This document shows, one piece after another, positions 1-64,000 of a stretch of DNA of 64,000 nucleotides; position 1 is the stretch's first letter, and each line of letters opens with the position of its first letter. The DNA is from Gnetum montanum (lineage: Eukaryota > Plantae > Gnetophyta), in the NCBI GenBank assembly GCA_015680685.1, contig MNCI01000406.1:582045-646044 (forward strand), in the 5' to 3' direction. The position numbers were made by a program, and so were the translations under genes. The notes under the pieces are model-generated. The model was not told where the DNA came from. It searched no databases and worked only from the letters and a program-made list of their open reading frames with translations.

Positions 1-753
1 GGCATGAGCCTGCTTTGGGGAGGACCCACTGACATTCCTATTTGGAGCATTAGTTAAATTATTTCCTTTAACATTTTGTAATTAATTTTATTTTGTTTTG
101 TTCATTTCCATCTTGAAATCCATTTCATCGATGCCATAGTTGTCCCTTTTTATCTATCTTTCGTACTCCTTTTCCTTGTCCATTCTAACACTACCAGAGG
201 TTCGCGATTAGTCATGGGGGTACGGGGCTTGATTTTTTCAATTTTCTCTTAGCCCCGAATTTCTCAATTCTTTCCTAACCCCTACACCTTCGGTAGTCAT
301 TATTAAGATATCCCCAGATCCGTATTAGCCATACCACAACCTAGCCAATGGGCCTACACCGAAGCAAGGTATCAATTACATGATGATTCATTTACCCTTG
401 CTAATATAAGATTGTGTTGTGTGTGCAGATGACGATCATACAACAATGGATTGGATCTGGAGCAAACACTTGGAATGGAACTACGTTGGAATTATGCAAG
501 GAGCAAGATTGATGAAGCGCTTATGGATGGGCAACAAAGGTGCAATCTTGGCATTGGCAGCAGCAACACTTCTTTCTTTCTCTCTTTCTTTCTCAGTTGC
601 CAACAAAGGCCTGATGTCATTGTAATAAGGTGTTCATCCTTGTTATTATGAACACCAGTTTTGTCAAGTCTTGTAATGATGATCCATTCACATGTCATCC
701 CATTAGTTCCATTCCCCTTAATAATTCCATACCTTCCTGATATTATTGTAAGG

Positions 754-789
754 AACTCGAGGACGAGTTTTTATTTAGTCATGAGGGTA
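754..789 (+). promoter_or_regulatory. PPT of element A, preceded by hairpin aactcg-AGGA-cgagtt
   Basis: The same hairpin + PPT block precedes the 3' LTR of B (2159-2195, minus) and D (46355-46390). Confidence 0.8.
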
Positions 790-1750
790 TGATGAGATGC
801 GATTCGCATGAGTCACGATATCGCATCGTCCCTTGCAATGTCGCATACGCAATATTGTGGTCCATCACCAAATCTATAAATAAGAGGTGGCACTCCCCTT
901 ATTTTCCATCCTAGGCTTAAAGTAGGGAAACTCTGGCAGATTGATCACTCCAAAGATAGAATATTTTCCATGTGCTCGCAGTAGGAGTCCTCGAGTGAAC
1001 AAATCTTTATTCGAGCAGCTTTGTACCTAAACGCAAGTTGTGTACGACAATAAAGATGAGCTTTGTGGATAAACCTTGCAGTGCATGGAATAGGATTTAT
1101 TATTTGTTATTTATTACATGTTATTTCCTGCTTTTTATTTATTACTTGCAGTAGCGCGGCATGAGTACAACTTGATTACGAGCATTGACGAATGTGTATG
1201 GCTAATCAAGGAATGGGCTGCTCATCGCGATTAGGTTCTCTCACCCTTAACTCCTAAAATGCAGAATGAGTACAACTTGATTATGAGCATCTAAGGATGT
1301 GTACAGCTAGTCAAGGAATCGGCTGCTCATTACGTTTAGGCTAGTTAAGTGCCTCAGTACGACCACTTCGAGAACGTGCATTACGTGTGGTGATCCTAGT
1401 AACGATTAGCGTTTGGTAGCCACAATTGCATAGTTTAGGGTGTGTACGGTAAGTGGGAACGGATGCTGACGCTAGTTAATTTATACTTAGTTCATTAGTT
1501 AGAGTTAGTTAGCTTTCTCAACCCTTCACCTCAATAGCATAGGAGAAAAACACATAAAAGATATAAAAATCATATACCTCATACTTACTTAACCATACAC
1601 CGTGACAACTACAAGTCTGGGAAGACAACGAATGATTAACCCCAAGTGTTCCATGGGGTGTGTAGGCATTTAGTCTGCAAAGTTCAACCGGATCGTGCGT
1701 GCTACGCTCGTTTCATATGGTTGAGTGTAGGGGTACCTCGCCACTCATCA
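790..1750 (+). repeat. 3' LTR of element A (961 bp)
   Basis: Inverted termini TGATGAG/CTCATCA; TATA-like tctataaata at ~873. The terminal ..tatggttgagtgtaggggtacctcgccactcatca is nearly identical to 47218-47252 and to the reverse complement of 10429-10465. Confidence 0.92.
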
Positions 1751-2158
1751 AACTGGAAATAAATTACTTAACTTAAATGCATTAAAGTAAAGTACATAAA
1801 AATAAAATGCAATAAAGAAAATATTAAGTTATTCTCAGTGCTACAAGAATTGTCAAAAGAGTTCATTTTATTCTCGTCACACTACTGTGCTCAGGTACAT
1901 CAATTCTTGAACAAAGAACCATACACACTTAGACTCCTTCTGCAAGCACTTAGAAAATATTCTAACTTTGAGAAAAAGAAATGGCAAGCGCTTTGCTACT
2001 TTGACTAAGAAAGACCAAAATTGACTATGAAAACTGGAGCCCAAGTGTGGTATTTATAGCCTTGGGGTATACACCCCAACATCAAACATCTAACGTTAGA
2101 TCCAAGCCCCAATGTTACATATGCAATGTTGTGGCTAACATCAAATGGTCCTTCATCA
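1751..2158 (-). repeat. 3' LTR of element B, truncated by insertion of A
   Basis: Aligns to 10833-11233 with about 50 substitutions in ~400 bp (hand count), mostly transitions. Confidence 0.93.
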
Positions 2159-3363
2159 TACCCCACAATTGAATGAAAACTCATCCTCGAGTGAAGAAGA
2201 GGAGAAACAAGTTCTTTACAACACATATTGGGTAGGTATGGGATTATTGATTGACATTACAAATTGACTCAGATAAAATAGATAGAATTTAAGTGCCTAG
2301 GTGTATGAAATTACAATTTTTACAACATTAGATGTTCATGATAAGAGGAGTGAACACCCTAGAGAATATTAACATCCAACACCTCTTGGTAGCAAAAGAA
2401 TGAGAGAGAGAGAGAAGAGATTCACCAATCACAAGCAGTCCTCATTGTGTGGTCCTACTGCATCATTCTTGGTTAAGATAGTCACACTTCCAATCCATGC
2501 TTCCCACTGCAATCACAATAGAATCATGAATTATTATGCAATGTGTAACAAATAACTATTAAATGCCTTGTCTCATTAGTGGTTACACTCAACTAGGTGC
2601 TGATTATGGTTGATTGGTTCCTTGAGTAGTGTTAGCAGGAAGGCTAATAGATAGGGTTAATTAAACTAAGTAGTCCATTAAATTTGAAAAAGTTCAATAT
2701 GAAAAAATATTTGAAGAGGGTACAAGAATTCACAACAATGAAAAGAATAATTCACTAAAAAATATTATGAAGATGTATACGATTGGATGTCATTGATGGG
2801 GTAAACAAAAAGAATTTGATTGTGAAAGTGTCGAAGGGTAAAGAACTTAATTAACCCAACCAAAAGATATGAAGTGGGTCCTTCCCAAAGCAGGCATAGG
2901 CCTCTTATGCCCTTGCATAACTTCAAACCAAAGAGTCTACAATCTCTGTGGATGATTAATGATTACAGAAGTTAAGTACAAAAATCGAAAAGAAACTAAC
3001 TAAGAATACCAAGACATCAAACCAAAACATAAAACTAGTAGTGAGGTGAGACATGGAAAGCATAGATGGATGAGAGAGAGAGAGAGAGAGAGAGTGGAAT
3101 GAAGTTCCTAATTATAGTCACATGAAGTCCCTTGTGGATTTTGTGGTTAAATGACTTGATAGAATCCATCCTTAGTCTAGACCAAAACCAACCATGTTCA
3201 GTGACTTCGCATTGACATTCTAAGACTAATCTATCCCATGAGACATAAGAGTGCTCCCATAGAACAATCACCGTTCTTATTAGAGAAGAAGTAGGAAGTG
3301 AGGAAGGGTCTTAGTTAGAGGGGACTAGTCCCATAACCAGTGCTTGTAGCTTGTTTATTCTAT

Positions 3364-3590
3364 CTAAGGGATGTGCTTTGAATTTCCATTATTTTTTTTG
3401 AAATGGGAGCCACAACATGCAAAGGAAAATACATTTATTTTTCCCAAGAGGTGTGCTTTGAATCCTCATCATTTTTTTCTTGATGAGAACCACACCATGC
3501 GAGGATGTATGCATTTATTTTGTCCAAGGGATGTTCTTTGAACTCATCATTTCTTTTTCTGATGAGAACCACACCATACAAGGACTTATT
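3364..3590. repeat. Three degenerate ~80-bp tandem units in the 3' non-coding region of B
   Basis: Unit 'aagggatgtgctttgaa...gaaccacaccatgc..gga' repeats three times; a single copy occurs in C at ~38122. Confidence 0.8.
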
Positions 3591-4049
3591 CAACTTCCTT
3601 TTATTGGATGACACGGAATGGTAAGAAATTCATCAAAACACACATGCACCCAGGCAAATAGAAAAGCACAAAGAATACCAAATCCTCTTGAAGCCACACC
3701 CTATTCAAACCCTTGAATCCTTTCCAATTCTGGAAACTACCAAAGTTACAAATTTATTAAAATTTTATTAATGAAAAAAGGATTGCATGTTTCCAAAACA
3801 AGGAAAACCATAGAGCTTGTGGATGGGTGGATGTTGTGGACTCATTTCCTATTACATGAAAANCATTACCAATGTACTTGGCACTTATTAACAAAAAGTT
3901 AGAAAATCACACCAAATAAAAGAAAGGGTAAAATGTTCAAGAAATATCAAATGTACTAACAATGGTGTAAAAAAAATTAGAAAAGATGTAAAATAAATAA
4001 TATTTTTAAAACAAAAAATTTGAAAAACTGAGAAGCTACTTTGTATGAT

Positions 4050-7000
4050 TAGCATAAGAGGCCATCTCCACCACGACTAAGTTGAAAGGAGGAGATCCAA
4101 AATATGGAGCATGGTTGTCCACAGGATGAGGTGCTTGTTGTGTTAGTTGGTGTATGCTCATGGAAAGGTTTAATTTGTTGGATGTTGATCAACTATTTCT
4201 TGTTTGGGCTCTTAGGTTTGTAGATCATCATGGCTTCTAAAGGAAAAGTCTCATAAATGATGTAAGGTCCTTCTCACAATGTTTGAAACTTAGTTTGTTG
4301 AGGTACATGTGTGGGGTTCTAGTAAAGAACCTTGTCTCCTAGTTGAAATTTGACTTTTCTAATTTTCAGGTCATGATGCTTTTTGTTATAGGCCTTGTGC
4401 AACTCGTTAGATGATAGGGCTACTAATTGGTTTTTGTCTAGCAGGTTGAGATTCATCGATCGTTCTTTTTGGGCTAGACTCCTATCAAGGTCAAGATCAC
4501 AAGCTATTAAAAGTGTATGAAGTTCAAATTGAATAGGAAGTGTTGGTAGTTTTCCATACACAAGTTCATAGGGAGAGTAGCCTATAGGAAGTTTCCAAGT
4601 TGAGTGGTAGGTCCAAAGGGCATCATTGAATTTTGTGCTCTAGTCCTTCCTATACTTTTTTATAGTCCTTGTTAGTATCTTTGTGATTTCCCTCTTGGTA
4701 ACTTCAGCTTGACCATTAGCTTAGAGATGATAAGGTGTTGTGAGTTTATGTTCAACCCCAAAGTGTTGCATGAGCTTTCAAAAAGTAGTGCGTCTAAAAT
4801 GAGTTCCATTGTCATAAATTAATGCACATGGCACACCAAACCTATTTACAACATTTTTTTGTACAAACCAAGTAGCAGTAGATGATGTATAGTGGATGAT
4901 GGCTACTACTTTTGCCCATTTCGTATAATAGTCAACAACGATTATGATGTACGCCTTTTCATTTGACATGGGCGTGATGAAACCTATGAAGTCAATACCC
5001 CAAATGTTGCATAGTTCTAGTGGTTAAATCCATTGTTGAGGTTCCTCCATTCGAGTAGTCATTCCACCATCTTGTTGGCATCATTCACAAGAGTAGATGT
5101 AATGGTGAGAATCCTTGAAGAGTGTTGGCCAATTGTACCCTATCATCAGGATTTTAATGACCATGCATCTCCTAGCATAGTTTCCTCCACAAGGACCTTC
5201 ATCAATGCCATTGATCAGCATTAAGGACACACCAATGAACGAGGCCATCAGTGCACACCTTGTAGAAGTGTTTGTTGATCTTCATAAAGTGCTTTACTTA
5301 GTAAAGAAATTTTTGTTTCTTCTGGTGGTCCAACCCTTGTGGCATCTGCTGAGTGAGAAGATAGGTGAGAATGTTATCATACCATTTTTGCTCATTAGGC
5401 ATTTGTTCTATTATAGCCCCAACAAAGAGGAGTTCATTAGGAAACATGTCAAAGAGTGGGCTTTCTTCCTCTATGTTGTCCCATTGCAACCGAGACAAGT
5501 GATCAACAACCACATTCTCAGTGCCCTTTCGATCTACCATCATAAGATTGAATTCCTACAAGATCATCATCCACCATATGACACAAGGGCTCACTATTGG
5601 CTTGTTCATTAGGAAGCAGATGGCACTATGGTCTATGTGCACAAACACCTTGTATCCAAGTACATAATGCTTGAACTTCTCTAAAGTAAACACCATCACC
5701 ATCTATTCTTTTTCTATAGCGGTGTAGTTCAGTTGTGCATCCATAATTCTTTGGCTAGCACAATGGATGTAGTATGGACATTTCTTATCATCTAACTACA
5801 TTAGCATAGCCCACAAGGCATACTTTAATGTATCTATCATGATATGGAATGGCCTAGACTAGTCGAGTGCTTATAGGATTGGAGTTTCTACAAGCTTCTC
5901 TTTCAGTTGCTGGAATGCTTTCTCACATTCTACGATCTAAACGAAGGGAGCATCTTTCTTTGTTAGCTCGACCAATGGTTTTGTGATCTTAGAAAAATTC
6001 TCTATAAATCACCAGTAGTAGCCAGTATATCCAAGGAATGACTGAACATCTTTAACTAGTTTTGGCTAGTAGGTTATTCTTTGGATGGCTCTTATTTTTT
6101 CAAGGTTCACCTCAATTCATGCTTGAAAGATTCTGTGCCACAGTACAATGCCCTCCTAGACCATGAGATTACTTTTCTGCTAATTGAGTCACAAGTTGAT
6201 TTCAACACACCATTTCAGCACTTGCTCAAGGTGGTCTAGGGCTTGCTCAAATGTAGCTCCATAGGTGGAGAGGTCATCCATGAAGACTTCCACACCACTA
6301 CCAATCTACCATTGAAAAATGCTTAGGACCAGGTGTTGGAATGTGGCAGGAGCATTGCATAGACCAAAAGACATTTTACGATATGCAAAAGTCTCCTAGG
6401 AACTCATGAATGTTGTCTTTGCTTGGTCTTCTAGTGAAATTTGAATTTGGTTATAGCCACTATAACCATTTAGAAAACTATAGTAGTAATGCCTAGATAT
6501 TATGTCGAGCACCTAGTCAACAAATGGCAACGGAAAGTGATCCTTGAATGTTGCCATGTTCAGTAGCTTGAAATTGATGAAGGTGTACCACTTGCCATCT
6601 TTCTTTGGTATGATTACAAGTGGACTAAGTAACTCACTATCTGCAATGGGATAGATGAACCCCACCTTGAGGAGTTACTCAATTTCCTCCTTGAAGATTT
6701 ATTTTAATTTCAATTCAACTACCTTTGTGGCTATCATTTTGGCTTCATGGTTGAGTTAGTGTAAATGCAATGCTGGCATATCTTAGGATCAATCCTTGTG
6801 AGTTCAAGATATGACCAAGCAAAAGCTACTGACCATCTTTCAACTACTCTCAATAGCATCTTTTTTTGTTCTAGATCAAGTTTTGTATTAATTATAACTG
6901 GCTTCCCATTCTTCAAAAATACATATTCCATTCCAGCTAGTAACGTTTTCAACTCAAGGGGCTCTTGTTTGAATTTGTTAGGAATTTTCAACTCTTCCCA

Positions 7001-9830
7001 GTGAGTATCATCATTTGTATCATCATAGAATTGGTGATGAACCTGCTCTAGTTCATCATGCTTGTGACATATGCACATGTCAGGCTCTTAGCTGGTTCCA
7101 TGCATAGTGTGCTACTTTCTAAATCAATAGTCAGCCACTAGGTGTCCTCCTATTTTGTGGCTACTACTTACAAATACCTTTGGATTTCTACTTTTGGTGC
7201 ACACTATTTGCATGCATAGATAGATGTTTGCTTAATGGTCCAAAGTTTCTACACATAATTGCACCCTATATCACTGTACACAATGCATGAAACTATCTTC
7301 TTCTTGATCTTTCCAAATGCATTTTCTTTAGATATATCTAGGGAAAGATCTCTAATGCCTAGCCTTACATCAACAATGCTCAACCATGCCCTTGCCATGA
7401 TGATTGGAAAATCCCCGTTGCAATTCTCCACTTTGATTACCAAGAAATTAGTAGGATAAGACCACCCATAGATAGTGGTCACAATGCCTTCTACCAGTCT
7501 GAATGGAACAATGATGGACTGGTTTGCCAATTCTAATTTGATGTTTCTCTTCTTGAGAGGAGGTAAGTTCCAAGTAGTGTACATCTCATGAGAAATCAAA
7601 TTAACACCAAAACCTAAATTGAGAAGAGCCTTACATGGTTTGTTCCTAACAATCTGTAAGTAAATTAGAGGACTTCCAGGATTGGCTAATTTCCTAGGAA
7701 GGTTTTCTACATGGATCCAATCAAACACAATGTGAGTAAGCATTACAGTATGGATTCTTGGCTAAGTTTGGTTTGAAGAAGGCCTGAAGGAATTTGATAT
7801 GGAGGAAGAGGCAGGAGTAGGGTTGTCAACTGCGAAGGCTTAGGTGGAGAAGAAAGGACTTTTCTTTGATCAGACATTCAACCCCACTGATTGATGATTG
7901 GGTTGCAAATTAACATGCCTCGTAGCATTATGTTGTTGTGGTTGAGCGAGCAATTCACCCTGCATAAGTGCAATAGGTGGTAGCTATGCAACTGGTGGAG
8001 GAGTATGTGCAAGGATAGGAGGAGATAAGGATAAGAGGTAGTATCCCTTCTTTCATGTGGTGAATGAGCTCAATAATAATCTAAATGGTGGTAGTAAGGC
8101 TAGAAATTAGAAATGTGACTGAAGGAGTCATGTGGAGACATGGGTTGCTACACATAGTAACCATATGGATCAAGCTGCTGATAAGGGTATTGTTGTCTTG
8201 GAGGTGACAACACCCATGATTGTGGTTACTTCCATTGTTGATACTGTTCATACGATTGCGATGGAGCTCCACTTGGATGATACAATTATTGTTGGTGGAA
8301 CTTCCTAAGATTACCTTGAGGATAAGGTAATATTTTGGATGTTTGCCTTTGTGTAAGTTGTGGATGTAAGGCATACACCCTAGACTCCTATAGATGTGAC
8401 ACAACGAGGTAATATCCCTTAGGATGTTCGTACTGATAGATGTCACACCCATGATCATCATCTGATTCACTATCCTCAACCTCTTCTATTATAGAAATAT
8501 TTCCCTTACCTTTGTAATATGCATGTTCAGCTTCCTTGCACCTCCTATACTCACACTCACTACTTTGTTCTTTGGCCTCCTTAGTAATTTTGAGAATAGC
8601 TTGAAATCTGTTATCCATTGAGTTTCTTAATTAATCAACCTTGGTTGTAAGTTTAGATTGGAATTGTTAGAGTGTTAAGGCTTTCTTATGCACCCCCTCA
8701 TCAAATACAGACTCATCCTCATCGTCATAGAATTGAACCTCCCTCTTGCAAATAGAAGGATCACGGTTGTACTCTTTTGCACTTTCTCTTTTTCTTAGTT
8801 TACCCTCCTCTTTGGTGACCTGCTCTATTAATCTTTGTATTTGATAGGCAATTAGTGCTAATAATCACCCTTGGGAATAGACACCTAGGGTTTTCCTCAT
8901 TTCATTACGAAGCCCATCTACAATGTGATGAAGTTGAACCAATTAAGAATAACCATGGCTAGGAAATTTGTGCATCAAGGCATAGTATCAGCCAATGGTG
9001 GCATCTAAGGGTTCATGTGTTTCTTGTTTCCACCCTTGAATTTTCTTCCTTAAGTTGGACACTCTAAACTACATTTGATGCTTATCATTGAACAAGTCAA
9101 GTATGGTACTCCATTGTTTGATAGATTTCAACTCTAAGGACCAGTACCAATTTTCTACTTCCTTGATGAGTGTCCCTAGGAACAACTTCAATTTCTACCA
9201 CTTCTTCTCTATGTTTTACAAGGCACATGCATCTTGGAAAGCTTGAAGATGATTTTTTGGATCAGAGTCATATCCTCCTTCAAATCAAGGAATATTGTTC
9301 ATGTATAACCATTTGATTTGACTATCCTTCACATGCTTTTGTTGGAATTCTGATTACCTTTGTAATGTTAAGCATACTTTGGATAGCAAATAGAGGCTCA
9401 TCGAGGCCTTGATCATGGTGCTTATGATATCCTCTACTACCCCTTTGTTCATGGTGATGTGCCTCTCTCAAACATCTACACCGTTGATCTTGTCTCTCCT
9501 AATGGTCCCTTTGGTTATTTTGGTCTCATCAGTCATTTCATTCATTTTGATCACCACCATCATGGTCTTGCCTTCTGCAGTCATGGTCAAGGTTAGAAGA
9601 AGATGATGATGATGAAGGGAAAGAGGAAGGAGAACCAGCACCATCACAATGCCTACTACCACCTCTTCGACGATCATGACCACAATCACAATCATGCTTC
9701 TTGTCTGCACCCCTATCTTGACATGCCCCTCTGGATCCTTCTTTGTTATTGGATCCCTTGTTACTAGAATTGGGATTGTAAATTGTGGAGTGTAGATTTT
9801 GATTTTGACCTCCATCATCAAAGTCCAAGA
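4050..9830 (-). pseudogene. Decayed gag-pol of element B
   Basis: Gag HLQAFQDAC..KLKLF..W (~9300-9000); protease ALLNLG..VNLI (7249-7743); RT HFPLPFVD, GYSGYNQI, VFMDD (~6800-6000); RNase H (~5900-5550); integrase VDYYTKW, RFGVP..LIYDNGTHF, TPYHL.ANGQAEV (~5300-4150). Many stops and frameshifts. Confidence 0.95.
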
Positions 9831-10409
9831 GAGGAGTTTCATTGAATGGAAAGCCCCCAGAGAAGGGTTCCCCATTAGCTTGTTGGTAAAATAGGAATGG
9901 AGAATCATTAAGCCCTTTTCCCTTTGAAAAGTCATAGTGCTGCTCTAGCTATCGATCCTGTAAATGTTGTGCTTTGATGGGATGATAATCCCTAACATTA
10001 GCATCTTCCACAATATACTCCCCATGGCAGTCTTGAAGACCACATCATGCAAGCATTTGATAGAGCATTGCAGGAGTAGCATGATCGGGCAGCAACACAA
10101 TGTTACCCTCCATGTCACGCCACCACAACTATTCATCCTAGTGTAGGATGAAGGTGAAGTTTAGCACATACTCATCAGGATGAGTATAGATAATTCAATG
10201 CTATTGAGGCTTTGGTAGATTAACTCTATTAGCCTTTGGTGGAAAAGCACTCCTGTGAGAAGAAGACATTTTCAATTAGTGAATAAAAATCACAGTGTGC
10301 TCTGAGAATTTGTTGTAATAATTGTGAAATAAGATATGACTCTAAGGTTTGTTCCAATGATTTAAATACTTTCACTAAGTCCTAGATAGAACACAAAATA
10401 ACAAAAGGG

Positions 10410-10427
10410 TTCCTGGCAATGGTGCCA
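10410..10427 (-). promoter_or_regulatory. Primer-binding site, tRNA-Asp type (TGGCACCATTGCCAGGAA)
   Basis: Lies immediately after the 5' LTR; reads as a G>A-decayed form of TGGCGCCGTTGCCGGGGA, the PBS typical of Athila. Confidence 0.85.
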
Positions 10428-10428
10428 A

Positions 10429-11233
10429 TGATGAGTGGTAAGGTACCCCTACACCCAACCATATGAATCACTAAGGTTGAATTCTGTGGACCTATAGTTA
10501 TCTAATACACTAGCTCTTCTAAGAAGTGAAATGGGCATGGAGAATGTTCGTTGTCTTCTCAATTACACTTGTGTGTTCAAATGTATGGTTTAAGTGTAAT
10601 TGAGATATATGATTTTTCTTACTTTATATTTTATGGATTTGGTCACATACAATAGGAATGAAGAGTAGAGTAACTTAAAATCTAACTTGTTTATTGCCTA
10701 TCTATCCTAACACAAGTAACCACCCCACTTTCCTAAACACATATAGCATTGTTGGGTTGCCAAACATTAAGCGTTGCTGGGTTACCAAGTACTATATGAA
10801 TTCTTGAAGTGGTCATGCTCATGTTCATTAACAACTAGAAATAAATTGCGTAACTCAAATGCATTAAAGTAAAGTACATGAAAATAAAATGTAATAAAGA
10901 AAATATTAAATATTCTCAATGCTGCAAGGATTTTCAAAAGAGTTTATTTTATTCCCATCACACTACTATGTTGAGGTACATCAATGCTCGAACAAAGTAC
11001 CTACACACTTAGACTCCTTCTACAAGCACTCAGAAAATATTCTAACTCTGAGGAAAAGAAATGGCAAGAGCTTTGCTACTTTAACTAAGAAAGACCAAAC
11101 TATGAAAACTAGAGCCCAGGCATGGTATTTATAGCCTTGGGGTATACACCCTGACGTTGGACATCTGACATTAGATCTAGGACTCAATGTCACGTATGCA
11201 ACATCGTGGCCAACATCAAATGGTGGTTCATCA
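10429..11233 (-). repeat. 5' LTR of element B (805 bp)
   Basis: Bounded by TGATGA..CTCATCA on the minus strand, adjacent to the PBS, matches 1751-2158. Confidence 0.93.
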
Positions 11234-11240
11234 ATAGTGN

Positions 11241-11679
11241 TTAAAGAACTCTTTCTTGACCTAGGCATAATAAGTAAAAATATATTTTTCACTAAAAGAA
11301 GCCAAAAAATTTGTTTATGGAATCTCATGTTCCATTCATTCTTTGGCCTACTCCTTAGACCACCACCAATGTCAAGTAATATTTATCATTAGATAAGCAA
11401 CTAACGTGGTCAACTATGCTAGAGTACAACCCATTAGATCAAATGGCTTCTTTAGCTCCTCTAGCCACTTTATCGCAATAGTTGGATCTTTTGTGTTAGA
11501 AAATGTAGGAGAATCCAACTTATAGAATTACTCAACTAACTCTTTGCTAATTAGCTTCCTAGACTATTTTCTTTATCACCAGCAATACTAGCACCACTAT
11601 TGATGAACCACCATTTGATGTTGGCCACGATGTTGCATACGTGACATTGAGTCCTAGATCTAATGTCAGATGTCCAACG
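11241..11679. other. Probably mis-oriented small contig between two single Ns
   Basis: 11595-11679 is an exact reverse complement of 11155-11239, and the segment is bounded by N at 11240 and 11680. Confidence 0.8.
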
Positions 11680-11749
11680 NATAGTGGTGGTAGTTAGCAA
11701 CAACTAGTAGTTAGTGATACTATTCCTTCTATAGTATGTGATACTTCTC

Positions 11750-11890
11750 TAGTTTGTTATAGATGTGAGCAATCTAGACAAATCAAGAACTACATAAACT
11801 ATTATGCATGTGGCTAGATAAGACATTAGGCCAGAGAGTACCCATAGTAGATAGTAGGATGTGGTAGAGGCAGAGGCCATGGATGGAAAC
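11750..11890 (+). pseudogene. Old retrotransposon gag relic with two degenerate CCHC zinc knuckles
   Basis: Translates VCYRCEQSRQIKNYINYYACG*IRH*AREYP, followed by GRGRGHG. Confidence 0.6.
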
Positions 11891-13512
11891 TCTGATAGCC
11901 ATTGGACAAGGTGTTCCCATTGGATGAACTAGTGGGATAGGATATAGAGCCCAAGATCTTTCTAGTAAACTAGCTGTTGAATGTGTATTTTTTCAACTCT
12001 AATTAAGAAATGTATTATAACTAATACATATACTTCAATAATTATTTTATAAATCTTCTTACAAGTCACCTACATGTGATAGTTTCATTTTATGCCAAGT
12101 AAAGACTATCTTTATCTACTAAAACTTTTTTATGGTCATTGAATTTAATCATTCACAAGACTATGGTCATTGAATTTAATCATTCACAAGACTTTGTTCT
12201 TGCAATAATCATTTTTTTTTAAAATACCTTCACTATTCAAAAGAAACTTTTTGTAATAGTGAGGTTCTTCATAAGTTTCTTGATTACAACATATATTGTC
12301 TAAGTCTAACAACACCCCTTTCCCTTGCCACACACACACATATATAATTTAGTAAAGTCTCTTTGTATTTATATTGTTTTTATTTTTGCACTAAACCCTA
12401 TGTCTTCTTCATTTCAACCTATGTCAAGTTGTAAGGAATAATCTTTTGTAATGTTGCACTTTAAAAAAAATCCTCATTTGAGTTTGTCCCTACTACAAGA
12501 TTATTAGAAATGCACTTTTAAGTTCATTGATTGCATTGACAGGTTTTCACAAATTACCATTAATGGAGCACCTAACCTCATGGATAAGGCAATTTTTATA
12601 ATTTTATTTGTAAATAAATGTACAACTTTACAATTTGGAAAAAGCACCAAATAACTATTTTTTTAAAAGCCCATTTCATCACCTTATTATAGAATTTTAT
12701 CTTTATAACAAAAAAAAAACAATAATCTGAATAGCAAAATATGAGCATTTCCTAAAATGACCTTTAAAATTCATTCTAAAGTGCTTATTAAACTTTTTAA
12801 TTAATTTGTATAAATTACAATTCCCATTTCTTTGGGATTAGTTTCTATGCTCAAAAATAAAAGCGACCAAATCATAAAATGAAATTTTAAAAACTTCAAA
12901 ATTTTGATATATTCCTAAAATATTTAATTCTTACAAAACCCAAAAAATGTTATATTTCATAATTTTTTAAAAGAAAATACAAATAATATTCATAAGTTGT
13001 ATATTAATCAATGGTGTTAAATAACTTTGTATCTTCAAGTTGTAAGTTTAATCTTTGGTTATCATAAGTGTTAGATTAACATGTACTCATGTCTAAAATA
13101 ACATCTCACTAAGTAAGATATTTAAAAATTGAAAACCATATCATTAAACATTATCATTTAATAACTCTGCACTCCAGTATGCTAATGATGTAAACATAGA
13201 ATCAATGCACTTACAAAGTAAAAGATAATGGGACATCATTTAACATGTTTTCATGCTTATTTGAAAAAATTCATACTTGTTTAAAACAAAATTAATTGTG
13301 CCCTTATAAACTACCTAAAATTTGTTTCCTCCCTTCAATAAGAATTCCTTCACGTTGCGATAGATAGAATAATCAATAATTTCCTATTTTCGTAAAATTC
13401 ACATTTGCATATGCAGCCTATTTCTATGGTACGGAAAATTGTAGCATACCTCTTCTAGGAAGCAAACTCCAGGATGGCTTTAGGGTTTAGGGTACGGAAA
13501 ATTGTAGCATAC

Positions 13513-13546
13513 CTTTACAAATACTGAAATAGTGACTCCAACGCAC
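13513..13546 (-). other. Candidate 34-nt host exon
   Basis: tgtttttAG|GTGCGTTGGAGTCACTATTTCAGTATTTGTAAAG|GTatgc; two open frames; locally CpG-retaining, non-TE context. Product not recognised. Confidence 0.3.
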
Positions 13547-13764
13547 CTAAAAACATTATATCCAATGCCACTTAGTAGTGTTATAGGCAAACATAACAAC
13601 TGCGAGTGGTAGCTTTATCAGAATAGCGCATTTAACACCATGTGTTTAATTCATATGTTCTAGCTACAAATTGAGATATAGCACCGTGCATTTAATTCAG
13701 ATGTTAAAGTTACATATTGAGATATAAGATTTTGAGTCGTCAGTGCATTATTCCAACATACATT

Positions 13765-13900
13765 TAACTATTCAATGTGTTTGGATAAAAATTCAACCTT
13801 AAATATCCCATCAGGTAAACTACCTTTTAGCTAACTATTCAATGTGTTTGGATAAAAATTCAACCTTAAATATCCCATCAGGTAAACTACCTTTTAGCTA
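13765..13900. repeat. Perfect 67-bp tandem duplication
   Basis: taactattcaatgtgtttggataaaaattcaaccttaaatatcccatcaggtaaactaccttttagc occurs twice back to back. Confidence 0.95.
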
Positions 13901-14752
13901 TCCCATTAATCATTAAGGTAGGAAGATGATTTGATGTTGGCATCTTGGAATATTAGATTTCATCCATAAGTACATTTTGCACATAATCATTACCTTTATT
14001 TCATGAGGCATTCAAGTACCCAATCAATTGACCTATTATTAACCATCCCATGAAGTAAGATTTGAAGGAAGGACTCTCGACTATGTGATACCCTAGGCTC
14101 AAAATTAGTTGATTTTAATATACAGTTGTTCCTTTAACTCATAATTTTTGTTAAGAATCTAATAATTTATGATTTACTGATTGAACTATCACCTCATTGG
14201 CATTTATTTAACATGAACAGTTGAAGCTCATCTTGAAAGCAGCTGGATAGTCAACTATTTATTAGACACCAACTTGGACATAATGTATATTTTTACCATG
14301 CATAAGGAAATACATGTAGATTTGAACCTTGAACCTAAAGGCTATTGAATGAATGCTTTAAGCTGGTAACCCATAGCCACAATGTAGGCTATGTGATAAA
14401 ACATGTTTAATAAGTTACTTTAGATTGTATTACCCATAGATCCTAGGACTAGATGTGTTAGGATAATGGTTCCAAGGTTCCCTCCATTTGGAAAATTTTA
14501 GAATGCTTTACTCAAAAAATAATATATTAAAACATGCTTTTAATCACCCATAAGTCCTAGAAAGTACAAAAACTAGAAGTTCTATAAAAATATTTTAAAA
14601 TTGATGCCTTCAAAAGTTGGGTGATTGATGCCTTCAAACATTGCAAGGTCCTTAAATAAACACCAATTTTTAAGCCCATTAGGAGAAATGTTTACATATA
14701 TCATTGTAGAAAACTTCAAATTTCTACGAACTGTCAAGCTTCATATAGTAAC

Positions 14753-16330
14753 TTTTTTTTTCTTTGATCAAAAAATTTGTGTATCTATTTAGTAAGAGCA
14801 AAGAGAGCAAAAAACAACTAGGGATGTTGTGTGCCATTACCAAATAGGAGGGGGCACAAAGCACTAGCAACAATAACTCCATGTCATTACAACACAAGAG
14901 GTGCAAAGGCCAACAATAGGGAAGAACACCAAGAGAAAATTAGTAAGTATGATGGAACAGCCACAACCAACCCTAAAAAAGACAAAGTTTGACACAATAA
15001 GAGGTTCACCCAACCAAGAACCCTAAGGGGAAGACTTAAGGAAGCAAAAAACATGGGCAATCAAATAAGATAGAGACAAACGTTAGGAAAATTAGAATTG
15101 ATGATTATGATTGACCTTCTAGATGGATCTTTAACCCCATGTGGAAACAACCCTAACATTTGGGATGATATAAAGCTTTAAGTAGAATAGGAAGTGATCA
15201 TTATGGCAATTCAACTACTCTTGCCTAATATCATCATATGCCTACACATCCCAAGTTTTTTGTAAGAGTTTGAATCTCTCCTCATTGCCACCTTTGTCTA
15301 GGTGCACTTTGACTAGGCTCTGCATTGGGGGAAAGCTTAATAACATAAAGCGAACAAGTGTGAGCTTTGTTAAACATCTCTTTTGAGGTTTTCCTCATCT
15401 AAAAAGTATGGGCTTCATGATTGATCTTAGGAGTTGAGAAGGATGGGGGTGAGGAAGGGGATGGAGAAGGAAGGAAGGGAGATGAGGATAGGGAGGTGTC
15501 AACATAAGATGTGATCTAGGGAGATGAGTGGTAGCTGTGCAAACATGGGGATGATGGGATCGTATCAATAGAAGTCAAAGCCTAATCCTATCAAGAATAC
15601 ATAGCCTATCAAGCCCACCAAAAAAGCTTAATCATGTACGCAATCACATGGTAGAGAATTAGATATCATGCTCCTCATCAATGCTACACCTAAAATCCTT
15701 GTTGCTGAAGTTATACTAGGCATGGTGAATAAGGCAAAACCTTAAGGCATTTTTGCACTATTTGTTTCCCCTAATATATGGGTAAGTAAAAATTTTCATC
15801 TAACAAGTGGCTTGTTGTACCTATTTTGGCAAAGAAAAATGTAGATTCCTAGCACTTGGTAAGGGCTAATCCCTAGTTTGTAAAACATGGTCATAGCTTG
15901 CTCACCATAGTCCTTCCAAATAGAATCAAACAAAAGGAATCCATTTTTTGCCTATAAGTTGAAGCAATTATTTGCATTTAGAGGTTGCAGTAGATCAACA
16001 TGGGATTGTTGCTTTAAGGAATGCAAGGGGTGGTAGAGGAGGTGGCAAAGGGGAGGAACATGTAGGGAAATGTGTAGGAGAATTATGTAAGGGAATGTAA
16101 AGGAAATGATGGGGGATGAAGGAGAGAAAAGGTGATGGAAGGTGATAGTGGCAACAAAAATGGCAATAGAGGGGGAAGGGCATGGTAGTGTTTGCACCCT
16201 AGGAAGCCAAAGGGACAAAAGAAGGCTTGGGAGGAGGTGGCGACATGTAGTCAACAAGGGGCCTAAAAGAGGATTTAGTAGAAGGATTAGTAGGAAAAGC
16301 ATAATGGAAGGACAATACCATTAGCTATAA
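14753..16330 (-). mobile_element. Probable decayed non-LTR (LINE-related) element with poly(A) end
   Basis: Minus strand ends ..ttttttgatcaaagaaaaaaaaa, resembling a plant L1 3' end. Interior is coding-like and Pro-rich but no domain was recognised. Confidence 0.35.
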
Positions 16331-16598
16331 GAAACAATGTGAATATATGGTTCTTATTTTTACTCTTCCATAGTCATTTCTTTTTTACATTGAGCAGAGT
16401 AGTTATTGTTATAGAAGTCTTTTATTTTCATGTTTGGGTTGTGTAGGAGCAATAAGTGTTCTATTTTTTAATGTTCAAGACTAAAGTAGAAGGTTAGGTT
16501 AAGAGAACTATCAAAATTGAGGGTATTGGAACCTGAAATAGTTGTAATATAGGTATACCCCAAGATATATAGTCCATTTAGAACTTTAAAACTCAGCA

Positions 16599-16668
16599 CG
16601 GTCCCCCATAATTAAACCCATGACTTGGAGCTTCCAAATCAAGAATCTTACCACTAGGCTAACCCCTC
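16599..16668 (-). mobile_element. tRNA-derived SINE-like head, degenerate
   Basis: Minus strand gaggggtTAGCCTAGTGGtaag (A box) followed by gGGTTTAATT (decayed B box) at tRNA-like spacing. Confidence 0.45.
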
Positions 16669-17213
16669 ATTGTTTAGCCCATGTCAAAAGGAGCAAAATC
16701 CTACCATGAAAAAAGTATAAATAGGAATAAATCCCTCTCTTATATACTTGAAGCAAAGAGCATTTGCATTGAATAAAAGAAGAGCTCTTCCTTCCTTCCA
16801 TTGAGTGTGCAAATTATTGTGTGTTTTAAAGCTCACTTAGCTTCATTTTGCTTCATTCTCTTTTTTGCAATCTTGCAAGCATGGTCTCCATAATTAAGAA
16901 GTGAATCCCTTCCATGGTCTATTCTCTCTCAAGTTCTCTCATGCATGTTCTCACATGAATTCTCTCATGGTTTCACACTAATTCTCATGTTTCTAATATC
17001 AAATTCATGTTCTCATATTTGATTTGAAGTTTGAGACATAGAATTGAAGTTCATATTTAGGGTTTGAAGAATTTAGAAGGGTTTAGTGAGAAATTAGCTT
17101 TGATCTCTTTCTTCCTTATTTAATTACCTCTAATTTGAAGAGATTCACTCTCACAAACATCATCATCAAGTGTATACCATCTCTAATTACTTCAGTTTGC
17201 ATGTCCCTTTATG

Positions 17214-19330
17214 TTTTTTTTTTTTTGGAAAATATTTGGGTTAGATTAATCATAAAAATGAATTTACAATAGATTTGTACAATCCAAAAAATGAGGGGAG
17301 GCCTCTCCCTTCAATAGCCCCTCCCCCCAAAAAAACCCCCCAACTCAACCCATCCCCACCCCCCATCCCCCCCACCCCCTTGTCATCTCCTAGCACAAAA
17401 GTAAATTTAGCAGGTCACCCTTGTGGGCCCTCTAACACCATCCCTCCCTTTAAAATTTGAAACCTAAAAAAGACAAAGAAAACCAGTAGAACCAAAGCCC
17501 CAAAACATCCTATATATTATATGGCAGCCATGTGTAGTGGAAAATAATATGCTCTTAGCCATGGATGGCATTTAGAACCTTCCTATGCCATTTTGTGTCA
17601 ACAAAAGCTATCACTTGCTAGAAGTCCTTGAAAGCTTCAGCTTTCCTTATGCATTCCACCACATTCCCTTTGCCATTTGGATGGATCTCCTTCCCCCTTC
17701 ATCTTATATGCTTCCTAAGGATTCCCTAGGGCATGTTGCACCCAATGTTTATTATTACATAGGAACATCATCCCTCCCATAGCTAGGTTCACACATTATT
17801 TTCATGTGCTTGGTCCAACTATTGGTGGATTTGGACTACCTCCCACTCTTCTTGCTCATGGCACTCTTGGTCTTCCCACATTTATGCCTCCTAAAAATGT
17901 GTCTTCTCTTGAATCTTCTCCTTAATTCTCTACCTAAGGTCTATCTCCAGCACATGTAATGTCGTTACCTTCACCAGATCTCAATGAATCCTTTCCTCCT
18001 TTGTGACATTCATGTGTCACTACTCCATCTGTGTTCTAGTTGCTATTGGAACTACTCTTCCAATCAATGTCATTTGGACTTCCATAGGGCATGCTCCTTC
18101 TCCCAAGCCCATTCCACTACCTCCATCATTGTCTCCACCACAAGGAAGGGCCAATCCTCACCCCCAGGTCCATCTCCACCTTAGGTCTTGCCACAATCAA
18201 TAAACCCCTCAACTTGCAAATCCCTTGGCCCCTCTTGTTTATCAAAATCTTACAACTCTATCATGAGGTCAACCACTATAGGTGGAATAAAACACAACTT
18301 CCATCAGCCATAAACAACCTAAACTAAGAAGGCCCTTAGTGCCAACCAAACCTCCCCCTACGTCATCTGCCACAAAGCCAAAATTAGGCCCAACTGGGTA
18401 CCCATCCTCTATTGGCACAAAATGGAAAGAAAAAACCAAGGTAGGTTCATCATATATCACACCCCCCCGCCCCCACGAAGGAAACACATAAGGTTGAAGT
18501 GCAATGCACAAAAAAATGGTCCACCAGAACAATTACATCTTGCCAAATAGGGTTCAATGCCAGCTTCAAAACCTCACTACTGCTTGTCTTAGGTATAGGA
18601 CCCACAAAGAAATACTTAGTGTCTTACAATCCCCTCCCCTGAAGCAACACCTTCTTCCCCTCCACTGAAACACTTAGGTAATGTGCAATGGCCTCCTCTA
18701 TGAGGTCAATGCACACCCCCTTGAAAGAGTGTGACATCCTCTAGCTAATTTGTATAGAAGGATCCATCTTCAAGGTTGGGGTTCCACCATAGCACACCCA
18801 ACACATCAGTCCACCACACTTTGGTAACCATACTCCAGAGAACTATGTTCTCCTAGCACTCCTTGTAGGAGGGCTCATAAGTGGGGGTAACACCCAATGC
18901 CAAATGCACTTTCCTCCATAGCCTTATTCCAATAGCTACAACCTACACTAGTGATGGCGGTAGCACCCCCCTAAAAACCTAGTAATTATACAATTGACAA
19001 AGCACCCACTAAATTATCATGGCATGAGAATCCCTATCAAATCATGTCACCAAATGGAGATTTACAACTTGCCACATCCTCTTTGAAAAAGGACATTCCC
19101 AAATAAAATGGGTGATAGTTTCCTCTCCTACCATGTAGAGGGGACACATGGTATTAACATTAAATCGTTGCCATATTAATTCATGCTACATGGGTGATAG
19201 CGAAATTATTAACAAGCCATATAAACATTTTTATCTTTTTTGGGAGCTGACCCTTCCACACTTGCCACCATTCCCTAACCTTTGGATATTTATTTTGAAG
19301 TAGTTGTTTTGGTGGCATATTCAAAATCCC
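17214..19330 (-). mobile_element. 5'-truncated L1 LINE (zf-RVT domain, C-terminal domain, long 3' region, poly(A))
   Basis: 19270-19060 translates WWQVWKGQLPKKIKMFIW..MCPL..GEETITHFIWECPFSKRMW; T13 run at 17214-17226. Confidence 0.8.
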
Positions 19331-20599
19331 CACCATCATCACCTCCCATGTGTGTGAGCAGAAGGCCTACTAGATATGTGAATCATGTACAAAGGCCTTC
19401 CTCTATGTTTGGAAGCTAAGGTTTGATACCTTTTCTTATAAATTGATGTTTCAAGATCCAAAATTATGTAGAGAAAACCTCAAGCATTGTTGGTTTGAAT
19501 TACATAAAGATTTAATTTTCTTAAAGGTTTTCTCATGGTTGTATGCACATATCCAACAAGCTTGATATATTCATATCACATTTGATGTTGTTTCATGCCT
19601 TAGAGGTCAAAAGTCATGCTAATTGTATGTTTCCCAAGAAATTTGTAGTCAAAACTTGTAGATTTGAGTCCTAAACATATTTGCATGGACTCTTAGCTCT
19701 CAATTGGTCATGTAACCCTTAAAATTTATCAAATTGGCTTTGTTTGTACATGTTTTTCATGTGATGCCTATCAGCTATAACCCCACTACAATGATACATT
19801 TGTTGCATTGTAGAAACAAAGACCAAAATTCAGATTTAGGCCCTCCCATTGGAGTAGCACCATGATGAAGACCAAAATAGAGGTCATGGCCAACTTGCCA
19901 TTAGCTCATAGTATATTGAAATTGCTATTAGGGAAGTTATGCCTAAGTCATGGTGCCCTAGCACCTAGGTCATGCTAGTTTCAAGATCAAATTCAAAGTT
20001 CCACCATGACCAATTATCACTTATGGTTAGATCACAACATGTTCAATGTGCATAACATGACTCCTAGCTAGATTACAACCACCTCACAATGAGAAAATGT
20101 TTTGCAAAAATAAAGGACTATGATCCTTAGTTAACTTGCAATCAAGATGCAAGCCTATCCAACCTTGTGTTCAACCCACAATGTGCCCATATTCAAAGTT
20201 CTAGCCATCGTTGGCCCTAGGATCTGCTTTCACCAACATCTTGGACCCTTCACAATGTTGCAATGCCTCTAACAATGATCCAACCAATGATCCCCAAGGC
20301 CCTGTAGATAGAACCAAAAGGAGCTACAAGGCTCAACAAAGCACCAATACAAGTTTGGAATGGCACAAAAGATCACGTGACAACAATTTCATGAGTAAAA
20401 AATTTGGAAAATTTAGTGGAAATTCTTGATTGAGAATCTATAGTTAGAATAAATATTATGTGAAGTTAGCTTGAAGAGCTAACCCAAGTGGATGAAAAAC
20501 CTCTTCATGAGCTATGCCCCCATATTCCAAAGTGGTAGCAACACAAAGTAAGGAATATGCTTACTTTTTTCCCTCAGCACCTTCTCAAGGAAGAAAATT

Positions 20600-22900
20600 G
20601 CATAAATCAAGCCTTGACAGTTAATAAAAAAAAAACCTTATGTTGGGAATCTACAAAAGATCAACAATTACACCTTTAGAAGGATGTGTATCCTATAGAA
20701 AATAATTATAGCATATTCACATGCATGTCATTCAGCATGGCATGCAAAACCTCTACCTAACTAGCAACATGTACCAAGTCCTAGAGCGCAGGGTTCTCCT
20801 TAGACTTATTGATGATGTCAAGTTTCACTATGGAAATCTTCTCCATGATAGCCTAAATCTCACGCTAGTAAAGGGTGATGAAAGTTCCGAGGAAAGAAGG
20901 AGTCCATGATGTAATCCTAACAAGGGCCACAAAGCAACACTCCGTCTATAAAAGCTTGGAAAAAAGGCTTTTAACTCAATAAAGTGACTAAGGCATGCCA
21001 TCTATTGAGTTGCATAGCCTGGTGATGTAACTACATGTATTTAAAAAAATGATATGTGTCTTCAAGGATGGAATTGCAAATGATGCACAGTTGTTTTTAC
21101 AAGGGATGCCATGTGTCAACAAGAAAACACAAGTTAAGAAGGCATTGTAGTATGCTAGACACAAGAAGAATTTGGTTTTTCCATAGACCTTTAATTTCCA
21201 CATGTGCTTATGTCCATTTTATAATAGGAATATATGTTTGAGGAGATCGGTGACAATCAAGAATGTTGGGCATGAACTATGACTCATGATATCAATAATC
21301 ACTAACAAGATGGATTACATAAACTATGATTTGACATTTAGATTTGGATTTGATGGTGCCTCTAATAGCACACCATACTTAAACATGATCATCCTTACCA
21401 AAGGGGCATTTCCTTTCAAAATGTTATTAATGATGGAAGCATGTGCAATAAGACACAAGCCTACTATGCAAAAAAAAAAACCCTAAGTTCCCCTGCACCC
21501 TCTCCTCCCTCCCCCCACAGTTTGCAAACAAGAAAAACAAAGAGATCAAGTGGCGATCAAAGGCTTTCTATCCTCTTAGACCAAGCAACTAAGTACAGTC
21601 TTTTACCCCCTCTCTATCATTCTAGAGAAAGTCTCTTATAGTTTTGTTCACACTGCACATAAAGAATCTTGGACTTGGTTAGGTTAACAACTAGATCCAT
21701 TTCCTAGGTGAACCTACTCAAGGCCCTTTTAGTAGTCTTGACCTTATTCATGGTGAATTTAGACATGTTCATAGTGTCATCAACATAGTGTTACAATGTA
21801 GATGATACAAGCCCAAGCTAAAGCCCTCTAACTTCTTCTTGCAAGAACAAATGACAATTAAAAAAAAAAGGTATTGTAACAAAGGATCACCTAGGGTGTA
21901 GAGAAGAACCTAACTTACTAGCTATCTTTGAAAAGAATAAATTTTGCAAAGTGTTGCATTTAAATATAGAGATTTATCATATTAATAGCCTTTCCTTTTC
22001 ATAATAATCTGAAGTACCCTATAATCCACTACACTATAAGCTCTAGTAATATCTAGCTTGAGGAACATAGAAGACAATTAAGCTACTTACATAAGTATAT
22101 ATATTTATGAACCAAAATAATTTGTTCTTCAACATATTTGCATTTGGAAAATCCAGCCAACTGTAGACTAGTGCAATATAATTTGGTCAACAATATGAGC
22201 CATTATCTTAGCAAATCTGCCTATCAAAATTTTGGCTAAAAGTATGCAAAACATTACAATTGTTGATCGGCCTATAGTATTGTAGACTAGGGCAATGGTC
22301 TTTCTTGGGAATGAGGACAACCCTAGTGTTGTTGAACATAGTGGGGGCCATATAGTTTGAATCAAGTTTTGCACCAAATCTTGGATATTAGGACAAATGA
22401 TATCGAAGAAGTGCTTATAAAAGTCCACAGGACAAACATCAGGTTAAGGGGCTTTGTTATTCTACATAGAGCTTACCATACCCTAGATTTGATGGAGAAA
22501 AACTAACCATACCCCAGATTTGATGGAGGAAAACTAAGGCAAGAAGCTCAAAATTTCCCTCTAGGGTAATGACCTAGGAAATGTTGATAATGATATCAAT
22601 AGTAGGAACTACTTTTCAAAGTTGAGCTAGGTGGTTCAAAAGATCAAAATTGATGTCCTTGGGATCAGTATAAGTGCTCTTCCCTACACTAAACCAATCA
22701 CCCATGCCACCACTTTAGGAAAAGCTTCCCCTCTCTCTCCTACACCAATTGTAACATCCACCCATAGGAAGCAAGAGTTAACACTCAAAGCCCATAACAA
22801 GCTAGCTAATAAATGCAAGGGTAAACTTTTTTTCCCCAAACAGTTGATCAATTGTTAGAAATTTAGCTTGCATATAGACCATCATAGAGAACTATCAATA
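20600..22900 (-). mobile_element. Decayed L1 LINE ORF2 (RT and zf-RVT)
   Basis: NKAP*PD..DFYKHFFDII (~22460-22400); LAKIL..R; zf-RVT-like MWKLKVYGKTKFFLCLAY (20988-21203). Boundaries approximate. Confidence 0.75.
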
Positions 22901-23779
22901 AAATAATGCATAACAAAGAAAATTATATGATATAAAGAATGGCCCAAGGATCTAGCAAGAAGAGAATGCCAATATGATGATTAACATCTCTTAATACACA
23001 ATGCATCCAAGGTGTAGTACAAAAGCAAAAATAGCTAAAACTCAAAATCATATCTATAAGCATCTAGCTTAGCCAAAACTAAGTAATCTAATCCCTTTAC
23101 TTAATAGTCTTAAATTATGCATGGCCAAAATGTAATCAAACATAAGTCAAACTAAAGGAAAACATATTATTTGTGTACTTGAAAAACTACAATTTGAAAT
23201 ACAAATTAATCCAACAATCTCTACATATATTTACAATATCAATGAAAAACCATGTCTAATTAGCACAAAACACCATAACCATAGTTAGATTTTAGTTGAA
23301 CTATTAATGATAAAAGTCAACCATCAAAAGCAAACAATGACAATAAAAATTTGAACAAGATTCCTTTGATACAATGTAGAGATCTAGTTTACAAATCATA
23401 TTCTGATTTTCCTTAGACCCAAATAATAAATCAAATGTTGTTCATCAAGAGACTAGTGCAACCAAACAATCGGCCATAAGAAATGTATAAATCAATAATA
23501 TCAATCCTTTCAATTGCACAATAAAACTATTTTATTTTCTTCCAGTAACGCTCACAATAAAAATCATTTCAAATCTACTTGGCTGACCTAAAATAATATA
23601 ATGCACACTACTAACATTTAATCAATGTATCCAATTTACCAATAATAGAGAATAGAAAAATCACATACATTTAACAACCATGATTTAACATCACTAATGT
23701 TAATGACCATAATTTAATAGCCATGATTTAACATCACTCTTAGTTAATAACCATAATTTAACAACCACAATTTGTTGTC

Positions 23780-24050
23780 TTCTATGGTAGCCACAGCCTT
23801 TCCTAGTTGCTATTCTTTCTTTCTAGCCATAACTTTCTCATGGTGATGTTCATTTGTTGTTTAAGCCATACTCTTTGTTTGTTATTGTTCTTCTTCTCTT
23901 TCAACCACTATCTTCTTATTGTTGTTTATTTGTTGCTTTAGCTACAATCTCTATTGTTGTTGTTCATCTTCTCATTTAGCCAAAGTTATCTTTTTGTTAT
24001 TCATTTGTTGTTCTAGCTAGCATCTACTTTTGTTGTTATTCATTTATAGC
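23780..24050. repeat. Degenerate ~30-bp tandem array (tagcca...ttgttgttcatttgttg)
   Basis: Recurrent 'agcca' plus 'ttgtt' units. Confidence 0.5.
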
Positions 24051-25999
24051 CACCTCCCTTATGATTGAGCTCTCCTTCTACCTCCTATGTGCACACACAC
24101 TCTCCCTTTTTTTCTTTTGCCTAACCCTTTTTCTTCACTTTGATTTTAATTTCAAATTTTGTTTCTTTAATGTAACTAAATATTTATTAAAAAAAGTTCT
24201 CCATCTTGCTTTTTTTTAATAAATAAAACATGTTTTTCATGCCACCTAGTCATGAGTTTAATTTTTCCCATGATCACTCTTTAAAATTAATAAAAATATA
24301 TTCTAACTAGTTGCAAGTTCAATTCCCTAAGTTACAACTTTCAATATTTTGAAATTCTAATTCTACCAAGTGTCAGGTTTAATTCTTCTTGATCTCACAT
24401 AGTAGAAAACTAACAAGCATAAAATATTCAAACATAATATCCACCTATGTTCCTTCTTTCTTCAACAACATGCCACCTCTAAATTTATTAGCAATAAATA
24501 TGTAGTTTTGCTTCATTTCTAACAGCTTTTCTTCGTAGAAATCAAAGTCATAAGGTGTAATGGAAGAGGTTTAAAATTGTAAGTATACAAGAGTACAAGT
24601 CCAAGACATAAAACTAAGTGAAGCACCTTCACTTTCAAGCCATTAGCAATGCAAGAGTTTCCATTTTATGTTCATAATTGATTATTGCATTGTCTTACAA
24701 TGCTTTGAAAGTTTATCACCTAAGCTTTCTATAGCCATTAAGAGGGTATTTATATTCTATCAACTAATGAAACTATAAAGAACAATGCATCAACAACATA
24801 CATAACATTCCACATGTTCATTATTTAAAATAATACAAGTATGATATACATAATATTCCTGATTCATAGGTTAGCTTCCTTCCACTTGATTCATTAGTCA
24901 AGTTCCACAGCAACATGAGCATATGTATGTATATTTTAAAAAATAATGCATACTAAGTGAAACATACCTCTTTTAGTCCTTGAAGCATACCATAGAAAAT
25001 CTTTGTTTCTTCCTTTTTTCCAAATCTGATCACTGAATAATTAGAATTTGCACAGTAGCTCTTAGAGATAAGATATCCAAAACATATATGAATACATACT
25101 GAAGCAAGCATAGGAGATACCCACACCAATCAATCAATCAATATATATATAAAAACATTCTAATTAGTTTAAGAAATCATTCCAATGCACATAGGTGATA
25201 CAACATATAAAAAATAAATAAAATCATACTATCAACCTCATAAATAATACAACATTTTAGCTTCATTTCTATTGAACATTCATGTTGTTCATTTCATTAA
25301 TATATTGTAAATCAATTAGTACTTAGTAATTTGCATCTAGTAATACACGCAACACAAATTAGTACAACTTAGATCAATCACAAGGAAGAATAACTAGTCA
25401 TTCAACCAATCATCAATACAAACACATTAGCAACATTGTAAATCTATCACAGCTATAATTTTATAGATAGTTGTACAAATCAACACTATCCACACACATC
25501 ACACCAAAGTAGACTCACACACATTGCTATAAAATTTAAGATAAAAATCCATGAAAGTTGGGTTGTTACATTGTCAGCTAGGTCTTTTCAAATCTTTGCT
25601 TTACATGGTAGTATTTTAAAAATTAAATCAAAGATTTTTTTAATTTACATTAGACATAGTTGAGCTTTATTCAGTTTCTTCTTTATTCAGTTTCTTCTTA
25701 AAATTAGGTTATAACTCAAAAGTTTAACTAGAATCTTATTCTTTATTATGGATTTTTTGCTTGCACTAAATAGCTATTAATAGTGATCATTTAAAGATAT
25801 TGTATGTCATGTTGGCATGATGTTTAAGAGTAGACAAAAAATTTTAATATGGAAAAATTTCTTTGCTTGTAACTAAAAAAAATTCTTACATTGACATTTT
25901 TTTGTGTGTAAATAGCAACTACTTTTTGCGCATCCTTACATTAAAGATCTACCTGTAACATCCAGAAATGTTAGGTAACATTAATGGGGAATCTGCAAC

Positions 26000-26900
26000 T
26001 ATGTAAAATTGCAAATAGCCTTATTCAATAGATGCTCACCCTCATTGACATCGATTCACCATTAAACCCATCAACAACCTCAATTAATGGATAAACAAAA
26101 TTAACAAAGCTCTTAATCTTTTTTCTATCCTCAAGAAAATCCTACAAATACAAAATTAGAGTCCTCTTAAATACTTTTGTCCTAAACAACAAGAACATAG
26201 AGTTTAGCAATAACTTTGTATCCTCCAGCAACCCACAATCAATAAATTTAATTCAACTTATAATAGTTATGCATTGTAGCCACTATAAGAAATTTTTAGG
26301 ATAAAGTTAATGTAGGCTTCATAATGTAAGCATACATTGATATAATATTTGATAACTATTACATCTCTAAGAAGACTAGCCCTTAATAATTAGTGATATA
26401 AAAAGAAATTACAATGACTTTAATGCTTCAAACCATCTTGTTGGTATGATTCTGGAGATTCTAAAACATTGTGATGTTGTAAAATGTGTAGCAATATGAC
26501 TTGAGAATTGATTCAAAGAATGCTTTCCTTTTGTCATGCAACTTTCAAAACATGAACAATTTGAAGAAAATATATTATGTAGAAAGCTAGAATTTCTAGA
26601 GATATTTAAGTTAAAGGAACATTGAACAAAAAATAATACTATATTTGTCTAGTGATTAAAAAGTTGGAAAAACAAATTTTACTAGCTTTTTGAAAATTTT
26701 GAAAAATTTAAAAACTAGGCAAACATTCAAGAAAAAGCCAATTGAAAAAAGCCAAACATGTTTAGAAAGGAAATATTTTTGAGGTTTCATATTGCACAAC
26801 ATATAAATATGCATAATAGACATAGAAAATACAATTATGGAGAGGGGTTTATGCCTTGGTGATTGTTACGAAATCTCGAATAGTAAGTCGATGCTAAGCT
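26000..26900 (-). pseudogene. Ancient Tat-like gag C-terminus/protease relic
   Basis: Minus-strand GFNGES (protease flap-like) at ~26080-26060 and a YC..F..HT..LK-like motif at ~26500-26410; heavily decayed. Confidence 0.4.
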
Positions 26901-27029
26901 AAAATGCCTTTAAAAACTTGAACTTACAACTCATTGATTGATAAACCAATGACTTATAAATATACCTCCACCTAATTAGCCTAATATATTTTGGGGTTTC
27001 AAATCTATAAGTTATTATTTATTAAATCT

Positions 27030-30000
27030 AAGATGTAGGGTTGGCAAGCTAGCTCTGCTATCTTGTGGGCAATTGAAGGCTTTGGATTATTTCAAGTGGA
27101 ACATTACAACTTTTCTTCCAGACTCTAGAGTTTGGGTTACAAACTTCTATGGGGTCCAATTGTGGGAAGGTTGGGTACAGGAGCTGTAGAGGATTGTGGA
27201 TCTTGTCCTAGACCTATAGTGCTAGATGATTTTTGGAGACTTCAATCAACACCTTTATGGATGGGAGAAATCGAATGATGGGGATCAGGAAGCTCTGGGA
27301 GATTGGGAGTACCTAGAGTTTCTAGAGAAGAATGTGTTGGTTGACTTAGATATTTGGGGATGCCACTTCACATGGAATAATTGATAGCAAGGGACTAATT
27401 AGGTTATGAATAAGATTGATCATTTTTGGATCTGTCCCCATTTCTTCATGAAAAAAGGGATCATGGTGATGGCCCTGGAAAGGGTGGTCTCAAATCATTG
27501 AGCTATTGTCTATTGCGTTAGTGATGGTCTGATAGGAATACCTAGGCATTTTAGTTTTAAACATTATTAGCTCTACAAACCATGGATGAGACCTTTGGTG
27601 GCTAAAATCTAGAGGACTTACATGAGGTCACATGACCCTTAGGACTTTCTGAAGAAGGGGTTGTCTTAGTTAAAATAGGCCTTGAAAAGGAACTAGTTTA
27701 AGGATAAGTCCTCTTTTAGAAGTAAGAAAGGGTAGCTTGTGAAAAGTCTTATGGAGATTTGGGGTAGGAGGATGGGAGGTTCTTTCCCAGCTTCAGGTAG
27801 TTGACAAAGATGCAGAGGCTTACTAGCGACAATGGTCTAGAGCATGCTAGCTAAAAGATGGGGATTGAAATAGAAATTTTTTATTTGTGGATGCATCTAT
27901 GGTAAAATTTTCTAAGTTGATTTCTCATCTCTCTTTCCAAGGACATGAGATTACTAGAGAGGATAAGGTTTCTCAAACTTTGATGAACTTTTGGTCTGAT
28001 ATATGAAGGAGGTGACTGGTGTAGACATTGGTTGTGCATGTTGAATCTATTTTGTAGAATAAGAATCATTGTTGTTTGTTGTTCCCCTTCTCCATGTTTG
28101 AGTTGGAGGAAGATTTGGGATCCATGAAAGTGGGTACAGTGTTAGGACCTAATGGATTGTTGGTGGAATTTTTTCTAAGTTTCATTAACCTTCTTGAAGA
28201 TAACATCTTTGATCATTCAATGCTATGTTACATTGGTGCTAGATATTCTAGGAGATTAGTTGTGTCAAGATTAATTTAATTATAAAGTCAAATTTAACTT
28301 TGAAGCTTGCCCACTTTCAGCTGATTGGTGTTTGCAACATCCTTCTTCATATTTTTTTGAAGATGCTAGTGTCACGGTTAAGCCTGTTGATGACTAGGTT
28401 GGTGGGGCCTACTCAAGTGGGATTTATTAAGGGAAGGCACATTTAGGATCAGATTATTTTTGTGCAAGAGGTCCTACATTTTCTTATATTGATGAGGTAC
28501 CTAGGTTTGTGCCTTAAGCTTGATACCTTGAAGGCATATGATATTGTGTCATGGGAGGCGCTGGAGGAAATTATGCTAAGAAAAAGATTTTACCCCAAGT
28601 TTGTGAAGTTGTGCTTGTCCATTCAATAGTCTAGTGGATTCTCTCTAGACTTGGAAGGAAAGTTATGGGGGTTCTCTTCTCTAGGGAGAGGATTAAGGCA
28701 AGGGGATCCCTTGTCTCCCTATTTCTTCATTTTGGTCATGGATATTCTTTAGGCATATTATGAGGTAGAGGGAGTTAGGGAATTGGAGATCATGAGAATT
28801 AAGTATCTTGTTGAACATTACATGAATGATACCATCATCTTCTCCCATGCGGTCGTTCCATAGATCATGGTTATTAACAAAGCACTAGCACATATGGCTG
28901 TGGAGGTTGGACTAGAGATCAACAAAGGGAAGTCATTGGCTCATCTACTAAACACTCCTACTAGGGTGCAGGGGTTGGTCATTTAGCACTTGGGTCTTCC
29001 TAGATCATTAGATGATGCTTAATTGGGGCTTCTCCTAGACAACTAGCATAAGAGACAAGTTTGGAGGTGTTTGGTGCAAAGACTTTAGAAGAGAACAACT
29101 CATTGGATGACTTAGTTCTTGACTCGTGTGAGTAGGATCCTTTTGGATTCTTTAGTTTTGGCGGCCATGGCTAGATATGTGGATTTAGTGGCTCATCCAC
29201 CTATGGGGGTGGTGGAATGAATTGATCAAATTATGCATAACCTTACATGATCTAGTGGCAAAGGGGGACAAAGACTTCACTTGGTCAAGTGAGATGTTGT
29301 GACTCATCCAAAGAAGACTAGGGGCTAGCGATCCCTAAATTCTAGGATATTATTAAACTTGAGAATCATGCTCTTGCCAATAGGCTTATTAGGATAGGAC
29401 CTCAACCTATGCAATGGTTACAGGTGATGGCTAGGGATTACTAGAGGTGGAAAGCTCATTCTCATGATTCACACATGTGGAGGTTCATCTGTCGATATGT
29501 TAGGAGGGTGATGCCATGCAGATTATTAGGGACTCTACAAAAAGAGTTAATTAGTCATAAATACCCCATGGTTCATGATTGGGGGAGGGTTTGTGGAAGG
29601 GTAAACTTTAGAAGAAAATTAATTTTTTTCTTTGGCCAATATAGCACTCTGCACTTTCGGTAAAAGAGAAACTTAAGCAATGAGGGGTAAATATTTAGGA
29701 CACATGTCCTATGTGGATGGTTGCAATGGAATCATAGAATCATTTCCTTTTTAACTATGACTTTTTCAGCTAGGTAACACATGCCATGAATCTTTGGCAA
29801 GATTTGAAAATTTCTGGGGATTCTCTAGCAATAGCAGTTCTCTGCACGCTATGGAAAGCATGTAATTGTTGGGTGTTTTGCGGTGTCACACTACCTCCAC
29901 CTATGCAAATTATAGTTCAAGGGCTCAAAATATGGGTGGAAGTGTAGGTGACCATGGGGGTGACACCAGTGGTAGAACCAAATTATGATGCCTACCACGC

Positions 30001-30600
30001 CAACCTGATGCTTTTGGGGTTGGTGCAATAGGCTAGGTGGGTAGACCTTTGTCCTCGCCTGGAATAGGAGGTGGGCTTGGTAGATGAGACCTTCTTTGTG
30101 AATTAGACAGGAAATGTTACTTTTTTTAGGGGGTGCACATCACTTTGACTATGGAGTCTATGGAAAAGCTACTAGGGTTGCCTATGAAGGGGGAGATAAT
30201 CCTCATGCATAAATGGGGCTTACAAGATGCCATGGAAATTTTCACTCGGCCCATCCCCAAGACTGGGAGTGGGTAGGTTTTAAGGTTAGCTCTACTAGCA
30301 TTGTGTCAAGATGCCACAAACCTAGTGGAGTAATTCTTTCTTCAATGAAGTAATGTTTCCAAATTTATAGATCTTTGCTTCACCTTTATGTGCAGCTTAT
30401 GTAGGGTGTGCAGTTAAATCTGTTGCATTTTTTCCTTAATGCTTTAAGGAGATAGCGGTAGGGGTAGCACTTGGATCTTATTTTAGTGTTGTGATAGGTG
30501 GCAGCCATGGGGGTTCCTCCCTTAGGGGATGGGGTGCCAACATGCATGGTCTATAAGTGAAGGAAATCGTGATGTCTAGTGCCGGTTGTGGTGGAGATCT
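27030..30600 (+). mobile_element. L1 LINE, nearly complete decayed ORF2 (APE endonuclease, RT, zf-RVT, C-terminal domain)
   Basis: VDLDIWGCHFTWNN..KIDHF (~27340-27425); GPNG..EFF (28145); LKLD..KAYD (28515); RGLRQGDPLSPYFF (28690-28730); YMND at the YADD position (28820); zf-RVT ~29570-29790. Confidence 0.92.
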
Positions 30601-30609
30601 CCAGCAAGT

Positions 30610-31700
30610 CAAAAAAAGACTTTTCATATCATCCTAACTTGTGATACTATTGCTTGGTAAGTTTGAATACCAAATCTGATCCATATCCTTTAAATTTGCC
30701 ACAAATAACCTACAGGGTTGATCTTGGTGTTGATATTTGCATGAGCTAAGGCTAACTCAAATAAGTGAATGTATTCTTCAACCAAGTAAGCTTTTCCAAA
30801 AATAAAAGAATTAGAAAAATATTTGTAAACTACCTTTGAAATATCATTGTAGTTTTGAAATCCTAATGGTGTAACTCTTTGTCAAGGATTTCTCATCCTA
30901 TTAGAATTTGTTTGATCATTGAACTCTTATACTTCTTTGACTTTCTCTTATAAACTAGTAAACTAGATAGAAGAGGTGATCTTCTTATCTTTCTAGTCTT
31001 TACTCCACTACTTTTTCTAAACTCAAGAATCTTTTTCTTCTGTTCTTCTTTTGATGAATAATCAATCTTAAAATTAAGAATTTCTTTGAAACCTTTGAAA
31101 TCTTCCAAACTCTTAGTCTGTTTGATCATTAACCGAAAATAGCATATGATTTCTTAAATCCTTCTAGCAACAAATAATTGTTGGTATGCTATGATTATCA
31201 TGCTTATGGACATAGAGGAAAAATTTTTATCCCTTCTACTATCAAAAGAACTATCAGTGACCATTTGGGATGTGGCCACTAATAGGTGGAGGCCTCACAA
31301 TCTCGTGACCTTGGGAAGTCATGGTATCGAAGGTGATCTTCAAATAGGGTTAAGGTGCTTGCTAGTCTCTAGCAACACCAAGGCCCAAATGCCTCCAAAT
31401 AAACTCAGTAGTTATAAAATGTACTAGATGTGAGTTTGTGTTTGTTGTTGTGAATGTTGAAATGGTTAGGTTATCTATAAAACTATAATCAGCTATCATA
31501 AAATAGATTTGGCTAACTTTATCAAATACTATGAGTTGTTGAAGGTTCCTATTTTGTTCAATCACGTAGTCTATACAATCCCTATAGTATGCTACTTGTA
31601 ATAAATAAATTTTTGTAAACATTTTTGAGCACAATTCTGCCAATCTACTTCTAATTTCCCTTAGAGTGAAAGTTCCACAAGAAAACTAGAAATAGAGTAG
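30610..31700 (-). pseudogene. Ty3/gypsy (Tat-like) gag N-terminal relic, cut by the L1
   Basis: 30790-30610 translates EEYIHLFELA..CRLFVANLKD..QIWYSNLPSNSITS*DDMKSLF (Retrotrans_gag-like; one frameshift). Confidence 0.65.
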
Positions 31701-33078
31701 ATTTAATGAACTTAGAAAGAGAAAGAAAAGAAAGTAGATTTATGTAAAATCTCAAATATTTAAGCAAGATAAGTTGATATGAGTAAACACTTCACAGAAA
31801 AGCTATTTCTAATTTAATAACTATGAATTGTTCAAATTTTTTGAGCTCAACAAGAAATTTCATAAAGATAATCTTATTATACTACCCAAAATTGCTACGT
31901 AAACGACAAAGTACAAGTCTCTCTTTAAGCTAGTTAATAAATGTTTAAGAATGCATTCAATCGAGCTTTAAAAAATATTTGACAATTTCTTGATTGAAAC
32001 ACCGAGGCAATACACTTTAAATAATGAAGCTATTTTAGTCCCATCAAAATACCAAATATTTTCCTAGATTATCTATGCTCAAAATAGGCAATTTCATTAA
32101 GACATTACTATTAAATTGCTCTTGAGGCTTTCAAAAACATGAACTCTTCTATGGCTAATCTAATAGAAGTCTAATATTGTGCAAAAATATAGCTATAAAA
32201 GTAACCTAGGAAAAATCCCAAAATTAAATACTAAGCACAATACTATCTAAACCATTAGTTAAGTAACTAAAACAAAATGGGAAGAAATGAACTCACATGA
32301 TTAAAGCAAAGTAGTCAAATTGATATCTTTAGCAAGCCATCTTACAAATAATCTTCAATTTTCTTTTCCAAATCCTTCATATGAAAATTAACTTAGGCTA
32401 AATAAAGCTACATAGACCCACATAGTCATTGCTATATGCACACACATTATCTTCTCAAAATCATATTGTAACTTATGGCCTCCATGGTATAAGTAATATT
32501 CTTAATAATGCCTCATACAACTTTCCTAAAAATGAAATGCAATTTCTCTAGTGTTGTTTGAGTGCAAGGGTTTGCTACTACCATGTTGCCACTACTACAC
32601 TACCTTCATTGTTGTGTTTCTCAGGGGCATGTAACCTGTGCAGGAGTGGTGTCGCCATGGCAAGCAAGCACGTGTTGAAACCACAACTTCATTTAGCATC
32701 CATGGCACATTAATGTATTCTCTGGTAATTGCAGAGCTATTTGAAATGCATGGAGCTCCTTCTATTGGCTCATCTTTATCCTACAACCACTAGTGCTCCC
32801 AACTCCATCGCTATTGGTACAAACCATGTCTTCAATTAATTATGGTATCCACGTTGGCACTGCCTCCATCGTTGTCGTCAACTTTGAAATTTGAACTATT
32901 CATTTATTTTAAATCATTTATTTAGAGTTTGCAATTGGCCCTCTTTGAGTTGGATTGAATCATTGTTAAGCATTGAATTACCTCTCTAATTTTCTAGCTT
33001 TGCCCTAGCTATGTTGCCAACATTATTGTGCATTACGGTTATTCATTTTCATTAAAAAATTTCAAATGTTGTTGTTAA

Positions 33079-34334
33079 TTTTTTTTGCACATAGGTGAGT
33101 GACAAATTCATCAATTTTGATGAAGTGTAGGGAAGAACCATGATGCAGTGTTACTAAAAAACATTGGTTTTCTCCTTGAATAGATGAAATTTCTCAGGTA
33201 GCAAAAAACTTTGCTTGATGATGATGAGCTATGTTAATCATTTCTACCCTAGTTGAAGCAAGGTTTTTGATTTGATAATGTTAACTCCTATTTTTTTGCT
33301 GCTCCAGTAACTTTGATATAATTTCATAGATTAATAGTAGACCTTCACTATTCTTTGGTTTCAATTATCTTTTTCATTTTATAGAGTACAAAATCAAAGA
33401 GGATTTTTCTTGATAATGTTACAGTACACCTCAACTTTTCACTTGCCAAATTGTTGGCATCCTGGCCATTGGTTTTTTTTCTAAATGCTTATTTCAAATT
33501 GATTATTTCCACTAGAATCTATAACATAAGGACTTTGTAATAGGCTTATCTTGAATTCCCAAAAAAAATATTGATTTCCTGTGTATCCATTTAAATTTGA
33601 TGATCTAGAGATATTGTGAATTTAGAAACAATTCATTCCATATTATATATAGGATTATTCCATTTCTTTGAAAGTTTATGGAAAATAGTTTGGTAAAATT
33701 ATACATCCAAACATCATCATCCTCTACATAGAGAGCCATTTTGTTGATGTAGCCCTTGACCTTCATCATGTCATTTAGTATAAGATGTGACAATACAAGC
33801 ATTGCATTTTTCTACATTGAGAGAGATTCATCATGAAGGCATTCATACATATGCTCAATCCAAGGTTCCAAAAGGTTAGGAAATCACATTGCTAGGTATT
33901 CTAATGCAATAACACAATTGGATTGAATGATATCCATAGTGGTATTTTTGGACACTATGAGAAGAAGCTATAAATTTGCCTTCTAGAAATCAACATCAAT
34001 AACCATGAATTTGCCAAGAGCCAACATGGTAGGAGGCTACAATCCTAGAAAATTTTTCCAAAAGATTATAGTTTTTGCATAATTTTTGTAGCAACCGGTG
34101 CACATAAACCAATTAGGAAGTTTTCATTTTATCCACTTGAAACAATTTCCTTTTCAACCTTTTAAGTGAGATAATCTAGTTTTTCATTTTTATATAAATC
34201 ACACTCAGGTCAGCATTGATATTAACTTCCTGATATGTTTCTTCTAAATTTTCTAATGTATCAATCTCAATTAGTTTAGCTACATTAGCTTTAACTGTTG
34301 CTCCTTCAAATGGTCTAATGTGAAAATAGTTAGT
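33079..34334 (-). pseudogene. CAP-D2: Condensin I non-SMC subunit CAP-D2 (Cnd1 domain) pseudogene, intronless 3' fragment
   Basis: Minus strand reads INADL..LDYL..VEKEIVSSG..LIGLCAP..LCKN..MLALGKFMVID..NL*LL..SNCVIAL.YLA..FPNLLEPW.EHMY..L.D..KNAMLVLSHLILNDMMKVKGYINKMA..EDD..KLF..GNNPIYN, the conserved plant CAP-D2 signature. Continuous over ~34250-33640 with stops and frameshifts; T8 run at 33079-33086. Confidence 0.93.
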
Positions 34335-36805
34335 GAATTTACTTTTAATAACTTCAAGCTCCATGTTGGCTATCTTCAACTTTTGTTTAATCTATTTATG
34401 AAACTTGAATTTTGACTCATAGAGAAGGTAGGAATTGGTAACCTATTTCTTCAACTCTGATCTTGGCCTCCCCACTATCAACATTGCAAATTTTACTTAA
34501 CAAAGGTTGGCAAGCTTCATATATTCCATCATCTCCTCGATTTGCAACTCCTTTAGGTAGATATATTGTTTGTTGTATGCATTCAATTCATCAAAGATGG
34601 GCTGTCATACATCACCTCTCTGCTAGAGTTGTTAGAGGGCCTTATTCATCTTTCCCTTTGCCAATTTTATCTCATTTTTGTTGATCTCCTTGAGTATCCC
34701 AACCTGGTCCTTGTAATTATTCTTCACTAATTCAAATTTTAGGACCTCATTCTTCCAAGCAGCTACCTCAATTGTAGCCTTTTGGCAAAGAGCATGGACT
34801 TCCTCCATCAAGAGATTACGATTTTCTACTACCAACCTTCTTAAATTCAAGTTCATCTTGGTATCTACTCTTGCTAATAGTATATATACCTGAACAATTA
34901 GTCCTTTTGTTGGTTAGCATTCCACAGGTAATGATTGTTCTTAGTGAAAACCAAGTTCTCCTTATGAATCTGCAATAGGTCCTTATTAGTGTTATTGGTC
35001 ATGGCATTTGACATGGATGCGTTGAAGATCTTCATCTCCTTCACATTCTCGACTAAAGCTACTAGAAAGCTTCATCTTGTGTAAGCTCTATTCTAAGAAT
35101 GCTTGGGTTGGAGAGAAAAGCTCTCAACTCAGCAACTTCAGTGGCTAATCATTGATTAGTTATGATGACCTCCTCAAGTTATGCATTGGCAATTAATAGT
35201 TTGTTCTTACCTTGAGCAACTACAACTAGTTTGTGGTGATTTCATCCAAAAAATCAAAGATCTTCGAAAGAAATTACTTGACTCTAACCAATATTTCCAA
35301 CACATCCTTGTGTTAGGCAATGCTCATCCAATTACTTCTTGCTCCTGCAAATACATGGATGTCCACAATTACAACAATGTTTGGTATAGACACTGTAAGA
35401 ACATTTAGGACCTCTAGTACCCTATCAATCATCACCTCCACTACTATCTCCTAGTCCTTATGTTGCCTCACCAAGACTTTTACCCCTTTACCTTCCTCCA
35501 ACATGATAGAGAAGGCTGCAACATTTCCTAAAATCTCATGAAATGTTTATCCACAAATGAAAAGTATGACCTCTTAAAAACTCAGATTAGGCCTGGTGAA
35601 TGTTTGGTTTCTTGATGTGGAAAATAGTAGGATTGTCTCACTATCCAATGAATTAATGGTCCTTGCAACCTTGTTGAGATGGCTCATGGTTGGATGGTAT
35701 ATGGATGACTTCCCATCACCTAAGACTCCCTACTATTACTCTAGCTGCTACTTTCAAAGTTTTCTAAATTGTTTAGTAGCTACAAGAATCTTTAGTGTAG
35801 TCTCTATGACTGCAAGTCAAGGTGGTGGTGGTTGCTCTTCTTCTTACAGCTTTGCTAATTCCTTATCCTGCATTATCTCCTATCAAGATGCAATAGGAAT
35901 GTAATGGACCACATCATTGGAATAGCAAGTTATTCTTTTCTTTTTGCACAACTTGTGGATTAGGCATGGAAATGGAAGTGTCTTCCTACTTTTCTCATTT
36001 TCCTTGATGTGTTTTTTAATCTTTAAGAAAATCATTTGGGGTAGGTTGACTAGGAATTTCCTACTTAGAGCAGCATATGCCCTAGCAAAAAAGGCTCTCA
36101 CCTTACTGGGACTCACCATTGGATTTAGGTGATAGACCATAATCTTAAAAGATGCTCTTTCCATGTTTGTGAGGATGTCATACACGTTATGGTCCATCCC
36201 ATAGCATTGTTGGATCCACTTTTTCTTAGCTTCTAGGTTTGCTTGCATGGATATCTCAACCAACTTTGCTCTTATGTTAGGAAAATTGAGGGCCTATGTT
36301 ATGGCCTCAACCGAGTAAGAGATGGTTATGTCCTTGATCTTCACTGATGCATCTCCTTGTCAGTTGTTCTAAAATAAGTAAGTCTCCCCCATGTATCATT
36401 CTCTACTATTAGAGAGAATGGACCACAAGAAAGACCCCTATAGTTGTGTCTAGATCTTCTCTAGTGCTAGCTCCAAGAAGGGTCCAAAGTTCAATTATTG
36501 CAAGATAGAACTTTGGACCTCCTTGGTCCTAATGTGCTGCAAACAAGCCTCTATCAAAGTAACCCCTAGGTTAGACCTTAGCATTTGAGCCTCATATTGT
36601 TTGGATTGGCTTGTTTCTATAGTTGTAATCTACCTAACATATTTCACTTAAGTTTTTCCTAAAGAGGTCCAATAGCATGGGTAACCTTAGCTGCTTTTTC
36701 TTGGGGCTACTACGATTGTTGTTATTATTGGACCCTTCCTCCTTGAGGTTACTTTTCCCTAATTTTTGAAGGACCTCTCACTTGTGGTCCTCATTTTAGT
36801 GTCAT
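34335..36805 (-). pseudogene. Accessory ('env-like'/Athila ORF-type) protein with C-terminal coiled coil, element C
   Basis: VNLPQMIF..LPFPCLIHKLCKK (35883-36263) and ENRNLLMEEVHALCQK (34632-34856) match D 44038-44490 and 45390-45760. Confidence 0.8.
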
Positions 36806-39474
36806 CTATGATCATAAACATAACCCATGATTAGCTTTCCAATTCATAACCTCTAGTTATTTGCATACCTTTCTTTATTAGATCATGTTATATTTTTGTT
36901 TTTAAGTGTTAAATGTTAAACGTTTAAGTAATGGTTTGTGATATTCGCTAAGTATATTATTTAAATATTATTTTATTTTTTAGTATCAAAGTTTGTTCGT
37001 TAGTTGTAACCCTTTATGGTAATTAATTTAATATTATTTTGATGGATTAACCATGGGAAGTTAGAAAATTTTCAAAAAAAAATTCACCAAAAACCAAAGG
37101 TTTGTGTCCCTTATGATGTAACGTGTACCTTCAATAGCATGAGGCTCAAAAAAACAACAAAATCAAATAAGAGGTGTGTGAGTTATGAGGCTCAAAAGAT
37201 CCTTAGGCTTTGAAAAACTACAAAAACTCATCTTTCTTTGTTGAATAATGGTGAAAATAAACTAAGTGTTGTGCATTTATATATACTTTTTATACTACAT
37301 CGACGAACCTATGTTGACTCATCTGACTATGTCGACATAGCTATACTTAGCTATTTTTCACATTAAGAAATGGAGGAATCCTGAATAAGTTTTGAAATAA
37401 AATAAGAATCCAATGGAAGCTAGAAGAATGGAAAATAATGACAACAACATAGTAGAGGGTAGGTTTAGCTTAGAAGAAGCAATTTGAGTGGAGTTGGATA
37501 AAGTTATGATGTCAAATAGAGCAAAAATGGATGTTGCAATGCTATTGGGATAATTGATTAAGCAAGTGATCTCTAGTAGGAAATTGAACTTAAATTAGAT
37601 AAAAGGAATGCAAACAAGTTCTCCCCAAAGCAAGCATAGGCTTCTCATGCCCTTGCATACCTTCATTGTAAGGACTTTATGAACCCTAAGGATGATGAAT
37701 GATTGATTTGAGTTAAATCCCATACCAATGGAAGAAATTATCCATGGGTTATGTGGTCTAGAAAAAAATTTGAATAATTTCCTATGGCATTAGATAGTGA
37801 GGTGGTAAACCATGAGATGAATGAATGATAGAGAAAAGATGTGGACAAGATTATCTACATCCTAGTCACACAAGGTTCTTGGTGAAAATTATGATTAAGA
37901 TGATCTGATACTAGTCCATTCCAAGTTGAGACAAAGGCCATTCTACTCTCAATGACCTTGCATCAACATATGCCTACTTTGCATAAATCAAAAATCTAGG
38001 ACAACCCTAAAGAATAATCATCACTCTAAGAGAAGAAGGGAGTAGAGAGCGCCTTAATTAGAGGGATGCCTTCAGGCATGGATAGCATGTCTTTGCAGCC
38101 CCATATAGCCCAGTATTCATTCTAAGGGATGTGCTTTGGATTTTTTTGTTATTTTTTTCATGGAAACTACACCATGCAAATACATGCTTCCATTTATGGT
38201 CAACGATAGGAGTGATGATATACCAATGGAGTATCATACAATCTTAAGAATGATGTTGAGGGAAATCGTATCAAATCCCCTTGAGGTCACACCCTATTCC
38301 ATTCCCACTTGGTCCTTTCTAAGTTCATTGGGTATCAAGATCATTGATTATTTTGTTAAGTTCTAATGTGAAAGAACCTTGTGTTTCCATGAAACTAATT
38401 TTCCATGGAATAAATGGAATGCGTGATTGTCATGAACTCACTACCTAATACCACTAGAAAGTTAATAGATTGTTAGTAGATCACATAATCCAAATACAAA
38501 AATTGGTCTTTTGTTTAATCAATCATAATAGTGATAGCATCCTTTAATACTTTTCCATATTTGCAATAGTAATGATCAAATTTAAGATTTCCAATAAACT
38601 AATGAAATTTATGAAATTGATAAAAGTAAAAAGAAAAAGAGAAAATACATAGAATAAACAAGAAAATATGTAAGAAAATGGTAAACATATAAAGAACAGT
38701 GTTAAACAAAAAGGGTGAAAAATAGGTTATCTCCATTAAGGTGTTAGGTTTGGATAGTCAGCTATCCCATGACTATGTTAAGAGGAGGAGATCCAAAAAA
38801 TAGAATGAGCCTATTCTAGTGCCGAGTCAGTGTTGGTTGTTTTTTATTTCAAGAATGGTTTAACTTGTTGTACATTGACCAATAAATGTTTATCAAGGCT
38901 TGATGGGTGGTTTCTGGTCATGGCTTTGGAAGGAAAAGTTGCATGTATGGTATAAGGTCCTTCCCATAATGTTTGAAATTTAGTGTGTTGTGGCACATGC
39001 ATGGGATTCCAACAAAGAACCTTATCACAAGGTTAAAATTTGACTCTTCTTATCCATGCATCATGACATTGTTTGGAATGTGCCTTGTGCACTTCATTCA
39101 TCATCAGGGCTACTTGTCAATTCTCATCTAGAACATTAAGTATTATTAGTCATTATTTCTATGCTAGATCAATGTTTATGTCAAGCTCACAAGCCATTGT
39201 GAGTATACAATGTTTGAATTGGATTGGAAGTTTGGGTAACTTTCTATATACCTACTCATAGGGAGAGTAGCTAATAGGAAGTTTCCAAGTTAAAAGATAT
39301 GCCCAAAGAGCATCATGAAATTTAGTACTCCACTCCCTCTTATACCTACTAATTGTTTATGATAGCATCCTAGTGATCTCCCTATTAGTAACTTTAGCTT
39401 GACCATTGGCTAGTGATAGGGAGTTGTGAGTTTATGCTGCACCCCAAAGTATTACATTAATTTCCAAAAAGTAG
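34335..39474 (-). mobile_element. Athila-like element C, internal fragment (integrase C-half, 3' non-coding region, accessory ORF; no LTRs)
   Basis: 38760-39474 is homologous to B integrase (4080-4790); 37600-38450 to B's 3' region; 34335-36805 to D's accessory ORF. Confidence 0.88.
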
Positions 39475-39486
39475 ATCACTCATCAT

Positions 39487-39504
39487 TGGCGCCGTTGTTG
39501 GGGA
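39487..39504 (+). promoter_or_regulatory. Primer-binding site, tRNA-Asp type (TGGCGCCGTTGTTGGGGA)
   Basis: Directly follows the LTR end CTCATCA. Confidence 0.9.
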
Positions 39505-39627
39505 ATGGTGCTAGTTATCTAGATTAGTTATATCATACAAGGTCACTGTATAGGAATTAATTATATATCTTTTAGGAAGAAATAATTACAAAAAGTCACA
39601 TACAAATTCACACATAATTTCACAACC

Positions 39628-40785
39628 ATGCCTCTCCTACAAGACTATGATAATGCCACATCTAGTGAGGCAATTCATTGGAGAACCAATGAATTATATG
39701 ACAATGAAGATTGGAGTATGCAATCAAAGGTAGGCATTTCTTATAAACATAAATGGAGGCAGCATCATCCCAACGCACGAAAGCATAACTTACTTGATGA
39801 TGATGAACCCTTACTAGCCACTACAAGCCTAACACAAATACAAGAGGTTGTTCGAATCTCCCGTAGTCATCATAAAGAGAGCCACCTACCCAGGCTCGCT
39901 TCAAACAACTTTCCCAATTTCTCAGGAGGCTATGAATTAGATCCGCAACAACATTTACAAGCCTTCTACAATGCCTGTGCATGGAACAACATTGATAACG
40001 ATTGGCAAAAACTCAAGCTCTTTCCTATGACACTCGTTGGCCAAGCAAAAGTATGGTATAGATCATTAAAACAAAATTCAATATGATGTTGGCCAATAAT
40101 GGTAGAACTCTTTAATGAAAGATATCGAACTTACGGAAGAGTGTTGGTCTTGAGGAAACAAATCCAAGAGTGGAAACAAGCACAACATGAACCCTTGGAC
40201 ATGGCCTTAGAAAGATATTATGCACTGTTAAAAAATTGTCTAGGCCATGAGTCCAAGGAAAGGCTAATGTACCATATCATTGATGGGCTTTGTGATGAAA
40301 CAAGAGAGACCCTAGGGATGTATGCCCAAGCTCAACTATACAAACTATGAACCCATCAATTCCAAGAGCTTATTAAGCAGGCAGCAAAAGAAGAAGGAGA
40401 AATGGCTAGATGGGAGAGTGTTGAAAAACATCAATGGGACAAAAATCTCAACTTAACAGAGGTCCATAATCACAAAAAGGAGAAATCAACCGATCTCAAG
40501 GAGGAAGAACCATCTTTTCCAGTACAACAATCATTAGAAGAAATTGAGGCAAAGATCAATAAGATGCTAGAATGGATGCATAAAAAGTGTGGGGAATATA
40601 TCAATATTATTGGAGATAGGGTTTTGACAACCCAAGAAGCAAGAAAAAATATCATTAGACAATCAGAAAGAAGGGATGAGAAAAATAAGAGCTCAACTGC
40701 CAATCATACGTATGAATGCAACATTTTCCTATACAATCACTCCAAGGGCCAATGCCCAATCTTGTTACATTTATATGAGCACTGA
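39628..40785 (+). pseudogene. gag of element D
   Basis: Three ORF-track pieces in one frame separated by TGA stops. FPNFSGG..DPQQHLQAF..LKLFPMTLVGQAKVWY (Retrotrans_gag); degenerate knuckle CNIFLYNHSKGQCP. Confidence 0.9.
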
Positions 40786-43505
40786 GGAAGCACGTTACAC
40801 CCAGAGTTCATACAAAGATACTGTGTTCGATCATAGTGGCAACAATCCCAGTCATGGGGGAAGCCATCCCTAAACTGGGGACACCCTTCGTATCATCCAA
40901 ATCTAAATGGTTATCTAGTTCAACATCCTGTTTCCCCGACTGGGTCAACATACTCTATCTCGCTGCATTATTATTCTCCTCAGTACTATCATCCCATGTC
41001 CTCAACACAACCACCGCCTTGTGTACCTTACACTTCTCCTAAATTTCAACATTCTCATCCTTTCCCTCCTTCTACATCACCATTAACTATTCCTGAAGTA
41101 TCTGCATCACAGCAGTAACCCACAAATGTTACTTATGTTGCTATTACCAATAGCAATGAGATATCTCCTCAACATCAAAGGCATTCCTTCTTTAGACATG
41201 ACCGTAGGAAGGGACAACACAGTTCCAAGGCCATTACATTCTCCAACTCAACACAAGTCCAACACTGTGGTGCATCCTTCTCCTCGAACCCAACACCTCG
41301 TGTCACTTCATCGGGGCCACTAGTTAACACTCCAACAACCATACAACGCAATGAATACAGCCACAGAGGACGACATCCTGATCCGTGCATACCATCTTAT
41401 GATCTCAAGTATCATAGTGGGTCAACTCTTTACCTGGGAACCACATCTTATAAATTGCCCTACTATGTTTACTATAATCAGGTGTGTGGACCCCAATGGG
41501 GTAAGTATGACCAAGTTTCGATATTTCCAACATGCAAGGATCCTCATCTTTCATTTATTAATCCTTACCATGCTCAACTGTGTAGTTATGGGGGATATCC
41601 CCCATTCTAATAACAAGCAGGATTAATAAATATTTTTATTTTCTTTAATTTTATAATTTTTTGTTTGCCAGTTTTTCAATTTTTTTTTTGTTACCTTTTT
41701 GTCTTTTTGTTTTTTTATCTTTTTATAAGTAATTTCATCTACTAATAAAACACTCATGTGGCTCATTGGTTGAGGTGTGTTCTATGATATTGAGTCTCAA
41801 GTAATTAATTATTTGGATAGTGAGCCCATTACACCCACTCATCCATTCTACAAATAAGAGGTTCTATTCAAGGGTACAGTGATATTCTTGACATTCTTAA
41901 AACTTAAAATTAATTTTGTATTCATTTTATCTAGAATGAAGAAGGATGGACCAAGAGGGAATGATTAGGATGTGACATCAAGGGGACTTGTGGATTCTCT
42001 TTGGTGATGTTTGTGAGAGTTATCACGCAATGTGGTTGTACTAAGATCCTTGTAGATCTAACGCAAAATGGGAGTAAGAGTAATCAAAAGGCACTCAAAA
42101 ATCCAATGCTATTCTAGGGGGTCCCACTGGAAAGATATGCATCCATGCCTGAAGGTTGACAGCTTCTTTGGATTTAGTAATTGAAAAAAAAAGAAAAAAA
42201 AACAAAGAAAGTGCCACAAAGTAAAAATCGCTCCTCCCTTGAACAAAATGCCAAGTGATCATACACCTTGTTGTTATGGTACTCTCATAGTCGCTCATCA
42301 TGGGATGAAATAATGTGGTGTCACTGATCAGAGGAATGGACTTGGTCCTAATCTTGGAATGATGGGTTAATGACACATTAATCATACTTTACAAGTAGTA
42401 TTCATTGTGCCCTGGGTCAATTACCTCATGTCCCAATTTTTACAATCTCTTCTATAGTTCGTCTCATCTCGCTGTTCATGTAATTGTAGCTCGTGTCTCG
42501 TATAGCGTAGAATTCTTACCTCATTCTGATGATACTTACATGTGTGTATTTTTTGGAACTAGTGTAGATTACATTTAACCCTTCTAGTGCCTACAGACAT
42601 TTTAAGGTGTGGTTACGCAAGGGCATTAGAGGTTGGAACCTGCTTTGGGGAGGACCCACTTGCGTAAATTTTTGTAATTTGCACTCATAACACATCTTCC
42701 ACACACCATCTATTACCCTCAGCATATTTTCAATGATATTCTTTCCCTTATTACTATCCCTTCAATTAAAACGTTCCTATGAACCATCACATAGCCTTTT
42801 TCTCCCCTTTACCATCTGAGGTCCTTATTAATAAATTCCACACCATCATAATTTTCGTGCCTTTAGAACTAGTTGAATTACCCTGGAACCCTTTAACACT
42901 CATCCAGATGTCCTTAGTTTACATTGTTTAATTTCAAAAAAATATAAGAAAATTTGGTACATTCTATAAAGTTCCCTAACATCGTCGATGCGATATCGCA
43001 TCCCAAAAATATATATACACGCGACCCCTCCCCCCCCCCCCCCCCCCCNCATTTGCGACTGTTAATGTGGGGGAAGTTTTTCAAATTTCTCTCTATGACT
43101 CATGATTGTGTGCCCCTTGCTTTCATATTCATAGCTCGCTCGCTGGTCCTCTGTTTGAACCTACTTTAACCCAAAGTGTTTAGCTTAGTCGTGAGGGAGG
43201 GGCACATGCTAAATAGCACATAAATTTTTTGAAATTCATCATCGCTCGAAGGACATTATTAAGGGTAATTAATTATAAAATTAAGGATAAATGCATCAAA
43301 AACAATTTCATCTCCTTAGTTATATCAAAAAACTAGATTTGGAAACCACCTAAGCAAAGAGGATTCAATATTATAATCTTTCGGGGACATTTTCTCCTAA
43401 TAAGTAATGTCACACAGAGATAAAGAAAATTCATTAAGGCAAGAAGTAAGGTATAACCTAACTTTGGTAATAACCTTACTAACAATTGGCCCCGTGTGAT
43501 TGCAG

Positions 43506-46210
43506 ATGGCCCTGGAAGACCCTGCCAAGGAAGGTCCTAATCAAGGTGGGATCAAGAGACCTAGGAGAGGTGAAGGACAAGTTCCTGATAAAAAACATGC
43601 AGAGTAGGGGGAACAATCATTTAGTATCCACCAAGAAGACCCTGCCACTGTACAATCAAGGTAGGCAGAACGAGGAGCTGCTGCAGCGTCTGAACAGGGA
43701 CGACATCTCACATTGCCCTAGGATTGTGTTCAGGCCATCAATGAAAGGTCCATATTTACTGCAATGCCTCAAAGGGTCCCCATTATGGCCTACCCTCTCT
43801 AAAAGTGGTGTCTGGTACTTAGGGGAAATGTACCAATTTTGACACAACAAAGAACAAGAAACCATGGCTAACATTTGTGGTGTGACTATTGATTTCTCTG
43901 TTCAAGCCATTTCAAAAGTATTAAACCTTTCAAATATAGGGCCAACGGTTGCTTAGTTGTCTACCCAATCAAACCCTGATGCGTGATGAGTTTGGTTAGA
44001 CAGTGCATACAACAAAGAAGATAAGACCTTTGGGGAGTTGACGATGGAAGAGAGGATTTATTTCAAAATAGGGACTTATCACATCTTCCCCACAAAAAGT
44101 TTAAAAAGAATTTCAACATATGTGGCAAGAGGATGTGTAGTGTTGATGGGAAAGGTTAATGCTAACCTACCTCATCTATATTTTATGGAGATCCTGAGGT
44201 GGTTTGAAGAATGGAAGACATGGAAGTTTATGTTAACCTTCCCTTGCCTTATCAGGAAGTTGTGCAAATGTGCTGGTATCAGAGGATACACCAACGGTGT
44301 CCTCCAAAAAGCCCAAAATGCTTCGAATGTTGAACTGCTAAAGCCATCAGCTGTAAGGAAAATCACTGGTGAGATGTTGGGTCCAAAACAAGAAAAAGAA
44401 CAGCAGGCAAGGCCAACTGCAACTCAACTTGCAGGACCTATCCAACTTCCAAGCATGGGACCCAGCCAACAAAAAAGAAGTAGGGCCTAGCACAGGCCAA
44501 CAAGATTAACCACCGCCATCGCTGTAAGATTACAGACCATCGATGAGCTATCTCACGGCCATCACTAAGATGATGAATTGGGAAAGTCGTGATGATGCAA
44601 ATCTCTTTCGTGTCATTGACGATGTTGTACAAGCTACAATTTCTATAGATCATGCATGGGGTGAAGTGTCCATTCAGATAGGAGGAGGAGAGAGTGCTTG
44701 GTCACAACAGATTTCAGGGAACGCTATGTCCTTTCAGGTGCAGTTAGAAACTGGTGAAGGAGCCATGGTGGTGGTCATGCAGCACCAGGATGTAGTAGGA
44801 GCCACAGAAGTGGTCACAAACCACATTAAAGAATCATTCAATGTGCTTGTTATGCCATCGATAGATCTTACAGGAACATGAGGATGTACTTGAATGATTG
44901 CTACAAATAGGACAGGTAATTATGTCCTTGTTTGACATTCCATAAGATGTTATAGCAATACAATCAGACCTCATTTCCACCAAAGGAAAGCTGGTCTTGA
45001 TGGAGATGAGGGTCAAGCATGCTAAAGCAGAAGTGCAAAGATTGCAAGAAAGGCTTGTGACCCTGCAAGCAGCACAGCGAGATCCTTCTCAATTCATTCC
45101 CACAAACTAACTGGACACTTTCAAACTGAGAAACTTACTAAATTGTTAACAAAGAATAAAAGGGTGGTTGAAGAAAAAGATAAGGTTGTTTGGGATGCCT
45201 CTGCGGCACAAGTGCAAACTTACGCGCATACCAAGGCACTCAAAGCCTTACAAGAGGAGAACAAACAACTTGTTGTTGACAACCTTTGATTGACCTTTGT
45301 GGAGAAACAAAAGAATTTTCTTGAAGAACATTTTCAACAGTTGTGAGAACAACTAATTAGGATCAACCAGGACATGAAACGTTTAGCTAGAAAAAATTGA
45401 ACCCTCTTAATGGAGGAGGTATGCACCATCCGTTAGAAGATGGAAATTGAAATAAGCGTGTTGCAGAATGAGGCTAAATGGCATGAGAAACTAAAAGAGC
45501 ATTTCCTAGATGAGGTGGGGATGTATAAAAAAATCATCGAGAAGGAGATGCATATGGCCAAGGCCCACATCAATGCTCTTAGTGCTCAACACACTGACTG
45601 GTGGGCCATATTGGACACATACGCATTTGCCCACCAGGCGGACGTTAAGAACTGGGACCTAAAGATCCAAGACCTTACAAAGTACATGGACTTGGCAAAC
45701 TTGCAGTATGCCAACCTTGCCATGTTAACAACAGGGTGCCCGAGAATAGATCTTGAGTAATAGGTAGCCACCACCTACATCAAATATGAAACAGAATTTG
45801 CAGAACACAAGAAAACATTACAAAAACTAGAGGTTGCAAATTCTAAACTCAAGGTGGTTAAAGAAAGCTACTAGGGGTAGAAAGGTGTCACAACAAACTT
45901 GGCTCAATGGCTCACAGATTTTCAAGAATACAGAGACAAAGCCAGAGCTTACGAGGAGGAATGACAGGTGTTTGCAGCTTGGTATGTCAAATAAAATAAA
46001 ATGTTTCCATAACTACCATGCCCATGGAAGGTGCTGACTCTATCAAACATTGGAACATTAGCATGGACAGCATAGGATCCCTAAACTGAAGAGGAGAAAC
46101 TCCAGGCCATACTTTGATGCCATCAAATCCCAAGACCTGAAGCGCAAGACAAGGGAAAGGCACCCATGGAGGTGCCACTGCCACCAGGAACTACAAGAGT
46201 TCCACCCAAT
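43506..46210 (+). pseudogene. Accessory ('env-like'/Athila ORF-type) protein with long coiled coil, element D
   Basis: ATG right after tgattgcAG; ICGVTIDFS..ISKVL; NLPHL..LTFPCLIRKLCK; heptad-rich 44900-45900. Homologous to C. Confidence 0.82.
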
Positions 46211-46390
46211 TTTGTAGTTATAGGATTTTCTTTTGCATTCTTTGTGTTGTGTCTCAATTTTATTCTGATTCCACACTACGACATGAATCCATTCTAGTCA
46301 GTCAATAATCCCATACCTATCCACTATGTAATCAATGGAGCTTGTTCTCACTTTAACTCAAGGATGAGTTTTCATTCAGTCGTGGGGGTA

Positions 46391-47252
46391 TGATGAGTCA
46401 TGAATTGTTGGCCGTGATATTGCACCCATGATATCACATACGCGATATCACAGCATAGACATGATATCGCATACACAATATCGCAGCCTATCTCCTCATC
46501 TATAAATAAGAGGCAGGAAAATTTGGTAAAAGGGAGTAGTTTTTAATATTACGGGAGAGTAGTTTTAAATATTAAGGTAGGTACTTTTTGTCAGTTTTTC
46601 CTCTCAACCCTTTCTCCCAGTGCATGCTTGTAGTGTGATGATTGTAATTGTACGACATCCTTATCTGAGTGTGACGTACTTGGACACACACATGACTGGC
46701 AATAAAGATCGAGATTACCTCATTATTGTAGCATCCACTTAGCTTAATTATTTAATTATTGTTATTATTTATTACTTCCTTAGTTAATATCTCTCTACCC
46801 TTATCTCCTAGTAATGTGGAATGAGTACGACTTAATCACGAGCATTTAAGTGTGACTACTTGGTAACCCAGTAGCTTACCTAGGCCATGCACTTGGTAAT
46901 CCCAATGGTAGTCATGCACGAGGTCCAAGATGTGTACAAATGATTAAGGAATGAACGCTCATCGCACTTAGGCTAGTTTAGATTCTCTCTCACACTCTCT
47001 CTCATAGTTTAGTTGATATTATTTCCCATCATCCCCAGGAGTAGCATTAGTGTAGGAACACATCATACAGCTCACTCTGGACTAAACCATACGTGACAAA
47101 GCTAATACTAGTCTAGGTGGGAAGACAGTGAACTACGATCTTCGAGTAACCGTCTGGATACCACAACTAGTCCGTCTGCAGAGTTCGACCAAATCGTGCG
47201 TGAAACACTCATATTCGTATGGTTGAGTGTAGGGGTACCTTGCCACTCATTA
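46391..47252 (+). repeat. 3' LTR of element D (862 bp)
   Basis: TGATGAG ... CCACTCATTA; TATA at 46501; homologous to the LTR of A. Confidence 0.92.
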
Positions 47253-49466
47253 GTTAGGAAGGTTTAAAGTAGAATTAGATGGTCTTGGATGATAGATGAT
47301 GCATATAGTTTTAAAAATTTGGTACAAATAGTGTGTGAAGAAGGAATCTTGGGCTATTAAAGTTCATAAGATGGCTACGAAGGGTAATGAACCCATGTCA
47401 TTAGAACAAATAGTTTGAATGATATGGGAAGTCTTTATTATTGTAGAAAGGCTCAAAATGACGTGGAATTGCTTGGCAGGTATAAGATACAATAGTTATA
47501 CAAGTGGGTCCTTCCCAAAGTAGGCTTTAGCCTTTAATTTCCTTGTATAACCACACCTAAAAGTGTCATTAGGCACTTAAAGAGTTGAGTGTAATGCATA
47601 CCTATTTAGCAAAACACACATGTTAGTACCACCGACTTGGGAAAATTTCACTATGTTATACAAAATGACAAGTTATGACTATCCTTACAATGAGATGAGA
47701 TGGACTATGGAAGGAATTGCTGAAATCGATACACGAGGTGTCTTAGCATAGGCATAATGAATTCTTGTGTTTTATTAGTGGTTAAAGTAATCATTAGTCT
47801 TTCTGTCCAAGATTCAAACTAAGTCTAGACCACATTCTAGTGACATCATATCATTTCATATCTTGGAATTACAATTATAAGACTACCACAATTGCAAGGA
47901 GTATTGTCACTTGGCCTATTATCAAAGGAAGAAGTTTATTCATGGCACTTTTTTTATTTTTTAGATTTCTGAGAACCTACCTACCTTCAAACATGGGTAA
48001 CATGTCTTTCTAATGGGACCCCTAAAAATTTATTCCATGCTCTTTTATTTTTTTTCTGTGTCAACCTTTTAAGGCAGCACTTATTTTACTCTTACTCCCA
48101 TTTTTTGTTAGATCTACAAGGATATAATACAACTTTCACAACATGATAGAACTCACAATAGTAATCCAAGAAAATCCATAAATTTCCTTGACATCATGCC
48201 TTCTACATTCCGAGTTGGTTCTTCACTTTTTGATCTAAGCATAATGATCATAGGTTTATTCTTAGTTGTATGATGGAAAAGAATATCATTATGGCCATGG
48301 TAAGAGCCTCTTATTAATGGAATGGATGGTGTGAGCTCACATTTGAATAATTAGTTCATTATGACTTGATATCATAGAGAAATCTTCACATTATTGGACT
48401 ACATCTTCTCTTTATTCTTAATGTGTCTTATTAGCAATCAAAAATTATGTACAAAGAAAACAAAGTATGAAAAAGATAGTATGAAAAAGGTGTAAAGAAC
48501 GAGAAATATCAAACAATGAAAAATGTTAAAGAATTAAAAAATGTTAAAGAATACTAAAAATTTAAGAAATGAAAAATGTGAAAGAATATGAAGATGTCAA
48601 AGAATGTGAAAGATATAAAAGAATGGGAAAAATTTTATCAAGAAATAAGAAAAGTAAAAGGAATTGTAAAACAAAAAATGAAAAGGCACTTATTAATTCC
48701 AGAATCAAGATATAGTGTCTCCCCCACAACTGAACTCATGGATGAGTGTTTGGAAAATGCCCCCTAAGTCTCCTAGATCATACATTCTAGGTGGTTCACT
48801 CACCATCTTTATTAATCTAAATTTTCTATTATTATCCCATGTGATCTTGATGGTAGTTGAGGTTTGATTATCTAAGTCCTTAGTTTCTTTTCCTATGGAT
48901 GTATGATTATGATTTCTTACTTTCATTTTTGGGTCCTTTGTTGGAGTCATTTTTCTAGAGTGGGGATTAATAAATGAGTTAGATTGTTCCACGCATATTT
49001 TGGATGACTGAAGGTTCTCAATTATTGGCCATAGGGTATCTTTTGATTTAGTGGCCTTTACTTTTTCTTTTGCACACACTTTCTTTTCACTATTGTTGTG
49101 GACTAGTATGATAATTATGTTGACATTTTGAATGATCGATCCATGACTGCATCCTTTTCTTTTAGTAGTAATGCATGGGATTTGCTGCATGTGTATGGCT
49201 GCATGCTTATCCTCCTTAGAGATCTCAATAAATAGACTGTAGCGGTCAAAAACATCGGTGGTTGGAACAGTCATGCCAAGGGGTCCACAATCATGGTATA
49301 GCCCTAACCTCGCCTCATCTGAAGGGCCATTGTTGGAGGGAAAAATGGAGGCAGAGCACTTGGGATAGTCTTGTCAATTGAAGTAGGACTTATGGAGTGT
49401 TTCAATGAACAAGTGCTAGGAGTTCACATGATGTCTTTGGTGGTACTAGGGCCTACTAAGCTTGAG
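47253..49466 (-). mobile_element. Athila-like element E fragment (D-like 3' non-coding region and end of first ORF)
   Basis: 47500-48400 is the reverse-complement homologue of D 41750-42700 (e.g. ttactcccattttt..ttagatctacaaggat). ORF 48705-49274 ends FSCGGDTIS, like the ORF tails of B and D. Confidence 0.82.
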
Positions 49467-50980
49467 TGTAGTACGGTTTCCCAGTACAAAAATGATGGTG
49501 CAAGCATAAAAATACATGCAAAATACAAAAAAATGCAAGTGCGATACTAAATGCTAAGGAAAATGCTTGAAAATGTAAAGGAGTTTGAAAGAGGAAGAAT
49601 GGAACCACCCCAAATGCGAGGAGTGTAGCAATTGCAAAGGAGAGGTAAGGAGGTACGTGGTGTACAAACAAGCATAGTAGGTAGCATAGTCACAATCTCT
49701 GGGGTGTCCAGGCTATGGAAACTAACATCTGTCATGAATTCTATGCCTATTGGGTTAGCTACCATGGTATCCTATGGGCTGTGGTGTGCTGCAATCCTAG
49801 GTAGTGTGCAAAGGTGTTGCCAAGGTGTAGAGTGTTCTAGGGATGTGAGGTGCTCCAAATGCCTCAAATGCCAAAATTATGCTTAGATTTTCTCAAGCAA
49901 GTGTTTCAAAATGCCAATCACTGAATGAAATTGCCAACCCCTAAAACATGAAACGCAAGGGTATTTATAGGCCTATGGTTGACGTGAAATGAAAATTGGA
50001 TGCCATGTGGCAGAAGGAATAGTTGATGCTATGCTAACCCCACTACACTCCCACTAGAGCAATTGGTGTTATGCTCTTGTGTGCTCTAATGGATTCCAAG
50101 AGATTGCTGGACCATGACTACGCTACTAAGACTAGATGTGCCAAAGTCAAAAAGACAACAATGTACCTTAAATAGTGCAATTTGAAGGCTACGCTCTCCC
50201 CTCTTTCGAGTGGGGTTGAGTGTAAGTACAATCTTGGGACATAGGGGGTGCAAAAGAAAATGCAAATTGCTGATCTTGCTTGCTAGAGGAGTATCGGGGC
50301 TAAGATGGAGGCTAGTAATATGATCTAGAAGCTTTTGGAGGCTATCTTGCATTGTTATGCTAGCTACACTCTAGAGCATAGCCCAATAGTTAGGTAAATT
50401 CTACAAAAATTGAAGTCTAGTGCTAGCTACACTCTAGAGCATAGTAGGGGAAAGTGAGAGTGTAGCACTAACACTTAGAAAAAATTGACAAAACTTACAG
50501 TCCTCATCTAGGTTACACTAGCTACACTTTGGAATGTAGTAGGAGGGATAGCCTCAAGAACTAGAAAATCTACCAAAATGTTTCTTCCATGTTGAACAAG
50601 CTTGACAACTCCTGGCTTAACACATACACAAACTGGCCATCGAAGTGCATGCTACACTAACTATGCTTTAGAGTGTAGCAGGGAGAATGGGAACATAGCA
50701 CAACACTTAGAGAAATTTTGCAACTATTGTTGACACTTAGAAAATTTTCCAAATCTAGCTTTGTGCTGCATGCCACATTGACTACGCTTTGGGACGTAGT
50801 CCCAGCAATGGAAGCATGGGCCAAACACTTGGAAAAAAATTTGCCTCATGTTAACACTTAGATAGAGCATAGTCCTAGCAATGGAAGCATGGACCAAACA
50901 CTTAGAAAAAATTTACCTCATGTTGATACTTAGACAAATTTGTTGTTGAGGTGTTGTTGCTCGAATTTGGTGGTGTTACA
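49467..50980 (-). repeat. 3' LTR of element F (~1.5 kb)
   Basis: Minus strand starts TGTAACAC after PPT aaagagaggccaa and hairpin ctttgttgat..atcaacaaag; ends GTACTACA. Internal gctacactctagagcatag repeats. Confidence 0.78.
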
Positions 50981-52611
50981 TTGGCCTCTCTTTGTTGATA
51001 TCTAGAGGAGTGGCCTGAGAGACATCAACAAAGAACCCAAAACATCATAGCAAGCACAATGCCAACATTTCTTGTCAGTACCTAATCAGAGGATGCTTTG
51101 CCAGGTTCAAGAGTGCTAAAGGTAATGGTATGCTAAAGGTAATGGATGTAGGGAATTTGCTTGGGATAACAAGGGAAGAATGAGATGCAAATAGTGTGTC
51201 ATGTTGCAAGATGCAGGGTCAACACAACTGACCATGATCATGGCACTAGGATGGCTTGTCACCAAAATGACGACCTCTTGTTGAAATGCTTATGAAAGGG
51301 CCATTACCCATAGCACTAGAATAGCTTACACCTAACATGTTGACCTCTCGTTGAAGTGCTTATGAGAAGGTCGATGCAAATTCAAGGTTGGACTGGTTGC
51401 CAAATTATAACTTTTCCAAATTCTACTTGCGGACATGTTTGGCCCCCCCTTTTCTTTTTTATTATTTCTTATTGTTTTATTTTTATTTTTTGAGATGCTA
51501 GCTACAAGATGCTTATCATCGAGTGGACTGCATGCCACTTGAAGGGCTTTGCTTAAAGGCAACCAGATCGCATCTATAGGACAAGTGTTTCCTTTGCAAG
51601 ATGAATTGTGTTACATCTGCTTAAGCTTTGACTAGCCCAAAAAGGCTCCCCATGGAATGAGTTGTGCTATGTCCATCATGGATTCTATAGTCAACTAAAA
51701 GAAGTGTGTCATGTGCATCAGAGAAGCTTGCAAGGAAGGTAGAAAAATGTAAGGTAAAGGGGTAAATGCAAGTAGGCTATAGCAGGGTAATAGGGATGTG
51801 CACTCTTAAGTGTCTTGGTGAGTCCAACCAGGCACATTGGAGCAATGTGGTGACTTGCTGCTATGATGAAATGCATCTTTGAATGACTGCCTCCATGGCT
51901 TTGTCCTACAAACACAACGTAGAGAAAACAATAGAACAACAACACATGAGAGATAAGAGCAAATTCCTGGTTGTGAGGGTGCTACAAGTGCTGCGAGTGC
52001 TGGACTAGTTACAAGAGCTTGTAGTGCCAAAGTAGGAAGGCCAGTGCAGGTGCCAAAGCTAAAAGGTTGCAAAAGCTCTAGTAGCCATACTAGAGGTGAG
52101 CACCCGAAGGAGGCCAGCAAGGTGACTGAAGATAATGGTGACGTAAGTGCTTAAGAGTCCACACCAAGGATACAATCTTGGAAATCTAGCAAGATAACAA
52201 AGAGCTAAGATGCTAAATGTGCTTCCAAGCCTGGGAAATGGTGAGGTCTAGAGTATGATAGTTAGATGGCTAAGCCACAGTACTACTAGTACTCCAATGG
52301 GCAATATTGATGGTGAGAGCTCCAACCAATAATGAAATACCCAAGGCCAGTATTGCTATCAGCATGGCCTAAAGATGGTACTATTAGCGATGGTGGCAGT
52401 AGCTTCAGAAGATTATCAAAATTGTTAATGGCATCTTTGGAGGATCAACAAAATGCCAAGGATGGTGACACTACAAATGTTCCAGAGACCTCTTTCTTAA
52501 TGATGTGAACTCCATTCTAGAACTACAACACCCCACCTCGCCTTGGCCACAAGGTGCGGGTAGATGACAGAGGATTAGAAATATTCATGCTTACTTTTCT
52601 GAAAAACTATG

Positions 52612-52995
52612 TGTGTTGAACTATGAACCTAGTTTAAGGTCCTAGTGAACTGCATGCTATGCTAGTTTAAGGTCCTAGAAGACTGTGAACCCAATTTAAG
52701 GTCCTAGCAGACTGTGATGTGCTAGTTTAACATCGTAGTGGATGATGGATGTTGTGAAAATTTAATGTCATAATGCAAAGACGAGTTGTGCTAGTTTATA
52801 GTTATAGAAGAATATGCTATGGATGCCAGTTTTAGCATCATGAACCAAGGACGAGCTGTGCCAGTTTATAGCCATAGTGGACTTACTATGTGATTTTAAC
52901 ATCATAGTGGACGAGTGTTATCGATGTCAATTTAATGTCATAGCCCAAGGATACTCTATGCTAGTTTACTGTCATAGTAGATGCATGCTTACCTT
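52612..52995. repeat. Degenerate tandem array downstream of F integrase
   Basis: About 10 units with core (g)ctagttta..gtc(c/a)tag(t/c)gga. Confidence 0.85.
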
Positions 52996-55594
52996 GCTAT
53001 GTCATTGATGCAGCATTGTGTACTAGGCATAGTACGGCTTTATATATGAATGGTTGATCATATTAGCAAACTCATTTCCATCTAGGTCAGCAAGCTTGAA
53101 TGCTCTTTTGTCATAGGCCTTGGTGACCAAGAAATGCCCTTTCTAGTTGGCTAAGAATTTATCTACAAGTTCATAAATGGACTTGAGGATTAAGTCCCCT
53201 CTCCTAATTAGGCATTGATGCTAATTATAACAGTGCTTTTTTTGTTGTTTTTCTTGGTACCATTTAATGTGATCAAGTGTTTGCAAATGCTCCTCCTCTA
53301 TAGAGTCGAGGTCAATGATTCTCAACTCATTATTCTAGGCCTCATTAATGAAGCTCAAGAGGATTACATGAAGTGATGGGACATGTATTTCAAGAGGAAA
53401 TATTTCTTTAGATCCATATATAAGGTTATATGGCATCTTACCTATTACTATTCTGCGCATTGTGCAGTAGGCCCATAGTGCATAGACTAGCTACTCATGC
53501 CATTGCAATTTGCTTCTATTGAGCATCTTCTTCAAACGGTTGATGATGACTTTGTTTGTGGCCTCCACTTGGCCATTCACCTATGGGTAGTATGGTGATG
53601 AAAAGGAATGCTTAATGCCAAGGTGTTTGCAAAAGGATTTAGTTTCTACACTGCTAAATTGTGGCCCATTATCTGTGACTATAGTCATGGGTAGACCAAA
53701 TTGGGTCACTATGTTGTCAAGGATGAATTTGCAAACCTGTTACGATGTTTTCATCCTAAGGAAAATAGCTTCAACCCACTTGGTAAAGCATTTGTTTGTA
53801 GTGATGATGAAGCTATGTTTTGCGAAGGACTTAGGCATGATAGGTCCTATGATATCCAACCCCTAGTGTTTGAATCGCCACATTAGCTATAAGGTGTGCA
53901 GTTTAGTGGGTGGCATGTGCATTAAGTTGTCATGTCATTGACACACATCACATGTCTTGACCTTGGAAATGCAATCGCACTCCATGTAAGACCAATAATG
54001 GCCTAACCATATAGTTTTCAATGCCATTACCCTAGGTGCTATGTGACCTTTGCACAATCCCACGTGGACTTGATTAATGATCGTTTACACTTCGTTGTCG
54101 CTAATACAAGTTAGCAGTATGTTGTCATAGGATCTGAGACATAGTGTGTTTATCACCTACAAGGATGCACTACTACGACCATTTTCACACTGCGTCCTTT
54201 TGGGTAGTGGTTAGATGTTGCAAAGGTTCATCCTATTAAAGGTATGCCTTAATGTCATCATACCATTCTTGTGCATGAGTTGAGCTTGTTGTGGCTACAG
54301 ATGCAATGTCAATTTTTTGTGTGATAGGCTCAGTGCAATACATTACTGAGGTGACCAAGGCATGAAACATGTTAGGTGCAATGCTTAAGGCTAACGTAGC
54401 TAATGTGTTAACAATGATGTTCTCATTACAAGGAATGTGTTGGATATCTGTGGTTGCAAATTGTATAAGAAAATGCTTTGTCAAGTCATAGTAAGGTTGT
54501 AAATGTTGTGCTTTGCAAGCATAAACCTCTATAACTTGGTTAACGACTAACTATGAATTGCCTCGAATCACTAGGTTTGAATTCCTAGGTTATGGGCTGC
54601 TAAGATGCCTCTAAAGAGACCTTCGTACTCCGCTATGTTATTAGTGCAAGAGAATGCACAATGGTAAGCAAAGGGTCAAATCTCCCTACAGGGAAATGTA
54701 ACTATGGCAGCGGCACTACCTCCTTGAGAGGTCGAAGTGTCATCAAAGTGTAACACTACCTCAAAGTTGGTAGGCACTTTGCCTATATTACTAACATGCT
54801 CATCTGAAAATTCTAGATCTATCATTGCTTAATTATTTATTGGTGAAGCTGTGAGTTGTGCAGTTATTGCTTGACCTTTAATTGATGCTTGTGCTATATA
54901 ATGTAGGTCAAACTCCACGATTGTTACTTTCCACTGTGTAATCTAACTACTTTAGAAATATTTTTGGTGATTTCCCAGAGTACATTGCTTTTGAAGAAGA
55001 TGTTTACCTAGCTATAGAAAGGATAGTGCCTCCACTTCTTAAGTGCAAAGACTAAGGCGAGGTAGTTCTTATCCACATCATTGTACTTTGCTTCACGGGC
55101 CACTAATGCATGGCTTATGTAGTATACAGAGACCTCTGAGCCATCATCTCACTTTTAGCAAAACAAAGAAGTGATGGACGCATTGAAGGTTGTAAAGTAG
55201 ATGTAGAATGGTTTATCTCCTTGTAAAGGGTATACTATAGGAAGTTGAGTGAACTCTTGTTTAAGGTTATCAAATGCCACTTGGCATTGAGGTATCCACT
55301 CAAAGTGAATCCCCTTTTTGAGTAGATGTTGCATTGACTACAACTTGTTAATCAACTACGTGATAAACCTATGAATGAATTGCAATTTTCCTTGTAACCC
55401 ATGTAGCTCCTTAAGGTTAACCAGTGGTGCTAAGTTGATGATGGCCTTAATCTTATTGGGGTCTACGCATATGCCTACTTCTAAAACTATGAAACCTAGC
55501 ATGTGACCCATTTTGACACTGAAGACACACTTCTTAGGATTCAATCTAAGGTCATGTCTTAGGCAACATTTGAGTACATGGTCTAAGTCATCTG

Positions 55595-56888
55595 TGCAAT
55601 GATGGAAAACGTCGGTCACTGGAAATACCGAGCGGAAGTCCGTGTACACAGTTCCAACCCCAAATCCATGCAAGGGCCGTGCTGGAGAAGATGAATCTGA
55701 GGTGCCCTGAATGGTCTTGTCGATCAGATAGGGACTTACTTAATCAGTAAAATTTTTGTAATAATTGGATGGCAAAATAGTGATTTTTATGAGGAGATAT
55801 AATATCATTAATCTTGAAGGTAATTGAATATGATGTAAATGATTTAAAGCGATTGCAAAGCCCATATAGATAGGACATAGGAGATCAGATTTAGAGAGCA
55901 TGCAATCCCAAGATCTGGAATTTAACTTATGAACAAAATATGTTCGATACAATGATTACAGGCAGACTTCAGTTTAGACGAAGCACATGCCAATAGCAAG
56001 AAAGCTATTTAAAGATAAAACAAGAAAAGGTCGATCTACCTTATTCTAGCCAATCTGGGCGCAAGGAAGTCAGACCCAAAGTAGAATATCTGTTAATTGG
56101 CTATTTCCAATCAAGGATTCTTGCCAATCACCTCCAATGTTCTTACGATCGCTGATCTTCTTTTGCTCTCTTGTCAAACTTTGCCAAAGGTTGTCAACGA
56201 TTGCCAATGGAAGAAAATCACTCACAGAGCAAATTTGTCAATCCCGGAAAAATTTTTTCCCAACCTTTTGATCTTTATCAACTGGAATATTTATAAGGTT
56301 AAGGTCAGGAAAAAAACGCGGTTTAGATGACACGTGTCCTGAACCTACGAGATGCCATTGACTTAGTGTGTTTGTGCTTAAAGCTTGCGGTGCCACGCTA
56401 CATTACGCTTTGAAGCGTAATGCATCATAAACCACTTTTGCTAGAGTTCTGGCAACAAACTATTCTTTGTTTACGCTGCAATACACTAGAGAGCGTATTG
56501 CGATGTATAAACTGTTGGTGCCTAAATCGTGCTTTCTCTATCGTTGCTTGTATTACATTGCATCATGCTAGATTACGCTACATAGCATAATTCAATGTAA
56601 AATAGCAAACCTGCCAAAAATTAAAGTGTTGTCGCCACGCTTCCTTTGTTTTTGATCAAAAGTTAGGATTTTCTGAAACATAGAAAACTTGCAAGTTTGA
56701 AGGCTTGTCATCGTGCATCCCTTGTCTTGTTTTGTTCTCTGGAGTCTATTACGTTGTGCTGCGTATGATGGCAGAATAGACCCTTAGCCGAAAAAGGAAC
56801 TTGCTAAGCCACGACTTATCGTAAATCCTTACCTAAGTTGCAAGATTTTGCTGAATCGTTGAGGCCTCGAAATTTTCATGATGTTTCA
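55595..56888 (-). repeat. 3' LTR of element G (~1.3 kb)
   Basis: TG..CA bounded, between F's broken RT and a PPT/hairpin equivalent to F's. Confidence 0.78.
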
Positions 56889-58079
56889 ATGGCCCCTCTT
56901 TGTTGATGTTTAGAGGGCTTGCCAGGAAGACGTCAACAAAGAATACGAAACACCGGAGAGGTAGAAGGAACCAACAACATTCGTCGGCAATTGCTCACAT
57001 GTCGCTATGTCAAACTTGGAAGTGCAAAGGCAGGGGGAAGGAGCATAGGAGGGATTTTTAATGAAGTAAGAGAAGGGAGGTTCGGGGAAGACTCAAGCAT
57101 GTGAACATAAAAATTTCGTGAACAAGTCATTAGGCGTCCTTTCGCAAGTGTATTTGCATATGAAGGACTTGCATGGATGAGTTGTGTTACGCTCGTATTG
57201 CTTGGATGAGTTGTTTTACATCCATTTTGCCACGCTCTTTTTTTTTTTGAATTACATTCCACGAGGCGAGTTGCGTTACGCTAGTTCATGGACATGATGA
57301 TGTGAAAGAATTGATTACATGTTCACACTCTATACAAACAAAGAAGAGGGTAAAGACGATCGTAAGGATAATGGAAGAAGAAAGCGAAGTAAGGTATCTG
57401 ATGGAGGAAGAGGTAGGGTTTGCACTCCCAAGTAGCTAGGCTAGTCCGAGCAGCCACTTTAGAACACCATGACACCTCACCTTCCAATGAATGCATTCTC
57501 GATCAACGCTATCATAACAAGTAACCTGCAAAACATAACAGAGAAAAAAGAGCAAAAGCAATCGTCCTAATCGCTAGGGAGGCTATTGAAACAAATGTCG
57601 CCTGAAGCAAAAAGAAGAGTATAGGCCACGAAAAAGGGACCGTAGCAAGGAGCAAGGGTTCCAATGTTGATGTCGTAGTTCATGAAGCTGCCATTGACAA
57701 CCAGATTCATCTTGCTCAATCGATTGGACAAAGAACCAGTCAAGTGAATTTGCTAAGCCAGAATCTGGTGGTGGTGATGGATGGAGGCCACCGAGACTAT
57801 GGATGAGCATAGTTTCTTCAAGGCCCCATGCAGCAAAGTTGATCCCAAGAGCTGGAACTACAGAGCGGTTGTCATAGTAACATCTCCAAGGGGTCAGTAG
57901 TATGCCTTTCAGCATGTCCGAGGAATTAGTAGGATGCCGATGAAATAGTGGTATTGCATTTGTTCCAACGTCTTACCTGTCCCATCTAGTAGGGATGCAA
58001 TGCAAGAGTGATCACACTCGCTTGCTTCATGGATTGTCTATTGACGGATTCCAATTTTGAGTCCTGGTTGACCATTGTT

Positions 58080-58445
58080 TATGGTTTTAAGTCTCAGCAA
58101 ACTATGGTCCCATTTTAACATCTAGGCACACTGAAACTTGCTAGTTTTACATCATAGCGGATGGTGGAAGAGCTAGTTTATGGTCCCAGCAGACTGTGCT
58201 ATGGGTGTCAGTTTTATGTCATGACCTAGGGACAAGTCTGTGCTAGTTTAGCATCTCATCAGACGTATGCTTACCTTGCTAGTTTCACGTCATGGCAGAC
58301 GGTTGAAAACTTTGCCAATTTAGCGTCTTGGCGGACGCATGCAAGAAATGCCAATTTTGCATCGTAGCGGATGTGTACAAATTTTCCAGTTTTACGTCAT
58401 AGCGGACGTTTACAACTTTGCCAGTTTTACGTCGTAGTGAACATT
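58080..58445. repeat. Tandem array (~35-55-bp units) downstream of G integrase
   Basis: ccagttttacgtcatagcggacg-type units, related to the F array. Confidence 0.88.
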
Positions 58446-58484
58446 TGTTACCTTGTCCTTAAGTTGAGTTGATGCTTAGATGTG

Positions 58485-59720
58485 GTACTGCTTCATATAT
58501 ATGTGATTCACTGGGTTCGGTAGCTCGTTGCCGTCGATATCAGCTAACTTGAATGCTTCGTTGCCATATGCGCTGACGACCAGAAAAGGGCCTTCCCAGT
58601 TTGCAGAGAATTTTCCTACTAGTTCATGAATGGCCTTGAGAACTAAGTCTCGTTTCTTGATTGGTCATTGATGCGAATTGTGTTGGTGCTTCTGTCTCTA
58701 TCTATCCTGATATCTTTCAATGGTATCAAGTGTCTGGATGTGTCTCTCCTCTACTGAGTCTAAATCTTCGGTCCTGGACTCATTGTGCTGAGTCTCACTT
58801 ATAACCATGGAGAGGACCATCGGCAATGAGGGAACCTGTAATTCCAAGGGCAACACTGCTTCGGCTCCATAGACTAGGCTATAGGGCATCCTGTCTGTAG
58901 CTGTCCTGCATGTCGTACGATACGCACATAGCACGTAGAGGATTTTCTCATGCCATCGTTTTTTGTTGCTACTAAGCATCTTTTTCAACAAATTGATGAC
59001 CACTTTGTTCGTTGCTTCTACTTGACCATTCGCTTGTGGGTAATAGGGTGAGGAGAAAGATTGCCTAATGCCAAGGTTACTACAGAAAGATTTGGTTTCG
59101 ACACTATTGAATTGTGGCCCATTGTCGGTCACAATAGTCATAGGAAGCCCAAACCTGGTTATTATGTTATCTAAGATGAAATGGCAAACCTGTTGGGATG
59201 TAATCTTCTGTAAGGGAATAGCCTCAACCCACTTTGTGAAATACTCAGTGGTGGTGATAATGAAGCTATGACCTACGGAGGATTTAGGCATGATGGGACC
59301 TATGATATCTAGTTCCCATCGTTGGAATGGCCAAGTAATCTGTGTAGTGTGTAACTTGGTTGGTAACACGTGTATTAAATTTTTGTAATGTTGGCACGTA
59401 TCACATGTCTTGACCTTGGTAAGACAGTCTCTTTCCATGTACGGCCAATAGCACCCTAGGCATCTGATTTTAGCGGCCATGACTCGCGGGGCTACGTGTC
59501 CTCCACACAACCCCTCGTGGACTTCGCTAACTATTCATTGTGCTTGATCATTATTAATGCAAGTTAGCAATACCCCATCGAAAGAGCATCTACAGAGAGT
59601 ACTGTCTCTGATGATGACCTATTGCCTAGCACGGTTGTGCACTACGTCTTTTTGTGCATATGTTAGCTCGTGCGGTGGATCGCCATGCAGAAGGTAAGTC
59701 TTAATATTGTCATACCATTC
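58485..59720 (-). pseudogene. Integrase of element G (HHCC + DDE)
   Basis: ORF 58698-59510: H..CGGH..CDTCQ..WELDIIGP..TDNGPQF..PYYPQANGQVE; GPF motif at ~58590. Confidence 0.96.
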
Positions 59721-59959
59721 TGGCATTCCTCCCATGTTCAATGAAGAGATTTGCGTTGCTTAAATGATAGGGTCTGTACATTCCATCATTAAAGCAGGCC
59801 AAGTGGCAAACAAATGTGGTGGCACGTTTAATGCCAGTGTAGCTAGTGCATCAGCTACAACATTTTCGTTACGTGACACGTGTTAGGCATGAGTTGTCAT
59901 GAATTATTTCAGGAGATCTTTAGCCATATCGCAATAGGGCTGCAAATGCATAGCTTTGC

Positions 59960-60583
59960 AGGCGTAGAAAGTCCCCCATGGTGTCATAGTGTAATAGAAA
60001 GTCCCCCAGGATGTCATGAATGTTGTGGTCAATTGATGCTCCGGGTTAATATGAATTTGATTATAACCTGAAAAACCATCCATAAAGGATAGAAGCGTGT
60101 GACCAACTATTGTATCAATCAATTGGTTAATACTCGGCAACGGGAAATTGTCTTTAATCGTGGCCTTGTTCAGATCCTGGAAGTCTATGTAGATGCGTAT
60201 TCCTCCCGTTTTCTTAGAGACAACTACGATGTTCGACACCCAGTCTGAGTAATCGACCACGCAAATAAAACCAACCTGATATAGCTTAGTGATTTTGTTA
60301 CGCACTGTTAGCGTGATTTCTAGCTTAATCTTTCATGCCTTCTGTCTAATTACTTTGATACATGGGTCTAAAACTATGTTATGTTGTATTAATCTCGGGT
60401 CTAATCCCGGCATGTCTTCATACGACCATGCAAATACAGTAGCGTTATTTTGGAGCACTTGCATTATGCCACTCTGCATCTGTTGGTCCAAGAGGGAACT
60501 AACCTTAAGATTTTTACTTTCTTCTTTATGCATAACCATAGGGACTTCGTTGAGAGGGTCCTCGATCACATCACCAACTTCCA
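59960..60583 (-). pseudogene. Reverse transcriptase N-half of element G
   Basis: FAWSYEDMPGLD, WVSNIVVV.KK, DFQDLNKA, FPLP, SFMDGFSGYNQI; the YxDD motif is missing. Confidence 0.95.
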
Positions 60584-60905
60584 NNNNNNNNNNNNNNNNN
60601 NNNNNNNNNNNNNNNNNNNNNNNNNNNNNNNNNNNNNNNNNNNNNNNNNNNNNNNNNNNNNNNNNNNNNNNNNNNNNNNNNNNNNNNNNNNNNNNNNNNN
60701 NNNNNNNNNNNNNNNNNNNNNNNNNNNNNNNNNNNNNNNNNNNNNNNNNNNNNNNNNNNNNNNNNNNNNNNNNNNNNNNNNNNNNNNNNNNNNNNNNNNN
60801 NNNNNNNNNNNNNNNNNNNNNNNNNNNNNNNNNNNNNNNNNNNNNNNNNNNNNNNNNNNNNNNNNNNNNNNNNNNNNNNNNNNNNNNNNNNNNNNNNNNN
60901 NNNNN
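60584..60905. other. Assembly gap (N run)
   Basis: 322 Ns. Confidence 1.
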
Positions 60906-61206
60906 CGGATTACGAGGTGATAAGCTATGCATTAGTTTAGGGTCATTTCGGACCGCAATTCATACGATATCTACGAAATTAATGCCCCGATCTTCGTGTT
61001 TCATGTCATTCTGACACTGGCATTTCGGGAAAGTTCCGAATCGATCGGGCATAAAATCACTTAGTTTCAAGCATTTCATTTATAAAACAGTGGTTCTTGC
61101 TCGGAACAAGCCATAGATATTGCAAATTTGAATCTAGCTACAGTGGAAAGGGAGTGGAAGCAAGGCGTAAACAAACGATTTTGCAAAGATTTTTTTAATT
61201 GCAACT

Positions 61207-64000
61207 ATGGCACCAAAGATCAGAGGAAAGAATGCCAAATTGGCGAAGATTGATGAAGTGCAGGAGAGCTTGCAACGGGCTTCGCAGGCCAAAGTCGAGA
61301 CTTAGGAGGTTACTCCACTTAATCGGTAAGTCACCTTTCATCCTCTTGCACGATTGTTATCTTTGTTGCAATGTCGTGGTCGTATGTATGTTGCGTCAGG
61401 TGTTAATATCTATTTATGCAGACTAAGCTATTATAGTTTGTTATATTACCCTTGTCCTCACTGTTAGAGATGGACTTTGTGTTGTCACAAGGGTTTGGGT
61501 AATGTTGAGTAATACTGTGTAGATGTAATGTATAACCAAAAAAGTCTAGGTATTGTACCTATGCATAGCGTAATCAGGGTTCTATTTTTTTTCTCGCCTG
61601 TAATAGTTGCATATTACAATGGAGTAATACGCAGTGTTGCTTTCATTGCCATTGTCAGGGACAAACCTTGAGCTGTTGCAAGGGTTTGGGCAATTTTGGC
61701 CATGCGTTTCCAGTATAATCTGTAATTTTCCTAGAATCAAGAGAACCCTAATATCACGTGATGAACCTTTATGTCTAAATGGTTTGTCTAATGGTAATGC
61801 ATTTTTTTTATTGTACAGTATTATGCTAAAGCTCGTCCTAATTGTTTTGGACATCGTGGACATTCTATGCTACCTACATAGTCCCGTGGCCCGTGTCCCT
61901 CCTCCTCATGCTCGTATAAAGGAGGAGGCGGTATGGTTCTGAAGGGATGCATGGGAGTTCTTACAGTTTTTGCTTCATAATTTTTGTGTAATCGTCTAGT
62001 CGCATCTACCAAGCGATGTAGCTACTGTTATTCTAGAGATGCTACTGGTTGGATCAACGCAAAACATCTTGACATTCTTGACAGACAGCGTCTTTGAAAC
62101 TGTGCGAGTTCAAGAACGCGAACAGAGCGCCAAAGGTTTGAGGCGTTTGAACTGGATCTGGGAGATGCCCATGTTTAACTATTATCACACCTACAACACT
62201 CTGTTCGTGGTCCGTCATCTCACAACCTACTTCCAGAATCCACTTGGCATCGTGTATTATGCAGGCGGGTAAGTTTTTTGTTTCTTTTCACGGTCTTGTA
62301 ATATGCTAACTACTATTTAAATTTGTGTTGAGCGTAAAGAGTTTGCCTATCTTCTGTGATGTAGATTCTTCATCAATGATAGTGGTCTCCTAGGTGATAA
62401 CGATATATTGTCTTTGATCGAAAGGGCCATAAGGGAATTTACTTCCATCAGCAATGTACGAGTCGGTGTCATGGGACAACTGGCATTCAAAATCCCAGAA
62501 TATCCTACCCGCTATGTTGAATTCTTTACCAGGTGTAAAAGACTTGGATGGCTAGATAGGGAGTGGACTTTGGACCCTCCCCTCACCTTCGCAGACATGC
62601 AAGAGAAAATCTCTCCGTTTCCTTTGCCATTCAGGCCCGGTAAATTTTATTATGATGATTAATTGTACAATGTTATTAGCTGGAAATGATGTATAAAGTT
62701 GTCTTATTTTTGTTATATTGCCTTAACTATTTTTTTATGTTGACAGTCAGGGAGTCACAGGAAATTACGATTATGGCCTCCAATTGCGAGATAAACAGTC
62801 TTTTCTTCCATTATGGTGATATAAAGGACACACAACGCTGGCTTGGCCATAGAGCGGCCCCAGTTGTGTTAACCAATAACCTTCAGGAGGCTGGACTGAT
62901 GGACCTATTTTTGGCCATAACCCCCGATGTCACTGCGGGTGAAATGTTGACCCTAGTCAACTCCTTTAGCGAAGAAGCTGAGCATCTTTACATATGTGTG
63001 CGTAATGTGCGTGTGAATTTTAACATCGACACTCAACTATTCGCTGATCTCTTTAGTGTCCCCTCCGATGGCCTTCCTATAGAGGAAAAGTCGAAGAGGA
63101 GTTCCAAGCACCAGCCTGAGATAGAGGAGTGGCTAGGGATTAAGAAAGAGGTTAAGGGAATCCCTGCTGACAAGATTCATCTAGAGGTGGCCAATACTAT
63201 TTACCCCCTTTTTTGAGCCCAAGCCTTCCCCAAGACACTCTCCTAAAGGAGATTCCTCATCATAGAATAGGCTCGAATTATGTGAGAGGTCATGGAGGAG
63301 GAGACTCGGTTCAATTGGGCCTACTATTTTGCTGAAGGCTTGCGCATTGAAATGGTTAGGCTTCGCAAGAAGCTTGAGTCCCATTTCAATGTGCATTTTG
63401 CCTTCTTCATATCTTGCTTTTGGCATTTTTCCGAATTTCTAGTAGTCCAAAGGAATGGGGTCTAGGTGCAATAAGACCATAGCCAGATTTCCAAACCATG
63501 GATTTTCCATGTTTTCGACACTACTCAATTGCAAGACCCTCCTGAAGGAATTGGGGAGTCGTTGTCAATAACGACTAAAAATATGGTGGTGCCTCGAACG
63601 TAGGGTCAAGATAGCATGGGTGGGATGCTCCCCTCTTACACCGGCAATGTGTCGACGGGGAAGTGCCTGGCAACTAAAATAGTGGATTTGTTGGTGCAAT
63701 GGAAGAAGCCTTGTTTGACCGAGGAGCCTGTCGAGCCAGCAGGTGGTGTGAGGAAGAAGATGCAAGTCAAATTTCAGAGGAGTAATCCTCTAGCTAGTAA
63801 GTAGAGAAATGTGTTAATGTTTATGGTTATGTTGCATACAAATACTATTGCGTTGCATAATGTTTATTGAGCAAGAGTGAAATCCTATGTTAACTGATGT
63901 TGTTGTGTGACAGTGAAGGAGAAGGTTGTGGAGCAGTTGACCCCTAAAACGGGGGCTATAGTTTTGCGGCACGGAGAAGGGACCCTGGTCTTGGAAGAAG
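61207..64000 (+). pseudogene. Multi-exon gene of unknown function, probably transposon-borne, with in-frame stops; runs off the window
   Basis: Exons 61207-61325, 61659-61721, 61819-61930, 62039-62268, 62365-62639, 62747-63796, 63914->64000 with GT-AG borders and matching phases (the 62039 acceptor is a weak GAG). Stops are TGA/TAG/TAA in an otherwise continuous frame. Confidence 0.65.

What the first reader, a model, noticed from the sequence alone, without database searches (positions are those of the whole stretch)
1155..1470. Repeated covarying RNA stem-loop with a sarcin-ricin/loop-E-like AGUA/GAA motif in the LTR
Seen: LTR A has three units (1161-1225, 1266-1330, ~1352-1469) and LTR D one (46821-46962), all of the form AGTAC-RAC-helix-YGAG-helix..helix-GTGTAY-helix-GGAAY. 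The helices change sequence but keep pairing: cttgatta/taatcaag (A1), cttgatta/tagtcaag (A2, G-U), cttaatca/tgattaag (D, two compensatory pairs), ccactt/aagtgg (A3 and B). The apical stem is gcatt/aatgt versus gcatc/gatgt. The loop bases stay fixed. Unit A3 reads CTCAGTACGA...GGAAC, the two halves of the rRNA sarcin-ricin loop (CUCAGUACGAGAGGAAC) with a long helix in place of the tetraloop. Established: AGUA/GAA is the bulged-G/loop-E motif. Inference: this is a selected structured RNA element downstream of the LTR TATA box, hence in the transcript (TAR-like switch, packaging/dimerisation signal, translation-factor decoy or ribozyme). I do not recognise it as a described motif.
Basis: partly seen in the sequence, partly recalled or inferred. 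Interest (0 to 1): 0.82.

Follow-up and report, generated by a model that had tools for sequence, protein, structure and literature searches.

The report
Retrotransposon RNA loop on poly(A) hairpin
In the terminal repeats of a plant jumping-gene family, one small internal-loop motif recurs between stems that tolerate almost only pair-preserving base changes, sits on a predicted hairpin that hides the transcript's poly(A) signal and is multiplied just downstream, so it likely serves as a protein-binding site that helps the element make and package its full-length RNA.

Summary
The units are real. Helix P2 pairs at 30 of 30 positions in four units; 0 of 136 pattern matches in phage, metagenome and prokaryote DNA pair fully. 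Across family reads, 17 of 18 stem variants keep pairing or have a compensating partner, and G-U wobbles point to the sense RNA.

The sarcin-ricin/loop-E reading is not supported: AGUA pairs in an outer helix. Each unit instead carries two copies of one asymmetric loop, 5'-CGA / 5'-G(U/A)A(Y)CGGN.

Sense RNA falls just after that signal, so the units likely lie in U5.

Best reading (about 0.45): a protein-binding loop that helps keep the 5' poly(A) site shut and marks read-through genomic RNA for packaging or export. No ligand or function was tested, and covariation within single molecules was not shown.

Rfam gave no match. My literature searches found no description, but none targeted the poly(A) hairpin. 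The scan had no look-alike on other DNA.

The parts
790..1750 (+). LTR A, 3' LTR of an Athila-type element (TG...CA, purine tract just before it)
   Evidence: sequence; family reads running past 1750 continue into an Athila-type primer site (table 7)
874..882 (+). TATA box of LTR A; same box in D at 46500 and in B/C
1003..1057 (+). Poly(A) hairpin of LTR A: 9-bp basal helix 1003-1011/1049-1057 containing AATAAA (1049-1054), loop CGA (1012-1014) opposite GTACGAC (1042-1048), apical helix above
   Evidence: found by the covariance model built from A1/A2 (weak, E 2.9) and by the structure scan; 9 of 9 basal pairs; AAUAAA predicted paired at 5 of 6 bases
1161..1225 (+). Unit A1: P1 1161-1167/1219-1225, outer loop, P2 1171-1178/1203-1210, inner loop, P3 1182-1186/1191-1195, GACG cap
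1266..1330 (+). Unit A2: P1 1266-1272/1324-1330, P2 1276-1283/1308-1315, P3 1287-1291/1296-1300, four-base cap (NACG in most family reads)
   Evidence: family variation
1354..1469 (+). Unit A3: P1 1354-1359/1464-1469, 6-bp P2 1363-1368/1451-1456, long cap with a roughly two-fold symmetric internal loop flanked by GG/CC pairs
   Evidence: P2 not stable in a wider fold
46391..47250 (+). LTR D, 3' LTR of an element with gag remnants and a Transposase_32-like ORF
   Evidence: no sense-strand RT, RNase H or integrase match by tblastn
46657..46709 (+). Poly(A) hairpin of LTR D (AATAAA 46701-46706; loop TGA opposite GACTGGC)
   Evidence: 7 of 9 basal and 5 of 6 apical pairs; missed by the strict scan, and predicted open in the short local fold
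46821..46962 (+). Unit D: P1 46821-46826/46957-46962, P2 46831-46838/46941-46948, long cap with 14-bp helix 46850-46863/46902-46917 and symmetric loop
10429..11233 (-). LTR B, 5' LTR of a gag-pol Athila-type element, followed by primer site 10415-10428
10945..10999 (-). Poly(A) hairpin of LTR B (AATAAA 10953-10948; loop CGA opposite GATGGG)
   Evidence: structure scan; 8 of 9 basal and 6 of 6 apical pairs
10712..10822 (-). Degenerate long-cap unit of LTR B (P2 ccactt/aagtgg kept, loops decayed)
   Evidence: (cap z -2.46)
1751..2158 (-). LTR C, 3' partner of B (351 of 401 aligned bases identical), interrupted by element A just before the place of its U5 unit
1864..1918 (-). Poly(A) hairpin of LTR C (AATAAA 1872-1867; loop CAA opposite GACGAG)
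   Evidence: 7 of 9 basal and 5 of 6 apical pairs; missed by the strict scan

Best explanation
A small asymmetric internal loop (5'-CGA opposite 5'-G(U/A)A(Y)CGGN) recurs in the R-U5 part of these Athila-type LTRs, once on a predicted hairpin whose stem holds the AAUAAA signal and twice in each of one to three downstream stem-loop units, and it likely acts as a repeated protein-binding site that would help keep the 5'-LTR poly(A) signal closed and would mark the read-through genomic RNA for packaging or export. Shown: the motif, its positions, pair-preserving variation, sense transcription. Predicted: the folds and the occlusion of AAUAAA. Inferred: poly(A) cleavage near 1070-1090, hence U5 location and presence of the units only at the 5' end of full-length RNA; a protein ligand (Gag, the Transposase_32-type accessory protein, or a host factor); avidity from multiple loops; origin of the U5 units by duplication of the poly(A) hairpin; release of the 3' site by U3 sequences transcribed only there, by analogy with retroviruses.
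For: Selection on structure: 18 stem variant rows in family reads, of which 10 form five compensating pairs, 7 keep a Watson-Crick or G-U pair alone and 1 breaks a pair. Pair-breaking transitions: all 5 seen have a compensating row; 0 of the 8 with no possible compensating row were seen. Matched frequencies in RNA run X24, e.g. 1289 A>G 60/236 with 1298 T>C 58/223 and 1279 G>A 41/227 with 1312 C>T 51/296; Pearson 0.78 over 12 pairs, permutation p 0.003. One-sided changes give G-U on the + strand, which points to RNA of that strand. The cap reads NACG in most reads (1294 C in 181/230), in line with stable UNCG-type loops (recalled). Link to poly(A): the structure scan of 64 kb, both strands, gave 9 hits, 8 on LTR sense strands, 2 of them at AATAAA; LTR A has 6 hits against at most 1 in 200 shuffles. 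All 4 LTRs keep the register at AATAAA with different apical helices. The U5 P2 helix resembles the poly(A) helix in sequence. The sense/antisense read ratio falls across the signal from 24 to 3.5 (X22) and from 8.7 to 3.1 (X21), and stays 2-12 over the units. Tandem units with variable spacers occur in RNA and DNA runs (tables 5, 5c). The unit is retained in D, where no sense-strand pol was found. Retroviruses face the same 5' poly(A) problem (PMC3694450, passages).
Against: No ligand, probing or functional test. Linkage of partner changes in single molecules was not shown; the lay gives per-position counts only. Frequency matching is weaker in DNA contig runs: X5 Pearson 0.07, Spearman 0.66; X9 0.51, 0.85. 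Five of the 12 pairs had no row on either side and were entered as zeros, which inflates the correlation. Reads were selected at 80% likeness to A2, which biases towards apparent invariance. The loop pattern was defined after looking at these units, and it misses the outer loops of A1 and D, the inner loop of A3, the B unit and the poly(A) hairpins of C and D; D and B have 1 hit each, reached by 2 of 200 shuffles. Predicted occlusion is strong only in A; it is partial in B and C and depends on the window in D. In a wider fold P2 of A3 and D has probability 0.03 or less. The poly(A) site was not mapped: no pile-up of ends, no DNA control over 700-1800, and the sense excess falls again after 1513, so a second end further down is possible. 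A protein that closes the hairpin would act on both LTRs unless U3 overrides it. B and C belong to one element, so there are three lineages, not four.
Confidence: 0.45

Rival explanations
1. The loops form a packaging/dimerisation signal only. Gag binds the multiple loops, NACG caps or the self-similar long caps link two genomes, and the copy on the AATAAA hairpin is just one more binding site with no effect on 3'-end formation.
For: Likely U5 position, variable copy number, retention in element D. GACG cap in A1; GACG loops aid gammaretroviral packaging and dimer stability (PMC516450, PMC5874298, passages). The long caps contain two similar modules that could pair within or between molecules.
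Against: G at the first cap position in only 22/241 reads. The units lie inside the LTR, upstream of the primer site. AATAAA is held in the stem in 4 of 4 LTRs despite different apical helices.
Confidence: 0.2
2. The stalks serve nuclear export (CTE/MusD-MTE-like) or cap-independent or shunted translation across a leader of more than 800 nt.
For: Repeated internal loops on a rod; 16 ATGs in A 905-1750 and 12 in the matching part of D. A structured transport element is known in the murine retrotransposon MusD (PMC3362945, passages).
Against: Does not explain the copy on the AATAAA helix. The four-codon uORF seen in A1, A2 and D is absent in A3. No direct test.
Confidence: 0.15
3. No RNA-level function: the pairing is kept by template switching or gene conversion between the arms of quasi-palindromes, tandem duplication spreads the units, and methylation decay mimics covariation; or the structure acts in minus-strand strong-stop DNA.
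For: Folding z-scores near 0. Nearly all variants are transitions. Weak matching in X5.
Against: One-sided variants are G-U-compatible on the + strand, and no one-sided A-C type was listed. Non-complementary loop bases persist across lineages whose R regions do not align (A versus D score at shuffle level). 0 antisense hits in 4 of 4 LTRs.
Confidence: 0.08
4. A self-cleaving ribozyme of a new class, as in retrozymes, with the two loops docking.
For: Two conserved internal loops on one rod, as in hairpin ribozymes; LTR-borne hammerheads exist in plants (PMC11722881, passages).
Against: No Rfam ribozyme match. The invariant A22-A23-A24-C25 run of hairpin ribozymes (PMC8216279, passages) is absent from the loops. 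No pile-up of read ends in 2 of 2 lays (weak, fragmented libraries). Go-back joints also occur in DNA runs and carry spacer letters, so they are tandem units, not circles.
Confidence: 0.05
5. A sarcin-ricin/loop-E mimic that decoys translation factors or ribotoxins, perhaps as an alternative conformer.
Against: AGUA pairs in P1 in 4 of 4 folds; the SRL-type closure costs 11-12 kcal/mol and has pair probability 0.00; P1 shows compensating and wobble changes; no GAGA tetraloop; the poly(A) copies lack AGUA.
Confidence: 0.05

Closest known systems
Retroviral poly(A) hairpins and 5'-LTR poly(A) suppression (HIV-1 polyA hairpin; foamy virus; PMC3694450 and PMC5874298, passages only)
   Same: Poly(A) signal in R, present in both LTRs, placed on a stem-loop; need to read through at the 5' LTR.
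   Different: Here AAUAAA is predicted in the basal stem (the HIV-1 legend places it in the apical loop), is capped by a conserved asymmetric loop, and that loop is repeated in U5 stalks. No U1/splice-donor mechanism was tested here.
Gammaretroviral psi double hairpin SL-C/SL-D with GACG loops (PMC516450, PMC5874298, passages)
   Same: Tandem hairpins in the 5' leader; NACG caps, GACG in A1.
   Different: Inside the LTR, upstream of the primer site; mostly U at the first cap position; caps replaceable by long inserts; the conserved part is the internal loops.
RNA transport elements (MusD MTE, PMC3362945 passages; MPMV CTE and HIV RRE, recalled)
   Same: Structured cis element of an LTR retroelement with repeated internal loops suited to multivalent protein binding.
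   Different: Different sequence and location; no pseudoknot or kissing loop found; no export test.
U1A polyadenylation inhibition element (recalled, no call)
   Same: Two tandem asymmetric internal loops next to a poly(A) signal that bind a protein and control 3'-end formation.
   Different: The loop sequence does not match the U1A site as I recall it; retroelement context; the signal itself is predicted paired.
Sarcin-ricin loop / loop E (recalled)
   Same: AGUA and GAA occur on opposite strands.
   Different: AGUA is base-paired in P1; no closing C-G plus GAGA.
Plant retrozymes and hairpin ribozymes (PMC11722881, PMC8216279, passages)
   Same: Structured RNA within an LTR; rod with two loops.
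   Different: No catalytic core motifs; coding Athila-type elements.

Membership tests
Athila LTR retrotransposon | Primer site TGGCGCCGTTGCC next to the 5' LTR (ATHILAfinder preprint) | tested here: met
   10415-10428 (-) with 2 transitions and 39486-39499 (+) with 2 transitions; family reads past 1750
Athila LTR retrotransposon | Ty3/gypsy pol order with integrase last | tested here: met
   tblastn of Pol relatives covers 7635 to 4163 on the - strand between LTRs B and C, integrase-matching part last
Athila LTR retrotransposon | Extra ORF between pol and 3' LTR | tested here: inconclusive
   Transposase_32 at 43990-44487, E 1.7e-6 but below Pfam cut-off; atlas lead 0.92, family on 12% of members; Athila ORF-1 PF03078 not hit
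Athila LTR retrotransposon | Placement in the Athila clade on an RT tree; no additional RNase H | not tested
   no reference set available; the REXdb FASTA supplement was too large to read
Sarcin-ricin / loop E motif | AGUA strand not in Watson-Crick pairs, opposite GAA, closed by a C-G pair | tested here: not met
Sarcin-ricin / loop E motif | GAGA tetraloop on the closing pair | tested here: not met
   a long helix follows in 4 of 4 units
Hairpin ribozyme | Invariant A22-A23-A24-C25, with G8, A38 and G+1 (PMC8216279) | tested here: not met
   no AAAC run in either loop; no Rfam match
Retrozyme (hammerhead LTR) | Type III hammerhead in the LTR | tested here: not met
   no Rfam match
Retrozyme (hammerhead LTR) | Self-cleavage | not testable with these tools
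   no end pile-up, which is weak
Retroviral-type poly(A) hairpin | AAUAAA in R on a conserved stem-loop | tested here: met
   4 of 4 LTRs, 7-9 of 9 basal pairs; predicted only
Retroviral-type poly(A) hairpin | The signal is the one used for cleavage | tested here: inconclusive
   sense excess falls across it; no poly(A) tails mapped
Retroviral-type poly(A) hairpin | The hairpin represses 5'-LTR polyadenylation | not testable with these tools
   needs a reporter
Gammaretroviral GACG double hairpin | Two conserved GACG tetraloops downstream of the primer site | tested here: not met
   G at 1292 in 22/241 reads; units lie within the LTR
RNA export element (CTE/MTE/RRE type) | Confers export of unspliced RNA through a bound protein | not testable with these tools
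   no assay

The most novel reading that the evidence does not exclude
The loop is the binding site of an element-encoded protein (Gag or the Transposase_32-type accessory ORF). By binding the poly(A) hairpin and the multiplied U5 loops together, it switches the 5' LTR from making short R-only RNA to making packageable full-length RNA: a Rev/RRE- or U1A-like feedback circuit acting on polyadenylation, not described for plant retrotransposons in my searches, with unit copy number as a competitive trait among elements.
Probability: 0.2. Interest if true: 0.85.

Novelty: new variant of a known kind. Interest (0 to 1): 0.62.

Why it matters
Athila elements occur across plants (ATHILAfinder preprint abstract), and every LTR element with its poly(A) signal in R must read through that signal at the 5' LTR. 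I found no account of how Athila-type elements do this or recognise their genomic RNA, though no search of mine targeted polyadenylation. A short conserved loop placed both on the AAUAAA stem and in variable-number U5 arrays gives a concrete, mutable target for both questions, and a candidate job for the poorly understood accessory ORF. If the loop is a new protein-binding RNA motif, it would also be a new Rfam family from one of the most abundant repeat classes in such genomes.

Tried and rejected
No whole genome is held for this window, so no genome-wide alignment or R-scape-type test was possible. Pattern scans of viral contigs, metagenomes and prokaryote genomes (scan stopped at 29 of 64 parts, 120 loci) gave only chance matches without P2 pairing; these served as controls. 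The search for related loci with a Pol relative in viral contigs found none. blastn against phages found none. Two protein homologue searches with decayed ORFs of element D found none. Rfam: 0 at gathering score in 64 kb; 2 and 7 chance-level hits at E up to 10 in LTRs A and D. The run search listed no holder on record as RNA; RNA evidence comes from raw-read runs of the same species label. X23 gave only 13 reads. MAFFT misaligned the long-cap units, so pairs were counted by coordinate. The two-sequence covariance model found no further U5 units. The one non-LTR scan hit (62246, -) lies outside any recognisable LTR and is treated as chance. Considered and rejected: loop E/SRL, hairpin ribozyme, hammerhead, kink-turn (the extra bases lie on the wrong strand; consensus recalled), circular RNA from go-back joints, a conserved uORF. 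Literature: ten searches; the eight aimed at novelty showed no description in their listings. Unreadable supplements (REXdb FASTA and table) may hold Athila LTRs that bear on how widespread the motif is.

Full report
Setting. The window is a 37% GC repeat field of decayed LTR elements. Four related LTRs lie in it: A (790-1750, +), D (46391-47250, +), and B (about 11233-10429, -) with C (2158-1751, -). B and C are the two ends of one gag-pol element, 351 of 401 aligned bases identical. Primer sites after B and at 39486 match the Athila site given in the ATHILAfinder preprint (parts 1-2 of 4 read). No RT tree was made.

The observation. The four units are present as described, with a degenerate fifth in B. 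P2 pairs at 30 of 30 positions, whereas 0 of 16 and 0 of 120 chance matches of the loop patterns pair fully. Energy alone does not single them out: z from -0.78 to +1.25 in 8 folds. Folded alone, each unit has P1+P2 as its minimum-energy structure, 4 of 4. With 60-70 nt of flank, A1 and A2 keep P2 (0.87-1.0) but A3 and D lose it (0.03 or less). Rfam has nothing at gathering score in the window and only chance hits in LTRs A and D.

Family variation. Reads and contigs of four runs were laid on unit A2 at 80% likeness; all 40 variant rows at 4% or more were shown. Eighteen fall in stems: 10 form five compensating pairs, 7 keep a pair alone, 1 breaks one. All five pair-breaking transitions that were seen have a compensating row; none of the eight with no possible compensation was seen. 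In RNA run X24 partner frequencies match: 60/236 with 58/223, 26/239 with 23/221, 41/227 with 51/296, 35/227 with 33/296, 45/241 with 29/227 (Pearson 0.78 over 12 pairs, permutation p 0.003; five pairs are zero-zero). In DNA contigs the match is weaker (X5 Pearson 0.07, Spearman 0.66; X9 0.51, 0.85), perhaps partly because 3' halves of long-cap units add depth from 1297 on. Co-occurrence in single molecules was not observable. One-sided changes make G-U pairs on the + strand, which argues for sense RNA rather than DNA or the minus strand. Eleven of 21 loop positions have no row; the other ten vary almost only by transitions at CG/CGG sites, as methylation decay would give (decay is my inference). 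Selection of reads by likeness inflates apparent invariance. Go-back joints with spacer letters occur in DNA as well as RNA, so tandem arrays of units are common in the family.

The loop is not loop E. AGUA pairs with UGCU in P1; the pair below changes from G-C to C-G in A3, and the partner of the uridine is A instead of G in 86% of X9 depth. Forcing the SRL-type closure costs 11-12 kcal/mol without a loop-E bonus. With P1 formed, both internal loops have one form: CGA on the 5' strand opposite G(U/A)A(Y)CGGN on the 3' strand, in the same orientation. The CG of the two strands may pair, leaving a 2-nt bulge and a 1x3 or 1x4 loop; which form holds is unknown.

The loop also caps the poly(A) hairpin. 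A covariance model built from A1 and A2 picked up 996-1070 weakly (E 2.9). There the same loop sits on a 9-bp helix, 1003-1011 with 1049-1057, that contains AATAAA. A structure scan of both strands of the window gave 9 hits: 8 on LTR sense strands (one a cross-pairing of A1 with A2), including the AATAAA hairpins of A and B, and 1 elsewhere. LTR A has 6 hits against at most 1 in 200 shuffles; D and B have 1 each, reached by 2 of 200; C has 0; there are no antisense hits. The pattern was written after seeing these units. In register, A, D, B and C have 9, 7, 8 and 7 of 9 basal pairs and 6, 5, 6 and 5 of 6 apical pairs with different apical sequences, although the R regions of A and D score at shuffle level against each other. 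Predicted occlusion is strong in A, partial in B and C, and window-dependent in D. The U5 helix P2 resembles the AATAAA helix in sequence, which suggests that the units arose by duplication of this hairpin (inference).

Transcription. In two stranded RNA runs first mates lie mostly on the - strand, which in the usual protocol means + strand RNA. The sense/antisense ratio is 8-11 (X21) and 10-47 (X22) over 848-1069, drops to 3.1 and 3.5 at 1070-1106, is 2-12 over the units and 0.4-2 beyond 1550. This fits cleavage just after AATAAA and places the units in U5, but the reads come from many copies, no DNA control was laid on that stretch, no tails were mapped and no pile-up of ends was listed.

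Mechanism. Both LTRs transcribe R and U5, so the 5' copy of AAUAAA must be skipped. Retroviruses solve this by structure, U1 snRNP and U3 activators (PMC3694450, passages). I propose that a protein binds the loop, stabilises the closed hairpin and, through the multiplied U5 loops that survive only on read-through RNA, commits that RNA to export or packaging; U3 sequences would reopen the 3' site. Only the anatomy, the variation and the transcription are shown; ligand and effect are inferred (0.45). Rivals: packaging/dimerisation only (0.2), export or translation (0.15), no RNA function (0.08), ribozyme (0.05), SRL decoy (0.05). That the structure is selected at RNA level I put near 0.9.

Comparison. 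It works like a retroviral poly(A) hairpin joined to a multivalent leader element. It is not a sarcin-ricin loop, a hairpin ribozyme (PMC8216279, passages), a retrozyme hammerhead (PMC11722881, passages) or a GACG double hairpin (PMC516450, PMC5874298, passages). MusD MTE is a functional analogue (PMC3362945, passages). PMC2829016, PMC6317226, PMC5086612 and bioRxiv 2024.04.02.587720 were read as passages and the passages describe no such motif; the supplement list of PMC6317226 was seen but its FASTA could not be read. U1A/PIE, CTE, RRE, SRL, UNCG and kink-turn features are recalled, not from calls.

Novelty. Earlier scan notes hold no look-alike, only structured U5 ends of unrelated animal LTRs. 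Verdict: real, selected, a new variant of a known kind; interest 0.62.

Noticed in passing
window 1161-1178, 1266-1280, 46821-46835: Units A1, A2 and D start with the same four-codon uORF (Met-Ser-Thr-Thr-stop); D keeps a stop through the compensatory change in P2. A3 has no ATG, so this may be incidental.
   Followed up: partly
window 1387-1424, 46860-46904, 10753-10788 (-): The long caps of A3, D and B share two GG-YRA(Y)-CC modules that pair crosswise into a roughly symmetric internal loop: a third conserved loop type. Each module also looks like a weak 5' splice site.
   Followed up: partly
window 995-1002; 46649-46656; 11000-11007 (-); 1919-1926 (-): A sequence resembling the motif's 3' strand lies directly before the 5' arm of the poly(A) hairpin in 4 of 4 LTRs. 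This hints at a further upstream loop that could compete with the hairpin; the scan did not recover it.
   Followed up: partly
window 848-1070: Strong sense RNA excess in two stranded libraries (up to 47-fold), ending near AATAAA; these may be abundant short R-only transcripts.
   Followed up: partly
window 1551-1735: Sense excess disappears or reverses (0.4-0.6 in X22), after an A-rich stretch at 1545-1572 that could be a second 3'-end signal.
   Followed up: no
window 800-850, 46415-46480, 42985-43005: Repeated GCGATATCGC-type palindromes in U3 of A and D and in a further fragment.
   Followed up: no
window 1750/1751 and 39474-39485: Nested insertions land inside LTRs: element A interrupts LTR C, and an inverted integrase-bearing fragment abuts the last 11 bases of D's 5' LTR.
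   Followed up: no
window 11155-11239 and 11595-11679: A 100% inverted repeat next to single Ns at 11240 and 11680, probably an assembly artefact at the start of LTR B.
   Followed up: no
window 1673-1750, 47174-47250: The LTR 3' end is the most conserved block between A and D (86% over 77 nt); not examined for structure.
   Followed up: no
window 61900-63200: GC-richer stretch that looks like host-gene exons on the + strand; no Pfam hit in the six pieces scanned from 61585 on.
   Followed up: no
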